NCBI GenBank assembly: GCA_963825385.1
Contig: CAWGSX010000003.1
Span: 1,356,088 to 1,420,087 of the forward strand
DNA length: 64,000 nt
Reading direction: 5' to 3'
Origin: an uncultured Pseudomonadota bacterium
GTDB taxonomy: Bacteria > Pseudomonadota > Gammaproteobacteria > Steroidobacterales > Steroidobacteraceae
Position 1 is the first letter of the stretch; each line of letters opens with the position of its first letter. The notes beneath the pieces were generated by a model. The model was not told the DNA's origin. It made no database searches and saw only the letters and a program-made list of their open reading frames with translations. Of the stretch, positions 1 to 64,000 are shown in pieces. The translations under genes and the position numbers were made by a program.

Positions 1-1
1 C

Positions 2-265
2 TACCCGCACGGTGACAATGCCAAGCAGTTCGCCGTCATGGTGAGCTGGGGCATGACGCCGCTGCAGGCCATCCGGGCGGCCACGGTAACCGCCGCCGAG
101 GCGCTCGGACGCAGCGCCGATGTGGGCGCTATCGCGGTCGGCCGTTACGGCGATCTCATCGGGGTGAGCGGCGATCCGCTGCAGGATGTGACGCTGCTGC
201 AGTCGGTCGGCTTCGTCATGAAGGGGGGCGAGGTGATCAGGCAGCCGGGCGTCGCCGCGCCCTGA
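2..265 (+). CDS. Amidohydrolase family protein, C-terminal fragment (5' end outside window)
   Basis: The frame is open from the window edge. The sequence YPHGDNAKQFAVMVSWGMTPLQAIRAATVTAAEALG...GDLIGVSGDPLQDV...VMKGGEV matches the usual C-terminal end of metal-dependent amidohydrolases. Confidence 0.75.
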   Translation, partial: YPHGDNAKQFAVMVSWGMTPLQAIRAATVTAAEALGRSADVGAIAVGRYGDLIGVSGDPLQDVTLLQSVGFVMKGGEVIRQPGVAAP

Positions 266-269
266 GAAC

Positions 270-419
270 CTAATGGCGCTTGAAGTACTGCACGGCGCGC
301 TCGTGTTTCTCGGCGGCCGCGCGGCTCTTGAAGGTGCCGAGATTGCGCCGCCGTCCAGTCTTCGGGTCGAGCTTGCGTGAATAGAGGCGGTATTCACCCG
401 AGGTGAGCTTGCGGATCAT
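270..419 (-). CDS. Small conserved hypothetical protein (49 aa)
   Basis: The internal ATG at 419 gives MIRKLTSGEYRLYSRKLDPKTGRRRNLGTFKSRAAAEKHERAVQYFKRH, a basic peptide that looks like a conserved family. The upstream part of the 264-aa track ORF is Arg/Ala-rich antisense to the LysR gene and was discarded. Confidence 0.55.
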   Translation of the reverse strand: MIRKLTSGEYRLYSRKLDPKTGRRRNLGTFKSRAAAEKHERAVQYFKRH

Positions 420-543
420 GGCCGTCTCCTGAGCCGTCCTGCGCGCGATTCTAGCGCCGCCCTCGGCCGTGCCGGCGTCGGTCGCTGACCCGAGGGTCTG
501 TCGGCCAGCGATCAATGCCCGCGGCCGCGCCGCTTGTGCGCCC

Positions 544-1461
544 TCAACGTGTCTCCTGCGCCGCCGCACTCGCCGGGATCTGGGCGGTGAGCCATACGGT
601 GAAGGCCTGACGCAGCGCAGCGCTCGAGCGCTCGCCGGACTGGAGCAGGTAATAGGTCCCGAAGGGCACCCGCGTATGTCCGAGCAGGGCGAGGCGGCCA
701 CTGCGCAGCTCCGGGGCGATGAAGGCGGCAACACCGAGCGCGATCCCCTGGCCGCGCTCGGCGGCGGCGATGGCGAGGGAGTAGTCGCTGAAGTAGGCGT
801 GGCGCGCCTGCTCGAAGCCCGCAAGACCGGCCGCGGCAAACCAGCTGCGCCACGCGCGGCCGTCGTCATCGTGCAGCAGGCGCTGTCCGAGCACCGCGCT
901 GTCGTGGCGCCACTGCCGCGGCCGCGGCCGTGCCGGTGCGGCAACCGGCACGCCATGCATGGAGAACAAGCGCAGCGCGCGGGTGCCGCGGCGCGGGCCG
1001 CGCGCCCCGACCGCGAAGTAGCGGATGGCGAGATCCGCATCGCGTCCGAGCTGGCGCAGCTCATCGGAGGTCTCCAGCTCCAGCTCGATCAGCGGATGCG
1101 CCGCGGCGAAAGTGCCCAGGCGCGGCAAGAGCCAGCGCGAGGCGAAGGCCGGCTCGGCCGACAGGCGCAGGCGCCGGGTCTTCTCACCGCGCACGGCCTC
1201 GACCGCGCGGCCTATCGCAAGAAATGCGCTGCCGAGTTCGGCTGCGAGCGCGCGCCCGGCGGCGGTGAGCTCGACGGCGCGGTGCAGGCGGCGGAACAGC
1301 TCCCGGCCGAGATCGCGCTCCAGAGCGCGCACGTGGCGGCTGATCGCGGCCTGCGAGACGTGCAGCTCGCGCGCGGCCTCCGTAAAGCTCAGGCGACGGG
1401 CGGCAGCCTCGAAGGCACGCAGTGCGAGGAGCGAGGGCAGGCGCGTCGCGCTGGCAGACAT
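544..1461 (-). CDS. LysR family transcriptional regulator (GcvA-like)
   Basis: N-terminal wHTH LPSLLALRAFEAAARRLSFTEAARELHVSQAAISRHVRALERDLGRELF followed by a LysR substrate-binding domain. It is divergent from the cytochrome c gene. Confidence 0.9.
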   Translation of the reverse strand: MSASATRLPSLLALRAFEAAARRLSFTEAARELHVSQAAISRHVRALERDLGRELFRRLHRAVELTAAGRALAAELGSAFLAIGRAVEAVRGEKTRRLRLSAEPAFASRWLLPRLGTFAAAHPLIELELETSDELRQLGRDADLAIRYFAVGARGPRRGTRALRLFSMHGVPVAAPARPRPRQWRHDSAVLGQRLLHDDDGRAWRSWFAAAGLAGFEQARHAYFSDYSLAIAAAERGQGIALGVAAFIAPELRSGRLALLGHTRVPFGTYYLLQSGERSSAALRQAFTVWLTAQIPASAAAQETR

Positions 1462-1691
1462 CTCCCATAATTTTAAGTTATCCGACGAGGCGCCACAAAT
1501 CGTTTGTCCGCGCGGCCTGCGCGCGCGTTAATGCGCCTCAGGAGCTGAGCCGGAGGCTGTCATGAATCTTTACGCGCGCAGTATCGTTTTGCTGTGGGAG
1601 ACCGCGCTGCGGGCGAGCCGCGCGGACGGCGCCTGCGGCGGCCACGGCGGGGCGGAGGGAATAAAGCCCGCGCGCTCGGGGTCTTGTGGGC

Positions 1692-2102
1692 ATGAACACG
1701 CCAGCCCGTGCCCGCCCGCTCCGATCGGCGCCGTCGCCCGTGCTGCTGCTCGCGGCCGCGCTCGCCTGTATCTGGTGCAGCCTGCCGCTGCAGGCAGACC
1801 CTGCCGCGGGTGATGCGGCACGCGGCAAGACGCTCTACCAGGCCTGCTCCGGCTGCCACTCGATCGATGAGAACGATGTCGGGCCCAAGCACCGCGGGGT
1901 CTACGGTCGCGCGGCCGGAAGTGTGCCCGACTACGGCTACTCGCCCGCGCTGAAGGCCTCGGGCCTCACCTGGGATGCAGCGACCCTGGATCGCTGGCTC
2001 ACCAGCCCGCAGGCTCTGGTGCCCGGGGCGAGAATGTTCTTCTCGCTTCCCGATCCGCAGGCGCGCGCCGACATCATCGCCTACCTGGCGCAGCTGAAAT
2101 GA
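1692..2102 (+). CDS. Class I c-type cytochrome (cytochrome c2-like), secreted
   Basis: Signal peptide, CSGCH heme-binding motif, GPKHRGVYGR and a distal Met region (PGARMFF). ATG at 1692; the track start at 1686 is GTG. Confidence 0.85.
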   Translation: MNTPARARPLRSAPSPVLLLAAALACIWCSLPLQADPAAGDAARGKTLYQACSGCHSIDENDVGPKHRGVYGRAAGSVPDYGYSPALKASGLTWDAATLDRWLTSPQALVPGARMFFSLPDPQARADIIAYLAQLK

Positions 2103-2150
2103 TGCGGCCGTGCGGGCGTGACGGGTCAGGCCCGTCAGCGCCTGCGGCTC

Positions 2151-2429
2151 TTACTGCTTGGCGTTCGGGTCGGGAGCGGACTCGGCCTTGGGCGGTGCCT
2201 TGCTGACCGCTTCCTGACAGGCGGTGGTCAGCTCGCCCTTGTGGGAATTCAGGCAATCGAGAATGCGTCCGCCGCCGCGTGGCACCCCGGAGCAGAACTT
2301 CTGGTAGTCGCCCTTGCAGGCCGTGCGCGCCGAGGGCGCTGCGGGCTGGGGCGCGGGCGGGGTGTCCTGGGCCATGGCGCTTGCACAGTACAGGGCCACG
2401 CAGGTCATCGAGAGGAGCCACGCTTTCAT
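2151..2429 (-). CDS. Secreted cysteine-rich repeat protein
   Basis: ATG at 2429 preceded by GAGGTG. Signal peptide MKAWLLSMTCVALYCASAMA, then CKGDYQKFCSGVPRGGGRILDCLNSHKGELTTAC, which has the pattern of the cysteine-rich repeat family. Confidence 0.7.
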   Translation of the reverse strand: MKAWLLSMTCVALYCASAMAQDTPPAPQPAAPSARTACKGDYQKFCSGVPRGGGRILDCLNSHKGELTTACQEAVSKAPPKAESAPDPNAKQ

Positions 2430-2552
2430 AGAATCACCTCGTCGGGGGGATGGGGACGTTCGCGTCCACCGGTGCTGCACAGTACCGCACGAGCAGCCTG
2501 CCGGTGTGTTACGAAACCTGCGGTGTCGGTAAGCAAACTTCGGCTCCGAGCC

Positions 2553-2915
2553 TCAGCGGATGGTCTTCTCGCGCACCGGCGAAGGCAGCCCCTCGGTACC
2601 GGCGCGGGTATAGGCGGCGACGGTGAAGTACCAGGTGCCGGGGGCGAGGTTGGTGATCACGTAACCGCGCGCCGCGGGATCAGCGACCACCGCGAGCTGG
2701 GCGAGCGCCGCAGGGGAGGTTCCATAACGAATGTGGTAGCCGGCCACCTGGCCGAGCGGGTGCCCCTGCGTGTCCGTGGTTACCGCTTCCCAGCTCAAGG
2801 TCGCCGTGCCGGGGAAGCGGTCCGCGGTCACGCGCTCACACGCCGCCAGCAGTGCCAGCGCTGCGATGACGGCGCCGCATGTGGTGCACGCAAAACCTCC
2901 AGCCGCGCCACTCAT
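2553..2915 (-). CDS. Lipoprotein with fibronectin type III-like domain
   Basis: Start chosen at MSGAAGG. Lipobox LLAAC. LSWEAVTTDTQGHPL..GYHIRYGTSP...LAPGTWYFTVAAYT is FN3-like. Confidence 0.65.
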   Translation of the reverse strand: MSGAAGGFACTTCGAVIAALALLAACERVTADRFPGTATLSWEAVTTDTQGHPLGQVAGYHIRYGTSPAALAQLAVVADPAARGYVITNLAPGTWYFTVAAYTRAGTEGLPSPVREKTIR

Positions 2916-2940
2916 CCGTGCGCCGGCGCCGCCGCTTTTC

Positions 2941-3165
2941 TCAGTCGGTGCAGTCATAGACGGTGATGCCCTGGTCGCGGCGGGCGACGGCATGCTTACC
3001 CTGCGCGGCACAGTCAGCTTCGGCCTGCTCGAGCTGGCGTGCCTCGACCCGCTGGTCGGAGGTGGGGCGGATCTCGTTCGGGGAGGAGGGGTTGTCCATC
3101 GGCGGGGCGCTGGAGCAGCCCGCCAGGAACAGTCCGTAGAGGCACGAAGTTAAGCGCATGACCAT
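2941..3165 (-). CDS. Small lipoprotein, unknown function
   Basis: Signal peptide with lipobox LAGC (MVMRLTSCLYGLFLAGCSS). Two further Cys residues near the C-terminus (EADCAAQG...VYDC). Confidence 0.55.
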   Translation of the reverse strand: MVMRLTSCLYGLFLAGCSSAPPMDNPSSPNEIRPTSDQRVEARQLEQAEADCAAQGKHAVARRDQGITVYDCTD

Positions 3166-3285
3166 ACCTCGCGTGTTGTTCTGCCGGGAGCGGGTGCAGT
3201 ATTACATGGCTCGGGCGGGATGGGAGCGAGCTACGGAACGAGGGGCGTCCGCGGACGGTCGGACCCTTCAGGAGGTGTCGCGAAC

Positions 3286-3579
3286 ATGAAGGGCTTGCGG
3301 TTTATGACTGCGGCGCTGGTGCTGCTCACCGGCGCCTGTGCGCACCAGGCGGTGCAGGACATGGGCCACGGTCAGCATTCCCTGACCGCGGTCTCGGACT
3401 CCGGGGGCTACTCCGGCAGCCACGAGGCGGCGGTCGAGGAGGCCAATGCGTACTGTAGCCGCCAACGGCAACAGGCCGTTGTGGATGGATTCTATGACCG
3501 TGCCGCGCTCGGTCCGGACGGGACCCATGCGAGCAGCCTCATCTTCCGCTGCGCACCCCCGACCCACCTCAGCTTTTAG
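3286..3579 (+). CDS. Small lipoprotein, unknown function
   Basis: ATG at 3286 with GGAGG upstream. Lipobox LTGAC. C-terminal pattern AYCSRQRQQAVV...LIFRC is shared with the neighbouring small lipoproteins. Confidence 0.6.
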   Translation: MKGLRFMTAALVLLTGACAHQAVQDMGHGQHSLTAVSDSGGYSGSHEAAVEEANAYCSRQRQQAVVDGFYDRAALGPDGTHASSLIFRCAPPTHLSF

Positions 3580-3868
3580 GGTCGCAGCGGAACTCCAGCT
3601 CTGCGTGGTCGGGCGACTCCGCCGGCGAGCTGGCGATGTCGGGGGTCAGAAGCTGCAGCCGGCGATGCTGCTTTTCGCAGAAGGCGCCGGCGCGCTTCAG
3701 GGCGGCGGCGCGGGCGTCGATGAACGCTGAGGTGGCAGTCTGCGTGATGAGATAGACATCGTTGCCCTCCGGCGCGATCTGCGCCGGGTAAAGCGGCGCG
3801 CAGGCTCCAAGCAAGAGCGCCGCGCACATAAGGCCGCCGCAGCTGCCTGCGGCCCGGCCCGGCAAGCG
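3569..3868 (-). CDS. Small lipoprotein, unknown function (start uncertain)
   Basis: Lipobox LLGAC. A TTG at 3868 lies 6 nt after GGGAGG. Alternative starts are GTG 3874 and ATG 3958. The C-terminal AFCEKQHRRLQLL...LEFRC pattern resembles the ORF at 3286-3579. Confidence 0.5.
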   Translation of the reverse strand, partial: RLPGRAAGSCGGLMCAALLLGACAPLYPAQIAPEGNDVYLITQTATSAFIDARAAALKRAGAFCEKQHRRLQLLTPDIASSPAESPDHAELEFRCDPKS

Positions 3869-4075
3869 GGCCACCCTCCCTGTGCTGTCTGTTGGCTGCA
3901 AGGCCGCCCCCTGTGTTTTGCCGACAGTGTGCCACGCCAGGGCGCCGGTTCCGGTCATTACGGTTAAGTCCTGTCGGTGCGCGCCGACCCCCGGTTGGGG
4001 ACCGCATGGCGTTGTAGCGCGCTGGGCCCGAGCCTATGGTGACGCTCACCCCCAAGTCGTGCAAAGGGTCCGCCG

Positions 4076-4222
4076 ATGATCGTCATACTCCTCAAGTGCG
4101 TGGTGATGTTCTCGGCCTCTTTCGTGGTCACGGCCCTGTGGATCGAGTTCAGCGAGCGTACCGGGCGTTTGCGGCGTCCCCTCGACGCCACGATGTTTGA
4201 CCCGGACCTGCTGCAGTGGTGA
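4076..4222 (+). CDS. Possible 48-aa single-pass membrane peptide
   Basis: This ORF is not in the track (under 60 aa). MIVILLKCVVMFSASFVVTALWIEFSERTGRLRRPLDATMFDPDLLQW has a hydrophobic N-terminus and high GC3 codon usage. No homology knowledge supports it. Confidence 0.3.
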   Translation: MIVILLKCVVMFSASFVVTALWIEFSERTGRLRRPLDATMFDPDLLQW

Positions 4223-4557
4223 GCGTGTGCCGGTGTTGTATCTGATTCTCGCCCCTGCGTGCTACGCCGGCCCCCGGCCACGCAGCGCCGGCTTTGCCGG
4301 CCGCCAGTGCCGCACCGGGCGCCGCCTGTGCGCCACCCGGCAGCGGGGTACGCCAGGCACCGAGCGGGTCTGCCAGACCGTGCGCCGCTTCGGCTATCCT
4401 CTGATCGATAACTGATCACTAACTCGTCCCCCGCGAATAAACAGCCGGCGCCGCCTGCGACCCCGGCAGGCCGTTGGCGGGTGCGCTTGCGCGCAAGCAT
4501 CGACCGTAGTCACGGCGGTGATGGCCGCGCGAGCAGCCGGACGGGCGCCGCTGCGCC

Positions 4558-6111
4558 TCAGTGAGTGTCGAAGAAGCTCTTGACGGCGCTCAGACAGAAC
4601 GGTGGCACGAGTCCGGCGTGGTAATCCGCGAGCACGGCCGCCGCGCCGCCGTCGGTAGCGCCGCCGGCGATGGCGGCGGCAGCGACCGCCGCCTCGGACG
4701 CCTGGAAGCCGTTCTTGAGTGTCGCGTAGGGATCGCTCAGGGTCACCCCGGAGTCGATGTCCAGCACCACCGGCGTCACCGACGGCGCATGCGCGCTCCA
4801 GTACTGCTGCATCAGGGTGGTGTTGAAGAAGAACACCGTCGGATCCGAGTCTCCGCCGCACCACAGGGTCGGCACCGTGGGCGACCAGCCGCGCAGGTCG
4901 TTTGCCTTCAGGTGTACCCGCAGCGCCTGCGTGGGGTCTGCGGCCGGCAGCCCCGTGGTGAGAGTGGGGAAGCCGCCGTCGGGATGGGCGAGGGCATCGG
5001 CCAGGTAGCTGGCGCGATAGGGGTTGGTCAGCAGATAGTCAGTGCCGAAGCCGGATGCGAATACACTGGCGAGGTTAGCCGGCTCAGTAGCCGGGGTGTA
5101 CACGGCATAGCTCGCCTGCGGTGGTGAACTGTCAAAGAGCGCCGCCGGGAATTTCCCCGCCGCCTCCAGATCGCTCAGCGTGGTGGTGCCCGGCAAGAGC
5201 GTGGGGATGCTAGCGGCGTAGGCGGCGCTGAACACCTCCCCGGGCGCGCTGTACAGATCGCCGTACGCGTTCTGGTAGCCGACGATCACCAGCGTGAGAT
5301 TGGCCGTTGCGCTTGCGCTTACCTCGCCCTCGAAGATGGCATCACCGAAGGCCGCCAGCGCGTACGGTCCGGACATCGGCGCCGCCGCCGTGACCGTGGC
5401 GCCCTGAGCCTGCAGGGCGCGCGCCGTCGCCGCCGCCACATAGCCGCCCTCGGAGTAGCCGGTGACGTAGAGCTTGCCGCCGTCGGATGAGTCGGGAGCA
5501 TCGGCGGTCGGCAGCGCCGAGCGCGCCGCATGCAGCGCGTCGATCATCTCACCGGACTGCTGCGTGGCGATGAGATAGGGGTGGTAGCCGAGTGTGGAAG
5601 TGTCGTAGCCGAGGTAGTTCGGGGCGATGACGATGTAGCCCTCGGCGGCGAATATCGCCGCGAGCAGCACGCCTTCGGCGTTGTTGGCGGCGTCGAGCTG
5701 AGCGATGTCGTAGTCGCGCTCGGTCGAGGTGCCATGCGCATAGAGCACCACGGGCCGTGCGCCGCTGCACGAGCCGCTGCCGCTCGGCACCATCAGGGCG
5801 CCGGAGGCCGGCGTGAGCACGCCGTGCGGATCGGCGGTCTGATAGGTGAGGTGATAGATCGTGATCGTGCACGCGGGCGTGTAGGCGAGCTGCAGAAAGG
5901 TCTTGCCAAGAGCGCTGCCGCCCAGCAGTGCCAGAAGATCACTGGGCCCGAGGGTCGCTACCTTCGCGGGTGGACTCGCCAGGAGTGCCCCGCGCGGCAC
6001 GCTTCCGGGCGCAGAAGCCATGCCGCTGCTGCTGTTGCCGTCCGAGCCGCCGCAGCCGCTGAGCGTCGCGGCGAGGGCGGCGAGCACGAACATGTGCTTG
6101 AGGGCGGTCAT
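4558..6111 (-). CDS. Secreted lipase-type alpha/beta hydrolase lipoprotein
   Basis: Lipoprotein signal MTALKHMFVLAALAATLSGC. Nucleophile elbow GYSEGG. Its size and layout resemble secretory lipase (LIP) family enzymes. Confidence 0.8.
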   Translation of the reverse strand: MTALKHMFVLAALAATLSGCGGSDGNSSSGMASAPGSVPRGALLASPPAKVATLGPSDLLALLGGSALGKTFLQLAYTPACTITIYHLTYQTADPHGVLTPASGALMVPSGSGSCSGARPVVLYAHGTSTERDYDIAQLDAANNAEGVLLAAIFAAEGYIVIAPNYLGYDTSTLGYHPYLIATQQSGEMIDALHAARSALPTADAPDSSDGGKLYVTGYSEGGYVAAATARALQAQGATVTAAAPMSGPYALAAFGDAIFEGEVSASATANLTLVIVGYQNAYGDLYSAPGEVFSAAYAASIPTLLPGTTTLSDLEAAGKFPAALFDSSPPQASYAVYTPATEPANLASVFASGFGTDYLLTNPYRASYLADALAHPDGGFPTLTTGLPAADPTQALRVHLKANDLRGWSPTVPTLWCGGDSDPTVFFFNTTLMQQYWSAHAPSVTPVVLDIDSGVTLSDPYATLKNGFQASEAAVAAAAIAGGATDGGAAAVLADYHAGLVPPFCLSAVKSFFDTH

Positions 6112-6796
6112 GCGCGCAGATTCTGCGGGCGCTCAGGGTGGTGCGGGTGTCGGACGGACGCTGATTCGGGGGTAGTGCAACGCGCGCAGCGCGGGTGACC
6201 GCGGCGCCGGCGCCTTTATTCGACCACAAGGGCATGAACATGCCAGCGAAATCGAGCCACGCGTATCGGTCAGCGGGCAGAAGCGCGCAGAAAGGTCTGC
6301 GGCCCGGCAATTTCCCGCTCGCGCGGCGCGACAGGATCGAAGCCGCGCGAGCGCACTTGCACAAGATGGGATGCCGTCTGACGCACGGCCGCGCGCCCGC
6401 GCCGAGCCTGAATCCGGCGCCCGCTCCGTACCCTATGCGAGGAGCTAGGGGCAGCCCGCCTGCGGCCAACCGGTCGGCGCAGGATGGCTTGCTCGGCGCG
6501 GTGGGGCGTGGCAAGCCCGAATTCCGGCTCAGTCCGCTCTTGAGCCGCTTCACATTATTTCGGACGCGGAGCGGGATGCGGTTCCGCTAAGTGGATTTTA
6601 CGTACGCGGCGGCGGCAATAGTGCGACCTGTGCCCACGACCCCGGGCCGCAGAAGGAGAAGTGTTGAGGTGCGGAGTCAAGGTGCGGCGCCACGCGGTTT
6701 GAGTGGCACTTGACTGAGCGATCCGGGACAGCAGTTTCGGTCCGCGCTAGGCGCCGCTGCAGTGCCGGGTCGCTCAGCAGTTTTCGGAGTAGCCCA

Positions 6797-7267
6797 ATGG
6801 TGAGTCTGCTGGCCGCGGTAGCGGTGTTCGCGACGATCGATGAGGCGGCCATTTACGCGTTGAAGCACGCGGCGGCGATCTGCGATCCACAGTACGAGTG
6901 CGGCGGAGTGGTGCGCGCAGTATCGGGTGGCTACGAAGCCTCACCGCTGATCTCCTCGAAGAAGCCCTTTGGTGTGGATCTGGGCGAGTTCTACGGCCCC
7001 GATGTGGTCGCCGACTTTCATACGCACATCTGCTCCATTCACAACAAGCCGTTCGCCGACTTCTTCTCGACCTCGGACGCGATGGCGAATGAGGGCCTGC
7101 ATACGGTCGGGTACATGCTCAGCATGTGCGACTGGAATATCCGCCGCTACGATCCGGCGCAGGACGATCGTGACGACGAGGAGGTCGATTTCCGCAGCGG
7201 CCGCGTCATCTATCTGACGATCGGGCACATCGTCGGCTGGGTGCCGAGCGATGACCTGGTCCGCTAG
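6797..7267 (+). CDS. DUF4329-like protein
   Basis: ATG at 6797 preceded by GGAG. IDEAAIYALKHAA...YECGGVV...DFHTH...FSTSD matches my memory of DUF4329, a domain often found at Rhs C-termini. Confidence 0.65.
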   Translation: MVSLLAAVAVFATIDEAAIYALKHAAAICDPQYECGGVVRAVSGGYEASPLISSKKPFGVDLGEFYGPDVVADFHTHICSIHNKPFADFFSTSDAMANEGLHTVGYMLSMCDWNIRRYDPAQDDRDDEEVDFRSGRVIYLTIGHIVGWVPSDDLVR

Positions 7268-7420
7268 CCTGCGGCCGCTGCGGCAAGAAAGTGTAAGACC
7301 CAGCCTACGCCGCAGACCGGCTTGCGCTGCTGCGCCCAAGTTGGGGCAGGCCTCATGGTACGAACCCCGCGGCAGCCACTGCGCGCCGCCGCTTCGGTTC
7401 CAGTCCACCAGAGGTCAACC

Positions 7421-7672
7421 ATGAGATCCATGCTGATTACGCTTGCCGCGCTTGCGCTGGCGGCGCCGGCGTTCGCACAGGTCGGCACCGCCGTCAAAGA
7501 GACCGGCAAGGCAACCGCGGAGACGGCCAAAGAGGCCGGTGACGAGGTCAAGGGGGCGGTGAGCTCCCAGCCGGACAAGGCAATTGACAAGACCAAGGCA
7601 CAGGTGCACAAGCAGAAAGCCAAGGCGCACTCGCACGCCGCCAAAGAGGCCGCGAAGGACGCCACCAAGTAA
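7421..7672 (+). CDS. Small secreted Lys/Ala-rich protein
   Basis: Signal peptide MRSMLITLAALALAAPAFA followed by a low-complexity K/A/E-rich tail. A strong terminator follows. Confidence 0.6.
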   Translation: MRSMLITLAALALAAPAFAQVGTAVKETGKATAETAKEAGDEVKGAVSSQPDKAIDKTKAQVHKQKAKAHSHAAKEAAKDATK

Positions 7673-7679
7673 CAGCGAG

Positions 7680-7710
7680 GGCCGCCGCCCCGGCATGCGG
7701 GGCTGCGGCC
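7680..7710 (+). terminator. Rho-independent terminator candidate
   Basis: GGCCGCCGCCCCG-GCATG-CGGGGCTGCGGCC forms a 13-bp stem with one mismatch and is followed by ATTTGGCTGTTT. It lies 8 nt after the stop at 7672. Confidence 0.55.
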
Positions 7711-7814
7711 ATTTGGCTGTTTCCGGGCGTGTGCTCCGGAACCGCCGGCGGCTGACCGGCGTCCTATACTTGTGGGGCCTTACTTTGGGCATCGGGCGGC
7801 CGAGGAGTCAGCCT

Positions 7815-8258
7815 ATGGTGGTCAAACAGCTGCTGAGCGCCAAGCGCGCGGATCTGATCTACGTCGCTCCTGCGGTCTCGGTCGGCGCGGCCATCCGGCT
7901 GATGCAGCGCGAGCAGGTCGGGGCGGTTCTGGTGCTCGATGAGAACGACCGCCTGCTCGGTCTGGTCTCCGAGCGCGACGTCGTGCACGCGCTGGCGCTC
8001 GATGCCGAGAACCTGCTCGAGCGGGCCGTCATTGACATCACCCCGCGCGATACCCCGGTCGCTGCGCCTCAGGACTCGGTGCAGTCGGTCATGGCGACGA
8101 TGACGGCGTCGCGCAGCCGGCACGTGGTGGTGGTGCAGTTCGGGCGTGTGGTCGGCGTCGTGAGCATCGGGGACGTGGTCAAGTCACGGCTGGATGAGAA
8201 GACGCAGGAGAACGCCGTCCTGCAGGAAATAGCGCGCGCGCAGTTCTTCGCCAGCTGA
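7815..8258 (+). CDS. CBS domain pair protein
   Basis: ATG at 7815 with GAGGAG upstream. Two CBS motifs are present (VGAVLVLDENDRLLGLVSERDVV and HVVVVQFGRVVGVVSIGDVV). Confidence 0.85.
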   Translation: MVVKQLLSAKRADLIYVAPAVSVGAAIRLMQREQVGAVLVLDENDRLLGLVSERDVVHALALDAENLLERAVIDITPRDTPVAAPQDSVQSVMATMTASRSRHVVVVQFGRVVGVVSIGDVVKSRLDEKTQENAVLQEIARAQFFAS

Positions 8259-8305
8259 CCCGCCCCATCCGCCCATCACCCGGTATGCGCGGACAGCCCG
8301 CGCGG

Positions 8306-9265
8306 TCAGTCGGGGTGTGCGGATTGCGCGGTGCCGGCGCCGCGGGTGGCGCCAAGGAAATCGAGCAGCGCAGCGGCCACCTCCGGGGCGGTGTCCTCAA
8401 GGTGAGCGGCATGGTCGCCGCGGCCGACGATGATCCAGCGGCGCTCGGGCGTCCCGAGCCGCGCGAAGAATGCCCCCGCCACCGCGGGCTTGAACGCCGG
8501 ATCACGGGCTCCGTACAGCATCAGCGTCGGCACGCGGATCGCCTCCGGCCTTATGGCCTGGAACTGGACATCGCAGCACACGTCAGCGCGGATCGGGTCG
8601 GTGCTGAGGGCGGCGGCGACGAAATCGCGGATGAGCTGCGGACTGGTGACGGCCGGGGAGACGAAGTCCTCGGCGGCCTGGGCGGCGGTGTTGGGCCGCG
8701 CGGGGGGTGGCCCGGAAGCCGGGCCGTTGTCCGGCGGCGCCTCCAGGTTCAGGTTGAAGGCATACAGGATAAGTCCGCTCAGGGGCTGCCGGTCGCGCGT
8801 GGCCACGAGTGCCGAGATCTTCGAGCCGCGCGACCAGCCCAGGAGCACCGCGGGAGGCAGGTCGGGATGGCGGCGCCTTAAGGCACCCAGGGCCGCCTCC
8901 ACCTGCGCGGCCGCCGCATCGGGCTCGAGCCAGCCGGACGGATCACGCGCGGTGGCGCCATAGCCTGGCAGATCGATGGCATACGCGGCATATCCGCCCG
9001 CGGCGAGGGCTGCCAGCAGCGAGCGGCTGCCTGAGTGCGCCGCAAAGTCGAAGGCGGGGCGGGCGCTCCAGGTGCGCCCGTGAACGAGCAGCACGACGCC
9101 GCGCGGACGTGCCGGCCGCCGCGACCAGAGCATCAGCGGGTGGCCGGGTGCGTCCACCCTGAGTTGCCCGGGTGCGGAAGCGGCATCCGCAGGGTTCGCA
9201 GCGCCAAGGGCGCACAGCAGGGCCACCCCTGCAAGCCACAGACTCATCCTGCGATGTCGGCGCAT
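8306..9265 (-). CDS. Secreted alpha/beta hydrolase
   Basis: Start at MRRHRRMSLWLAGVALLCALGAANPADA (signal peptide). VVLLVHG, nucleophile region GWSRGS and a C-terminal GDH. Confidence 0.8.
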   Translation of the reverse strand: MRRHRRMSLWLAGVALLCALGAANPADAASAPGQLRVDAPGHPLMLWSRRPARPRGVVLLVHGRTWSARPAFDFAAHSGSRSLLAALAAGGYAAYAIDLPGYGATARDPSGWLEPDAAAAQVEAALGALRRRHPDLPPAVLLGWSRGSKISALVATRDRQPLSGLILYAFNLNLEAPPDNGPASGPPPARPNTAAQAAEDFVSPAVTSPQLIRDFVAAALSTDPIRADVCCDVQFQAIRPEAIRVPTLMLYGARDPAFKPAVAGAFFARLGTPERRWIIVGRGDHAAHLEDTAPEVAAALLDFLGATRGAGTAQSAHPD

Positions 9266-9425
9266 CACAAATCCCCGCGCGCACCGGTTGTGCGGGTCAG
9301 GCCCTACGCTACCGGAATCGCCGCGCGCCGGTTGACCTGCGCCGCGGACGCGCCTCACCCATCCGTAGCCCCGTGTGCCCGCAGCGCAAGCGCCAAGTGG
9401 TCCCGCCCGAGGCGGTTCTGGCACC

Positions 9426-10907
9426 ATGGGATCCTCTCATGTGGCGCTTTACGGGGTGCAGAGGTTTGGGAATCCTGTGCCCCAGGCGCCGTTGAACCGC
9501 GGGTTGTCCTTGCATACGTCCGCTTCCGAGACCGAGATCGGTCCCACGGGTCTGCGTCGCACGCTGCGGGCCCGTCACATGCGCATGATCGCCCTCGGCG
9601 GGGTGATCGGCGCCGGGCTCTTTGTCGGCAGCGGCGTCGTCGTCCAGGCCACAGGGCCGGCCGCGGTCGTCTCCTTCGCCCTGACCGGGGCGCTGGTCGT
9701 CTTGGTGATGCGCATGCTCGGGGAGATGGCCTCCGCCTATCCGGCGGTCGGCGGCTTCTACGAGTACAACCGGCTCGCGCTCGGCGAACTCGCCGGCTTC
9801 ATGACCGGCTGGATGTACTGGTACTTCTGGATCATCGTGGTGGCGCTGGAGGCGGTGGCCGGCGCGCGGCTGCTGCTGTTCTGGTACCCGCACGTTGCCC
9901 CTTGGGCATTCACCCTCGGGCTCATGACCCTGTTTACGCTCCTGAACCTGCTCTCGGTGCGCTCCTGGGGCGAGGCGGAGTACTGGTTCGCGATGATCAA
10001 GGTGGCAGCCATCACGCTCTTTCTCGGCATCGGTGCCCTGGTCATCGCCGGGCTGTGGCCGCACCATGCCGGCGGCTTTGCCAACCTCACCGCCCACGGC
10101 GGCTTCATGCCGCGTGGCTGGGGGCCGGTGCTCACCGGCGCGGTGGCGGCCACGGGGTTCTACTTCGGCTCCGAGATCGTCACGGTCGCCGCCGCCGAGT
10201 CGCCCGAGCCGCAGCGCGCCGTGGCGCAGGCCACCCAGTCGGTGGTCTCGCGGGTGCTGATCTTTTACGTGGGCTCGATCCTGGTCGTGGTGACGCTCAT
10301 CCCCTGGACGGACCCGCGCATGGCGCAGCCCTACGTGTCGGCCCTGGGCGAGGTCGGTATCCCGGGGGCCGCGCAGATCATGAACGGCGTCATCCTGACG
10401 GCGGTACTGTCCGCGCTCAACAGCGGCCTGTTCGCCTCCTCGCGCATGGTGATGGCGCTCGCGACGCGCGGCGATGCGCCGGCGGGACTTGCGCGCCTGA
10501 ACACCCGCGGGGTGCCGGTGCGCGCGATCCTCCTGAGCACCGCCTTCGGCTACGCGGCGGTCGTCATGAACTATGTCTCGCCTGAGCACGTATTCGCCTT
10601 TCTCGTCGACTCCTACGGCACCGTCGCGATATTCGTCTACCTCCTGATCGCGCTCGCGGAGCTGCGCCTGCGCCGGCGGCTCGAGCGCGAAGCCCCGCAG
10701 CGACTGCGGGTACGCATGTGGCTGTACCCCTGGCTCACCGTGCTCGCCATCGGGATGATGCTGGCGATCGTCGCGGCCATGGCATTCATTCCCGATCAGC
10801 GCTACCCGCTTCTCTTCGGCCTGGTGAGTGCGTCGGTGATGCTGGCCGCCTACGCGATCCGCCGCAGCTTCGGCACCGCGCGGGCGAGCGTGCCCGGGCG
10901 CGCCTAG
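9426..10907 (+). CDS. Amino acid permease, APC superfamily (possible taurine/amino-sulfonate or amino acid importer)
   Basis: RHMRMIALGGVIGAGLFVGSGVVVQATGPAAVVSFALTGALVVLVMRMLGEMA is the AAT-family signature region. About 12 hydrophobic segments. The start is uncertain (ATG 9426). Confidence 0.85.
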   Translation: MGSSHVALYGVQRFGNPVPQAPLNRGLSLHTSASETEIGPTGLRRTLRARHMRMIALGGVIGAGLFVGSGVVVQATGPAAVVSFALTGALVVLVMRMLGEMASAYPAVGGFYEYNRLALGELAGFMTGWMYWYFWIIVVALEAVAGARLLLFWYPHVAPWAFTLGLMTLFTLLNLLSVRSWGEAEYWFAMIKVAAITLFLGIGALVIAGLWPHHAGGFANLTAHGGFMPRGWGPVLTGAVAATGFYFGSEIVTVAAAESPEPQRAVAQATQSVVSRVLIFYVGSILVVVTLIPWTDPRMAQPYVSALGEVGIPGAAQIMNGVILTAVLSALNSGLFASSRMVMALATRGDAPAGLARLNTRGVPVRAILLSTAFGYAAVVMNYVSPEHVFAFLVDSYGTVAIFVYLLIALAELRLRRRLEREAPQRLRVRMWLYPWLTVLAIGMMLAIVAAMAFIPDQRYPLLFGLVSASVMLAAYAIRRSFGTARASVPGRA

Positions 10908-12412
10908 CGCGGCCGCTGCCGCTCGAGCAACACCCCGAGCCGGCGGATGCCCTCGCCGATCGCATCGGCGGCGATCGAGGAAAAGCCCAGCCGGAAGTAA
11001 TTGAGCGGGGGCTTGTCGCCGGCGAAGTGCACATCTCCTGGCTCGATCAGTACCCGCTCGGTGCGTGCGTCCGCGGCGAGACTTTGGGCATCGAGCCAGG
11101 GGGGTCCTTTGAGCCAGAACGATGAGCCGCCGGTTACGGGCGGGTGCTCGACCCCGGGGAGGTGGCGGGCGAGGGCCTGCTCCATGACCGCGGCACGCTC
11201 GCGATACGCGCCGGCGAGGCGGCGGTTGAAGGCGTCGTAGTACCCCAGGGCCAGGAACTGCGCGAAGCTGCGTTCGATGAAGGCGTTGGGGTGACGGATC
11301 ATCAGGCGGCGCAGGGCGCGCAGCTCGCCGATGAGCAGCGGCGGCGCGACGATGTAGCCGAGGCGCAGCCCCGGGGCCAGCGACTTGGACAGGCTGCCCA
11401 CGTAGATCACGCGGTTGCTGCGGTCGAGGCTCTTGAGAGCCGGGTTGGGAAGGCCGGAGAAGCTGACCTCGGTCTCGTAGTCGTCCTCGATGATGAGGAA
11501 GTCATCCAGCTCGGACTGGCGCAGGAGTTCCACGCGGCGCTCAATGGGCATGGTCACGGTGGTCGGTGACTGGTGACTGGGTGTGGCGTAGACGAAGTGG
11601 CAGCCACGCAGTGCCGCGCCCACCACGAGGCCCTGCTCATCGAGTGCCAGGGGCCGCAGGCGCGCCGTGCGCCGCGCGAAGATATGCCGCGCATCGGGGT
11701 AGCCCGGGTTCTCGATGCCGATCTCGGTGTGCGCATCGGCCAGCAGGTCGGCGAGCAGGTAGAGGGCCTGCTGCGCGCCGATGGTGACGAGGATCTCCGC
11801 CGCGCTCGCCCAGATTCCGCGCAGCGGCAGCACTTTGTCGCGGATCTGCTCGATGAGCGCGGGGTCATCGCGGCTGAAGCGGTCCTGGGCCCAGTCGAGC
11901 GCATCGGCGCCCAGGAGCACCTGCTGACAGCTCGCGCGCCATTCGGCGGCCGGGAACAGCTTGCGATCCAGCTGTCCGTAGATGAACGGGAAGTCGTACT
12001 GCTCCCAGTCCGGGGGCTTGGAGATGTGCCGCTGCAGCGAGGGGCGCAGCCTGATGCGGCCCGCCCAGTCCGGCTCACTCGCCGCCGCCGTCGGCGCGGT
12101 GAGCGGACGGGGTCGCGGCGCGATCAGCGCCGGGTTCGGATAGTAGCCCTGACGGCGGCGCGCGATCAGGTAGCCGTCATCGGCGAGCTGCTGGTAGACG
12201 ATGACGACGGTGTTGCGGGCGACGCGCAGCTGCCCGGCGAGGGCGCGGCTCGAGGGCAGCGGCTGCTGCGCGGGGAGGCTGCCGGCGCCGATGGCGGCGA
12301 TGAGCTGGGCGCGCAGTTGCGCCTGCAGCGTGAGCGCCGAGTCCGGCTGCAGCTTCAGCAGCTGCCGCCACAGCACCTGAGTACGTCGCCGTCCTCCGCT
12401 CACGGTCTCCAC
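10904..12412 (-). CDS. MocR/GntR-family regulator with aminotransferase-like domain (candidate TauR)
   Basis: N-terminal GntR wHTH (LPSSRALAGQLRVARNTVVIVYQQLADDGYL) plus a class-I aminotransferase fold with the SLSKSLAPGLRLGY PLP-lysine region. It lies directly downstream of the taurine operon. Confidence 0.85.
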   Translation of the reverse strand: METVSGGRRRTQVLWRQLLKLQPDSALTLQAQLRAQLIAAIGAGSLPAQQPLPSSRALAGQLRVARNTVVIVYQQLADDGYLIARRRQGYYPNPALIAPRPRPLTAPTAAASEPDWAGRIRLRPSLQRHISKPPDWEQYDFPFIYGQLDRKLFPAAEWRASCQQVLLGADALDWAQDRFSRDDPALIEQIRDKVLPLRGIWASAAEILVTIGAQQALYLLADLLADAHTEIGIENPGYPDARHIFARRTARLRPLALDEQGLVVGAALRGCHFVYATPSHQSPTTVTMPIERRVELLRQSELDDFLIIEDDYETEVSFSGLPNPALKSLDRSNRVIYVGSLSKSLAPGLRLGYIVAPPLLIGELRALRRLMIRHPNAFIERSFAQFLALGYYDAFNRRLAGAYRERAAVMEQALARHLPGVEHPPVTGGSSFWLKGPPWLDAQSLAADARTERVLIEPGDVHFAGDKPPLNYFRLGFSSIAADAIGEGIRRLGVLLERQRPR

Positions 12413-12521
12413 CCCGGTATGGGACGCCGGCGAATTGCGCGCAGCCTCGGCCGGCGGGTCCGGCGCGAGTACGCGCTACGATATCACGCCGCGCGCGCTG
12501 CCGCGGGCTGGCGGCGCGCGC

Positions 12522-13571
12522 TCAGCGCCCCCAGAGCGTCACCACATGGTTGATGGTGGCGCCTCCGATCACCAGCCATGCGAACAGCAGCACCGCGAGC
12601 ATCAGGGGACGGCCGCCCGCGCGCCTGAGCGTGCCGAAGTGGGTCGCAAGCCCGAGCGCTCCCATCGCCATGGCGAGCAGGAACGTGTCGAGACGGTTGA
12701 GGCGAGCAACCAGCGCCGCGCTCAGCCAGCCGCAGGAGTTGAGGAGCACCACGGCGATGAAGGCGAAGGCAAACGGCGGCACGCGCGCCGCGGAGCCGCT
12801 ATGGCCCGCGCCGGGCTCATGCAGCCGCCGCGCGCGCAGCCACGCCGCGAGCACCACGAGAAAGGGCGCGAGCATCAGCACGCGCACCATCTTGGCGATC
12901 ACCGCGGTGCTGGCGGCGTCCGCACCAACCTGCCGGCTGGCCGCCACCACCTGCGCGACCTCGTGCACGGTCGAGCCGATATAGATCCCGAAGCCGGCCT
13001 CACCTCCGGGGATCACCTGCCAGAGCGTGTTGAGATCCTCGAGCAGGGGGTAGAGGAAGATCGAGGCGGTGCCGAGGATGACGACGCCGGCTATGGCGAC
13101 ACTCACCTGCTCGGCCTTGCCGCGCACCACCGGCTCGGTGGCGAGAACCGCGGCGGCGCCGCAGATGGCGCTGCCGGCGCCCACCAGCATGGCCGTCGGC
13201 CCATCCAGGCGCAGCAGCCGCGTACCCACCTGGTAGGCGATGACGAAGGTGGTTACCACCATCAGCAGATCGATCACGACGCCGGCCCAGCCGACGTGGC
13301 GGATGTCCTGCAGCGTGAGCCGAAAGCCATACAGCACCACGGCGAGCCGCAGGATGCTCTGGCGCGAGAGCATCACCCCAGCCCCCGTCCACGGTGCGAT
13401 ACGGGGATACAGCGTGTTGCCGAGGAGCATCCCGGCCACGATCGCCACCGTGAGTGCGCTCAGGCCGTGCGCCTGCACTGCCGGGAAGTCCGCGAGCCAC
13501 ACAGCCACAGCGCCGATCGCGCCACTCAGCAGCAGCCCCGGCGCGAGGCGCAGTCCGTAGCGGCGGCTCAT
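12522..13571 (-). CDS. YeiH/UPF0324 (putative sulfate/sulfite exporter, TauZ-like) membrane protein
   Basis: Polytopic membrane protein. SILRLAVVLYGFRLTLQDI and GAGSAICGAAAVLATEPV are typical of the YeiH family. Its start overlaps the ackA stop as ATGA. Confidence 0.8.
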   Translation of the reverse strand: MSRRYGLRLAPGLLLSGAIGAVAVWLADFPAVQAHGLSALTVAIVAGMLLGNTLYPRIAPWTGAGVMLSRQSILRLAVVLYGFRLTLQDIRHVGWAGVVIDLLMVVTTFVIAYQVGTRLLRLDGPTAMLVGAGSAICGAAAVLATEPVVRGKAEQVSVAIAGVVILGTASIFLYPLLEDLNTLWQVIPGGEAGFGIYIGSTVHEVAQVVAASRQVGADAASTAVIAKMVRVLMLAPFLVVLAAWLRARRLHEPGAGHSGSAARVPPFAFAFIAVVLLNSCGWLSAALVARLNRLDTFLLAMAMGALGLATHFGTLRRAGGRPLMLAVLLFAWLVIGGATINHVVTLWGR

Positions 13572-14734
13572 CAGGTCCGGTCGAGCAGCGCGTGCACGTG
13601 GCGCAGGATGGTGCGCTCCTCATCTGCCGGCACCACCCACACCGCGCAGCGCGAGCGCGCGGTGCTGATCTGCTCGCCGTGGGCAGCATTAGCATCTGCA
13701 TCGACCTCGATGCCGAGCCAGGCCAGGTGCGCGAGGATGCGCGCGCGCACCGCGGCGCTGTGCGCGCCGATGCCGCCGCTGAAGGCTATTGAGTCGACGC
13801 CGCCCAGGGCCGGCACCAGGGAGCCGGCGTGTCGCGCGGCCCAGTAGCAGAAGTGCTCGATCGCGAAGCGGCAGGCGACCTCGTCGCGCTGCTCGAGCTC
13901 GCGCATGTCGGAGCTCACGCCCGAGAGCGCCAGCAGGCCCGAGCCGCGGTACAAGAGCGTCTCGAGCGCATCCAGTGACAGCCCCTCCTTGCGCTGCAGC
14001 GCCAGAAGGACCCCCGGATCGATGGCGCCACAGCGCGTGCCCATGACGAGGCCATCGAGGGTCGAATACCCCATGGTGGTCGCGACGCTGCGGCCGTCGC
14101 GGACCGCGCACGCGCTGCAGCCATTGCCCAGATGGAAGATGACGAGCCGCGCCGTCGCCGCCGTGCCGTGGCGCGCGGCGAGCGCTGCGGTGACGTGCTC
14201 GAAGTTCAGGCCATGGAATCCGAAGCGGCGGTAGCCGGCACGGTCGAGCGCGGCGGGCAGCGCGTAGCGGGTGGCGACCTCGGGTACGGTGGCATGGAAG
14301 GCGGTATCAAAGCAGGCGACCTGCGGCATCTGCGGGGCGGCCTCCCGCATCGCCTCGATGGCGTCCAGCCCGAAACCGTTGTGGAGCGGGGCGAGCTCAC
14401 GCAGCTCGTTGATCGCAGCCAGGCGCGCCGCGTCGATGAGGGTGGGTGCGACGAAGCGTGTGCCGCCGTGCACCAGGCGATGGCCGCACGCGGCGAGCTC
14501 GTCCGTGCCGATGCCACGCTCGCGCAGCGCCGCGAGGATGCGGGCCAGGGCGGCGCCATGGCGCGTGCCGGCGGGCAGCTGTTCCTGTGTCTGCCCGCAC
14601 ACGAAGCGCGGATGCGCGCCGATGCCCTCCACCTGGCCGTCGCAGCGCCGCTCGGTGCCGGCAAAAAGCGCGAACTTCAGAGACGAGGAGCCCGCGTTGA
14701 GCACCAGCACGCCGCGTCGGTCGGCGGCGGTCAT
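13571..14734 (-). CDS. ackA: Acetate kinase
   Basis: VLVLNAGSSSLKFALF, HRLVHGG, FDTAFH, YRRFGFHG, HLGNGCS and GTRCGAIDPG are all acetate/propionate kinase motifs. The ATG at 14734 overlaps the xsc stop (ATGA). The upstream 116 aa of the track ORF overlap xsc and were rejected. Confidence 0.9.
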   Translation of the reverse strand: MTAADRRGVLVLNAGSSSLKFALFAGTERRCDGQVEGIGAHPRFVCGQTQEQLPAGTRHGAALARILAALRERGIGTDELAACGHRLVHGGTRFVAPTLIDAARLAAINELRELAPLHNGFGLDAIEAMREAAPQMPQVACFDTAFHATVPEVATRYALPAALDRAGYRRFGFHGLNFEHVTAALAARHGTAATARLVIFHLGNGCSACAVRDGRSVATTMGYSTLDGLVMGTRCGAIDPGVLLALQRKEGLSLDALETLLYRGSGLLALSGVSSDMRELEQRDEVACRFAIEHFCYWAARHAGSLVPALGGVDSIAFSGGIGAHSAAVRARILAHLAWLGIEVDADANAAHGEQISTARSRCAVWVVPADEERTILRHVHALLDRT

Positions 14735-16506
14735 GCAGGCTTTTGCGGCCGCATGTCCTCGCTGCGGATACCGGCAACCACCACGGGCTTCTTCATGGCG
14801 TCGCGGCGGAACGGCTCGCCGAGCTCCTGGTTCAGGATGACCTCGATGAAGGTCGTGACGTTGTCGGCTTGCGCGGCGCACGCCGTCTTCAGAGCCTGGG
14901 TGAGCTCGGCCGGGGTGCGCACGGTGACGCCGCGATGGCCGCAGCCTTCGGCGACCTTCGCGTAGCTGAGGTTCGGGTCCAGTTCGGTGCCGACGAAGTT
15001 GTTGTCGTACCAGAGGATCGAGTTGCGCTTCTCTGCGCCCCACTGGTAATTGCGGAAAATGACCATGGTGACATGCGGCCACTCGTTGCGGCCGATCGAG
15101 CTCATCTCGTTCATCGAGATCCCGAAGGCGCCATCACCGGCGAAGCCGACGACCGGCGTACCGGGGTTGCCGATCTTGGCGCCGATGATCGAGGGGAAGC
15201 CGTAGCCGCACGGCCCGAACAGCCCCGGGGCCAGATACTGGCGGCCCTTGGGGAACATCGGATAGGCATTGCCGATCGCGCAGTTGTTGCCGATGTCACT
15301 GGAGATGATGGCCTCGCGCGGCAGCGCCGCCATGATCGCGCGCCACGCCTGGCGCGGGGACATGTGCCTGGGCTCGCGGGCACGGCAGTCGGCATTCCAG
15401 TCCGTGCCCGGGTCGTCGTCCTCGTGGTCGAGCGTCTGCAGCGCATCCGCCCAGCTGCGCTTGCGGGCGTCGATCCTGCGGCGCCGCTCGGCGCGGCCGG
15501 CATCGCCGGCCTGCGGGTCGAGCTGAGTGAGGATCTGCGCGGCCACTTGCCTCGCGTCGCCGCAGATCGCCACCGCCACGGGCTTGGTGAGGCCGATGCG
15601 GTCGGCGTTGATGTCGACCTGGATGACGGCCGCCGACTTCGGCCAGTAGTCGAGCCCGTAGCAGGGCAGCGTCGAGAAGGGATTCAGGCGCGTGCCGAGC
15701 GCGAGGACCACGTCGGCCTCGGCGATCAGCTCCATGGCCGCACGCGAGCCGTTGTAGCCGAGCGGGCCGGCCGCCAGGGGATGCTCGCCCGGGAAGGAAT
15801 CGTTGTGCTGGTAATTGTTGCAGACCGGCGCATCGAGCCGCTCGGCGAGGGCGACGCACTCGGGGATGGCGTTGCCGAGCACCACCCCGGCGCCGGAGAG
15901 GATCACCGGGAACCTGGCCTGGGACAGCAGGCGCGCGGCTTCGGCGATGGCTTTTGCGCCGCCGGCGGGACGCTCGAACTCGATCGCCGTCGGCAGCGGC
16001 ACATCGATCACCTGCGTCCAGAAGTCGCGCGGGATGTTGATCTGCGCCGGGGCCGAGAGGCGCTTGGCCTTGCCGATGACGCGGTTCAGGACTTCGGGCA
16101 CCCGCGTCGCGTCGCGCACCTCTTCCTGGTAGGCGACGATGTCACGGAACAGGGCCATCTGCTCGAGCTCCTGAAAGCCGCCCTGGCCGATGGTGCGGTT
16201 CGCCGCCTGTGGCGTCACGAGCAGCATCGGAGTGTGATTCCAGTAGGCGGTCTTCACCGCGGTCACAAAGCCGGTGATGCCCGGACCGTTCTGCGCGATC
16301 GCCATGGCGATCTTGCCGGTCGAGCGCGTGAAGCCGTCGCAGATGAGGCCGCCGTTGGTCTCGTGTGCCACGTCCCAGAACCGGATCCCCGCCTTGGGGA
16401 ACAGATCCGAGATCGGCATGAATGCCGAGCCGATGATGCCGAAGGCATTCTCGATGCCGTGCTGCTGCAGGACCTTGACGAAGGCCTCTTCCGTGGTCAT
16501 TTTCAT
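14731..16506 (-). CDS. xsc: Sulfoacetaldehyde acetyltransferase (ThDP-dependent)
   Basis: The N-terminus MKMTTEEAFVKVLQQHGIENAFGIIGSAFMPISDLFPKAGIRFWDVAHETN is close to characterised Xsc proteins as I recall them. ThDP motif GDGAFG..NE. Operon context with tpa. Confidence 0.9.
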   Translation of the reverse strand: MKMTTEEAFVKVLQQHGIENAFGIIGSAFMPISDLFPKAGIRFWDVAHETNGGLICDGFTRSTGKIAMAIAQNGPGITGFVTAVKTAYWNHTPMLLVTPQAANRTIGQGGFQELEQMALFRDIVAYQEEVRDATRVPEVLNRVIGKAKRLSAPAQINIPRDFWTQVIDVPLPTAIEFERPAGGAKAIAEAARLLSQARFPVILSGAGVVLGNAIPECVALAERLDAPVCNNYQHNDSFPGEHPLAAGPLGYNGSRAAMELIAEADVVLALGTRLNPFSTLPCYGLDYWPKSAAVIQVDINADRIGLTKPVAVAICGDARQVAAQILTQLDPQAGDAGRAERRRRIDARKRSWADALQTLDHEDDDPGTDWNADCRAREPRHMSPRQAWRAIMAALPREAIISSDIGNNCAIGNAYPMFPKGRQYLAPGLFGPCGYGFPSIIGAKIGNPGTPVVGFAGDGAFGISMNEMSSIGRNEWPHVTMVIFRNYQWGAEKRNSILWYDNNFVGTELDPNLSYAKVAEGCGHRGVTVRTPAELTQALKTACAAQADNVTTFIEVILNQELGEPFRRDAMKKPVVVAGIRSEDMRPQKPA

Positions 16507-16524
16507 GGTACGTCTCCGCCAACC

Positions 16525-17919
16525 TCAGGCGCCGTGGCTGCCGCAGACCTTGGCCAGGGCGCGGTCCATGGCCGCGGTGATCTGGTCGATCTCGGCGGGC
16601 GTGGCGATCAGGGCCGGGCTCAGGCACAGCGTGTTGTTGAAGCGCTGGAAGGAGCGGTTGGTGGCGCCGATGATCACGCCCTGGGCGAGGCACTCGGCCA
16701 CCACCGCCTGCACCTTCTTCTCGTCGAGCGGCTCGCGCGAGGCGCGGTCGCACACCAGCTCCGCGCCGCAGAACAGTCCGAGCCCGCGCACATCCCCGAT
16801 GACGGCGTGCCGCTGCTGCAGCTCGCGCAGGTTGCGCAGCAGCCGCTCTCCCATCACCTGGGTGTTGGCTAGCAGGTTCTCGTCCTCGATGATGCGCATG
16901 TTCTCCAGTGCCGCCGCCGGGCCCGAGGCACAGCCGCCGAATGTGGAGATGTCACGGAAGTAGGACAGCGGATCGGCCGGATCGTCCTTGAACAGGTCGA
17001 ACACCGCTTCCGTGGTCACGGCGCAGGAGATCGCCGCATAGCCTGAGGCAACTCCCTTGGCCATGGTGACGAAGTCCGGCTTGATGCCGTAGTGCTGATA
17101 GCCGAACCACTTGCCGGTGCGGCCCATGCCGCAGACCACCTCATCGAGGTGCAGGAGGATGCCGTGGCGACGGCAGATCTCCTGGACGCGCTCCCAGTAG
17201 CCCTGCGGCGGGGTGATGACGCCGCCGCCGGCGGTGACCGGCTCGAGGCAGATTGCGCCGATGGTGTCCGCGCCCTCGCGCTGGATGACTTCCTCGATCG
17301 CGTCGGCGGCACGCTCACCGTAGTTTGACACCTGGCCGTACTGGCTGCGGTACTCCAGGCAATGCGGCACCTCGACGAAGCCGGGCACGGCGGGGCCGTA
17401 CTGGGCGCTGCGCTGCGGCTGCCCGCTCGCCGACAGGGTCGCAAGCGTGGTGCCGTGGTAGTCGCGCTCGCGGAAGAGGATCTTGTACTTGCGGCCGCCG
17501 TGGTGACGGTGAGCGATCTGGCGCACCATCTTGAAGACCTTCTCGTTCGCCTCCGAGCCGGTGTTGGCGTAATAGACCCGGTTGAGGCCGGGCATCTTGC
17601 TGATCAGGCGCTCGGCGAACAGCGCCCCCGGCACCGAGCCGGCGGAGTTCGCGAAGTAGTTCATCCGCATCAGCTGGTCGCGCACCGCCTCGGCAATGCT
17701 CTGGCGACCGTAGCCGACGTTCACCGTCCAGACGCCGCCGGAAACGGCATCGAGGTATTCCTTGCCGGTGGCGTCCCACACGCGCATGCCGCGGCCTTCG
17801 ACGAAGATGCGCGGGTCCTGACTCTCGAAGGGCTGGTGCTGGGTGAGGTGATGCCACACATGCGCGCGGTCGGCATCGATCACGTGGCGCATGTCGTTCG
17901 GGCGAAGTTGCGCGTTCAT
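16525..17919 (-). CDS. tpa: Class-III aminotransferase, taurine--pyruvate aminotransferase candidate
   Basis: ATG at 17919 (MNAQLRPNDM...). Class III aminotransferase motifs are present (GSEANE, DEVVCGMGRTGKWF, TMAKG). It sits immediately upstream of xsc. Confidence 0.85.
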   Translation of the reverse strand: MNAQLRPNDMRHVIDADRAHVWHHLTQHQPFESQDPRIFVEGRGMRVWDATGKEYLDAVSGGVWTVNVGYGRQSIAEAVRDQLMRMNYFANSAGSVPGALFAERLISKMPGLNRVYYANTGSEANEKVFKMVRQIAHRHHGGRKYKILFRERDYHGTTLATLSASGQPQRSAQYGPAVPGFVEVPHCLEYRSQYGQVSNYGERAADAIEEVIQREGADTIGAICLEPVTAGGGVITPPQGYWERVQEICRRHGILLHLDEVVCGMGRTGKWFGYQHYGIKPDFVTMAKGVASGYAAISCAVTTEAVFDLFKDDPADPLSYFRDISTFGGCASGPAAALENMRIIEDENLLANTQVMGERLLRNLRELQQRHAVIGDVRGLGLFCGAELVCDRASREPLDEKKVQAVVAECLAQGVIIGATNRSFQRFNNTLCLSPALIATPAEIDQITAAMDRALAKVCGSHGA

Positions 17920-18090
17920 GGAAGCTGCTTCTCCAGGCTGTGCGGGCGGCAGGTAATTGGTAGCACGAACGGTCGGTGCGCCATAAGGGCCAGAATGGGG
18001 CCGCGTCTGGAACCAGACGTGCAATCAGGCACTTAGGCCAGTTCCGCGGTCCGTGCGGTAGCGGCCCGCGCCGGCTTTCGGCGCGAGGAT

Positions 18091-18876
18091 TCAGCGGAAG
18101 GTGATGCGCTGCGCAGGCGGGGTGCGGTAGGAGTCCGCGACGACCCAGGCGCTGGCCGTGAGCGCCCAGGAGATGAGGCATTCGCTCCATTGCGAGGCAT
18201 CCGCCGCGGCCGAGGCCACTGCCGGGATCCAGACGAGAAGGGTGAACAGTCCCATCATGACAGCTGCCAGTGCGGCAGCCGGCCGGGCCCGGGATCCGAC
18301 GAGCACGGCGATACCGGCTGCAACGTACGCCGCGCCGGTGAGATATACCCAGCTCACGTGCGCCGGCAGCCAGGCGGGCACGAGCGAGGCGGTCTGCGCA
18401 ACGTAGGCGAAGTGCGCAACCCCGAAGGCAATGAGGGCGAGGCCAAAGAGCGCCCGCGCGAGCCGCAAACCGCTCGCGCCGCTGAGGAGGCCCAGGACCT
18501 GGCGATCGCGGCCGGTGGCGAGCTGCGCATACAGAACCCATGCGGCCGCCAGGATCACCGCGGTCTCGCCGCAGCCTTCCCAGGTCACCGCGACCGTCGG
18601 TGCGTGCCAGATGACCGGCAGGCGGAACAGGACGAACCAGAGCACCAGGTAGAAGAACAGCACCCGCGCGGCGGCCGCGGCGGCGCGTGGCCACAGCAGG
18701 CCCAGGCCGCAGCCCGCCGCGATGAGGGCACACAGGTATGCCAGCGCCTCGCGGGCGCTCGCCCATTTGGGCACCGGCTCCCAGATGGCGCCGAAATCGC
18801 CCCGGATCAGGCCGATGATCCCCAGAGCGAGCAGCGTGACCGCAAAGACCCCCTGGCTGACACCCGTGGCACGCAT
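18091..18876 (-). CDS. DoxX-like integral membrane protein
   Basis: ATG at 18876. About 8 hydrophobic helices. Function unknown. It lies upstream of tpa on the same strand. Confidence 0.6.
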   Translation of the reverse strand: MRATGVSQGVFAVTLLALGIIGLIRGDFGAIWEPVPKWASAREALAYLCALIAAGCGLGLLWPRAAAAAARVLFFYLVLWFVLFRLPVIWHAPTVAVTWEGCGETAVILAAAWVLYAQLATGRDRQVLGLLSGASGLRLARALFGLALIAFGVAHFAYVAQTASLVPAWLPAHVSWVYLTGAAYVAAGIAVLVGSRARPAAALAAVMMGLFTLLVWIPAVASAAADASQWSECLISWALTASAWVVADSYRTPPAQRITFR

Positions 18877-18992
18877 CGTCTGACCTTCAAAGAGCGGATC
18901 GGCGGATCCGGTACCGGCACTCACTTGTACGCCACATACGGCGCGATGCAACTGCGCCCGGGCTGAGCCTCACGGTCACCGATGGCGCGTCC

Positions 18993-20483
18993 TCAGGCGC
19001 TGGCATCCAGCAGCGCGACCACCTCGTGCCAGGGCGTCGGCCCTTCGTGCATCGCGTACACGGTCTCGACGGCCAGATGCTCGCGCTCGACCGCCTGACG
19101 CACCTCATGCATCAGCTGCGGGTCGTAGAGGGTGTGGTTGGCATTCAGGACCAGGGTGTCGCTGGCGTACAGCAGATGACGCTCGGGGAAGTAGACCATG
19201 TACTGCCGCTCGGTCGAGGCGCCGCGCAGCGGATACAGCTCCATGCGGTTCGCGCCCCGGCCGATGGCCTGCCGGCCCGTGACTGTCCTGAAATCAGGTC
19301 GCGAAGCGGGGTGTCCGGCGGACTGGCTGGCCAGCAGCCGCTGCAGCAGTGGCAGGTTCAGATCCAGCACATAGAGCGGCACGCGGGTAGTGGCGTCATA
19401 ACCCAGGCCGCCCACGTGGGGCCAGGAGTCCGAGGTCATCAGCACGGCGCGTATCTTCTCCCCCGGATAGCGGCGTGCGGCCTCGGCGAAGATGCCCGCC
19501 GTGAACGTCGCCGACACCGGCGTCTCGAGAATCACCACGCCATCATCCTCACGTATCAGGGTGGTGTTCCAGGAGCCCCGGTAAAGGTCGATGCCCGCGG
19601 CCAGCTCGGTGTCCTTGGCGGCGCTGAAGGGGCGCTCCCAGCCCTTGCTGGCGAGACTTTTCTGCGCGGCCGCGGTGTCCATCGCGAAGTCCGTCTCCGC
19701 GAGCGCGACGTTGAACTTCACATCGAGCGCCTGCGCCGAGCTCCATAGCGCGCCGTTGCGCGCGGTGATCTCGTTCGAGGGGTAGCTCACCCCCTCGATG
19801 TAGCGCCAGTTATCCCAGTAGACCTGTTGCCGTACGGCACCCCAGTGGTACCAGAAGTCGTTGAAGCGCATGGTCGTCTCGAGCACATCGGGCAGGTGGT
19901 TGAAGGGGTTGAGCGCCATGCGCACCAGGCGGCCGTTGAAACGGAATGCAACCACCGTGTGGACGGTGTCGCGCACGAGCTGCGGTGCCTCGTAGTGCAG
20001 GTCCGGCGCGGCGCGCGCGGTGAGCAGTGCACGCAGCGGTCCCAGTGCGAGCGCGCTACGCGTCGCATCCAGGTCCGCCCGCGAGCAGGGCGTGTCGCCC
20101 TGGGCGCTGTGGTAGACCCCGCCGCTCAGGCTGGCGATGAGCGTACTGTCGGACTCCGCCTCACCGAGGTCAGACTCGGGCCAGATCTGATGCGCCTCGG
20201 TGCGCAGGCGCGCGCCCGCCAGATCCAGCGTGCTCTTGTCGCGCTCGTAGGCGGTGATGAAGGGATCCTGGCGGTAGGATTGCTCCATGAGCGCGGTGTG
20301 GGAGATGACGTCGAGCCGTACGTTGCTGATCTGCTCGAGCTTGGCCCGGCCGCCCATTGCCTCGAGGGCACGGTCAACACAGGCAGCGGCTTCAAGCCCG
20401 TTGCAGCCGGGCGTTGGCGGGGTATGCGCTTGCGCGCAGCTGAGGAAGGCGGCGGCGAGCAGGCTCAGGGTGATGCGTGACAT
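18993..20483 (-). CDS. Secreted protein with degenerate MBL-fold-like C-terminal domain
   Basis: Signal peptide MSRITLSLLAAAFLSCAQA. The C-terminal VVILETPVS...AVLMTSDSWPHVGGLGYD sits where MBL enzymes carry HxHxDH, but the metal ligands are replaced. Confidence 0.7.
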   Translation of the reverse strand: MSRITLSLLAAAFLSCAQAHTPPTPGCNGLEAAACVDRALEAMGGRAKLEQISNVRLDVISHTALMEQSYRQDPFITAYERDKSTLDLAGARLRTEAHQIWPESDLGEAESDSTLIASLSGGVYHSAQGDTPCSRADLDATRSALALGPLRALLTARAAPDLHYEAPQLVRDTVHTVVAFRFNGRLVRMALNPFNHLPDVLETTMRFNDFWYHWGAVRQQVYWDNWRYIEGVSYPSNEITARNGALWSSAQALDVKFNVALAETDFAMDTAAAQKSLASKGWERPFSAAKDTELAAGIDLYRGSWNTTLIREDDGVVILETPVSATFTAGIFAEAARRYPGEKIRAVLMTSDSWPHVGGLGYDATTRVPLYVLDLNLPLLQRLLASQSAGHPASRPDFRTVTGRQAIGRGANRMELYPLRGASTERQYMVYFPERHLLYASDTLVLNANHTLYDPQLMHEVRQAVEREHLAVETVYAMHEGPTPWHEVVALLDASA

Positions 20484-20702
20484 GCGCGGGCGCTCCGGGT
20501 GAGGAATCTTCCGCCGGCAAGGCTAGCGGCTTTGCGGTGCGCCTCGTGCGGTTGCCAAGACGAAGCGCTGTGCGGCTGCGGCAGGGCGTGTAAGGACGAC
20601 GCGCAGCGCGGCCGCGCGTGTGCCGTTCGCACTCATATATATAGATGCGCGATGGCAGACGTGTTGGCGTGGGGAGCGAGCCGAGCGCTCTCGCCCCGCG
20701 CG

Positions 20703-20933
20703 TTAGCGGCGTGGCCGCCGTAGCGGCGTCACCACTTGCGGGGGCGCTTCGATGTTCACGGGCGCGTCGCCGTCGCTGCTCCACTGCGCGGGATTCAGGA
20801 ACATGACGGAGCACTTGCTGCATGCATAGAAGGCCGTTTCGTACTTCGAGCCGTTCTTGCGCGGCACACTGATACGGTGATAGCGGTCGTAGTCACAGAT
20901 CCGGCACCGCCATTGACCGCTCGAGGGGACCAT
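20703..20933 (-). CDS. Small zinc-ribbon-like protein
   Basis: Two CxxC pairs (CRIC...CSKC) in a 76-aa ORF with coding-like codon usage. Confidence 0.45.
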   Translation of the reverse strand: MVPSSGQWRCRICDYDRYHRISVPRKNGSKYETAFYACSKCSVMFLNPAQWSSDGDAPVNIEAPPQVVTPLRRPRR

Positions 20934-21168
20934 GGCGCGGATGCTGACGCGCCCCTCTCGGGTCGTCTATCCAGCGCGCCGGCGCAGTCGCAGCTGTATG
21001 CGGATTCGTCGAGCCCAGTACGTGCGAAGTCCTGACTGCGGCGGTTCCCTCCCCGCGGCCGCCGCCTGCGCAGGCTCGCCGGGGTCATGGCGGTGTGAGG
21101 TGCTGCCGACCGCGGAATTCTGCTCCCGCCGATACCGTCAAGCGCCCGCCGACGCCACTGTGCACGCA

Positions 21169-21513
21169 ATGAAGCGCTACACTTTGCATCGCAGCACTGG
21201 CTTCCGGGTGGTGTTCACCACGCCGCGCGCGCAGTTCGCAGAAATGGTCCTCGCCCCGGGCGCTCGCGAGGGCGATGCGCAAAACCGTCACCAGGGCGCC
21301 GACCAGTATCTGCTGGTGATAAGCGGCACCGGACTTGCGCGGGTGAACCGGCGCCGCGTCGGGCTGCGCGCCGGTGTGGTGCTCCTGATCGGGCAGGGCG
21401 ACCGCCACGAAATCCTCAATACCGGGCGCACGGCGCTGCGTACGGTCAACTTCTACACTCCGCCCGCCTACACGCGCACCGGCACCGAGCTGCCGCGCGG
21501 CCGGCGTGCCTGA
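21169..21513 (+). CDS. Cupin domain protein
   Basis: ATG at 21169 (MKRYTLHRS...). ADQYLLVISGTG...GDRHEILNTG is a cupin motif pair. Confidence 0.7.
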   Translation: MKRYTLHRSTGFRVVFTTPRAQFAEMVLAPGAREGDAQNRHQGADQYLLVISGTGLARVNRRRVGLRAGVVLLIGQGDRHEILNTGRTALRTVNFYTPPAYTRTGTELPRGRRA

Positions 21514-21528
21514 CGCGCCGCGGTTTGC

Positions 21529-23085
21529 TCAGGCGCCGGTGGCGTTCGGATCGCGCCAGGCACGTTCGAACGGCAGTCGCCAGGTGTTCGGCGCGATCAG
21601 CTGGTGAATGGCGTTGGGGCCCCACGAGCCGGGCGCGTACGGCCGCACCGGAGGCGGTGATTCCAGCAGCGGCGCGGAGACTTCCCACAGCCGCTCGATG
21701 CCTTCGGCGGTGGTGAACAGCGTGTGGTCACCGCGCATGGCATCGAGGATCAGGCGCTCATAGGCCTCGAGCACGTCACCCACGTAGCCGGTGTCGTGCA
21801 TCGCGAACTGCAGGCTGAGCTTGTCGAGCCGCATGCCAGGTCCTGGCCGCTTGCCATAGAAGGACAGCGACATCTTCGCCGCATCGGCCAGATCAAACGT
21901 CAGATGGTCCGGGCCCTGTGCCCCCACACCCGAGTCGGCGGGGAACATGCTGCGCGGCGGTTCACGGAAGGCGATGGAGATGATGCGCTGGCCTTCGGCG
22001 AGGCGCTTGCCGGTGCGCAGATAGAAGGGCACTCCGGCCCAGCGCCAGTTATCGATCCAGCATCTCAGCGCGATGAATGTCTCGGTGTCCGACTCCGGAT
22101 CAACACCTTCTTCGGCACGGTAGCCCGAGTACTGCCCGCGCACCACGTCGGCGGGCTTGATCTGCAGCATGCTGCGGAAGACCTTGTTCTTTTCCTCGCT
22201 GATCGACGCCGGCTCCAGCGCCGTGGGCGGCTCCATGGCCGTGAAGGCGACGATCTGAAAGAGGTGCGTCACGACCATGTCGCGATAGGCGCCGATCGCC
22301 TCGTAGAAGCCGACCCGCCGCCCCAGGTCCAAAGTCTCCGGCACATCGATTTGAACGTGATCGATGAAATTGCGGTTCCAGATGGGTTCGAACAGTCCAT
22401 TCGCGAAGCGAAAGGCGAGGATGTTCTGTGCGGGCTCTTTGCCGAGAAAATGATCGATGCGGAAGATCTGATCCTCGCTGAACACCTCATGCAGCTGGCT
22501 GTTGAGGTTGACAGCGCTCTGCAGGTCAACGCCGAAGGGTTTCTCCATGATGATGCGCGAGCGCTCGACCAGGCCCGCTTCCCCGAGCAGGTGCACGGCT
22601 GACAAGGCGGCGCTGGGTGGAACGCTCAGGTAGTGCAGCCGACGCACCTCCTGTCCCTCAAAAGAGGCCTCGGCCTTCTGTACCGCCGTCCTGAGGGCAC
22701 CCGCGCCGGCAGACAGCGGCAAGTAGTCGAGGTTTGCCGCGAAGGCCTTCCAGGCTTCCTCGGTGATCTTGCGGGTCGAGAACTGCTGCAGCGCCTCGCG
22801 CACCAGGTCGCGGAAGGCGTCCGCGCTCAGATCCTCAAGAGAGATACCAATGATCCGGTATCCGGGCATAAACCCGGAACTGGCGAGTCGGAACAAGCCC
22901 GGCAGGAGCTTGCGGCGGCACAGGTCACCGGTGGCCCCGAACAGGGTGACCACCTGCGGAAGCTTCGGACCGACCCCGGAGAGCGTCTTCGGCACCTTCA
23001 GATCCTCCTGGATGTCCTGCGTCGCCGACCGGCGCCCGGGACCATGACCGCAGGGAGAGTAACCGAGGCCCAAGGTGAGTTCCAT
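21529..23085 (-). CDS. zwf: Glucose-6-phosphate 1-dehydrogenase
   Basis: GATGDLCRRKLLPGLF dinucleotide motif and RIDHFLGKE active-site motif. The start at ATG 23085 is provisional. Confidence 0.9.
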   Translation of the reverse strand: MELTLGLGYSPCGHGPGRRSATQDIQEDLKVPKTLSGVGPKLPQVVTLFGATGDLCRRKLLPGLFRLASSGFMPGYRIIGISLEDLSADAFRDLVREALQQFSTRKITEEAWKAFAANLDYLPLSAGAGALRTAVQKAEASFEGQEVRRLHYLSVPPSAALSAVHLLGEAGLVERSRIIMEKPFGVDLQSAVNLNSQLHEVFSEDQIFRIDHFLGKEPAQNILAFRFANGLFEPIWNRNFIDHVQIDVPETLDLGRRVGFYEAIGAYRDMVVTHLFQIVAFTAMEPPTALEPASISEEKNKVFRSMLQIKPADVVRGQYSGYRAEEGVDPESDTETFIALRCWIDNWRWAGVPFYLRTGKRLAEGQRIISIAFREPPRSMFPADSGVGAQGPDHLTFDLADAAKMSLSFYGKRPGPGMRLDKLSLQFAMHDTGYVGDVLEAYERLILDAMRGDHTLFTTAEGIERLWEVSAPLLESPPPVRPYAPGSWGPNAIHQLIAPNTWRLPFERAWRDPNATGA

Positions 23086-23244
23086 GGTCAGGGCCGCGGC
23101 AGGGACCGCCCCGGCGTGTGCGTTTTGTGACCTGCTGCCCCATCTCACCCCGGCCGGTCCACAAGATTTCCCGGCCGGTGCCGTTACCGTGGTGGGTTGC
23201 TCCCGCGGCATGTCACAAAGTCTTAACCTGCAGAGGTCCCTGTC

Positions 23245-25756
23245 ATGAGCAGATCAAAGCCTGCGGCGCTCGCGCCCGGGGACGTCGACGAGCTGCTGAG
23301 CGCCACCATGGCGCGGCGCCTGGATCGGCTGGGTCTGGCGGGACAGACAGATCAGTGGACCGAGCGCTATCTGCTGTGCCAGCACCTGGTGGATCCGCTC
23401 GATGCCAAGTCGCGGCAGAAATTCGAAGCCACCAGCCGCTTCATTCGCGACCTGATCGCGCACCGGTGGGTGAAGACGCGGCGCGCCCGCGATCAGGTGG
23501 CACCCAAGCGTATCCATTATCTGTCGATGGAGTTCCTGCTCGGGCGCACGCTGCGCAACAACATGATGAACCTCGCCGCCGAGCCGCTGGTGCGCGATGC
23601 GCTCGCCAAGCAGGGCTGGGATCTTGAGGCGCTGTTCGAGGAGGAGTCAGACGCCGGCCTCGGCAACGGCGGCCTCGGGCGGCTCGCTGCCTGCTTCATC
23701 GACTCGCTGGCGACGCTGCAGTACCCGGCGATCGGGTACGGACTGCGCTACGAGTACGGCATCTTCCGGCAGGTTATTCGCGACGGCGCCCAGGTGGAGC
23801 AGCCCGACAACTGGCTGCGCAGCACCGACCCGTGGGAGATCCCGCGGCCGGGCAAGCTTTACGCCGTACCCCTCAATGCCACCTTCGAGCTGCAGCGCTC
23901 GGCGCTGCGCTTCACACCGCACCGGCAGGCGCACCTGCTGGGCATGGCGTACGACCGGCCGGTGGTCGGCTATGGCGCGAAATGCATCAATACGCTGCGC
24001 CTGTGGGCCGCCGCGGCGCCGCAGTCCTTCGACTTCGCCGAGTTCTCCAGGGGTGACTTCGCCGGTGCGGTGATCCAGAACGTCGCCGCCGAATCCATCA
24101 CCCGCGTGCTCTACCCGGATGACTCGACCGAGGCCGGACGCGCGCTGCGATTTCTGCAGCAGTACTTCATGGTCAGCTGCTCGCTGCAGGACATCGTGGC
24201 CCGCTTCCGCAGCGGCGAGACACCCGACTGGGCGTTGTTGCCCAAGCGCGTGGCGGTGCAGATGAACGATACGCACCCGGCGCTGTGCGTGGCGGAGCTG
24301 ATGCGCATCCTGCTCGATCAGGCGTGCCTGCCCTGGGATGAGGCATGGGAGCTGACCCTGCAGACGCTCGCTTACACCAACCACACCCTGCTGCCGGAGG
24401 CGCTGGAGAAGTGGCCCGTCGATCTGTTTGAGCTGCTGATTCCGCGGCAGCTCGAGATCATCTATGAGATCAACCGGCACTTCCTCGACGACGTGCGCCG
24501 CCGCTATCCGGGTGACGAGGCGCGCGTGCGGCGGGTGAGTCTCATCGAGGAAGAGCCGAGCCGCAAGGTGCGCATGGCGCACCTCGCCGTCGTCGGCTCC
24601 CACAGCACCAACGGCGTTGCGCAGATCCACTCCGAGCTGCTGCGCACGCACGTGCTGCACGACCTCGCCGAGCTGTTTCCGGCACGGTTCAACAACAAGA
24701 CGAACGGCGTCACGCCGCGGCGCTGGCTCATCCAGGCGAATCCGGCCCTCGCCGGCTTGATCACCGCCACCATCGGTGATGCCTGGATGACCGACCTGGA
24801 GCGGCTGCGCGAGCTCGTGCCGCTGTCGCAAGATGCCGGCTTTCCGCGCGCAGTTCCGGCAGGCAAAACGCACCAACAAGCTCGCCTTCGCGCACTGGCT
24901 GCGCCAGGCACACAACGAGATCGTCGATCCGGACTCGATCTTCGACAGCCAGGTGAAGCGCATCCACGAGTACAAGCGGCAGCTGCTCAACGTGCTGCAC
25001 ATCGTCATGCTTTACAACCGCCTGCGGAACAACACGCAGCAGCTGCTGACGCCGCACACGTTCTTCTTCGCCGGCAAGGCCGCTCCGGCCTATCACTTTG
25101 CCAAACTGATCATCAAGCTCATCAATCACGTGGCGGCCACCATCAATGCCGACGCCACCATCCGCGGGCAGCTGCGCATACTGTTCCTTCCCGAATACAA
25201 CGTGAGCCTGGCTGAGCGGCTGATTCCGGCGAGCGATGTGTCGGAGCAGATCTCCACCGCCGGCTATGAGGCGAGCGGCACCGGCAACATGAAGTTCATG
25301 ATGAATGGCGCGCTCACCATCGGCACGCGCGACGGCGCCACCATCGAGATGGCAGGCGAGGCCGGGGAGGAGAATTTCTTCCTCTTTGGCCTGACGGCGC
25401 AGCAGGTGGCAGACAGCAGCAGCTGGTACGACCCGCGGTGGCACTACGCCAACGAGTCTGAGACACGCGAGGCGCTGGACCTGATCGCTTCCGAGCACTT
25501 CAGCCGCGGCGAGCCGGGGGTGTTCGAGCCGATCCGGCGCGCGCTCCTGGATCACGGCGATCACTATCGCCACCTTGCGGACCTCACTGCCTACGGTCGC
25601 GCGCACCAGGACCTCGACCGATGTTATGCGGATGCGGAAGCCTGGTCGAGGAAGGCGGTCCTAAACGTTGCGTGCTCCGGGAAGTTCTCCAGTGACCGCA
25701 CCATCCGGGAATACGCCGAGGGGATTTGGGGCTTGGAGCCATCCCCCGTGGACTGA
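23245..25756 (+). pseudogene. glgP: Glycogen/maltodextrin phosphorylase interrupted by a +1 frameshift at the TTT run 24841-24843
   Basis: Track ORFs 23245..25215 and 24833..25756 are the N- and C-terminal parts of one phosphorylase (EFLLGR, GLGNGGLGRLAAC, KRIHEYKRQ, PLP site EASGTGNMKFMMNGA). Removing one T restores ...LSQDAGFRAQFRQAKRTNK... and an open frame of about 836 aa. Confidence 0.85.
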
Positions 25757-26077
25757 GGGCCGATGCGTCACACGCACCGGTGCGGCTTAGTCGAGCGCGC
25801 GGCGGTACCCCGGCGGCCGATGGTCGCACGCTCGCCCCTTTAAGGCTGCGCACCTCCCCGGCGCCGAGGTCTCGATTGCCGTAGGACAAACACTGATGGA
25901 GGTCATCTTGCCGTCAAATGCGCGCGGCCGGCGATTTAGGTCCCGGGCCGCGGGCGTCCCTGACGGCCGGCGCGTTCCGGGGAAGGATGCCAGGCACCCC
26001 GGAATTGCCTTGCATGCACATAGCGACACGGGTTCAATGCTGCCCCTCAGCCTGCGCTATTAAATGAGGAGCCAGTG

Positions 26078-26326
26078 ATGGAGCCCGATGCCCGTAAAAA
26101 GCTCATGGATGAATTGTTTGCAGAGCGCGAGGTGCTGGAGCGGCGCGTCGCGCAGCGGGAAGCGGAGGCTGCGCGACTGGCCTCTGCCCGGGACGTGGAG
26201 GCCGCCCACCGTATGAATATCGAGATCCAGGATTTGCGCGCCCGTGCCGATGCGATCGGCCGTCGCTGGTCGGAGTTGCAAGACGACGATATCCACGATG
26301 ATGGCCGCGGTGGAATCGAGCGCTGA
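26078..26326 (+). CDS. Small charged coiled-coil hypothetical protein
   Basis: ATG at 26078 lies 6 nt after GAGGAG. The 82-aa product is Glu/Arg-rich and helical. No family recognised. Confidence 0.45.
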   Translation: MEPDARKKLMDELFAEREVLERRVAQREAEAARLASARDVEAAHRMNIEIQDLRARADAIGRRWSELQDDDIHDDGRGGIER

Positions 26327-26781
26327 GAGCCGCGGCATCAGTCGAACGATGGCGGTTCAGGTGTAGCGTCTGGGTTAGCTAGCCGCGGCGGGCGCGGGCG
26401 TGCCTGGTGGTTTCGGGGCCCGGACAGTGCATCTCGTTTGCCTCGACCTCTGATCGGACGCGGATCTTAGCTCGCCAAGAGCGTAGACCGCCGCTATGGC
26501 ACGGTCCGATCTCAATGCGCGTCCGGTCTGAGGTTTGGGGAGCTCAAGCGCGTCGGCCATCCTGCGCGGGCCGGCATCCAAAACGCAATGCTTCTCAGAA
26601 GCGTCGCTATCAAGAAGCATTCCCAACAAGAACGCCGATCCAGGGATACGCGCGTGCCAGCTCCGCCAGCACTAGGTAATCGACGCGCCTGAGTACGCAA
26701 CACTGCTCATTTAGTACCGTTTGACGCACTCCTAGGCTTGCGGCAGGTCACAGCGCCGCTGTGGGTTAGGAGTAAAGAGCC

Positions 26782-28221
26782 ATGACAATCCGCTTCCGGT
26801 TCGACGGTGCGCGGGCGCTTTTGGCGCTCGTACTGGGAATCAGCGCACTGCTGGGTGACGAAAAAGCCGCCTTCGCCGTGCCGAGCTTTGCGCGGCAAAC
26901 CGGTATGGCCTGCGAGGCGTGTCACACGGTGTATCCGGAGTTAACTCACTTTGGGCGCGTCTTCAAGGCCAATGGCTATCTCTTGACCAACGTCAAGGCC
27001 GTCAAGGATGTCTCGGGCAAGCGGGAGGAGCTGCTGTCGCTGTCACAAACGCCTGCCTTGTCGATCATGGCGCAGATCTCCTACTCACAGATGAAGACCA
27101 GTGTGCCGGATCTCTCAGCCGCAGGCGCTCCCGGGGTTGCGCAGAATGGCACAGCGGGCTTCCCGCAGCAGTTGAGCTTCTTCTACGCCGGCAAGATCGC
27201 CCCGCATCTGGGTGCGTTCTTCCAGCTCACCTACGCTAACGACAGCGGCACGATCGGGATCGACAACACCGATCTGCGTTTCGTCAATACCATAGCCATG
27301 GCGGACAGCAGCCCGTTGACCTACGGGCTTTCGCTCAACAACAACCCGACGGTGCAGGACCTGTGGAACTCCACTCCGGCATTCGGCTTCCCGTACGCCG
27401 CCAGTAACGCGGTCGTCTCACCTTTGGCTGCCGCGGCAATCGACGGACCATTCGCGCAGGATGTCGCAGGTCTCACGGCCTATGTGTTCTGGCGCGAGTC
27501 ACTTTACGCCGAGTTCGGTGGCTACCGCTCGGCCAAGCAGGGGGTAACCAACGAGCTCACCGGCGGCGCGGGCCCCCTGGACGGCACCGCGTCGAATGTC
27601 ATCTCGGGTGTTGCCCCTTACTGGCGGTTCGCCTACGAGTACAACTGGGATCGTCAGTCAATCGAGGCGGGTGTGTACGGCATGCAGTTTCGGCTGTACC
27701 CCGGGGGCGCACCGGGCGCGGCGGTGCCACTGCGGGGACCTGTTAACCGCATGAACGATTTCGCCGAGGATATCCAGTACCAATTCGTGAGCGACGAGCA
27801 TCAGCTGACCGTTGCGGCGACGCACATCCACGAGGACATGACCCTGGATGCCAGCTTTGCCACTGGCGGCGCGGCGAATCCGAAAGACTCGCTCAACACC
27901 TCGCGGCTGTGGGCCACCTACTACTACCGCCGCCGCATCGGCGCGACCGTCGCACACTTCAGCACGACCGGAAGCACCGATGCGGACCTGTATCCGCCCA
28001 CGGCGCCCGGCAGTCCCGGAGTTGTGACCAGTGCCAGTGGCTCGCCCGACACACGAGGCTGGGTGGCGGAGGTGAACTATCTGCCCTGGCTCAATGTGAA
28101 GCTGTCCGCCCAATACACCTGGTACAGCAAGTTCAATGGCGGAGGCAGCAACTACGACGGTTTAGGACGCAGCGCATCCGACAACAACGCGCTGTATCTG
28201 CTCCTGTGGCTCGCGTACTGA
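26782..28221 (+). CDS. Cyc2-like fused monoheme cytochrome c / outer-membrane beta-barrel porin
   Basis: Signal peptide ending AFA. A single CEACH heme motif at nt 26911-26925 lies within VPSFARQTGMACEACHTVYPELTHFGRVFKANGY. About 430 aa of alternating beta-strand-like, Gly/aromatic-rich sequence follow, ending in ...YLLLWLAY (terminal aromatic, typical of OM barrels). Confidence 0.7.
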   Translation: MTIRFRFDGARALLALVLGISALLGDEKAAFAVPSFARQTGMACEACHTVYPELTHFGRVFKANGYLLTNVKAVKDVSGKREELLSLSQTPALSIMAQISYSQMKTSVPDLSAAGAPGVAQNGTAGFPQQLSFFYAGKIAPHLGAFFQLTYANDSGTIGIDNTDLRFVNTIAMADSSPLTYGLSLNNNPTVQDLWNSTPAFGFPYAASNAVVSPLAAAAIDGPFAQDVAGLTAYVFWRESLYAEFGGYRSAKQGVTNELTGGAGPLDGTASNVISGVAPYWRFAYEYNWDRQSIEAGVYGMQFRLYPGGAPGAAVPLRGPVNRMNDFAEDIQYQFVSDEHQLTVAATHIHEDMTLDASFATGGAANPKDSLNTSRLWATYYYRRRIGATVAHFSTTGSTDADLYPPTAPGSPGVVTSASGSPDTRGWVAEVNYLPWLNVKLSAQYTWYSKFNGGGSNYDGLGRSASDNNALYLLLWLAY

Positions 28222-28232
28222 GGACCAAAACC

Positions 28233-28892
28233 ATGCGTGTCTGCAATAGCCTTTCAAACACTCTTCGGCCTGCGCGCTCCCAACACCTCATTCTGCTGAC
28301 GGCTCTGCTGAGTTGCCTGTTTGCGCCCCTGGGAGTCGCGCAGGAGCCGACGCCCGCGGCCCGCGCCTATGCCGACAGGCTCGCCGTGACCGTCTGTGGT
28401 ACCTGTCACGGGCCACAGGGCAACAGTACCCAGCCGAAGTTTCCGCGCCTGGCCGGCCAGAACGCGGGATACCTCGCCGCGCAGCTCAAAGCGTTCCGTA
28501 GCCAGGGCAGAGGCGATCCCGACGCCGTCAGCTACATGTGGGGAATGGCCAGTGAGCTCGACGACGACACGATTGCGGCGCTGGCCGCTTACTATGCGGC
28601 GCAGAAGCCTGGTGCCGGCCGGGGCAGCAGTGTGACCTCGCGCGGGCGCGAGATCTACGAGCAGGGCATTCCGAGTCAGGGAGTCCCGGCCTGCGCGGGC
28701 TGCCATGGCGCCGACGCGCATGGCCTGCAGGAGTTCCCGCGTCTCGCGGGGCAGCATTCGCAATACGTGCTGAAGCAGCTGGCATCGTTCCAGAGCAACA
28801 TGCGCAATGTGGCCATTATGCATGGCATCGCGCAGAGCCTGCAGGCGCCGGAGATGGAGGAGGTGGCGGCCTTCCTGGAATCGCGGCCCTAG
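28233..28892 (+). CDS. Diheme cytochrome c4
   Basis: ATG at 28233, 12 nt after the upstream stop. Signal peptide. Two c-type modules, CGTCHG...PRLAGQ...MWGM and CAGCHG...PRLAGQH...IMHG. Confidence 0.85.
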   Translation: MRVCNSLSNTLRPARSQHLILLTALLSCLFAPLGVAQEPTPAARAYADRLAVTVCGTCHGPQGNSTQPKFPRLAGQNAGYLAAQLKAFRSQGRGDPDAVSYMWGMASELDDDTIAALAAYYAAQKPGAGRGSSVTSRGREIYEQGIPSQGVPACAGCHGADAHGLQEFPRLAGQHSQYVLKQLASFQSNMRNVAIMHGIAQSLQAPEMEEVAAFLESRP

Positions 28893-28908
28893 GCGCGCTC
28901 CGCGCCTA
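28890..28908. terminator. Shared hairpin between convergent genes (bidirectional terminator candidate)
   Basis: TAGGCGCG-CTC-CGCGCCTA forms an 8-bp stem. The two arms contain the TAG stop of the c4 gene and the CTA (TAG on the minus strand) stop of the 28906-29481 gene. There is no U tract. Confidence 0.3.
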
Positions 28909-29481
28909 GGGGCGATGGCGTCGAAACACGATGTCGAACCAGGGCTGCCAGGTCTTTCGTCCATCGGTGGAGCGCGTGGCTGTCTCGCGCACGGTGTCGG
29001 CGGCGGGGCGCCAGACACCGCGCGTCCAGCGCTGCGGGCCCTGAGGGGCAGCCTGGTCGGCGCCGCAAAGCTCCATCGCACCTTCACGGAGGCCGCCCTC
29101 GATGACGAGGATCTCGCCCTCGCTGCTGACCCAGCTCTGATGCCATACGCCGCGGGACGCGTCGTAGGCACTGAAACTGCGGCCGGCATAACCGGTGCGG
29201 CTGCGGTAATCCTCACTCAGGGCGCAGCCCGCGAGAACCGGAGTTACCTGCGCCCGGGCGATGAGTTTGCCGCTCTCGACGGAGTACACGTCCCAGTCGC
29301 CCAGCCAGAAGTCGAACTGGCGGTACGGCGCAGCGCTGCAGTGCGCCGCATGCGCCCCAGCTGCGTGCCCGGCGTGGCTCGCGGCGGCTGCGACTTTCAG
29401 CTCGAGCACGCAGACGGCGGCCATGCCGCCGGCGCCGATTGCCAGCAGCCGGCAGGCGCGGGGAAGGGTCGCTCCTACCAC
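28906..29481 (-). CDS. Hypothetical secreted protein (DUF1579-like by recollection)
   Basis: N-terminal hydrophobic segment. YRQFDFWLGDWDVY...RSFSAYD...WHQSWV pattern. Family assignment is tentative. Confidence 0.55.
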   Translation of the reverse strand: MVGATLPRACRLLAIGAGGMAAVCVLELKVAAAASHAGHAAGAHAAHCSAAPYRQFDFWLGDWDVYSVESGKLIARAQVTPVLAGCALSEDYRSRTGYAGRSFSAYDASRGVWHQSWVSSEGEILVIEGGLREGAMELCGADQAAPQGPQRWTRGVWRPAADTVRETATRSTDGRKTWQPWFDIVFRRHRP

Positions 29482-30650
29482 CCGGAGCCCCGCACCGGCA
29501 CCGCAACGATGGCCTCTCCGGTGGTAGTCGTGCCGGTGATCACGCCCTCATCGTTGATATCGAAGGCGAGCTTGATAGGGCCGGTGATTCCCGAGCCTGC
29601 CTCGATCAGCGAATTGAGGTTGGTGACCGTTCCGTTCTGGTATATCCACGGGTGCGCGTTGCCGTTCGCGTCGTTGGAATAGCCCACCACCTGATGACTT
29701 TGGTTGATGCTGGTGGCGGCACCGGCGATGTCCCCCGACAGGAGCGGGATGAACACCCAGCCGCCGCGCTTGGTCCACATGAAGGGCGGGGTGAAGTTGC
29801 CCGCGGCATCGCCGGGCGCGCCGGCGAATCCCACGACATCACCCTGCTCATTGATCATCATCGGGGTATTCCAATAGGGCGCACCGTTGGGGTTTACAAG
29901 AACGGTGGCCACGCCGTTATCCCATAGCACGGCGTCCTTGCCGGTCGGGCCGCCGACAGCGAAGCCGCAGCTGCCGGCGATGCCGACGACCTGTCCGCGG
30001 TCGTTGACGGCCGTGGCGGCGCCGGAGGTGTCGCCCTCGGGCAAAGGCAGCGCACGCACTGCATCCCGACCCGGGCCCCATACGACGGGCTTGAACTGGA
30101 GGATCTGCGGGAATATGCAACTCGGGTCGTGCACGGGCGTCTCGGCCCAGCCCACCGTCTCGCCGAGGTTGTTGGTGCCGGTTGCGAACCCGTTGGTCCC
30201 GCCGAGGGTCGGCAGCGCGCGCATCTTGGCCGCGCGCGGATCCCAGACAAAGCCGCGGCAGACGTTGAAGTTCGGGTTGCTGATGAAGAACCCGCAGCTC
30301 CAGCCTTCCTTGTTGGGGTCAAACTGGTCCGTGAGTGAGATGCCGGAGATAAGGCCGAGGACGTTCTTTACCGGCCATTGGACGATGCTGCTCAAGCTCG
30401 GGTCAGTGCCGAGCGTGCCGAGGTCACGCTGCTGGCCATAGAACCAGGCGCTGGCGTGCTGTGCGCCGTTGGTGCGCGTGTAAAAGCCGGTCACGAGTCC
30501 CAGGTTATTGATGCTGTTGCCGCTTGCGCCTGCGGAGCTGAGCACGATGAGGTGATATCGGACCGCTTCGCCCGCGGCAGCCTGGAGGGATGGGATGAGC
30601 GTGAGCGAGGTCGCACACAGCAAAGGAAGCAATCGCTGGATACGTTGCAT
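29475..30650 (-). CDS. HAF-family extracellular repeat protein
   Basis: ATG at 30650. Signal peptide. Repeated INNLGLVTG / TNNLGETVGW / VNDRGQVVG / INEQGDVVG / INQSHQVVG / INDEGVITG units are typical of HAF repeats. Confidence 0.75.
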   Translation of the reverse strand: MQRIQRLLPLLCATSLTLIPSLQAAAGEAVRYHLIVLSSAGASGNSINNLGLVTGFYTRTNGAQHASAWFYGQQRDLGTLGTDPSLSSIVQWPVKNVLGLISGISLTDQFDPNKEGWSCGFFISNPNFNVCRGFVWDPRAAKMRALPTLGGTNGFATGTNNLGETVGWAETPVHDPSCIFPQILQFKPVVWGPGRDAVRALPLPEGDTSGAATAVNDRGQVVGIAGSCGFAVGGPTGKDAVLWDNGVATVLVNPNGAPYWNTPMMINEQGDVVGFAGAPGDAAGNFTPPFMWTKRGGWVFIPLLSGDIAGAATSINQSHQVVGYSNDANGNAHPWIYQNGTVTNLNSLIEAGSGITGPIKLAFDINDEGVITGTTTTGEAIVAVPVRGSGW

Positions 30651-30737
30651 GGCCGTTCTCCCTGATTGGCAACTGCACGAGTAGCGCGGACTGTAGTCGC
30701 GCTGCGGGGAGAGCACCGGCTGTCCTCGGACCTCGAA

Positions 30738-32201
30738 TCAGGTGTCGGGCGCCATACTCCAGAGGTGGAAGACGGCATAACCGCGGAATGGCCGCCACCC
30801 TTCCGCGCGCTGTTCGAGCGCAGCGGCGTTGAGCGGCGCGGCGCCGCGTGCCGTGATTCGGCGCAGCTGCGGATCGCCGCTGGGAAAGGCATCCGGATCG
30901 CCGAGCCCGCGCAGTGCGATGTAGCCCGCAATCCAGGGGCTTATGCCCGGTACCGGCTGCAGCGCACTCAGAAGACTCGAGTTTGAGGTGTCGCTGCGGA
31001 TGTACCCGTCGCGTACTCCGCGCGCAAAGCTGCGCAGCGCGGCAATGCGGACCTGCGTGAGGCCGAGATGCTCAAGCTCGGCAGTGGCGACGGCTGCCGC
31101 GGTAGGAAACAGCCGGACGAGACCGACCTTGTCCTCCGCGCAAGGCTCGCCGGCGAGCTCGATCAGGCGGGCGAGAGCGGCCCGAGCGGCGAGCTCACCG
31201 TGGCGCTCTGCGATGATCGCGCGCACACCACTTTCGAAGAAATCCCAGGCTCCCGAAAGTCGCATTCCCGGATGACGGGCCACGCACTCCCCGAGCAACG
31301 GGTCGCGACCCAACACTGCGGCAATGCGCGCCGGATCAGCCGCCAGGTCGAAGACGCGGCGCACCTGCGACACCAGCGGCAGCAGATCGGAGGGCTCGCC
31401 GCCGCGGATGCACAGCTCGAGGGCGTCGGCAGCGGCTGCCGGTGTGACCTCAACCACCCCGGCGCCGCCTGAGGTGCGCACGGTGCGGGCGTAGCGATCA
31501 GCCTCGACACGTTCTATGCCGGTGATGGCGCGGCGGGCAAGGAAATTGAGCAGCTGTGGCCAGTCATACGGCGGGCGGTAAGTCAGGCGCAGCCGGATCT
31601 CGGCATCCGTGGCCTCCGGCCGCACGGCCCGCAGCCGCCGCCGCATGTCGCGCGGCGGCCTGTGGTACATCGATTTGAATGCGTCGTTGAAGCGGCGCAC
31701 GCTGTGAAAGCCCGATGCGAGTGCGATCTCCGTGATAGGCAGATCTGTCTCATCGAGCAGCTGCTTGGCGAAATGCAGACGGCGCGTTTGGGCGACCGCA
31801 ACCGGCGAGGCGCCGAGGTGGCGCATAAACAGCCGCGACAGATGGCGCGTGCCGACGCCCAGACGTGTCGCCAGCTCCGCGATCGAGCCCTGATCGAGGG
31901 CACCGTCCTGGATGAGGCGTAATGCGCGGCGCACTACGGCGGAAGTCCCCAGCCAGGCCGGGGAGCCCGGTGCCGCCTCCGGGCGACACCGCAGGCAGGG
32001 TCTGAAGCCTGCCGCGGCGGCCTCGGCGGCGGTGGCGTAGTAACGCACGTTGGCATCGTGGGAGGTCTTCGCAGGGCAGATCGGCCGGCAGTAGATGCGC
32101 GTCGTCGTCACGGCAATGAAGAACTGGCCGTCGAAGCGCGCATCGCGGCTGCGGCGCGCGCGGTCAAGAACGTCCCGGGTGAGGCCGTAATGCTCGAGCA
32201 T
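30738..32201 (-). CDS. Ada-type Zn methylphosphotriester sensor / AraC HTH / AlkA DNA-3-methyladenine glycosylase II fusion
   Basis: The Cys4 region YCRPICPAK...FRPCLRCRP is the Ada N-terminal domain. The AraC HTH is TRLGVGTRHLSRLFMRHLG...IALASGFHSVRRFNDAFK. The C-terminal half is an AlkA/HhH-GPD fold. Confidence 0.85.
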   Translation of the reverse strand: MLEHYGLTRDVLDRARRSRDARFDGQFFIAVTTTRIYCRPICPAKTSHDANVRYYATAAEAAAAGFRPCLRCRPEAAPGSPAWLGTSAVVRRALRLIQDGALDQGSIAELATRLGVGTRHLSRLFMRHLGASPVAVAQTRRLHFAKQLLDETDLPITEIALASGFHSVRRFNDAFKSMYHRPPRDMRRRLRAVRPEATDAEIRLRLTYRPPYDWPQLLNFLARRAITGIERVEADRYARTVRTSGGAGVVEVTPAAAADALELCIRGGEPSDLLPLVSQVRRVFDLAADPARIAAVLGRDPLLGECVARHPGMRLSGAWDFFESGVRAIIAERHGELAARAALARLIELAGEPCAEDKVGLVRLFPTAAAVATAELEHLGLTQVRIAALRSFARGVRDGYIRSDTSNSSLLSALQPVPGISPWIAGYIALRGLGDPDAFPSGDPQLRRITARGAAPLNAAALEQRAEGWRPFRGYAVFHLWSMAPDT

Positions 32202-32520
32202 CTCGTCACTGTATGCCCGCGAGGCGAGGGCGTACTAGCTGTTTTCGGACCTCGAACAATCGATGCCCGGCGGCACGCGGCAAGGGGGTGAGATACCGCG
32301 ACTACCACTGGCGCGCCGTTCACCTGCACCGAGTATGTGTGTGCCTTGCAACTCAAGATTGCAAGGCGTCGGCTGCCCAAGGGCGGACGCTTCGGGCCGC
32401 AGAGCCCCGAAGGCACGGCCCGCTCGTTACCAACAACCTGACATAGGCATAACTCCGACTACGTTGCCCGCAGGCTGAAGCGCATCATGTTGTGGTGTTA
32501 GGGCATTGGGACAAATCAAC

Positions 32521-32913
32521 ATGAAGCAGCGTACTGTATTTAAGGTGTTAGCAGCCGGTTTGGCACTCGGCAGCGCAACTTGCTTTGCTCAGCAGCAGGA
32601 AATTGTCGTCGCCGCGCCGCGTATTCAGGTGGCGCATTCTCAGGCATTCGCAAATGATGTACCGGTGGACGTGATTTCCGTAAGTCACATCGTGAGTTAC
32701 AGCAACATCGACATCAGCACGAGCTCAGGCGCAGCGGTTCTGAAGCAGCGTATAGCTGATGCCGCGAAAGCTGCGTGTAACGAAATTGAGACCGCTTACC
32801 CGAACCGACGCCCGATGCCTGGCGATAAGCCGTGCGAGAAAAGTGCCTACGACAGCGCAATGGTGCAGGCGAACGCAGCAATTGCTGCGGCAGAAAAGGC
32901 CCGCCTGAAGTAG
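32521..32913 (+). CDS. UrcA family protein (small secreted)
   Basis: Signal peptide MKQRTVFKVLAAGLALGSATCFA. VSYSNIDISTSSGAAVLKQRIADAAKAAC matches the UrcA family pattern as I recall it. Confidence 0.65.
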   Translation: MKQRTVFKVLAAGLALGSATCFAQQQEIVVAAPRIQVAHSQAFANDVPVDVISVSHIVSYSNIDISTSSGAAVLKQRIADAAKAACNEIETAYPNRRPMPGDKPCEKSAYDSAMVQANAAIAAAEKARLK

Positions 32914-33215
32914 GTTTGGCCTCGGATCGAGGCGGCTATGCTGAAGCGTCGCATCAGGCTCTGACTGAGGCTGCGGATAGGGCCGTGCTATCCGCAGCTG
33001 TGTCAGCCAGGGCAAGGGGCCGCTCTTATCGTGACGGCGGCTTTTGCATGCCTTTCTGCGGGACGCCGGCATCCGCAGACAAACGTTCGACGCTTTAATT
33101 TCCAGCGCACCGGAAGTAACCTCGGCCATCGGCCCTCGACGCGCGAGCAGACTGTCGCTTTCCCGACCGAAGTCTAGTCGTTAGAAGACAGCTGAGTTTC
33201 AGTCGTCGTCCCGCT

Positions 33216-33902
33216 ATGAGCCCACACAGTCATCGCACTCACCGATCCGGGTGGTTGCGTGCAGGTCTGCTCGGCGCGAATGATGGGGTGCTCTCGATCT
33301 CCAGCCTGATGTTGGGTGTCGCCGCCGCGCACACGGGGGAAAGGGGCGCGTACATCGCCGCGTTCGCGGGACTTGTCGCCGGTGCGCTGTCGATGGGTGC
33401 GGGCGAATATGTCTCGGTGAGCTCCCAGGCCGATACGGAGCGCGCGGACATCGAGATCGAGCGGCGGGCATTGCGCCATGACTACGAGGCTGAGCGTGAG
33501 GAGCTGCAGGAGATCTATGTCCGACGCGGCCTCGACCGCGAACTAGCGGCTCAAGTAGCGCGTCAGCTGATGGCTCACGATGCGCTCGCCGCCCATACCA
33601 GGGATGATATCGGCATCACCGAGGCGCTCGCGGCGCGTCCGCTTCAGGCCGCGGGCTCTTCGTTCCTGAGCTTCGCGGTTGGAGGACTTGTCCCGGTCTT
33701 AGCCAGCGTCCTCGCGCCGAGCCAGGGGCGTGCAGTGCTCATAGCGGTGGTCTCGCTTTCGTTCCTGGGGGTGTTGGGCGCCCTGGGCGCCCGCGCCGGC
33801 GGCGCGCCTATGCTGGCGGGCGCTGCTCGTGTGTTGTTTTGGGGCGCGCTGGTGATGGGTGTTACGGCGGCGGTGGGCTCGCTTGTGGGTGCAGTGATCT
33901 GA
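33216..33902 (+). CDS. VIT1/CCC1 family iron/manganese transporter
   Basis: LRAGLLGANDGVLSISSLMLGVA...GALSMGAGEYVSVSSQAD...E..E.. cytoplasmic acidic helix, followed by three C-terminal TM segments. Confidence 0.85.
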   Translation: MSPHSHRTHRSGWLRAGLLGANDGVLSISSLMLGVAAAHTGERGAYIAAFAGLVAGALSMGAGEYVSVSSQADTERADIEIERRALRHDYEAEREELQEIYVRRGLDRELAAQVARQLMAHDALAAHTRDDIGITEALAARPLQAAGSSFLSFAVGGLVPVLASVLAPSQGRAVLIAVVSLSFLGVLGALGARAGGAPMLAGAARVLFWGALVMGVTAAVGSLVGAVI

Positions 33903-34255
33903 GGGACGCACCGACGCCGGATGAGATGCGTGCGGCTGCTAAAGGATCCCGGCGAGTGGCGCGGTATCCCCCGCAAGGGCTTCGCTGCAGTGACGCGCTG
34001 CGGCATTCGGCGCTTTCAAGAAAGTTACAGTTGCGCGGTTGAGCTCATAACACGGGCAGCGCAGAGTCGCTCTTCCTGGTGCGCTGCCTGGACTTGACAG
34101 ACGGCGATAAAAATCAAGCAACGGGCCAGGAGTTGTTGGTTTCAGTGAGCGCGCAGTCTGGCGTGCGAGTTGCATATGAGCAGCGGGCTCCGGTTGTCCC
34201 GGGCCTGGATCCGAATTGTGTCCAGTTAAATTGAGCTCAATGGGAGTTATCTGCT

Positions 34256-34798
34256 ATGAAGACCAGAACCCTGGTGAGAACGGTGTGCCTTTTGCCTGCG
34301 CTCGCGGCGTTGGGTGGGATCGCGCTCGCGGCGCAGGACCGGTACACGCTTACGGTGCCGAATGGTCTTGCGTGGGCTGAGTTCAAAGGCTACGAAGACT
34401 GGCAAGATGTTGCGGTAAGCGAGACAGAGTCCAGCGTGAAAGCGATCCTCGCGAATCCAGTCATGATTAGAGCCTTTCGCGAAGGAGTGCCAGGCAACGG
34501 CAAGCCGTTCCCTGAGGGTTCCAAGATCGTAAAGATTGAGTGGATCAAGAAAAAGAATCCGGTTTCCCCTTATTTCGTCGAGATTCCGGACTATCTGAAG
34601 AACGTTGACCTCATCGAGAAGGACTCCAAGAGGTTTCCGCAGACGAACGGCTGGGCGTATGCGCAGTTCACTTACGATCCGGCCTCTGACACCTTTAAGC
34701 CATCGACTCTGTCTGCAACCGGACACGAATGCGGCTATGCGTGCCACACGATAGTAAAGGCGCACGATTTCATCTTTACGGCCTACCCGAAGAGATAA
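34256..34798 (+). CDS. Cytochrome P460 family protein
   Basis: Signal peptide. The overall pattern (WAEFKGYEDWQDVAVS...IVKIEW...NGWAYAQF...) and the C-terminal heme site HECGYACH followed by DFIFTAYP parallel ...ECAACH...MVFTQFYP of nitrosomonad P460, recalled from memory. Confidence 0.75.
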   Translation: MKTRTLVRTVCLLPALAALGGIALAAQDRYTLTVPNGLAWAEFKGYEDWQDVAVSETESSVKAILANPVMIRAFREGVPGNGKPFPEGSKIVKIEWIKKKNPVSPYFVEIPDYLKNVDLIEKDSKRFPQTNGWAYAQFTYDPASDTFKPSTLSATGHECGYACHTIVKAHDFIFTAYPKR

Positions 34799-34986
34799 GC
34801 GCATTGCGTTTGCCCGCAGGTGCCCCGGTGCCCGCGGCCGGGGACTGCTTGCTCCCGCGACAGCCGATGGGTGGAGGCGGGCGGGAAACGCGCATGCGTC
34901 TTGGCGATCCGGCAAAGCTGCGTCAGCGGAACGAGAGCGACTTGCACTGCCCGCGTTGTGCAGCGCGTTCAGGATCACTTGCCTGC

Positions 34987-35238
34987 CTACCGCGGGCGGC
35001 CTCGCGTCATGATTTCCACTATGCGCCCACGGAACGCGTCAACCGCGCGCGCTTGTCCTTCGATAAATTGCTCCGTCACCGGCATTGGATTCGAGACGGC
35101 GCGCTGCTGTTCGGCGAGACGGTCAAGTTCCTGAAGCAGGGCGCGGTGATCAGGCTGCGTGGCGACCAACGCCATCAGAACGGCGCGCAGGGCGTTTACT
35201 TCCCCGGCCAGGAACTCGAACTTGTCGTCATTACTCAT
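34987..35238 (-). CDS. Hypothetical small protein
   Basis: ATG with GGAG 8 nt upstream. 83-aa helical protein. No family recognised. Confidence 0.4.
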   Translation of the reverse strand: MSNDDKFEFLAGEVNALRAVLMALVATQPDHRALLQELDRLAEQQRAVSNPMPVTEQFIEGQARAVDAFRGRIVEIMTRGRPR

Positions 35239-35798
35239 GTAACAGTCTCCGGGTATCGAGGTGCTTCATCGCAGGTCAAGTAAGGGCTCTCTCTTGAGGC
35301 TATAACGTCTGGCAGTAAAGGTCCGGGGTTTCAGGACTCATGGGCATTAGCCGCCCAGGCGCGGAGACGGGCTCATCCGATGGCCACTTCGGGCTTCGGC
35401 AAGCGGCGGTCGATGAACTGCCATTACAAGCAGTAGTTTACCCGCCCTTACTCTGTGAACGCCGTCGCTGCGCGCTAAGAGCAGCGCAACGAGCATGATG
35501 GTTAGTCACCTGCCGCGTAGGCCGCTTCGGGCGGCGACAAGTCCATCCATGGTCCCTCGCTCTGATCTTCGCCGGGAGCAGGCCATCCGCTGACACCCAA
35601 CACCATCGTGCAATAGCTGCGCGGCTAAGGGGTGGGTTTAATGCGCCAGCTGCTGGCAGTGCACGCAGACAGAGGACCGCATCGGGTCAGTGTGCTGTTT
35701 GAAGCGCTTCGACACTCTGCGAGCGGATGCAAGTCGCGACTCCCGGTTGGTGCGGGACTTGCCGTCCGCGTGCGAATTCAACCACGGGAGCTGCATAT

Positions 35799-36635
35799 AT
35801 GTCATCGCTTACGACCAAAGACGGCGCGCAAATCTTCTACAAAGACTGGGGCTCAAAGGACGCGCAGCCGGTGGTATTTCATCACGGCTGGCCACTCTCC
35901 TCGGACGACTGGGATGCGCAGATGCTGTTTTTTCTTTCGCACGGCTATCGGGTTGTCGCGCATGACCGGCGCGGGCACGGCCGTTCGTCGCAGGTAGACA
36001 CTGGCCATGACATGGACCACTACGCGGCCGACGCCGCTGCAGTCGCCGAGCACCTCGACCTCAGGGCGGCGATCCACGTGGGGCACTCAACCGGTGGCGG
36101 CGAAGTGGCGCGCTACGTTGCGAAGTACGGTGAGCCGCAGCGGCGAGTAGCGAAGGCCGTGCTCATCAGCTCCGTTCCTCCGCTGATGCTGAAGACGGCG
36201 CAGAATCCGGGCGGCACGCCCATCGAAGTGTTCGATGGCTTCCGCAAGGCTCTGGCGGAAAATCGCGCGGCGTTCTTTCTTGATATGGCTTCCGGGCCCT
36301 TTTACGGCTTCAACAGGCCTGGCGCCAAGCCCTCGAAGGGCATTATTCGGAATTGGTGGCGTCAGGGGATGATGGGAAGCGCGCTTGCGCATTATGAGGG
36401 GATCAAGGCCTTCTCGGAGGTGGACCAAACGGACGATCTGAAGGCGATCACGGTCCCGACGCTCGTCATGCAGGGCGATGATGACCAGGTTGTACCGTAC
36501 CAAGACGCTGCACTGCTTCAGGCCAAGTTGCTGGAACACGGCGCACTCAAGATCTACCCCGGTGCTCCACACGGCCTCATCACCACCACCGCGGAGCTGA
36601 TCAATGCAGACCTTCTGGCTTTCATAGAGAGTTAG
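35799..36635 (+). CDS. Alpha/beta hydrolase, non-heme haloperoxidase/arylesterase type
   Basis: ATG at 35799 after [60 protein letters not shown] and GHSTGGGE are hallmark motifs of this subfamily. Confidence 0.85.
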
Positions 36636-36961
36636 GCGCACGGGGGGCGACGAGCGCTGCGGATCAAACCGGGACAATCAAGGCTCGCGCAGGGCATCGC
36701 GCGTTGTGGCGCTATCGACGCGAGCGGATTCCTCGCAATAGCCGCAGCGGCCCGGAGCCGGATGACAATGCCGCTGCTCCGCTTCACTTCCGAAGTTGCT
36801 GCGAGGAGGATCGAAGCTTCCGGTCCCTGGAAGAAATTCGTAATTTCCCAAACGCGACCCGCGTATCATTTTGTGCCCAGCGGGGCTTTCTTGACAGCCG
36901 GATCCAGGGAAATTTCGCCCACGCCTTCCGACTGCGGCCAGCACGCCTACCGTGGTGACTC

Positions 36962-37330
36962 ATGCTCGAATCGATTAGTCACATAGCCCTCGTCGTAAAG
37001 GACCCCCCCAGGACGGCTGCTCTGTTTCGTGACCTCTTCAGCGCCCGAGTGATTGAGCGCGAGGACGATGAAGGTCATTTCGAAATATTCGTCAGACTGG
37101 GGGGCGTGTGGATCGTGCTAGTTGGCGCGGCCGTTCAACGCGCCCGGACGGGGGATCACATTGCCTTTCGCACCACACCGGAAGTTCTCGAGGCAACTGT
37201 CAGTAAACTTCAAGCGCTGGGCCATGAGTTCATCAGGGCACGTTCCAATAGGTCTTTGTACTTCTTCGATTACGATGACCACGTCTTTGAACTGGATAGT
37301 GAAGACATTGATAGCGAGCTCGGAGCCTAG
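36962..37330 (+). CDS. VOC (glyoxalase/bleomycin/FosX-like) family protein
   Basis: ISHIALVVKDPPRTAALFRDLF...GDHIAFRT...RSLYFFDYDDHVFEL resembles FosX/FosA-type metalloenzymes. Confidence 0.7.
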   Translation: MLESISHIALVVKDPPRTAALFRDLFSARVIEREDDEGHFEIFVRLGGVWIVLVGAAVQRARTGDHIAFRTTPEVLEATVSKLQALGHEFIRARSNRSLYFFDYDDHVFELDSEDIDSELGA

Positions 37331-37946
37331 CGGCGGCTTCCAGAGCGTTCCAGCGCTCTAGCCGCGCGGGCGCACCTCGCGACTCGTTAGGGAGTAAGCT
37401 TGCGGCGCAAGCCACGGAGGCGTCGGACTACGCCTCCTACCTACCGAGGGAGCCCGACGATGAACATCAAGATCGAGGTCGTCGAGCACGCCGGCTGGTG
37501 GCAAGTGAAGGTCTGCGGACTGCGCCATTCGAGATACCGCTCCGCGGCGGCCGCAAGGCATGGCGCCAAACTTCTGGCAGCTAGGGTGCAGAAGCTCAAG
37601 ATCCAGGCGCGTAGCAGGGAGGGCCGTATGCGACTGGGGCAGCGCCTGCGCGTCGCGCACTGCGAGTTGTATTGCATCCGCACGCTGCTGCGCGGGCGGC
37701 GCTGATTGCCACGGATAAGAAGTCCGCAGGAATCTGTGCTGTGCGGACCTGAGTTTGGCGGGTGGTCTTGGTCTGACGGATGGCACTTCAAGCGGTAAAA
37801 GCTTCTCGATAGGGCGCTTTGGGGCAGGCACCGCCGTGCCTCGAGTGCCCGGCCCAACGAGCTCCGGCACATGCCGCCGCCTGATCCGCGCAGTGGGCGC
37901 GGCGAGCATCGGGGCGGCGCTGGGAGTGGTCACGCAGAGGCGCACT

Positions 37947-38435
37947 ATGAGTAACAGAGTTGGTTCGCGTCGACCGGGGGCAAAATTAGCAGCGGTGGCG
38001 GCGGTTGCCTTCCTAGCCGCGGTATGCGCCCGGCAAATCCTTGGGTCCGGCAAGGCGGATTTGGCGAATTTCCCGGAGGGCTATGACGCCGTGACAGTCG
38101 CGCCGAATAGCCACAGGGTTATTTTCGAGAACGCATTGGTGCGGGTGTTGGAAGTCACGATGCCGCCGCCTGGTATGACGGAGCCTATGCATCACCACCG
38201 CTGGCCCAGTTTTTTCCTAGACTGGGATACCGGGGGGAAGTCGCCACATATTCGCTACCACCAACCCGGGGGTGTCGTTAGAGACGTACCCAGCGTGGAT
38301 ACTCCCGTTCACCCGGGTCACTGGTCTGTGCACTGGATGAAGCCTGAACCCATGCACGCGATTGAGACCGTCGAGTACTTCTACTCAGCCACCGATCCCC
38401 CACCGGTTCGTGTGGAAATAAAGGTTGCACCCTGA
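37947..38435 (+). CDS. Hypothetical secreted protein (cupin-like)
   Basis: ATG at 37947. N-terminal hydrophobic anchor or signal. His-rich core EPMHHHRWPSFF. Function unknown. Confidence 0.55.
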   Translation: MSNRVGSRRPGAKLAAVAAVAFLAAVCARQILGSGKADLANFPEGYDAVTVAPNSHRVIFENALVRVLEVTMPPPGMTEPMHHHRWPSFFLDWDTGGKSPHIRYHQPGGVVRDVPSVDTPVHPGHWSVHWMKPEPMHAIETVEYFYSATDPPPVRVEIKVAP

Positions 38436-38777
38436 TGACATGCGTGACGGGCAGAGGTGCGCATTCGCAGCGCGGAGCCAAAGCGAAAGACTGCCAACCT
38501 TGTCAAGGTGCCTTGCGATCCTCAGTTTTGAAGCAACGCGGACAACGCCTACCCGCACCTAATGTCTTCCAAGTATCCCGGCCCGGCTTTCGTCAGGGTT
38601 TGACGTAAGGCTGTCCCATTTCCGGGGCGTGTTGGCGCGAGCTCGCTTGAGGAGCCCCGTCCAAGATCCGCCGCTTATCCGCGCCGGGCAAGGAGCTTAC
38701 GACGCTTCACCCTACCTTCTCCCCAAGGTATCATGCCGGCAAGGGGCCAATCATAAGGCTCTTAACTCCCGGGTCTC

Positions 38778-41700
38778 ATGGCGATACAGCAGGCTTCTGC
38801 GGCCGTCTTCGTGAGCTACGCCTCCGAGGACGAAGCGGCGGCAGCACGCATGGCCAGCGCGCTGCGTGCCGCAGCCGTAGAAGTGTGGCTCGACCGTAGC
38901 GAGCTCAAGAGTGGCGACGCCTGGGACCACGCGATCCGGCAGCAGCTGCGCGACTGTGCGCTCTTCATGCCGGTGATCTCGCGCCACACGACGCGTCGGC
39001 CGGAAGCCTACTTCCGTCTCGAGTGGCATCTCGCCGATCAGCGTACGTTGCTCATGGCGCCCAGCAGGGCGTTTATCGTACCGGTATGTATCGATGACAC
39101 GACCGAAGCGGAAGCCGAGGTGCCCGAATCATTTCGGGCGGTTCAGTGGACGCGCCTGCCAGGCGGCGCCATCACCCAGGCATTCCGCCAGCGCGTCGTA
39201 GCGCTCTTGCAGACACCTGCGGGCAAGGCCCGGGATGGCAACGGCAGTTCACGCACAGCGGCTGCGTCGGACACAACGCCGTCCGCGGCTGAAGCCATCA
39301 AGCTCGGCCCGTTCGAGTTCGTGCCTTCGGATCGGCAGCTGCTGCGCGCCGGGCAGCCGGTCGAGCTCGGTGCGCGTGCGTTCGACGTGCTGCAGATTCT
39401 CGCGGAGCAACCGGGGCGGCTGGTGACGAAGGCGACACTGCTCGAGCGCGCCTGGCCGAACCTGGTAGTAGATGAGAACAATCTTCCGGCGCAGATCGCG
39501 AGTTTGCGTCGCGTACTCGGTGCGGCGGCGATCCGCACAGTGCAGGGCTTTGGTTACCGGCTCGAGCTGGAGGTCGTGCGTCCGGTGCGCACGGTACAGG
39601 CGCCGCCCGCGCCCGTGCGGCTTCCCGTGCGCGCTGTTACCAAGCGGCTGACGCCGCTCATCGGGCGGGAACGCGACTTGCAGGCTCTGCAGACAGCGCT
39701 CGACGGTGCGCGCTGCGTTACCGTGGTGGGCGGCGCCGGCATCGGTAAAACGCGTCTTGCGCAGGAGGTGCTAGCACATACCGTCGCCACTGCCGAGCGA
39801 CAAGGAGCCTGGCTGGACCTCGCGCCACTGGCGCAACTGCGTCACGTGGCGAGCGCGGTTGCGGCAGCTGTCGGGGTGACGTTGCCCGACCGCGGCGATG
39901 GTTTCGCGGCACTCGAGCAAACACTCGCGCAAGCGCCGCTGTTACTCATCTTCGACGGCGCTGAGCACCTGGCCAGCGAGCTCGCGCCGGTGCTTGCGAC
40001 GCTGCTCGCCGGGACGGCGGAGTTGCGGGTGCTTATTACCAGTCAAGTGCCGCTCGGCCTGCCTGGTGAAACCGTGTTCCGCCTCGGTGCGCTCACGGTT
40101 GATGAAGACTTCGGTTCAGAGGTGCCCGCTGACGCATCTGGCGCGATAACGCTATTCGTGCACCGGGCGACAGCCGCCGATCGACGTTTTGCGCTCACCA
40201 GCGCGAATCGGGCGGCGGTCACCGAGATCTGCCGCCGTCTTGATGGGAACCCGCTCGCACTCGAACTCGCCGCTGCGCGGGTGCCGGCGCTCGGGGTCGC
40301 TTCGCTGCTGGAGCGTCTCGGCGACCGGCTGCGGTTACTGAAGACTAACGCCGCGGTTGATGATGCGCACCACGGTGCATTGCAGGCCGCGTTCGATTGG
40401 AGCTATCAGCTCCTGTCGCCGGCCGAGCAGCTCGTATTCAACTGGCTCGGGGTGTTTACGGGCAGTTTTTCTCTCGATGCCGCGGCCCGTACTGTCGCGG
40501 ACGGGCCGATGGACCGCTGCGACGCCATCGATCTTATCTCGCGTCTCGTCGATCGCTCCCTGGTCAATGCGCTGCCCTCGGACCCGCCGCGCTACGAGCT
40601 TTCCGAGACTGCGCGACTCTATGCGCTCGCCCGTCTTGAGACAGCCGGTCAAGAACAGGCCGCGCGGCGCGCCATGGGGGCAGCACTGCTCGAGCTCCTC
40701 GACCGCGCCTACGGGCAGTATTGGTCCGAGGACGAGGCGTTATGGCTGGCGCGCTATGAGCCGGATATCGAGAACGTTCGCGGCGCGATGACGTGGGCGG
40801 CGGCGCACGACCCCGCGCTCGCGGTGGCCCTGTTTGGCTCAGCGTGGCCGCTGCTGTTCGAGGCGGATCTGAACGCCGAGGGGCGGCACAGCTATCACAA
40901 CACCGTCGGGCTACTGTCAGATGGGCTGCCGCGAGCCCGGGTCGGCCGCTTCTGGGAGGCGATTGCGACCTTCGAATCCCAGCGGCAATGCGATCGGGCA
41001 CGTTACGCGGCCGAGCTCGCCGCGAGCATGCACGCGGACAGCGGCGCTCTGCAGGCGCGCTACTACGCGCTGATGCTGCTGGCCAGCAACTGGCGCATCG
41101 ACAACGAGGCGGCCCGCGCGGCCTTCGATGCCGCGCGCGCGCTGGAGGATTCGACCTGGCCTGCGCGCCTTCTGGGGCTCGGTGCGCTGACCGAGGGAGC
41201 GCTGCTCCTGACCCGAGGGGAGTTCCTGGCTGCGCGCGCGGCGTACCAGCGCGCGCTGCGCGCCTCGCTCAGCGTCAGCGAGAGGCAGGCGCTCGCGGCG
41301 ACTGCCGAGATCGTAGAGCTGGATATCGCCTGCGGCGAGCCCGTCGCGGCGCTGCAGCTGGCGCGGCCGCTGGTCGAGCGGCTGCGGCACTCGAGCAGGA
41401 GCGCCGTGCGCTTCGGACTACTGATAGCGACACTGCAGGCGCTGCTGCAGACCGGCGAACTGGAGGACGCGCGTGCGATCGGCTACGAGATACTCGAGAC
41501 CGGCACACGCCTCGAACCGGCGCGGCTGTATACGGCGCTCGATGCCATGGCGCAGCTCGCCTGCGCCGAGAGGCAGTTCAGGCAAGCAGCCCGGGTAGCT
41601 GCCTGCGCGGACGCCGCCTACGCCTTGCATGGGCAGGGCGAGCGCCGCTTGGTCGAGGCACGCCTGCGCGCGCAGACTGAGAGCTGTCTCGAGCGCGAGC

Positions 41701-41792
41701 TCGGTGCTGACTGGCGCGAGTCCGCGGTCGACCGCAGCGCGCCACTCGATGAGCGCGGTGCCTGTGCACTCGTCCTCGGGCTCGGTGTCTGA
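38778..41792 (+). CDS. TIR domain / OmpR-type winged-helix / NB-ARC STAND ATPase / TPR-like repeat protein (1004 aa)
   Basis: The TIR domain covers aa 8 to about 135 (VFVSYASEDE...FMPVIS...YFRLEWHLA). The trans_reg_C wHTH covers about aa 175-262 (FEFVPSDRQLLRAGQPVELGARAFDVLQILA...NLPAQIASLRRVLG...GFGYRL). The ATPase has Walker A GGAGIGKT (nt 39729-39752), Walker B LLLIFD, the GNPLALE motif and LSPAEQLVFNWLGVF. An Ala/Leu-rich helical repeat region of about 440 aa follows. Confidence 0.9.
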   Translation: MAIQQASAAVFVSYASEDEAAAARMASALRAAAVEVWLDRSELKSGDAWDHAIRQQLRDCALFMPVISRHTTRRPEAYFRLEWHLADQRTLLMAPSRAFIVPVCIDDTTEAEAEVPESFRAVQWTRLPGGAITQAFRQRVVALLQTPAGKARDGNGSSRTAAASDTTPSAAEAIKLGPFEFVPSDRQLLRAGQPVELGARAFDVLQILAEQPGRLVTKATLLERAWPNLVVDENNLPAQIASLRRVLGAAAIRTVQGFGYRLELEVVRPVRTVQAPPAPVRLPVRAVTKRLTPLIGRERDLQALQTALDGARCVTVVGGAGIGKTRLAQEVLAHTVATAERQGAWLDLAPLAQLRHVASAVAAAVGVTLPDRGDGFAALEQTLAQAPLLLIFDGAEHLASELAPVLATLLAGTAELRVLITSQVPLGLPGETVFRLGALTVDEDFGSEVPADASGAITLFVHRATAADRRFALTSANRAAVTEICRRLDGNPLALELAAARVPALGVASLLERLGDRLRLLKTNAAVDDAHHGALQAAFDWSYQLLSPAEQLVFNWLGVFTGSFSLDAAARTVADGPMDRCDAIDLISRLVDRSLVNALPSDPPRYELSETARLYALARLETAGQEQAARRAMGAALLELLDRAYGQYWSEDEALWLARYEPDIENVRGAMTWAAAHDPALAVALFGSAWPLLFEADLNAEGRHSYHNTVGLLSDGLPRARVGRFWEAIATFESQRQCDRARYAAELAASMHADSGALQARYYALMLLASNWRIDNEAARAAFDAARALEDSTWPARLLGLGALTEGALLLTRGEFLAARAAYQRALRASLSVSERQALAATAEIVELDIACGEPVAALQLARPLVERLRHSSRSAVRFGLLIATLQALLQTGELEDARAIGYEILETGTRLEPARLYTALDAMAQLACAERQFRQAARVAACADAAYALHGQGERRLVEARLRAQTESCLERELGADWRESAVDRSAPLDERGACALVLGLGV

Positions 41793-41865
41793 GGCGGACC
41801 TGCGATTCAGAAACGTTTCAGGTGCATTTCAAGACCGCGCAGCACCCGCGCGCCATCATGGACCT

Positions 41866-41882
41866 GCCCTTAGATAAAGGGC
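41866..41882 (+). terminator. Rho-independent terminator candidate
   Basis: GCCCTT-AGATA-AAGGGC followed by CTTTCTGTGT, 74 nt after the stop of the TIR-STAND gene. Confidence 0.4.
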
Positions 41883-41909
41883 CTTTCTGTGTAAACCAGG
41901 AGAGAATCC

Positions 41910-42182
41910 ATGCCTAAGTTCGTGATCGAGCGAGATATTCCCGGCGCCGGCAAGCTCAGTCCGGCGGAGCTCAAGAGCGTATCCCAGAAGTCCTGCGGGG
42001 TCCTGTCAAGCCTGGGGCCGAGCGTGCAGTGGATGCACAGCTACGTGACCGGCGACAAGATTTACTGCGTGTATCACGCCAAGGACGAATCGCTGATCCG
42101 GCGTCATGCAGAGCTCGGCGGCTTCCCGGCTAATCGCATCGGGCGTGTCACGGCGATCATCGATCCCACTACGGCGGAGTGA
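41910..42182 (+). CDS. DUF4242 domain protein
   Basis: MPKFVIERDIPGAGKLSPAEL...VQWMHSYVTGDKIYCVYHAKDE..IRRHAELGGFPA matches the DUF4242 pattern. GGAGAG lies upstream. Confidence 0.8.
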   Translation: MPKFVIERDIPGAGKLSPAELKSVSQKSCGVLSSLGPSVQWMHSYVTGDKIYCVYHAKDESLIRRHAELGGFPANRIGRVTAIIDPTTAE

Positions 42183-42276
42183 CGCGGAGCTGCGCTGGGA
42201 CGCAGCGCTTCGCGATCGACCATGTCGGGGGCAGTGTGCCGTCCTTATGTCGCAATGACGGTTAGCAACCGCGGTT

Positions 42277-43338
42277 CTACTGAAGCTTGAACTGCCGCGT
42301 CATGTTGTCCTCGATAGCGGCTCTTGAAAGCGAGGGGCCCAACCCTGTGTTGCGGTAATAAAGCGCCTTCAAGAAAGCCAGATCGGCGGCTGTCATCGCA
42401 GTGGGCCTTTCACGGGCGCTGCAGCTCGATGCCATTAGGTCCAGAATGCTCGGCAATAGATCGCAATGGTCCGGCGATTGCACCACCGACAACGTCAGCA
42501 TCGCTACGTAGTCAGCGATCGTCCCGATCGAGGAGCCGCCGACTTTCGTGGTGTCGACGATCAGGATGACGGTGCCGATACCGATGCCACTGCCGCTGCT
42601 ACCGCCCAAGCGGGTCCCGATGGCGTCAGTTCCGAGATATTTCTGGGCGATCTGTGGCCACACCGGCAGCACGTCAAGCCCTACCAATGCCTCGTCAGAA
42701 TTCAAGACTCTGGCGCCACCGCGGGTGGTGATGTACCAGCCCTGGATCACGTGGTCGCCTTTATACGCCAGGAGATCCTTCATCCCTCCCGAGTACCTGA
42801 CACCAAAGGTGGATGGCGCCGTCGCCCATTTCAGCACCTCATCCATGCTTTCCTTGGGGTTGCTCGTGAAGACTATCTGCACATTGTGTTCGCATCGGGG
42901 ATTCGATTGCACGGGCGCGCCAACATACGCCGCCAGCGCGCGAAGTCGCGCCGTCACGAGGGCGTTGTTTCCCGGTTCGAGCCCAACGGTCAGCGGGCAG
43001 ATGCTCTGATTGCCTCCACGCCATCGCGCCAGGTTGCGCGTCGTCGGGGTAGTCACATAGTGGGTCGTCGCGTGGTGCACTATGAATTGATACAGGCTGT
43101 CTCCCGCCAATTCCTCGTTGGTGGGAGGGCCCGGAGTCCTCACAGTCACCTCGGCAACTTCTGGCCATGCAGTTGCATTCACATCGTGCGCGATCGAGGG
43201 CAAGCCGGCATGGGACAGTGCCTGGGTCTGCGCCGGCTGCGCCGCAGGCGTGCTGGCCGCGCAGACATAGCCGAAGACCCCAATCGTTGCCACGAGCAGC
43301 ACCCGGGACTGCATGTTGAACAAAGCCATACGATGCAT
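42277..43338 (-). CDS. Hypothetical secreted protein
   Basis: Start chosen at MHRMALFNMQSRVLLVATIGVFGYVCA (signal-like). The ORF is long and coding-like. No family recognised with confidence. Confidence 0.65.
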   Translation of the reverse strand: MHRMALFNMQSRVLLVATIGVFGYVCAASTPAAQPAQTQALSHAGLPSIAHDVNATAWPEVAEVTVRTPGPPTNEELAGDSLYQFIVHHATTHYVTTPTTRNLARWRGGNQSICPLTVGLEPGNNALVTARLRALAAYVGAPVQSNPRCEHNVQIVFTSNPKESMDEVLKWATAPSTFGVRYSGGMKDLLAYKGDHVIQGWYITTRGGARVLNSDEALVGLDVLPVWPQIAQKYLGTDAIGTRLGGSSGSGIGIGTVILIVDTTKVGGSSIGTIADYVAMLTLSVVQSPDHCDLLPSILDLMASSCSARERPTAMTAADLAFLKALYYRNTGLGPSLSRAAIEDNMTRQFKLQ

Positions 43339-44033
43339 TGCTGCAGGCTTCCCGGGCGCTATCTGACGATTAGAGCCTGGTGCGGCGCCAGAGTTTCCTG
43401 GCACTTTTGGGGTGACGTGCATGCAGGGGTTTCCTGAAAAGGCTGCTCGGCGCCGGCGCTTTCCTTTCTTGCCACGGCTGGTGCGCAACCACCGCGGCGC
43501 ATCCTGTGGCTCGCGCACTCATGCTTGCAGCATGCGCTGTGCACAAGCCCGAGGATAGCGTGCGGTGCGAGTCGACGCCGCATGGATACGCCTGATACGT
43601 CTGTCAACGGCAGGAACCTCACCCGGATCCACCGCCTCAGGGTCTCAGCGCTGGAGCTGGGCTTTCCTGCGCCGAGAGGGGTTTCGCTTGGGATCCGTGG
43701 GTGTCCGCGTCACCCCGCTCAGGGAGCCTTACAAAAGGCAATAATCGTGGCATTTGCCGGCTGTGCCGAAGGTGTGACCTTTGCGCTCATTGCAGCTCTT
43801 CGACTACCATCGGCACCCGTTGTCGCAGCGAACGTTTGCCCCACGCGCCCTTCACCACTGTCGCCATGTGCTGCGTCTGCGTGCGCGGCAGATGACCAGC
43901 GCGGCTTCTGCGTCGCGCCGCACTCCGCCTCACCACCTGCCAGGAGCCCCATGCGCGTCTTGAACCGCCTCAAGACGGACCGATGGCCTGCCCAGACACT
44001 GCGCGGGCCGCCCAGCTTGGGGATCTGCGCGAG

Positions 44034-45533
44034 ATGAGCTCATGCAGTGCCCTGCGCGCGGGGCAGTACGCGGCGGCTCTGGCTCTTGCAGTTCTGGCCA
44101 GTGGCGGCTGCGCGGTGGGGCCGAACTTCAAGAGGCCGCCCGCGCCACAGGTCAGCGGCTACGGCGCAGCTCCGCTTCCCGAAGCTACCACCCCGAGCGG
44201 CCCGGCTAGCGAAACCCAACGCTTTGCCAGCGGCAGCGACATCTCCGCAGACTGGTGGACCTTATTTCATTCCGAGTCGCTGAACGCGCTCGTTGCGCAG
44301 TCACTCCTCACCAACCCGGATCTCAAGTCGGCACAGGCTGCTCTGTCGGTGGCGCGGGAGAACGTACTGGCGCAGCGCGGCGTCTACTATCCGAGCGTCG
44401 CCGCGAGCTTTTCCGCGAGCCGCCAGCGCCAGGCGGGAACGATCTCGCCGACCCCGAGTTCGAACGCGTTCCAGTACAACCTCTTTACCCCGCAGGTCAG
44501 CGTCGCCTACGTGCCGGACGTATTCGGCCTCAACCGGCGCACGGTCGAGTCCCTGCAGGCGCAGGCCCAAGAAGTGCGCTTTCAGATGATCGCCACCTAT
44601 ACCACCCTGACCTCCAATGTCGTGGTGACGGCGATTCAGATCGGTTCCGTGCGGGCGCAAATCGAGGCGACCCGGCAGCTGATCGAGCTCAATTCCCGCA
44701 TGCTGGAGATCGTGAAGTACCAGGCGGACAAAGGCTATGCGAGCGGACTGGACCTCGCCGCGCAGGACGCGCAGCTTGCGCAGGTCGCCGCGACGCTGCC
44801 GCCACTTCTGAAGCAGGAGGCACAGCTGCGCGACCTGCTCGCGGTGCTGGCGGGCCGCTTCCCGAGCGAGGCGCCGGCTGAGAACTTCGCCCTGACGGAC
44901 CTGCAGCTGCCTCACGAGCTGCCGGTGAGTCTGCCTTCGGCACTCGTGGCGCAGCGTCCCGATGTGCTGCAGGCTGAGGCGAACATGCACGACGCGAGTG
45001 CCAAGATCGGCATCGCGATCGCCAACCGGCTGCCGAATATCGAGCTGACCGCCAACGCCGGCAGTACGGCACTCGCCATCAACCAGCTGTTTACCGGCGG
45101 TACCGGCTTCTGGGGAATCGGTGCCGCGGCCACCGCACCTCTTTTCCAGGGCGGCATGCTGTTGCACCAGCAGCGCGCGGCGCAGGCAGCCTACGTGCAG
45201 GCCTCTGAGCAGTATCGCAGCACGGTGCTGACCGCCTTCCAGAACGTCGCGGACACACTGGCAGCCCTGCAGCAGGACGCCGATGCCCTGCAAGCCGCGA
45301 GCACCGCCGCCGCTGCGGCTAAAGTGACGCTCGATCTCGCACAGCGCCAGCAACGGGTCGGCTACGCCGGCTATCTCGCGCTCTTGAACGCGGAGCAGGC
45401 CTACCAGCAGGCCCGCATCAGCCTCGTGGAAGCACAGGCAAGTCGCTTGGCCGACACCGCGGCACTGTTCCAGGCACTCGGCGGAGGCTGGTGGCATCGT
45501 GCCGATCTGGCTGCGGATGAGCATGGTAACTAG
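44034..45533 (+). CDS. RND efflux outer-membrane factor lipoprotein (NodT/CzcC-type)
   Basis: Lipobox LASGGC followed by AVGPNFKRP. Two OEP repeats. First gene of an OMF-MFP-RND operon. Confidence 0.9.
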   Translation: MSSCSALRAGQYAAALALAVLASGGCAVGPNFKRPPAPQVSGYGAAPLPEATTPSGPASETQRFASGSDISADWWTLFHSESLNALVAQSLLTNPDLKSAQAALSVARENVLAQRGVYYPSVAASFSASRQRQAGTISPTPSSNAFQYNLFTPQVSVAYVPDVFGLNRRTVESLQAQAQEVRFQMIATYTTLTSNVVVTAIQIGSVRAQIEATRQLIELNSRMLEIVKYQADKGYASGLDLAAQDAQLAQVAATLPPLLKQEAQLRDLLAVLAGRFPSEAPAENFALTDLQLPHELPVSLPSALVAQRPDVLQAEANMHDASAKIGIAIANRLPNIELTANAGSTALAINQLFTGGTGFWGIGAAATAPLFQGGMLLHQQRAAQAAYVQASEQYRSTVLTAFQNVADTLAALQQDADALQAASTAAAAAKVTLDLAQRQQRVGYAGYLALLNAEQAYQQARISLVEAQASRLADTAALFQALGGGWWHRADLAADEHGN

Positions 45534-46695
45534 CGGCGCGATCGATACCTGCCGTACCTCAGCTGTGGCGGCCCTGGCCGCTGCGGGGCTTCTGGCGCTG
45601 TGCCTCGCGACTGGGGGCTGTTCGGAGAAGACCGACACCGCGCCCCCGACTGCGGCAAACGACAACGTGCGGCTCACGCCGGCGCAGCGCCAGCACGTCG
45701 GCCTCTTCACAGTCGTGTCAGCAAAATTCCACAGGAACACCGAAACCACGGGCGTCGTCGATTTCGACAACGACCAGGCGACGAGCGTGCTGGCGCCGTT
45801 CTCCGGTCCGGTGTCGCGCCTGCTCGTCGACCTCGGCGCGCGGGTCAAGATGGGCGACCCTCTGGCGCTGGTCGATTCACCGGACTTCGCCGCGGCGATC
45901 AGTGCTTATCAGAAGGCCCGCGCCACCGCGCAGACCAACCGCCGTCTTGCGGACCTGGACAAGGATTTGCTGGAGCACCACGGCGTAGCCCAGCGCGAAG
46001 CGGCACAGGCGGAAACGGATGCCGTAAATGCCGAGGCCGACCGCGATGCCGCCCTGCAGGCGCTGATTTCCCTCAACGTAAACCCGCAGACGATCGAGGA
46101 CCTGCGCGCCGGCCGGCCGGTGAAGCACGCGACGGCCGTCATCCGCGCGCCGATCGCGGGCACGGTGGTGGAGAAACTCATCACACCCGGTCAGCTGCTG
46201 AGCGCGGGCACGACGCCATGCTTTACGGTAGCCAACCTGTCACGCGTCTGGGTCATGGCGCAGGTCTTCGGCGGCGATTTGAGCGCCGTAAGCCCGGGCG
46301 ATCCGGCCGAGGTGACCAGCGGTATCGGCTCCGATACCTTTCCGGGCAAGGTGGACAACATTTCGGCGCTGGTGGACCCGGACACTCGGGCCGTAGCGGT
46401 GCGCGTGGTCGTCGATAACCCTAAACAGCTCCTCAAAAAGCAGATGTACGTGCGCGTCTCGATCCGTTCCGGGGCGGAGAGCGACGGGCTGCTCGTGCCC
46501 GTCTCCGCCATCCTGCGCGATGATGAGAACCTCCCCTTCGTCTACGTCGCAGAATCTGATGGCAGCTTCGCACGCCGGCACGTCTCCCTGGGCTTCCGTA
46601 CCGGTGAGCAGTACGACATCGCCGACGGGCTCAAGGTCGGCGACCGGATCGTAGTCGCCGGCGGCATCTTCGTTCAGTTCATGCAAAGCCAATGA
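45517..46695 (+). CDS. RND efflux periplasmic adaptor (CzcB/CusB-type)
   Basis: Lipobox ATGGC. Hairpin, lipoyl and beta-barrel regions (IRAPIAGTVVEK, GKVDNISALVDPDTRAVAVRVVVDN). The start is ambiguous (GTG 45499, ATG 45517 or ATG 45523). The stop overlaps the next ATG. Confidence 0.85.
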   Translation: MSMVTSGAIDTCRTSAVAALAAAGLLALCLATGGCSEKTDTAPPTAANDNVRLTPAQRQHVGLFTVVSAKFHRNTETTGVVDFDNDQATSVLAPFSGPVSRLLVDLGARVKMGDPLALVDSPDFAAAISAYQKARATAQTNRRLADLDKDLLEHHGVAQREAAQAETDAVNAEADRDAALQALISLNVNPQTIEDLRAGRPVKHATAVIRAPIAGTVVEKLITPGQLLSAGTTPCFTVANLSRVWVMAQVFGGDLSAVSPGDPAEVTSGIGSDTFPGKVDNISALVDPDTRAVAVRVVVDNPKQLLKKQMYVRVSIRSGAESDGLLVPVSAILRDDENLPFVYVAESDGSFARRHVSLGFRTGEQYDIADGLKVGDRIVVAGGIFVQFMQSQ

Positions 46696-49600
46696 GCGCG
46701 GATCCGCCCGCGCCGGCGCCGCTTCCGGCAGGGCCTTCGGCGATGAACCGCCTCGTGGCAGCCTCGCTGCGCCAGCGCTTCCTGATCGCACTTCTGACGC
46801 TGCTCCTGATTGGCGCCGGCGCCCGCTCCCTCAACCGCCTGCCGGTGGATGCCTATCCAGATCTCTCGCCGCCCATGGTGGAGCTCATAACCCAGTGGCC
46901 GGGACACGCTGCCGAAGAGGTGGAACGGCTGATCACGGTGCCGGCCGAGCGCGAGATGAACGGCATTCCGCGCCTGACCGAGATCCGCTCGATCTCGCTG
47001 TATGGCCTGTCGGACGTCATTCTGACTTTCGGAATGCGCACTGACGCTTACTTCGCGCGTCAGCAGGTTTTCGAACGCATGTCGCAGCTCAGTCTGCCGG
47101 ACGGGGTGGCGCCGGCACTTTCGCCGCTGTCGGCGCCCTCGGGCCTGATCTATCGCTACGTGCTGCAGAGCCCCGACCGCACGCCGATGGAGCTAAAGAC
47201 CTTCGAGGACTGGACCATCGAGCCCGCCTATCGCTCCGTGCCCGGGGTGGCGGATGACTCCGGCTTCGGTGGCGGCACGATGCAGTACCAGGTCCTGCTC
47301 GATCCGGCCCGCATCGCCTCCGTCGGTCTCTCGGCGCAGCAGGTCGAAAGTTCGCTCAGCGCGAATAACAACAACGGCGGCGGCGGATTCTACTCGCAGG
47401 GTGGCCAGTTCTATTACGTGCGTGGCCTCGGGCGTCTCACCTCCGTCGAGGACATCGGCAACGTCGTCGTGGCCGTGCACAACGGCACCCCGGTGCTGGT
47501 CAAGGATGTCGGCCGCGTGGTGATCGGCATCGCCCCGCGCCTGGGTGAGTTCGGCTACGAGAAGCAGGATGACGCCGTGGAAGGCGTCATCCTGCTGCTG
47601 ACGGGCGAGAAGACCCAAGACGTGCTGAAGCGGGTCGAAGCCAAGACCCGCGAGCTCAACGAGCAGATCCTGCCGAAGGATGTCAAGGTCGTGCCATTCT
47701 ACGACCGCAGTGACCTCGTGACGCTCACGACACAGGTCGTGGAAGGCAACCTGCTGCGCGGCATGCTGCTGGTCGTCGCGATACTCATATTCTTTCTGTA
47801 CGACTTCCGTGCCGGGCTGATCGTGGCCACGAGCATCCCGCTGGCGCTGCTGTTCGCCTTTGTGTGTCTGGACCTGCAGAACGCCTCGGCCAACCTGCTG
47901 TCCATCGGCGCGGTGGATTTCGGGATCCTCGTGGACGGTGCAGTCGTCATGGTGGAAAATATCTTTCGCCAGCTCGCCACCCGCGGCGACAATCCGCGCG
48001 ACATCCTGGCCGTCATCCGCAACGCGGCAGCGGAGGTGGATCGCCCGCTGGTCTACTCGGTGGCGGTGATCGTGGCTGGCTTCCTGCCGATCTACGTGTT
48101 GTCCGGGCCTTCGGGCACGCTGTTCAGGCCCATGGCCGACACCATGGTGTTCGCTCTGATCGGCTCACTTCTGGTCACGCTCACCTTGTTGCCGGTGCTG
48201 TGCTCATGGTTCATGCGCCGCGGTGTACGCGAGCGACGCAACGTCGCCTACGAAGCGATTAAATCAGTTTACATCCGGGGTCTCGATGTCTGTATCGCCC
48301 GTCCCTGGGCCACGACCGCGGCCTGCGCGGCGCTCCTCGCCATGTCGCTGCTGCTTACGCTGCGCATCGGCGCTGAGTTCATGCCGAAGCTGGACGAAGG
48401 CGCGTTATGGGTGCGCGCCACGATGCCGTACACCATCTCGTTCGACGAGGCGGCGAAAATCGCACCGAAGGTCCGCGAGCTGCTGCATTCCTTCCCCGAA
48501 GTCACAACCGTGGCATCGGAACTCGGTCGCCCCGATGACGGTACCGATCCTACCGGCTTCTTCAATGTCGAGTTCTACGTGGGGCTCACGCCCTACTCGC
48601 ACTGGCGGGGGCAGTACCGCAACAAGGCCGGGCTGATCGAAGCCGTCAACCGCAAGCTCGCGGCCTTTCCCGGCATTACCTTCAACTACACCCAGCCGGC
48701 CGAGGATGCGGTGGACGAGGCGGAAACGGGGCTAAAGAGCGCGCTGGCGGTCAAAGTCTTCGGCTCCGATCTGAACCGGCTCGAGGAGAAAGGCCGCGCG
48801 ATCAAGCAGATTCTCGAGCGGGTGCGCGGCATCCGCGACGTCACCCTGGTGCAGGAGCTCGGTCAGCCCAGCCTGACGATCAAGATCGACCGCGCGCGCA
48901 TCGCCCGTTACGGACTGAACGTGGCCGATATCAACGGCCTCATCCAGACCGCGATCGGGGGCGATGTGGCAACCGAGGTGGTGCAGGAGGAGAAGCAGTT
49001 CGATCTGGTCGTCCGGCTCGAACAACAGTACCGTGACAATCCGGTGGAGATCGGCAACATCCTGGTCGCCACCCCGGCCGGCCAGCAGGTACCGCTCAAG
49101 GAATTCGCGGATATCGCGATATCGAGCGGCGCGTCGTTCATCTATCGCGAGAACAACTCGCGCTACATAGGCGTACAGTTCTCCGTGGAGGGCCGTGACC
49201 TCGCCAGCGCGGTCGAGGATGCCATCCGTCAGGTCAACGCCAAGGTCAGCCTGCCGCAGGGCTACCGTCTCGACTGGGGCGGGGAATACAGCGAGTACAC
49301 AACTTCGCGGGCCCAGCTGAACGTTATCCTGCCGCTGACACTGTTCCTCATTTTCTTTCTGCTGTTCGCGCTGTACGGCAATTTCAAATTCCCATTCATC
49401 ACCGTGCTGGGCGTGGTGCTGTCGGCGCCGATCGGCGGAATCGTAGCGCTGTGGCTTACCGGCACGCCGTTCTCTGTGTCCTCAGGCATCGGCTTCCTCG
49501 CCCTCTTTGGCGTCTCAGTGCAGACGGCGGTTGTGTACATCTCCTATGTGAACGAGCTGCGCCACGATGGCACACCGCTCGCCGAGGCCATCCGCGCTGG

Positions 49601-49817
49601 GGCGATCCTGCGGCTGCGTCCGATCATGATGACCGCGCTGGTGGCGGCGATGGGCCTGCTGCCGGTGGCCCTTGCCACCGGCGTCGGCACCGACTCGCAG
49701 CGCCCGTTCGCGCTCGTCATAGTCAGCGGCCTCTTCACGCGACTGCTGCTCAGCGTGTTTCTGATGCCGGCGCTGTATACCCTGGTGGCCCGGCCCGGCG
49801 ATCGCGTGGCGGTCTAG
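46692..49817 (+). CDS. CusA/CzcA family heavy-metal efflux RND transporter
   Basis: 1041 aa with 12-TM HME-RND topology. ATGA overlap with the adaptor gene. The N-terminus LPVDAYPDLSPPMVELITQWPGHAAEEVE is typical of CzcA/CusA. Confidence 0.9.
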   Translation: MSADPPAPAPLPAGPSAMNRLVAASLRQRFLIALLTLLLIGAGARSLNRLPVDAYPDLSPPMVELITQWPGHAAEEVERLITVPAEREMNGIPRLTEIRSISLYGLSDVILTFGMRTDAYFARQQVFERMSQLSLPDGVAPALSPLSAPSGLIYRYVLQSPDRTPMELKTFEDWTIEPAYRSVPGVADDSGFGGGTMQYQVLLDPARIASVGLSAQQVESSLSANNNNGGGGFYSQGGQFYYVRGLGRLTSVEDIGNVVVAVHNGTPVLVKDVGRVVIGIAPRLGEFGYEKQDDAVEGVILLLTGEKTQDVLKRVEAKTRELNEQILPKDVKVVPFYDRSDLVTLTTQVVEGNLLRGMLLVVAILIFFLYDFRAGLIVATSIPLALLFAFVCLDLQNASANLLSIGAVDFGILVDGAVVMVENIFRQLATRGDNPRDILAVIRNAAAEVDRPLVYSVAVIVAGFLPIYVLSGPSGTLFRPMADTMVFALIGSLLVTLTLLPVLCSWFMRRGVRERRNVAYEAIKSVYIRGLDVCIARPWATTAACAALLAMSLLLTLRIGAEFMPKLDEGALWVRATMPYTISFDEAAKIAPKVRELLHSFPEVTTVASELGRPDDGTDPTGFFNVEFYVGLTPYSHWRGQYRNKAGLIEAVNRKLAAFPGITFNYTQPAEDAVDEAETGLKSALAVKVFGSDLNRLEEKGRAIKQILERVRGIRDVTLVQELGQPSLTIKIDRARIARYGLNVADINGLIQTAIGGDVATEVVQEEKQFDLVVRLEQQYRDNPVEIGNILVATPAGQQVPLKEFADIAISSGASFIYRENNSRYIGVQFSVEGRDLASAVEDAIRQVNAKVSLPQGYRLDWGGEYSEYTTSRAQLNVILPLTLFLIFFLLFALYGNFKFPFITVLGVVLSAPIGGIVALWLTGTPFSVSSGIGFLALFGVSVQTAVVYISYVNELRHDGTPLAEAIRAGAILRLRPIMMTALVAAMGLLPVALATGVGTDSQRPFALVIVSGLFTRLLLSVFLMPALYTLVARPGDRVAV

Positions 49818-49986
49818 CCGGGACTCTATAGCGATTCGGTCGGACCCCCGGCGCGGGGGCGGGCAGCTTCCGTGCTGCTCTCAGACGCTGTCGCCAAGTC
49901 CGCGAACGCCTGGCGCTGGGCACGGCACCGTGGCCGCCAACGGCCACCTGAGACATGCGACAGATGGCCCCCGGGCCGGGAAACAA

Positions 49987-50913
49987 TCAGGAGGAGGGCT
50001 TGATCGGAAGCTGACAGGCGATCTCGAAATGCTCGCTCCCGTGCGCGAACGGCCTGCCGATCCAGGCCTCGAAAGCGGGTTGATTGTCGGGAACATAGCC
50101 ACTGCGCGGGAGCCAGGTCCGGTAGAGCCAGTCGATAGCGCGTGCCTCGAGCGCGATGTCGCCTCTGACTACGACTTCTGCCACGCGCATCGGCGGGAAG
50201 TCGAAGCGGCCGATCTCACCCTGCGGCTCGACGTCGTCGACCACGAGCGCGACGTCATACCGACAATCCGCGAGGGCGACGATCTCGGGCTCATCCCACA
50301 TGTAGCCCAGCCACTGGCCGTCTGCGAGGCCGCGCGCGATCGCCCAAGCGAGGAGTCGTTCGCAGGCGGCCTGCGCCACACCCTCACGGTAGGGCTCAAG
50401 AACGCGCAAATAGGCGACTGTACGCGCGGGCAGATTGCGAAGCTTTACCTCGAAGCCGTCCGGATTTTGCCCCGGGGGCAGGGTCATTACGCGCGGCGGT
50501 CCTTTCTGACTCGACAGGAAGCGCTCCAAGTCCTGCCGCCGGCCGTTGCGGAAGCTCTCAACGTCAAAGACGCTGGGCGGAAGCCCGTAATGCTGTTTGA
50601 AGCTGCGCGAGAAATCGGCGGAGGAGGAAAAGCCGCAGTCCAAGGCCACGTCCGTTAGCGAGCGCCCCGGCGCATGGGACATCAGGTACAGAGCCCGCTC
50701 GAGCCGCTGCCGTTTCACAAACTGGTTCAGCGTCTCCCCCAAGAACGCCTTGAACACGCGATGAAAGTGGAAAGGGGAGAAGCCGGCCGCCCTGGACACC
50801 TCCTCCAGAGTCAACGTATGAGCGAGGTTGCTCACTACGTGATCGATCGCGCGGTTGACGCGCTCGACGTAGTCCACGGCGACGGCATGGTCCGCTTTTC
50901 GGTGCGTTCGCAA
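49987..50913 (-). CDS. AraC family regulator with GyrI-like effector domain
   Basis: HTH region LTLEEVSRAAGFSPFHFHRVFKAFLGETLNQFV...DVALDCGFSSSADFSRSFKQHYG. The C-terminal half is a GyrI-like small-molecule-binding fold. The track start is TTG; GTG at 50877 is an alternative. Confidence 0.85.
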   Translation of the reverse strand: MRTHRKADHAVAVDYVERVNRAIDHVVSNLAHTLTLEEVSRAAGFSPFHFHRVFKAFLGETLNQFVKRQRLERALYLMSHAPGRSLTDVALDCGFSSSADFSRSFKQHYGLPPSVFDVESFRNGRRQDLERFLSSQKGPPRVMTLPPGQNPDGFEVKLRNLPARTVAYLRVLEPYREGVAQAACERLLAWAIARGLADGQWLGYMWDEPEIVALADCRYDVALVVDDVEPQGEIGRFDFPPMRVAEVVVRGDIALEARAIDWLYRTWLPRSGYVPDNQPAFEAWIGRPFAHGSEHFEIACQLPIKPSS

Positions 50914-51018
50914 GATTTGGCAAGCGGCTGCGGCGATTCGCGGGCATCTTATACGGCAGGCGATTTATTGTCTCTGCCCGTCGGCAGACCTTCGTCTCAA
51001 GGACTCCGGGAGAATCAT

Positions 51019-51504
51019 ATGACCGTACGGGCCCTCTTGATTGTCGGTGCCATGGCCGCGATAAGCATGGTGCTCGCGAGCACAGCGCAATTCAGCCGAG
51101 CCGCGGAAAATAAATCCCTGGAGCTGGGAAATTTCTCCGTCAGTCTCACCGTCAGGGACATTAAGGCATCCATGGCCTTCTACCAGAAGCTCGATTTCAA
51201 GCAGGTCGGCGGTGAGCTCGAACGGAATTGGGTCGTCCTGCAGAACGGGACCGCGAGGATCGGGCTGTTTCAGGGAATGTTTGACAAGAACATCCTGACT
51301 TTCAACCCAGGATGGACAAAGAACAAAGAGACCCTGACGGACTTCCAGGACGTGCGCGAGCTACAGCGTGTCTTGAAGGCGCGCGGTCTGACGATAGCGC
51401 CCGAAGCGGATGTAACCACCCAGGGTCCCGCTTTCTTTGAAGTCACCGACCCCGACGGCAACACGCTCCTGTTCGATCAGCATGTTCCGAGCCCCAAGCG
51501 CTAG
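51019..51504 (+). CDS. Secreted VOC/glyoxalase family protein
   Basis: ATG at 51019. Signal peptide. FSVSLTVRDIKASMAFYQKLDF...FFEVTDPDGNTLLF. Divergent from the AraC gene. Confidence 0.7.
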   Translation: MTVRALLIVGAMAAISMVLASTAQFSRAAENKSLELGNFSVSLTVRDIKASMAFYQKLDFKQVGGELERNWVVLQNGTARIGLFQGMFDKNILTFNPGWTKNKETLTDFQDVRELQRVLKARGLTIAPEADVTTQGPAFFEVTDPDGNTLLFDQHVPSPKR

Positions 51505-51934
51505 CAGCGTCCGCCGCGAAGTAAAATAGAAAATCCCGCATTTCGGCGGTACGCCTGAAGCGAGTCACTGGGAACGTTGCTATTTTCTTCGCGGCCGGAG
51601 ACGTCAGTGACGGCTGCAGGTCAAAGAGCGGTCAAAAACCGATCGCCAGTCGCTGTTTGATTGCTGCGACGCAGCGCAGGTGCCCGACGCCAGGACCCTG
51701 ATCGAAGTAGTGGCGGGTTCCTGATTTCGCCCCGGCTACTCTCCTGCGTCGGCCATAGCAGCTTTAATTCCTGCGGTTTTCGACCACTTGCCTTTACGCT
51801 TTGGGCCGGCCGGGCCCGACTCCTGCCAGATCTTGCAATACCCGTCGGCAGCGCATAAAAGGCTCGCCAGAGCCAAGGGGTTCATCGGCCGGGGCGGCGT
51901 TCGTTGGATGCCGCGACGCCCGGAGAGGGTAGAC

Positions 51935-53473
51935 ATGGCACAGAACGACGAACGCGACATCCCGTTTCACGGGCCCGCGCGGGAAGCCCTCGTTAGGAAC
52001 CGGTTTGACAGCATTCTCGAAACGATTGGACGCACACCGATCGTGAGAATCAACAAGCTCGCGCCCGCGCACGCACAGCTGTACGTCAAGATAGAAGCCT
52101 TTAATCCGATGGGGTCGGTTAAGGACCGATTAGCTTTCGGGGTCATCGAGGATGCCGAGCGCACGGGACGACTTAGGCCAGGGCAAACGGTAATTGAGGC
52201 GACCAGCGGGAATACGGGTATCGGGCTCGCCATGGTGTGCGCCGCGAAAGGCTACCCGCTCGTTGTGACCATGGCCGAGAATTTCAGCGTTGAACGGCGC
52301 CGCTTGATGCGCTTCCTCGGCGCGAAGGTCGTACTGACGCCCGCAGCACTTAAAGGGAGCGGGATGCTTGCCAAGGCGACGGAGCTTGCGCTGAAGCACG
52401 ACTGGTTTCTATGTCGGCAGTTCGAGAACGAAGCGAATGCCGCAGTGCATTCACGCACGACTGCACGGGAGATTCTCAGTGCCTTTGAGGGCGAGCGTCT
52501 TGATTACTTCGTTACCGGTTTCGGCACCGGTGGCACGCTGAAGGGCGTTGCGCGGGTGTTGCGCGAGCGTCGCCCCGAGACCAGAGTGATTGTGTGCGAA
52601 CCGGATAACTCGCAGGTACTGGGGAGTGGAATCTCACAGCCCAGGCATCCCGATGGGATGCCGGCGGGCAGCCATCCGAGCTTCCGGCCGCATCTGATGC
52701 AGGGTTGGAGTCCGGATTTCATTCCGAAGCTGACCGAGGACGCCGTGGCGCTCAAGCTGATCGACCGGATCGTGCCGGTGAGCGGTGCGCGCGCGCTCGA
52801 GCTCTCACGCGAGCTCGCCCGAAAGGAAGGGATCTTCGTAGGCATATCCGCCGGGGCTACCCTCGCCGGCGCCTTGCAGGTATGCGAGGAAGCGTCACCC
52901 GGTGCGAACGTCCTATGTATGTTGCCAGACACGGGAGAGCGCTATCTGAGCACTCCGCTGTTCAGCGACATTCCGGCCGACATGAGCGACGAGGAGCTCG
53001 CGATCGCCCGCTCGACGCCTAACTACCGTTTCGACGTCCCGCCGCCCCCGGCGCCTGCGGGAGCGCCCCAGCCGATTACGCAGGATGCAGAGGAGTTCGT
53101 GTCACGCGTGATCAGCGACTCCGAGCAGCCGGTGGTGATGTTCGCGCTCGAGTGGTGCGAGTTCTGCTGGGCAGTTCGTCGGATGTTCGCGAAGCACGGC
53201 ATTGCGTATCGGTCGGTTGATCTCGACTCGGTGGAATATCAGCGAGACGATCGCGGCGGCAAGATTCGTGCGGCGCTGAGCGCACGCACTTCGATGACTA
53301 CGATTCCGCAGATTTTCGTTGCGGGCGAATTTATCGGGGGGTGCACTGATGTCTTCAATGCTCACAAGGCAGGACGGCTTCAGGCTCTTCTCGATAAGCG
53401 TGGCATCTCGTACGACCGTACCGTGCAGGTTGATCCGTACTCATTCTTGCCGTCTTGGCTGCATCCGCGTTGA
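51935..53473 (+). CDS. Cysteine synthase-family PLP enzyme fused to a C-terminal glutaredoxin-like domain
   Basis: ATG at 51935 after GGAGAGGG. CysK/CysM motifs are present (NPMGSVKDR PLP lysine, TSGNTGIGLA, GFGTGGTL). After a Pro-rich linker comes a Grx fold with CEFC and TIPQIFVAGEFIGGCTD. Confidence 0.85.
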   Translation: MAQNDERDIPFHGPAREALVRNRFDSILETIGRTPIVRINKLAPAHAQLYVKIEAFNPMGSVKDRLAFGVIEDAERTGRLRPGQTVIEATSGNTGIGLAMVCAAKGYPLVVTMAENFSVERRRLMRFLGAKVVLTPAALKGSGMLAKATELALKHDWFLCRQFENEANAAVHSRTTAREILSAFEGERLDYFVTGFGTGGTLKGVARVLRERRPETRVIVCEPDNSQVLGSGISQPRHPDGMPAGSHPSFRPHLMQGWSPDFIPKLTEDAVALKLIDRIVPVSGARALELSRELARKEGIFVGISAGATLAGALQVCEEASPGANVLCMLPDTGERYLSTPLFSDIPADMSDEELAIARSTPNYRFDVPPPPAPAGAPQPITQDAEEFVSRVISDSEQPVVMFALEWCEFCWAVRRMFAKHGIAYRSVDLDSVEYQRDDRGGKIRAALSARTSMTTIPQIFVAGEFIGGCTDVFNAHKAGRLQALLDKRGISYDRTVQVDPYSFLPSWLHPR

Positions 53474-53616
53474 GTGTTGGGACGAGCGCGGATTCGTGTC
53501 GCCTGATCCGAAAGCGGTCGCGAAGTCAGACCGACAATGCGGCGTGCACTTCGTGCCCGGTCGCATATCTGGGGAACGTCGGCTCAGGCTGTTGTGAATG
53601 GTGGAGATTTTGTGCC

Positions 53617-54147
53617 ATGGCAAAGCTCGTGTATGGAATGAATCTGTCCCTGGATGGCTACGTTGACCACCTGGAGTTTAGGCCAAGTCAGGCACTCTTT
53701 CGTCACTTCATAGAGCAAGTGCGCAGCCTGACCGGAAGTGTGTACGGTCGCCGCATGTACGAGGTAATGCGTTACTGGGACGAGGATTGCGCGGAGTGGA
53801 GCGTGGAGGAACAAGAGTTCGCCGCGGCATGGCGAAGACAGCCGAAGTGGGTTGTGTCGCGCTCGCTAAAGTCGGTCGGACCGAACGCCACACTTGTCGA
53901 GGATGATCTGGAGGCGGTGATAGGTGGCCTGAAGGCTCAGCGAGTTGGGGAGATTGAAGTTGCCGGACCAGACCTGGCAGGACGGCTAACCAACCTTGGT
54001 CTTATTGATGCGTATCGACTTTACCTTCACCCCATCGTACTTGGTCGCGGCAAGCCATACTTCTCCGGCCCCCGGCCGCCGCTTCGCCTGGTGAGCAGCG
54101 AGCTAGTTTGCGAGGACGTGATCAGGTTGACGTACGTTCCCGCTTGA
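53617..54147 (+). CDS. Dihydrofolate reductase-like (RibD C-terminal domain) family protein
   Basis: MAKLVYGMNLSLDGYV...GRRMYE...IEVAGPDLAG...IDAYRLYLHPIVLGRGKPYF. Confidence 0.8.
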   Translation: MAKLVYGMNLSLDGYVDHLEFRPSQALFRHFIEQVRSLTGSVYGRRMYEVMRYWDEDCAEWSVEEQEFAAAWRRQPKWVVSRSLKSVGPNATLVEDDLEAVIGGLKAQRVGEIEVAGPDLAGRLTNLGLIDAYRLYLHPIVLGRGKPYFSGPRPPLRLVSSELVCEDVIRLTYVPA

Positions 54148-54267
54148 TCGGGCGACGCGCCGGACGGCCTGCCGCTAGGGGTTGGGTCATCTGCCCGCAA
54201 CTGGGTAAGTTCGTGGCGGTGTAAGCTCAGGAGGCGACCGGGCCTCGATGTCGTGGAGAGCTGGTAA

Positions 54268-54939
54268 ATGCACATTGGCCTTATCGGAGGGATTGGCCCT
54301 GCGGCGACTGACTTCTACTATCGACGCCTGATTGCAACGTTTGCCAGCAAGAAGGTTGCGCTTGAACTGACGATCGTGCATGCCGACACACCAACGCTCC
54401 TCGGGAATCTCGCCAGTAATGATGCTGCTGGCCAGCTGGCCATCTACATGAAGCTGACCAACCGCTTGGCGGCGGCGGGGGCCGAGTGTGTCGCTGTCAC
54501 GTCCATCGCTGGGCACTTCTGTATCGATGCGTTCAAGGCGTCGTCCACGCTGCCGGTCGTTGACCTGATTTCCGAAGTTAACCGAGCCATTGGACAACGA
54601 GGCATCAAACGGATCGGCATCCTCGGAACCCGCACGGCGATGGAGACACGCCTTTATGGAGGCATTTCCGGTGTTGAAATCGTCCCGCCCAGCGGCCGGG
54701 ACCTGGAAGATGTGCACCTGGCCTATGTTGCGATGGCAACGTCCGGCATCGTTACAGAAGCTCAGCGCGCGGTTTTCGACGCGGTCAGCAAACGGTTGCT
54801 TAAGCAATCTGGCGTCGAGGCAATCATGCTCGGAGGCACGGATCTCGCACTGGTCTTCAACGGACGAGACACAGACTTTCCGCTCATCGACTGCGCCGGG
54901 ATCCATGCGGACGCCATCGCGAACTTGGCCACCGGCTGA
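54268..54939 (+). CDS. Aspartate/glutamate racemase family protein
   Basis: MHIGLIGGIGPAATDFYYRRL, a second-half GTR/GGTD pattern, and two Cys-containing active-site regions. GGAGAG lies upstream. Confidence 0.85.
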   Translation: MHIGLIGGIGPAATDFYYRRLIATFASKKVALELTIVHADTPTLLGNLASNDAAGQLAIYMKLTNRLAAAGAECVAVTSIAGHFCIDAFKASSTLPVVDLISEVNRAIGQRGIKRIGILGTRTAMETRLYGGISGVEIVPPSGRDLEDVHLAYVAMATSGIVTEAQRAVFDAVSKRLLKQSGVEAIMLGGTDLALVFNGRDTDFPLIDCAGIHADAIANLATG

Positions 54940-55133
54940 GGTTGTGGTGACGTCAGCCGCTGGCCAGAGGCCCACGGTCGAACTGCAGCGAGCTGGGACC
55001 GGATCGTAGTTTTGACTTCAGAATAGCCATCCTTCATGACAGGCCCCTCAACGTGCGCCAGTGGCTGCTCGCAAGAGGCTCTCCCAAACACAGGCTGTTC
55101 GCCGGGCGATCGCTGAGGACCTCGGGATTGGTA

Positions 55134-55739
55134 ATGATATTTTTTAGAATAGAGATCGGGAACAAGCGTCCTTTCATCGAGGGTAACGCAAGGAACGATT
55201 GGGAGGGAATCGCGTGCCCAGCCAATCCGGGACATCAACGTGCGGGTCGTCGGACAACAGACCTTCACGTGGACATACGATCGCGTAGCGTAGTCGACTT
55301 TGCAACGACGCTGCTCACCGACGTTGTGATCACCGATCACGCCCTGAATGAGGTGCGCGATTCGAGATTGAGTGGCTTTAAGATAAAAGACGTTCTGGTA
55401 GACGGACTGCCGCTTGGGACGTCGAGAGAGCAATTCCCGAAGCTATGGGAGTTTATCGTTACAGGTAAGGGTGGCCCAGCTCACCGCGACTCGGGGATCG
55501 TAAAGTTGCGCGAATGCAAGGAGTGCGGGCTTGTCCGATATTCAGAATACAAAAATGGAATTCATGTTGACCTAGCCACCTACGACGACTCGGATTTCTT
55601 CACAGTGCTGGAATATCCAAGGCACATACTTGTTAGTGACAAGGCGAAGCGGGCGATTGAGGATGCACATCTAACAAACGTGAGTTTTATCGACTCGCGC
55701 GCGCTTCGCTGGCCTGACGGGGTGATAAAGCCGACTTAG
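55134..55739 (+). CDS. Imm11/double-CXXCG-like putative immunity protein (orphan)
   Basis: CKECG motif. DSDFFTVLEYPRHILVSDKAKRAIEDAHLTNVSF resembles the DUF1629/Imm11 and SitI6-type immunity families as I recall them. The first CXXCG is degenerate (CPANPGH). The region looks lower in GC. Confidence 0.5.
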   Translation: MIFFRIEIGNKRPFIEGNARNDWEGIACPANPGHQRAGRRTTDLHVDIRSRSVVDFATTLLTDVVITDHALNEVRDSRLSGFKIKDVLVDGLPLGTSREQFPKLWEFIVTGKGGPAHRDSGIVKLRECKECGLVRYSEYKNGIHVDLATYDDSDFFTVLEYPRHILVSDKAKRAIEDAHLTNVSFIDSRALRWPDGVIKPT

Positions 55740-55875
55740 ATAGCGGCAACGCGGCATGGGAGGCTCGTACGGGTTAGCGCCCAGGACTGAGCGAATCAGC
55801 TAACCTGCATTCACCTCTGCGGAACATACCCCGAGCGACGCAACATCGCATATGTTGGTTAATGTGGGAGGAAGC

Positions 55876-56109
55876 CGCATGGCATCGCAAGGGGACACTA
55901 TTGAATGCGGGTAACCAGGGATGAAGATCAACCTCAGCCTCAGCCAGGCCTTCGCCGGGCAGAAGGTCGGGGTCAAACAGGTCGAGGATAAGATCTGGGT
56001 ACTGAGCTTTATGCGCTATGACTTGGGCTTCTTCGATCCGGAGACCACTCGGATCGAGAGTGCAGAGCATCCGTTCGCTGCGAAAGTGTTACCCATGTCT
56101 CCGGTATAA
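55876..56109 (+). pseudogene. C-terminal remnant of an rve-type (IS481/IS3-like) transposase
   Basis: The frame reads ...RMASQGDTIECG*PGMKINLSLSQAFAGQKVGVKQVEDKIWVLSFMRYDLGFFDPET...FAAKVLPMSPV. It resembles transposase C-termini, contains an internal TAA, has no catalytic core upstream, and abuts the tRNA 3' end. Confidence 0.45.
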
Positions 56110-56147
56110 AACGTCACCCATCTCACCGGAATGCACAGAGAAAATTG

Positions 56148-56224
56148 TGGTAGCGGGGGCAGGATTTGAACCTGCGACCTTCGGGTTATGAGCCCGACGA
56201 GCTGCCAGACTGCTCCACCCCGCA
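56148..56224 (-). tRNA. Initiator tRNA-fMet (anticodon CAU)
   Basis: The reverse complement is TGCGGGGTGGAGCAGTCTGGCAGCTCGTCGGGCTCATAACCCGAAGGTCGCAGGTTCAAATCCTGCCCCCGCTACCA. It has a 7-bp acceptor stem with an unpaired 1:72 (U/U). Three G:C pairs close the anticodon stem (TCGGG-CTCATAA-CCCGA). The T arm is GCAGG-TTCAAAT-CCTGC and the CCA is encoded. The layout is very close to E. coli tRNA-fMet. Confidence 0.9.
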
Positions 56225-56314
56225 CCAGGAGGGCCGCGCATTCTACAAGTGCGGACCCTGGTCAGCAACCCCGCTAAGCGCGCCTATGAATCAATGGCTT
56301 AGCCGGTCTCGTGG

Positions 56315-56923
56315 CTAGTGGTCGTCCCAGGCTCCGAATTCCGGTGCGTCGTGCATGTGCTCGAAGAGGTCGGAGCGAGCGGAAGGCTTTTCGAGCGCGC
56401 ACGCGGGCAGCAAAAAAAGACCCATGAATACCAGCACACACTGATCAGACACATTGATCAGAAACCCACCGCTCTTCAGCGGCTCGAGCCGATGGGTGGC
56501 GGCATGATCCCAGTGAAACTCGTGGCCCTTCGCCTGCGGCACGAAGCTCAGGTCGAGGCGGGGCCGCAGCGCCTCGGCCTGGCGGGCATCTTTGAGCTCC
56601 CGCTCAACTTCGCTGGTTGCCGCGCCCTGCGCGGCACCTGATCAGTCGGTGTTCGGCTTCATGAGTGGGGGCGCGGGGATGACTTCCCCGTCCTGAGTGC
56701 GCGCGGCAGCACGATGTGCCGCCTGCCGTCCGCGGAAGGTGTTTTTCTCCATGCCGCGCGTCGCCGCGGATACGGGCCGCAGCCACATCCACAGAAGGGG
56801 CGGCTCGCTCTGGGTCGCGTGCGAGTGCGGGTGGCGTGTGAGGATGAGCAGCGGCAAGAGCACAGCACTGTGTGCCAGCACGACCAGTCCGGCTGATACG
56901 AGCCGCCGGGGCACCCAAGGCAT
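56315..56923 (-). pseudogene. Membrane-anchored hypothetical protein, reading frame interrupted by an in-frame TGA at 56642-56644
   Basis: ATG at 56923 gives MPWVPRRLVSAGLVVLAHSAVLLPLLIL... (TM anchor). After TGA the same frame stays open and coding-like (SGAAQGAATSEVERELKDARQAEALRPRLDLSFVPQAK...) down to 56315, with no ATG until far downstream. Confidence 0.35.
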
Positions 56924-57026
56924 CCGCGCCCGCGCCGTGCTGCCCAGGAACGGTCTCCCTTTACCTCTGCTCTGGTGGCCTTTTGGAGTCTCCCGGTGGA
57001 AGTAAAGTTCAGCCCGTGCGGGCGCT

Positions 57027-57446
57027 TCAGCCCTTTACCGCTGCCGCGATGAGCGCAGCCAGCGTGCCGCCGGTCTGCGGATTCAGCTGGTTCATGGGCC
57101 AGCTGATTCCGAGCCCCTCGCGGGTGTTGGGCTTGGGGATGATATGGAAGTGCACGTGAGGAATGGCCTGGTGGGCGCCGGTGCCGTTGTTCTCGAGCAC
57201 GTTGTACTCGCGCACGCCGGTCGCGCTCACCACGGCACGGCACAGGCGCGGCAGCACCCGACCGACCGCTGCCGCGGCCTCGTCGGAGAGCTGGTCGAGC
57301 CGCTCGGCGGCCTCCTTGGGCACGACGAGCGTATGCCCATGGCTTAAGGGGTTGATATCGAGGAAGGCAAGTACGTGGCTGTCCTCGTAGACCTTATGGC
57401 AGGGGATCTCTCCGCGGATGATCTTGCTGAACACGGTGTCCGCCAT
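57027..57446 (-). CDS. HIT family protein (histidine triad nucleotide-binding)
   Basis: FSKIIRGEIPCHKVYEDSHVLAFLDINP...GHTLVVPK...HVHFHIIP histidine triad. Confidence 0.9.
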   Translation of the reverse strand: MADTVFSKIIRGEIPCHKVYEDSHVLAFLDINPLSHGHTLVVPKEAAERLDQLSDEAAAAVGRVLPRLCRAVVSATGVREYNVLENNGTGAHQAIPHVHFHIIPKPNTREGLGISWPMNQLNPQTGGTLAALIAAAVKG

Positions 57447-57594
57447 GGCAGCGTTCCTCGCTTGTGGGCGCAGTGCGCCAATTGTGTCTCACTCCGTGCG
57501 CACCTTGGCACGTTTGTGGAAATGCCTTACCCCGGGGGTAAACTCTCAAGCTCGTTTACATACCTGAGCCTATCGCAGCTATTTGGGGAATCAC

Positions 57595-58704
57595 ATGAAG
57601 ACACGAGCCGCCTTAGCCCCTGGCGCCGGCAAGCCGCTGGAGATTGTGACCTTGGACCTGGACGGGCCGAAGGCCGGAGAGGTTTTGGTGGAGCTGAAGG
57701 CCACGGGGATCTGCCACACCGATGAGTTCACGCGCTCGGGAGCGGACCCGGAGGGGCTGTTTCCGGCGGTGCTGGGGCACGAGGGGGCGGGGATCGTGGT
57801 GGAGGTAGGTCCTGGGGTGACCTCGGTGAAGAAGGGCGATCACGTGATTCCGCTGTATACCCCGGAGTGCCGGCAGTGCAAGAGCTGCCTGTCGCGCAAG
57901 ACCAACTTGTGCACGGCGATCCGCGCGACCCAGGGCAAGGGGCTGATGCCGGATGGGACGAGCCGCTTTCACCTGGGCAAGGAGATGGTGCATCACTACA
58001 TGGGGTGCTCGACGTTCTCGAACTTCACGGTGCTGCCGGAGATTGCGGTGGCGAAGATCCGCGAGGACGCCCCGTTTGAGAAGGTGTGCTACATCGGGTG
58101 CGGGGTGACGACGGGGATCGGGGCGGTGATCAACACCGCCAAGGTGGAGCCGGGAGCGAACGTGGTGGTGTTCGGTCTTGGGGGGATTGGGCTGAACGTG
58201 ATTCAGGGGGCAAGGCTTGCCGGGGCGAACAAGATCGTGGGGGTGGACCTGAACCCCAACCGCAAGGCTCTGGCGGAGCAGTTTGGGATGACGCACTTTG
58301 TGAACCCGAAGGAGGTGGAGGGGGATCTGGTGGCGCACCTGGTGAACGTGACGGACGGGGGAGCGGACTACAGTTTTGAGTGTGTGGGGAATGTGAACCT
58401 GATGCGCCAGGCGCTGGAGTGCTGTCACCGCGGCTGGGGGGTATCGGTGATCATCGGGGTGGCCGGGGCGGGGCAGGAGATCAAGACGCGCCCGTTCCAG
58501 CTGGTGACGGGGCGGGTGTGGAAGGGGACGGCCTTTGGCGGGGCGCGCGGGCGCACGGATGTGCCGCAGATCGTGGACTGGTACATGGACAAGAAGATCG
58601 CGATCGATCCTCTGATCACGCACGTGATGCCGCTGGAGAAGATCAACGAGGGCTTTGACCTGATGCACAAGGGCGAGTCCATCCGCTCGGTCGTCACCTA
58701 CTGA
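57595..58704 (+). CDS. frmA: S-(hydroxymethyl)glutathione dehydrogenase / class III alcohol dehydrogenase
   Basis: [39 protein letters not shown] structural zinc site and GLGGIGL Rossmann motif. The whole protein has the typical class III ADH layout. ATG at 57595. Confidence 0.92.
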
Positions 58705-58768
58705 AAGAGTGCCACACGGGCGCGCAGGCGCTGCGCAGCCCCATACGCGCCAAGCGAAGGAGAACACC

Positions 58769-59341
58769 ATGGCTATTTCCATTCACCCGGCCGTCGATGG
58801 CGGAGTCAAACCCGGCTCGGCCAGCTTTGCCGGCGGAACCCTGAGCTGTAAGTGCACCTCGGCTCCGGTGACGGTGACCCTGCAGGGCAACACGGCCTTC
58901 AACCACGTCTGTGGCTGCACCAAGTGCTGGAAGCCACAAGGGGCGCTGTTCTCGCAGGTCGCGGTCATCGGGCGTGACAAGCTGAGCGTCAGCGCCAACG
59001 GCCACAAGCTGAAGATCGTCGATGAGAAGGCCCCGATCCAGCGCTATGCCTGCAGCGGCTGCGGGGCCCACATGTACGGGCGCATCGAGAACAGGGCACA
59101 CCCCTTCTACGGCTTTGACTTCGTACACACGGAGCTGTCGAAGGACAGCGGCTGGTCCGCGCCGGAATTCGCCGCCTTCGTCTCCTCGATCATCGAATCG
59201 GGATTTCCGCCGGCGCGGATGGGCGAGGTGCGCGCACGCCTCAAGGAGCTCAAGCTCGAGCCCTATGACTGCCTCTCGCCGGCGCTGATGGATCTCATCG
59301 CCACGCACGCGGCGAAGGCCAAGGGCACGCTCGCCGCTTAG
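58769..59341 (+). CDS. gfa: S-(hydroxymethyl)glutathione synthase (glutathione-dependent formaldehyde-activating enzyme)
   Basis: [16 protein letters not shown]...CKC...[11 protein letters not shown]...[16 protein letters not shown] is the Gfa zinc-cysteine pattern. It lies immediately after frmA. Confidence 0.9.
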
Positions 59342-59417
59342 TGCGTCGGCGTGCCAAAGTTGCCGAGCCGGTAGCGCAGCGGCAGTGCGGTCCGCGCTGC
59401 CGTCGCGGTCAGGGCGC

Positions 59418-60503
59418 ATGAGCGCGGCGGTGTGCAGGGGCGCGTGGCGGGCGGCAGCAGTAACCGTGATTGCACTCAGCTGTGCCCGGGCCGGTGCCTA
59501 TCCGCCCCCTGCCGAGGGTGATTTCACCGCGCGGGATTTCCACTTCGCCGACGGCGCGGTGCTGCCCGAGCTGCGTATTCACTATCGCACCCTCGGCACA
59601 CCGCGCCGTGACGCGCGGGGCGTGACGCGCAACGCCGTGCTCATTGTGCACGGCACCGGCGGCGGCGGTGCACAGTTCCTGCAGCCGCAGTTTGCCGACG
59701 AGCTCTTTGGGCCCGGGCAGCTCCTCGATGCCACCCGCTACTTCATCGTGCTGCCGGATGCCATAGGGCACGGCCGCTCGAGCAAGCCAAGCGATGGCCT
59801 GCACGCGCGCTTTCCGCACTACGGTTACGGCGACATGGTGCAGGCTCAGTACCTGTTGCTCACGCAGGGACTGAAGGTCAATCACGCGCGCCTGGTGATG
59901 GGCACTTCCATGGGCGGGATGCACACCTGGCTCTGGGGCGAGCGCTACCCGGACTTCATGGATGCGCTGATGCCGCTTGCGAGCCTGCCGGTGCAGATCG
60001 CCGGCCGCAACCGCTTCTGGCGCCGCACCGCGAGCGATGCCATCCGTAACGATCCGGCGTGGCAGGGCGGGGAGTACCGCGTCCAGCCGCCCGCGCTGCG
60101 TACCGCAGTGGCGCTCATCTGGCTGGTCGGCAGCAATCCCGTGCTGCGCCAGGCTGAGGCTCCGACCCGCGCCGCGGCCGATGCGGCCTTTGCGGCGCTC
60201 AGCGCCGATGCGCCGAAGACCCACGACGCCAACGATGTGCTTTACCAGCTCGAGTCCAGCTCCGACTACGATCCGGCAGCTGCGCTCGGGGAGATCCGCG
60301 CGCCGCTCTACGCGGTGAACTCGGCCGACGATCTGGTCAACCCGCCCGAGCTCGGCATCCTCGAGCGCGAGATCCGCCGCGTGCCGCACGGCAAGGCGGT
60401 AGTCATCCCGTTCAGCGAGCGCACCCACGGGCACGGCTCGCACACCTGGGCGGTGCTGTGGAAATCCTATCTCGCGGAGTTGCTGGGTTCGCCCGAGCGC
60501 TGA
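59418..60503 (+). CDS. Secreted alpha/beta hydrolase (MetX/homoserine acetyltransferase-like fold)
   Basis: Signal-like N-terminus. NAVLIVHGTGGGG, nucleophile GTSMGGMH and a C-terminal HG. It is not an esterase D/FghA type sequence. Confidence 0.8.
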   Translation: MSAAVCRGAWRAAAVTVIALSCARAGAYPPPAEGDFTARDFHFADGAVLPELRIHYRTLGTPRRDARGVTRNAVLIVHGTGGGGAQFLQPQFADELFGPGQLLDATRYFIVLPDAIGHGRSSKPSDGLHARFPHYGYGDMVQAQYLLLTQGLKVNHARLVMGTSMGGMHTWLWGERYPDFMDALMPLASLPVQIAGRNRFWRRTASDAIRNDPAWQGGEYRVQPPALRTAVALIWLVGSNPVLRQAEAPTRAAADAAFAALSADAPKTHDANDVLYQLESSSDYDPAAALGEIRAPLYAVNSADDLVNPPELGILEREIRRVPHGKAVVIPFSERTHGHGSHTWAVLWKSYLAELLGSPER

Positions 60504-61687
60504 ACAGCGGTCGCCGCCGCGCGCAGGATCTGCGGGGTGAGGTCCTCAACGCCGTTGCAGCCGAGCTCGCCGAGCACGCGGTCGAACTCGCTGGTGAGTA
60601 TCTCCAGTGCGCGGCACACTCCGGCTTCCCCGCCGGCCGCGAGCCCGTAGAGCGTGGCGCGGCCGAGCATCACGGCATCAGCACCCAGGGCCAGGGCCTT
60701 GGCGATCTCTGTGCCGCGCCGGAAGCCGCTGTCCACGATGAGGGTAAGACGCGAGCCGACGGCACGGGCGATCTCGGTAAGCATCTCGATCGGTGCCACG
60801 CAGTAGTCGAGCTGGCGTCCGCCATGGTTACTGACGACGACGCCGTCGCAGCCGAGCGCCGCGGCCCGCTCGGCATCGCGTGGATCGAGTATGCCCTTCA
60901 CCAGGAGCTTGCCGCGCCACAGCTCGCGCATCCACGCCACATCCTCCCAGCTGATGCTGGCATCGAGCAGCTGCGGCAGCAGGGTGCTCCCGCCGATGGC
61001 GCCGGTCGCCTCCGGCGGCAGCGCGCCTTCGAGGTTGCAGAAGCGCGGCAGGCCGGGCAGGAGCACATGCCGTAGCCAGTGCGGATGGCGCAGCGCGTCG
61101 AGGGCGACGCGCACGGTCGGGCGCCCGGGAATGCGATAGCTGCGACGGTCCCACTCGCGGTGGCCGAACACGTTGGCGTCGGTGGTGAAGACCAGCGCCT
61201 CGCAGCCGGCGGCCGCGGCGCGCTCGATGAGTGCGCGCGCCACGCCGCGGTCCTTCATGACGTACAGCTGCAGCCATACGCGCCCGCCGGCGCTGCGCAC
61301 CACGTCCTCAAGCCGCGCGGTCGAGAAGGTGCTCAGCGTGAAGGGGATGCCATGCCGCGCCGCGGCGCGGGCGAGCGCAAGATCGCCCTGCGGGTAGAGC
61401 ACGCCGTTGAAACCGGTCGGCGCGATGAGCCACGGCACCGGCAAGGGCCGCCCGAAGAGGGCGGACGCGCTGCTGCGCGCGGTGGTGTCGATGAGGGTGC
61501 GGGGCAGGAACTGCCAGCGCTCGAAAGCGCTGCGGTTGCCGTACAGCGTGGCCTCATCCTCCGCGCCACCCTCGACGTACTCGAAGGCGAAGTGCGGTAC
61601 GCGCCGTCGGGCGATTTCCCGCAGGTGCGCGATGTTCAGTGCGCGCTCGAGGCGCGCATCGCGGAACGGCCGCCGCTGCCACGGCAT
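60467..61687 (-). CDS. FMN-dependent alpha-hydroxy acid dehydrogenase/oxidase (LldD/glycolate oxidase family)
   Basis: FAFEYVEGGAEDE, APTGF, WLQLYV, SNHGGRQLD and DSGFRRGTEIAKALALGA are hallmark motifs. Confidence 0.85.
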   Translation of the reverse strand: MPWQRRPFRDARLERALNIAHLREIARRRVPHFAFEYVEGGAEDEATLYGNRSAFERWQFLPRTLIDTTARSSASALFGRPLPVPWLIAPTGFNGVLYPQGDLALARAAARHGIPFTLSTFSTARLEDVVRSAGGRVWLQLYVMKDRGVARALIERAAAAGCEALVFTTDANVFGHREWDRRSYRIPGRPTVRVALDALRHPHWLRHVLLPGLPRFCNLEGALPPEATGAIGGSTLLPQLLDASISWEDVAWMRELWRGKLLVKGILDPRDAERAAALGCDGVVVSNHGGRQLDYCVAPIEMLTEIARAVGSRLTLIVDSGFRRGTEIAKALALGADAVMLGRATLYGLAAGGEAGVCRALEILTSEFDRVLGELGCNGVEDLTPQILRAAATAVQRSGEPSNSAR

Positions 61688-61706
61688 CGCTGCCGGATCC
61701 CCCTGA

Positions 61707-63602
61707 TCAGTCGGTGCTGGCGGGTTCTTGTAGCGCCAGGTTGAGCCGCGTCGCCACGAACTGGTTTGCGACGCTGTTATACGTACCGAATGCTGTCAGC
61801 CGGTACAGCTTCTGATTATCGCTGAACACCGGTTGCAGCGCCGTGGTAAAGGTCATGGGGTCGGAGTACACCGAAACGCCTGTGGTGAGCGCGGTGCTGC
61901 CGACGCTCAGGACACGATCGGTAGCGGTGGCGACGCTGGCGAAGGTAATGGTCGGGAACGAGGGTAAGGTCTTCAGGTCCAGCGCCTGCGGCCCGGTGTA
62001 GATGAAGTGCACCGTACCGATGTCGCTGTTGTGCTCGTCCACGACCAACTCGGTGGGATGTATCGTGGTGAAGGGTGCCGTCGTGCCACCGTTGCCCCAT
62101 TCGATAACCAGCTCCTGCTGCGTGGCCGCGCCCTTGGTGATTGCCGTGGCGTCGAAGGCCGGGGGCGCCGTGCCGAAGGGTGTCACCATTCCATCGACCG
62201 CGATCAGGGTGCCGTTGGCGATGCCGCTCGGATCGAGCGTTCCGGTGCTCACGGGGTAGGTCGTCTTCGGAACCTCGCTACCACCGGGGCCGATCCCGGC
62301 AAGGTCGAAGGCTCCCGGCGCGAAGCGACCCAGCGTGACCAGATCCATCGTGAGACTGTTAGGCGTGGTGGAGTTGACGACGCCCCAGGCACGGGTATTG
62401 ACCAGCCGCACCTGGCCCGCAGTCGCATCGAGTGTCACGGCCCCGCTGGTGGTATTGACCGAGGACACTCCGGCGACGTCTATCTCTTGGCCGACAGAGA
62501 CGGACTGCGGACCTAGCGTCGGATCCGCGACGCCGTCTTCGGTGACGATTGTCGAGGCGCCGATGGTGACCGTCGCCTTGTCGAGGAAGTAGGTGGTGGC
62601 CAGCGGATAGTTGACCGTGGTTACGTCGCCCTGGCCGAGCAGATAGTCCGCGCCGATCACAGTGAGCGTATTGCCCGATCGCGACTGCACCGTACCGCGG
62701 ATGTGATCGAGGATCGGATCCTCGAGCCCGGTGCCGGCGATGACGATCTTGGCGTCATACGCCGGGGTGATGCCGACCAGGCTCGAGAGCGTGCCGTAGG
62801 CGGCGATCGGGGTGTTGATTGGCAGCTGCTTCATCGCTGCAATGCCGGCCGCGCCGACGAAGGTCGCGCCGTTGATATTGAAGTACGTCTGCGGTGTGGT
62901 GTTTACCGTGAGCGCGCCGAGCGCGGAGACCAGGTCGTAGAACGGGCGCAGGTTCATGACGAAGCTGCTGGTGTCGGGCGTGTATACGAACAGGCCCCGC
63001 GCGCGCATCGGCGAGGAGTCCAGCCCGGCATTGCTCATGGTCACGTAGGGCTGAACGGTGACGGTCTCATCGGCGACGGATACAGTATTGAAGGCATCCA
63101 GATCCAGGTTGATGTGCGCGCGCACCGACTGGCCGAGGGTGATGACCAGCGGGTTCGCCGGGTCAAACGTCACGGTGACCGCGGCGGTTGAGACCCCAAC
63201 CTCCTGGTTGATCGAGGGAACAAGGGGCACCGAGCTGCCGTTGCTGTTGGCCCAGATCTCGGGGCTGGTGTAGTCCAGCGTGATCGTCGCCGAGGTATAG
63301 GTGCCGGAGGGAACCGCCGGCGCCTCGATGACCTCGGAGATGTCGGTGTAGCGCGTGAGGTCTACCGTTTCGGGGCTGACCAGCGGCACCGCGTACTCAC
63401 CATTCGGGCCCTGCAGCGTGATCGAGTCGATCGTGACGATGTAGCCGGCGAACTGCGTGTTGGTGCTTGAGAGCGTGATCACCGGGGTGCCCGGTGGCGG
63501 GATGTTGTCGCCGCCGCAGCTGCTCAGGAGCCCCGTCAGGGCCCAGACGATCAGGACCCACCCGCGCAGCAGGCGCGAGCACCCGGAAGCATCGACTCTC
63601 AT
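61707..63602 (-). CDS. Large lipoprotein with DUF4382-like N-terminal domain
   Basis: ATG at 63602. Lipobox LSSCGG. ITLQGPNGEYAVPL..PETVDLTRYTD...PSGTYTSATITLD is DUF4382-like. The rest is Thr/Val/Gly-rich beta sequence. Confidence 0.7.
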   Translation of the reverse strand: MRVDASGCSRLLRGWVLIVWALTGLLSSCGGDNIPPPGTPVITLSSTNTQFAGYIVTIDSITLQGPNGEYAVPLVSPETVDLTRYTDISEVIEAPAVPSGTYTSATITLDYTSPEIWANSNGSSVPLVPSINQEVGVSTAAVTVTFDPANPLVITLGQSVRAHINLDLDAFNTVSVADETVTVQPYVTMSNAGLDSSPMRARGLFVYTPDTSSFVMNLRPFYDLVSALGALTVNTTPQTYFNINGATFVGAAGIAAMKQLPINTPIAAYGTLSSLVGITPAYDAKIVIAGTGLEDPILDHIRGTVQSRSGNTLTVIGADYLLGQGDVTTVNYPLATTYFLDKATVTIGASTIVTEDGVADPTLGPQSVSVGQEIDVAGVSSVNTTSGAVTLDATAGQVRLVNTRAWGVVNSTTPNSLTMDLVTLGRFAPGAFDLAGIGPGGSEVPKTTYPVSTGTLDPSGIANGTLIAVDGMVTPFGTAPPAFDATAITKGAATQQELVIEWGNGGTTAPFTTIHPTELVVDEHNSDIGTVHFIYTGPQALDLKTLPSFPTITFASVATATDRVLSVGSTALTTGVSVYSDPMTFTTALQPVFSDNQKLYRLTAFGTYNSVANQFVATRLNLALQEPASTD

Positions 63603-63770
63603 GAACACAATCCCCTTAAAGTTCTTCAGCGCGGCGAGGCGCGAGCGTAAGCCGGTCTGTGGCCAGTTAGAGGCCGCCGCGGCCGGGACGTTCCCCCCGG
63701 GCAGACCGGAACTTGCAGCCCGCCCTTCCGCGGGCTGCAAACCGCCTAGTGTACCGGTTTTAAAAGCGAC

Positions 63771-64000
63771 TCAGTTGATCGTGACGGGAACTGAGCCGCT
63801 CGAGCTCGAGCGCAGGTCCACGAGCGTCGGGTACCACTGGCGCGAGATCGCGCCGGTCAGCGCGCTCTGCACCCGCACCGAGACGTAGTAGTAGGAAGCG
63901 GAGGTCTCCGCCGGGACCACCGCGGTGACGTTGCCGCCGGAGGCGAGTACGCCATCCAGAGAAGCGGTGGCCACGAGCTGGCCCTCGTGGGAGACGAGCA
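63771..64000 (-). CDS. Hypothetical protein, C-terminal fragment (5' end outside window)
   Basis: The frame is open to the window edge. The product is a beta-rich Ser/Thr/Val sequence ending ...SGSVPVTIN. Confidence 0.45.
   Translation of the reverse strand, partial: LVSHEGQLVATASLDGVLASGGNVTAVVPAETSASYYYVSVRVQSALTGAISRQWYPTLVDLRSSSSGSVPVTIN

Follow-up and report, generated by a model that had tools for sequence, protein, structure and literature searches.

A TIR domain on a probable STAND transcription activator with a conserved operator in Steroidobacteraceae

The 1004-amino-acid protein encoded in the window (the whole stretch of 64,000 nucleotides of Steroidobacteraceae DNA that was analysed) is a STAND NTPase in which a TIR domain precedes an OmpR-type winged helix, and it most likely activates the adjacent small gene, as an ATP-dependent switch, via a conserved triple DNA repeat. 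The reading that we favour, and consider probable, is that of a ligand-gated STAND transcription activator which forms a two-gene module with its SCO4226-like target and carries the TIR domain as an add-on. Within this explanation, the regulator and its operator are well supported and the chemistry of the TIR domain is the weakest step. The pairing of a TIR domain with a winged helix-STAND regulator is previously undescribed.

Domain architecture of the regulator

The open reading frame and its motifs, including E82 within YFRLEWHLA, are present where the sequence-only reading had placed them (Table 1), and the same architecture with the same TIR subtype was found in 47 homologous clusters. 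Of the four modules then proposed, the TIR domain (TIR_2), the winged helix (Trans_reg_C), the STAND P-loop domain and the helical repeats stand, whereas the Pfam assignments to NB-ARC and TPR do not. The profile search and structure prediction proposed at the time agree with this outcome: TIR_2 and Trans_reg_C score above their cut-offs, and the AlphaFold2 model of aa 166-1004 (pLDDT 80) consists of a winged helix, an alpha/beta P-loop domain and all-helical repeats.

Table 1. Features of the regulator gene and of the region downstream of it (positions in the window)
Feature	Position	Strand	Remarks
Candidate sigma-70-type promoter of regulator gene	38706..38734	+	TTCACC, 17-nt spacer, TATCAT; weak evidence
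Regulator ORF, 1004 aa	38778..41792	+	TIR, linker, OmpR-type wHTH, STAND NOD, helical repeat sensor
TIR domain, aa 8-147	38799..39218	+	subtype motif R-x-E-[GA]-Y-F-R-L-E-W-x-L-A
Codon of E82, candidate catalytic Glu	39021..39023	+	within predicted helix 77-92
Low-complexity linker, aa 148-174	39219..39299	+	tethers TIR to winged helix; low pLDDT where core model begins
OmpR/PhoB-type winged-helix DNA-binding domain, aa 175-262	39300..39563	+	Pfam Trans_reg_C 5.3e-15
STAND NOD, aa 293-600	39654..40577	+	AAA_16, AAA_22 over cut-off; NACHT, NB-ARC under
Walker A GGAGIGKT (K324)	39729-39752	+	aa 318-325
Walker B LLLIFD	39939-39956	+	aa 388-393
GxP motif GNPLALE	40245-40265	+	aa 490-496
NOD winged-helix subdomain, LSPAEQLVFNWLGVF	40413-40457	+	aa 546-560
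C-terminal all-helical repeats, TPR-like, aa 604-1004	40587..41789	+	presumed ligand sensor
Operator, three direct repeats TTCAG/TTCAG/TTCAAG (TTCAGAAACGTTTCAGGTGCATTTCAAGAC)	41806..41835	+	repeat starts 11 bp apart
-10-like hexamer CATCAT, predicted	41854..41859	+	fixed distance from operator; family consensus G.GA..CT
Hairpin GCCCTT-AGATA-AAGGGC, earlier taken for a terminator	41866..41882	+	in presumed 5' leader of SCO4226-like gene
SCO4226-like / DUF4242 gene, 90 aa	41910..42182	+	good Shine-Dalgarno AGGAG; presumed regulatory target

The Trans_reg_C match covers aa 192-262; sequence comparison with the PDB retrieves PrrA, PhoB and CadC, and Foldseek retrieves CadC, OmpR, PhoB and ToxR (TMt about 0.8). 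With a mean pairwise identity of 0.80, the winged helix is the best-conserved domain of the family, which fits an operator common to its members. The Response_reg profile of Pfam finds no receiver domain (the N-terminal module with the phospho-acceptor Asp) in the protein, and the NCBIfam response-regulator models match only via their C-terminal effector part (aa 163-265), far under cut-off, so that the protein does not class as a two-component response regulator.

The nucleotide-binding domain (NOD) is matched at aa 293-419 by both AAA_16 and AAA_22, over their cut-offs, and residues G318-T325, D393 and D489-G490-x-P492 are invariant (alignment A4). The Foldseek neighbours of the core include the STAND-TPR protein 6MFV (E 3.9e-8), the plant NB-ARC proteins NRC3, ZAR1 and Roq1 (resistosomes), CED-4 and ORC/Cdc6. 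With these neighbours, the P-loop domains, the invariant motifs and a repeat sensor, the protein is a STAND NTPase. Its earlier designation as an NB-ARC type STAND ATPase survives for STAND and falls short of the Pfam threshold for NB-ARC (PF00931, 16.2 bits against 23.5; NACHT, 24.7 against 26.7); a PF00931 match is precomputed for many paralogues, and the domain is NB-ARC-like, with membership of the NB-ARC family no more than likely.

For the C-terminal region, Pfam TPR models give zero matches, whereas the AlphaFold2 model contains helices throughout positions 439-834 in core numbering (about aa 604-999), for which Foldseek retrieves the TPR region of LGN, APPBP2 and the TPR sensor of 6MFV. 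Thus, the helical repeats hold up, and we call them TPR-like by their predicted structure. Their mean pairwise identity (0.58-0.72, compared with 0.60-0.74 for the NOD) gives no sign of diversification.

In base composition, the regulator gene (GC 0.684) hardly differs from the high-GC part of the window (0.690); the lower GC content formerly ascribed to the region applies to the upstream flank at 32-38.8 kb (0.612) and not to the gene itself. The candidate promoter of the regulator gene agrees with the consensus at 9 of 12 positions, in a region where the consensus scan yields 2 sites against 0.5 expected.

The operator and the SCO4226-like gene

Contrary to what had been supposed, the regulator gene does not stand alone: a conserved partner gene begins 118 nt downstream. 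Its product belongs to Pfam PF14026 (E 5.1e-24) and is named DUF4242 domain-containing protein in the sources. This SCO4226-like gene adjoins the regulator gene in all homologous loci examined, on the same strand in L001, L002 and L003-L006 and divergently in L007-L009 and L010 (TIR-less) and in L011 (TIR-bearing), and the other neighbours vary; in L001, for instance, the module sits among mnmG, mnmE, yidC, rnpA and dnaA. The window conforms to the family arrangement, with the SCO4226-like gene adjacent and the operator ahead of it. SCO4226 itself is a small, nickel-binding dimer encoded by a nickel-induced gene (PMC4186839). An efflux operon lies near the regulator in the window and is not kept in the other loci.

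The family operator, with its three TTCA(G/A) direct repeats at 11-bp spacing, follows the pattern TTYAGAA-N3-TTTCA-N7-TTCAAGAC, which has a single match in the window against 0 expected and is kept, in alignments and on reading, in 7 loci that were found via protein homology alone. When 185,579 species genomes were scanned with the DNA pattern alone, 119 operator sites were returned, mostly in MAGs of Steroidobacteraceae and other Gammaproteobacteria. At 80 of these 119 sites, an SCO4226-like ORF in the orientation of the motif lies directly downstream, starting 52-205 nt away, and 86 sites have a regulator homologue no more than 1.5 kb away, which is divergent in 77 cases and on the same strand in 9. 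Since the scan pattern fixes the repeat bases, their conservation among the scan matches is circular, and independent evidence for the operator comes only from the 7 loci anchored by protein homology and from the -10 columns beside it. These columns, which are outside the search pattern, reach 0.8-1.2 bits in an anchored alignment of 77 unique sites; the repeats end about 18 nt ahead of the -10-like hexamer. The promoter coordinates of the SCO4226-like gene are estimates, and a factor other than the winged helix could bind the repeats. A second conserved gene family, unrelated to the SCO4226-like one, is preceded by the operator at ten further sites, which indicates a small regulon. Histidine-rich stretches are seen by eye in this second target. 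That metal stress is the signal is a guess from the Pfam family name, the His-rich second target and the nearby efflux operon.

The sequence-only reading had also given the regulator gene its own terminator hairpin. This structure lies 3' of the putative promoter of the SCO4226-like gene; the terminator scan finds 1 site against 2.5 expected by chance, the hairpin is not conserved in the homologous loci L001-L003, and the intergenic RNA folds no better than shuffled sequence (z = -1.36). Thus, it is probably not a conserved terminator.

The TIR domain and its candidate catalytic glutamate

The TIR_2 profile matches aa 10-136 (E 9.5e-20, 71.7 bits against a cut-off of 28 bits), and the AlphaFold2 model of the domain (pLDDT 84.4, pTM 0.82) displays the beta-alpha alternation of the flavodoxin-like fold that, together with a profile match, marks the TIR superfamily. 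The top Foldseek matches are SPARTA TIR-APAZ, SARM1, PdTIR and AbTir (TMq 0.6-0.7); there are 78 PDB matches at E <= 0.001 and, among the matches listed, nearly all are TIR domains.

So could this TIR domain be an enzyme? The earlier proposal of E82 as the catalytic residue has gained from two observations. In a weak profile alignment (E about 5e-4 with the full profile and 0.24 with the trimmed one), E82 falls opposite Glu77 of SPARTA TIR-APAZ chain 8z92_E, the residue that is catalytic in SPARTA (PMC9097488). Furthermore, a Glu occupies this position in 47/47 regulators with the subtype and in 117/120 of the other proteins that carry it. When the domain is instead aligned pairwise with AbTIR and PdTIR, the catalytic position falls on R80 or D87. 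The candidate catalytic site looks intact. SPARTA TIR-APAZ matches best in structure, no other PDB family aligns through helix alpha-C, and the R-E-G...E motif is common to both; however, sequence identity is about 20%, the present system has neither APAZ nor an Argonaute partner, and SPARTA needs guide RNA and target DNA for its activation.

The subtype comprises 1,252 clusters at 50% identity (E <= 1e-30), keeps about 60% identity between phyla and between architectures that differ greatly, and is nearly always N-terminal on signalling-type proteins.

Relatives without TIR and the origin of the fusion

Most relatives of the regulator are devoid of the TIR domain. These TIR-less forms, far commoner than the TIR-bearing ones, share operator and target gene with them and apparently do the same regulatory job, so that the TIR domain appears dispensable for regulation. 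The TIR-bearing forms occupy three places in the tree of the core and carry two TIR subtypes that are only 27-29% identical. With three places in the tree and two unrelated subtypes, the fusion arose more than once: as traced from these sequences, an N-terminal TIR was acquired independently, at least twice, within the regulator family.

Comparison with known systems

The order winged helix-STAND NOD-repeats is common to the regulator and to AfsR and other large SARPs of Streptomyces (OmpR-type winged helix, BTAD, NOD and TPR), and the comparison with AfsR made from the sequence holds for how the protein works. The two share an OmpR-type DNA-binding domain and a similar layout of the target, which at the sequence level here consists of direct repeats 11 bp apart near a -10-like hexamer. 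In SARPs, the BTAD directly follows the winged helix, and the target repeats are 11 or 22 bp apart near the -35 element, the 11-bp-phased layout having its proximal repeat overlapping -35 (PMC10936776). In contrast to AfsR, the present regulator has no BTAD (none in Pfam at E <= 1) and only about 30 residues between winged helix and P-loop, modelled as disordered (aa 263-292); it has three repeats instead of two, is proteobacterial and bears an extra N-terminal TIR. AfsR chains are absent among the 50 Foldseek matches listed.

The winged helix is of the same fold and sequence family as those of PhoB, OmpR, CadC and ToxR, and PhoB binds tandem direct repeats on one helix face near -35; unlike in those proteins, there is no receiver or membrane anchor here, and a STAND NTPase module is in control. 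Among STAND regulators with TPR or SUPR sensors, the PH0952-type structure 6MFV is the best Foldseek match, and MalT, GutR and the PH0952-type regulators are ligand- and ATP-gated oligomerising transcription regulators, as we propose for the present protein. However, MalT has its DNA-binding domain at the C-terminus, as a LuxR-type HTH, and the present protein has an OmpR-type winged helix on the N-terminal side; we know of no TIR domain in any of these regulators.

The plant TNLs (Roq1, RPP1) and the bacterial Avs, bNACHT and TIR-NLR families resemble the regulator in combining an N-terminal TIR, a STAND module and C-terminal repeats, and its NOD is structurally similar to plant NB-ARC by Foldseek. 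In TNLs and TIR-STAND defence families, the TIR is activated through oligomerisation. The regulator differs from them in the DNA-binding winged helix between TIR and NOD, in a sensor that is TPR-like rather than LRR and conserved rather than diversifying, and in its dedicated operator and target gene; the PADLOC match stops at the TIR.

Proposed mechanism and alternatives

Under the scenario that we prefer, a conserved cellular ligand would bind the helical repeats and free the NOD, which would swap ADP for ATP and oligomerise. The oligomer would align its winged helices on the three repeats, which lie on one face of the DNA at about -60 to -31, and RNA polymerase would be recruited by them as in class-II activation by PhoB or SARPs. 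Oligomerisation would at the same time cluster the flexibly tethered TIR domains. Clustering is the condition for activity of known TIR enzymes, and hence NAD+ would be cleaved, or a nucleotide signal produced, alongside the activation of transcription. In its full form, that of a bifunctional, resistosome-like transcription factor outside immunity in which one oligomerisation drives both a small regulon and an active TIR enzyme, this scenario is a tentative one that we would not expect to prove correct. The TIR might instead be a non-enzymatic adaptor to TIR-TPR or TIR-kinase-TPR proteins of the same subtype, in the manner of TLR and MyD88, with upstream sensors recruiting or activating the transcription factor through TIR-TIR contacts, or a stabiliser of its own oligomer. 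The large subtype family would suit such a role, its high conservation across architectures and N-terminal position on signalling-type proteins being more typical of an interaction surface than of immune effectors, as would the TIR-TPR protein of the same subtype that lies 3 kb from the regulator in L003. Yet there is hardly any variation in the candidate catalytic Glu and in the R-x-E-G-Y-F-R-L-E-W motif around it, the closest folds are enzymatic TIRs, and the second regulator clade with an unrelated TIR subtype fits a generic property of TIR domains better than a subtype-specific partnership; we therefore regard the adaptor role, which is compatible with an enzymatic one, as unlikely. TPR-type sensors often bind proteins or peptides, and the SCO4226-like protein could also be conceived as a co-sensor or ligand carrier that presents the signal, for example a metal ion, to the repeats, the two genes then making up a sensor pair and the operator serving feedback. 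The extremely tight coupling of the two genes in both gene orders, and the dimeric, nickel-binding and nickel-induced nature of SCO4226 (PMC4186839), agree with this; nevertheless, a regulator-target relation sufficiently explains the adjacency and the operator, and the second, unrelated gene family behind the same operator favours a regulon, which makes the co-sensor quite improbable.

Could the protein, after all, be a single-gene antiphage or abortive-infection sensor of the NLR kind, in which phage detected by the repeats would trigger oligomerisation and NAD+ depletion by the TIR, with the winged helix as an accessory? The logic of TIR, STAND and repeat sensor is that of plant TNLs and bacterial Avs/bNACHT, the TIR with its putative catalytic Glu resembles the SPARTA and SARM1 NADases, the genomic contexts of the module vary and the DNA beside it has a lower GC content. 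All the same, PADLOC matches the TIR domain alone (best 43.8 bits, to Aga_TIR) and nothing in the 10 neighbouring genes, among which no defence gene of a known kind is thus apparent. Moreover, the repeats are as conserved as the NOD, the L001 module has housekeeping genes around it, close to dnaA, the nearest relatives, which share target gene and operator with the regulator, lack the TIR, the GC content of the regulator is typical of the window, and plasmids yielded only TIR-less relatives of 33-39% identity and no close homologue. A role in defence is thus very unlikely, and the idea of a defence or abortive-infection switch finds no support; the other option of the sequence-only reading, a regulator with NAD+-derived output, is the more likely of the two. 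The NCBIfam models for Thoeris III ThcB4 and retron-TIR reach 22-26 bits against cut-offs of 220-600, and the known antiphage systems that were considered (Thoeris, Avs, bNACHT, TIR-NLR, SPARTA and retron-TIR) were rejected for want of a full-length match and of partner genes nearby.

Implications

Current work on bacterial TIR domains treats them almost exclusively as immune effectors. An apparently intact TIR, as far as sequence can tell, on an activator with a defined operator, a defined target and abundant TIR-less sisters offers a natural experiment on what TIR domains do outside defence, be it as NADase, signal synthase or adaptor. Two quantities, transcription of the SCO4226-like gene and the level of NAD+, make simple readouts, with E82A, K324A and the TIR-less paralogues as ready-made controls. 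For the DUF4242 proteins, the findings provide a regulatory context and, for Steroidobacteraceae, a newly delineated regulatory module. If the bifunctional scenario is true, stress-responsive transcription would have a direct connection with NAD+ metabolism or with a second messenger, and the repeated fusion of unrelated TIR subtypes would reflect selection for the coupling of transcription to TIR.

Architecture of the regulator

The long ORF recognized in the sequence-only reading is real, and its description as a four-module protein is confirmed by Pfam matches, motif positions and AlphaFold2 models compared by Foldseek. Pfam identifies a TIR_2 domain (aa 10-136, E 9.5e-20) and, beyond a linker of aa 148-174, a Trans_reg_C winged helix (aa 192-262, E 5.3e-15). 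The Walker A motif, the Walker B motif LLLIFD (aa 388-393), GNPLALE (aa 490-496), the winged helix that follows it and the candidate catalytic E82 within YFRLEWHLA are all where they had been placed. The third module had been called an NB-ARC-type STAND domain: the STAND assignment stands, with AAA_16 and AAA_22 above their cut-offs at aa 293-419, but the NB-ARC model (16.2 vs 23.5 bits needed) and NACHT (24.7 vs 26.7 bits) both fall just under threshold, and 'NB-ARC-like STAND' is the better wording. In the model of the TIR domain (pLDDT 84, pTM 0.82), beta and alpha elements follow one another as expected and E82 falls within helix 77-92; its top Foldseek matches are SPARTA TIR-APAZ, SARM1, PdTIR and AbTir. 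In the model of aa 166-1004 (pLDDT 80), a winged helix that matches CadC, OmpR, PhoB and ToxR is followed by a P-loop alpha/beta domain and, from about aa 604, by helical repeats; the best matches to the entire model are the STAND-TPR protein 6MFV (E 3.9e-8), plant NB-ARC resistosomes, CED-4 and ORC/Cdc6. The predicted structure is the basis for calling these repeats TPR-like.

The partner gene

The claim that the regulator gene stands alone, with a terminator hairpin of its own, turned out to be wrong on both counts. A gene for a 90-aa protein of the SCO4226-like/DUF4242 family (Pfam, E 5e-24), with a good ribosome-binding site, begins 118 nt downstream, and the hairpin lies between the putative promoter of this gene and its start codon. 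Furthermore, the hairpin is not conserved in the aligned loci, has no significant fold and does not rise above chance; a terminator scan returned fewer sites than expected by chance, and shuffled sequences fold as well as the intergenic RNA. Across loci from independent assemblies that encode homologues with 53-86% identity, the SCO4226-like gene adjoins the regulator in every case and the other neighbours vary. It lies about 125 nt downstream on the same strand in L001, L002 and L003-L006, and upstream in divergent orientation in the TIR-less L007-L009 and L010 as well as in the TIR-bearing L011; TIR-less relatives share both this target and its operator. Searched by sequence against the PDB, the SCO4226-like protein had no match at E <= 1. 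Two SCO4226-like genes, for products of 90 and about 118 aa, occur in tandem in some loci, each with a separate operator copy in L071, and in several TIR-bearing loci (L002-L006) an OsmC-family gene, absent in the window and L001, directly follows the SCO4226-like gene.

Coordinates of the two-gene module, its surroundings and related features in homologous loci
Feature	Locus	Position (strand)	Remark
Ada Zn-binding, AraC-type HTH and AlkA N-terminal fusion	window	30738-32201 (-)	487 aa; upstream of module
VIT1-family metal transporter	window	33216-33902 (+)	upstream of module
Regulator	window	38778-41792 (+)	1004 aa
Walker A GGAGIGKT	window	39729-39752	includes K324
Operator	window	41806-41835	only match of the pattern; 0 expected by chance
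-10-like hexamer CATCAT	window	41854-41859	columns outside constraint of search pattern
Hairpin	window	41866-41882	rejected
SCO4226-like gene	window	41910-42182 (+)	90 aa
Efflux operon	window	43983-49817 (+)	1.8 kb downstream of module; outer-membrane factor, CusB-like membrane-fusion protein, RND pump
PLP-dependent enzyme domain (PALP) with C-terminal glutaredoxin	window	51788-53473 (+)	561 aa
OsmC-family gene	L002	11469-11981	
OsmC-family gene	L003	11481-11993	
Protein with TIR subtype of the window	L003	13947-15839 (-)	630 aa; 3 kb from regulator
Tandem SCO4226-like genes	L010	5155-5847 (-)	
Tandem SCO4226-like genes	L071	3891 / 4418	
Operator site of second gene	L033	786-815 (+)	
Operator site of second gene	L041	5429-5458 (+)	
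Operator site of second gene	L083	1929	
Operator site of second gene	L122	3176	
Operator sites of second gene	L015, L046, L080, L082, L085, L117		
AT-rich variant TTCAGAAAAATTTCAGAAATTCTTCAAGAC	L013	278	Acidobacteriota
AT-rich variant TTCAGAAAAATTTCAGAAATTCTTCAAGAC	L030	2171	Acidobacteriota
AT-rich variant TTCAGAAAAATTTCAGAAATTCTTCAAGAC	L116	5219	Acidobacteriota

The operator and a probable small regulon

Alignment of the intergenic regions of homologous loci revealed a conserved block, TTCAGAAAnnTTTCAGnnnnnnTTCAAGAC, which is also found in the divergent loci, where it is oriented with the SCO4226-like gene. Within it, a TTCA(G/A) unit occurs three times at an exact start-to-start spacing of 11 bp, which puts all three units on the same helical face of the DNA. 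As an independent test, the DNA pattern alone was scanned against one genome per species (185,579 species), which yielded 119 sites, distributed over 113 stretches and almost exclusively from Steroidobacteraceae and other gammaproteobacterial MAGs. Of the 119 sites, 80 are followed after 52-205 nt by the start of an SCO4226-like ORF that has the same orientation as the motif, and 86 have a wHTH-STAND-TPR homologue within 1.5 kb; several sites with neither gene are in loci cut short at their ends. The homologue is divergent in 77 of these 86 cases; most of the 77 share 50-73% identity with the core of the window protein, and three match it weakly (28-40%) and over the wHTH alone. In the other nine, it lies on the same strand and is 80-90% identical to that core, and at least five of these nine are verified TIR-bearing loci. 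Because the search pattern fixed the repeat bases, their conservation in the sites it found is circular; the operator is supported independently by the seven loci reached through protein homology, by the gene associations and by the -10 columns. Alignment of 77 unique SCO-linked sites on the motif brought out a -10-like element, G.GA..CT, at fixed spacing, which would place the repeats at about -60 to -31, a class-II position. Transcription of the SCO4226-like gene in the window is predicted to start about 7 nt beyond 41859.

Many of the divergent loci without a TIR have the operator immediately next to the beginning of the regulator gene (in L041, L062, L083, L090 and L122, the motif is 4 nt from the regulator match). 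The promoter of the regulator in such loci is probably under control of the operator as well, a form of autoregulation that the same-strand arrangement of the window does not allow.

Downstream of 10 of the remaining steroidobacterial and gammaproteobacterial operator sites, all 10 without an SCO4226-like gene, there is a second conserved gene, which is probably another member of the regulon. Given these 10 sites, the operator seems to define a small regulon. The product of the second gene is about 180-200 aa long and looks exported, with a signal-peptide-like N-terminus and, judged by eye, a His-rich N-terminal stretch followed by ...RFRDINVA...GPCVSGP..GAMGVH...PEALIYEP...; a Pfam search assigned no family to this protein or to four hypothetical neighbours. 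The AT-rich variant of the pattern detected in Acidobacteriota, TTCAGAAAAATTTCAGAAATTCTTCAAGAC, has neither an SCO4226-like gene nor a regulator homologue nearby. Another ORF, similar between L013 and L030, follows it closely, and the variant represents either a distinct element or a coincidental match.

Origin and candidate active site of the TIR domain

The regulator family is very large (4,683 matches at E <= 0.001). The close TIR-bearing relatives are about 1,005 aa long and 70-86% identical to the window protein; the bulk of the family consists of TIR-less proteins of about 840 aa that begin at the winged helix and show 57-61% identity across the wHTH-NOD-repeat region. With TIR presence at the tips judged from protein length and a separate TIR comparison, a neighbour-joining tree of the core has TIR-bearing proteins at three places, namely the window clade, P0050, and the clade of P0073, P0086, P0099 and P0100. 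The last of these carries another TIR subtype, only 27-29% identical to the window TIR, in which S-x-H-V-G-R-E-I-E-R-A replaces R-x-E-G-Y-F-R-L-E-W. TIR domains have therefore joined this family independently at least twice, and such repeated joining argues that the combination was selected for rather than accidental.

Pairwise alignments with AbTIR and PdTIR are ambiguous beyond strand beta-C and put the catalytic position on R80 or D87 rather than on E82. A profile of the subtype likewise aligns with the classical bacterial TIRs (AbTIR, PdTIR, BtpA, TcpB) only up to beta-C, and only with the SPARTA TIR-APAZ chains does the alignment extend through helix alpha-C. There, R-x-E-G-Y-F-R-L-E-W-x-L-A of the family is matched to SPARTA K-R-E-G-V-L-K-E-L-A-V-A, so that E82 faces residue 77 of the chain; SPARTA Glu77 is catalytic, and its substitution by Ala abolishes NADase activity (PMC9097488). 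A Glu equivalent to E82 is present in all 47 regulators of the subtype, in 117 of 120 other proteins of the subtype and in four of four proteins of the second subtype. These observations support, but do not prove, that E82 is a functional site.

The TIR subtype of the window protein is abundant, with 1,252 clusters (50% identity) at E <= 1e-30, and is nearly always N-terminal. It is found on TPR proteins 600-1,140 aa in length, on a TPR protein with a Ser/Thr kinase and on one protein with three TIR copies, DUF4062, NB-ARC and CHAT. P0308 (1040 aa), P0256 (1728 aa), P0272 and P0290 (both about 1,100 aa) are among these fusions, in which the TIR precedes a Ser/Thr kinase with TPRs, a long TPR protein or, in one case, the multi-domain arrangement. 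The 630-aa protein of L003 carries the same TIR subtype (RVEGYFRLEWRLA), then an 'AVLPL..YFSDG' segment and TPRs, so a single genome carries this subtype on further proteins of the signalling type as well.

Regulation or defence?

TNL, Avs and bNACHT proteins are built on a TIR-NOD-repeat logic, and a role in defence had been proposed as one of two possibilities. The regulator shares this arrangement with them but differs in its DNA-binding domain, dedicated operator and conserved sensor, all of which point away from immunity and towards regulation. The defence reading is disfavoured. Among 30 family members, mean pairwise identity is 0.80 for the wHTH, 0.60-0.74 for the NOD and 0.58-0.72 for the C-terminal repeats; whereas immune STAND sensors diversify, the presumed sensor here does not appear to do so. 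PADLOC matched only the TIR portion of the regulator and none of its 10 neighbours, and membership in a catalogued defence system is ruled out by the PADLOC and NCBIfam results together with the genomic context. Around the module in the window lie genes for a VIT1 transporter, for an alpha/beta hydrolase, for a glyoxalase and for hypothetical proteins, followed by the OEP/CusB-like/RND efflux operon; the metal-related surroundings formed by the transporter and the efflux operon are not kept in other loci. In L001, the module is flanked by mnmG/pyrF and mnmE/yidC/rnpA/dnaA. Farther upstream in the window, the 487-aa Ada-AlkA fusion looks like an adaptive-response regulator/glycosylase. A plasmid search detected no close homologue, only TIR-less relatives with 33-39% identity, and the two plasmid loci examined encode an ABC transporter and an oxidoreductase next to these relatives, without an SCO4226-like gene. 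The suggestion that the region is lower in GC holds for the upstream flank (0.612) but not for the gene itself (0.684), which equals the high-GC part of the window.

The reading as a regulator with a possible NAD+-linked output is, by contrast with the defence reading, still viable. It would work much like large SARPs such as AfsR and the MalT-type STAND regulators; it is not itself a SARP because it has no BTAD, nor a response regulator, there being no receiver domain. Extrapolating from established STAND and OmpR/SARP behaviour (for SARPs, PMC10936776), a conserved cellular ligand would release autoinhibition, the NOD would bind ATP and then oligomerise, and three winged helices on the three repeats would recruit RNA polymerase to the SCO4226-like promoter. 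Less certainly, the flexibly linked TIR domains might be clustered by the same oligomerisation and become enzymatically active. That the signal is metal-related is a guess, suggested by the Ni binding and Ni induction of SCO4226 (PMC4186839), the His-rich second target and the nearby efflux operon, which is not conserved elsewhere.

In the literature, we found no description of the combination of TIR, OmpR-type wHTH and STAND domains, of a link between DUF4242 and this regulator family, or of the two-gene module. The module allows a bacterial TIR domain to be studied outside immunity in a system amenable to genetics, and in a fusion that apparently arose more than once.
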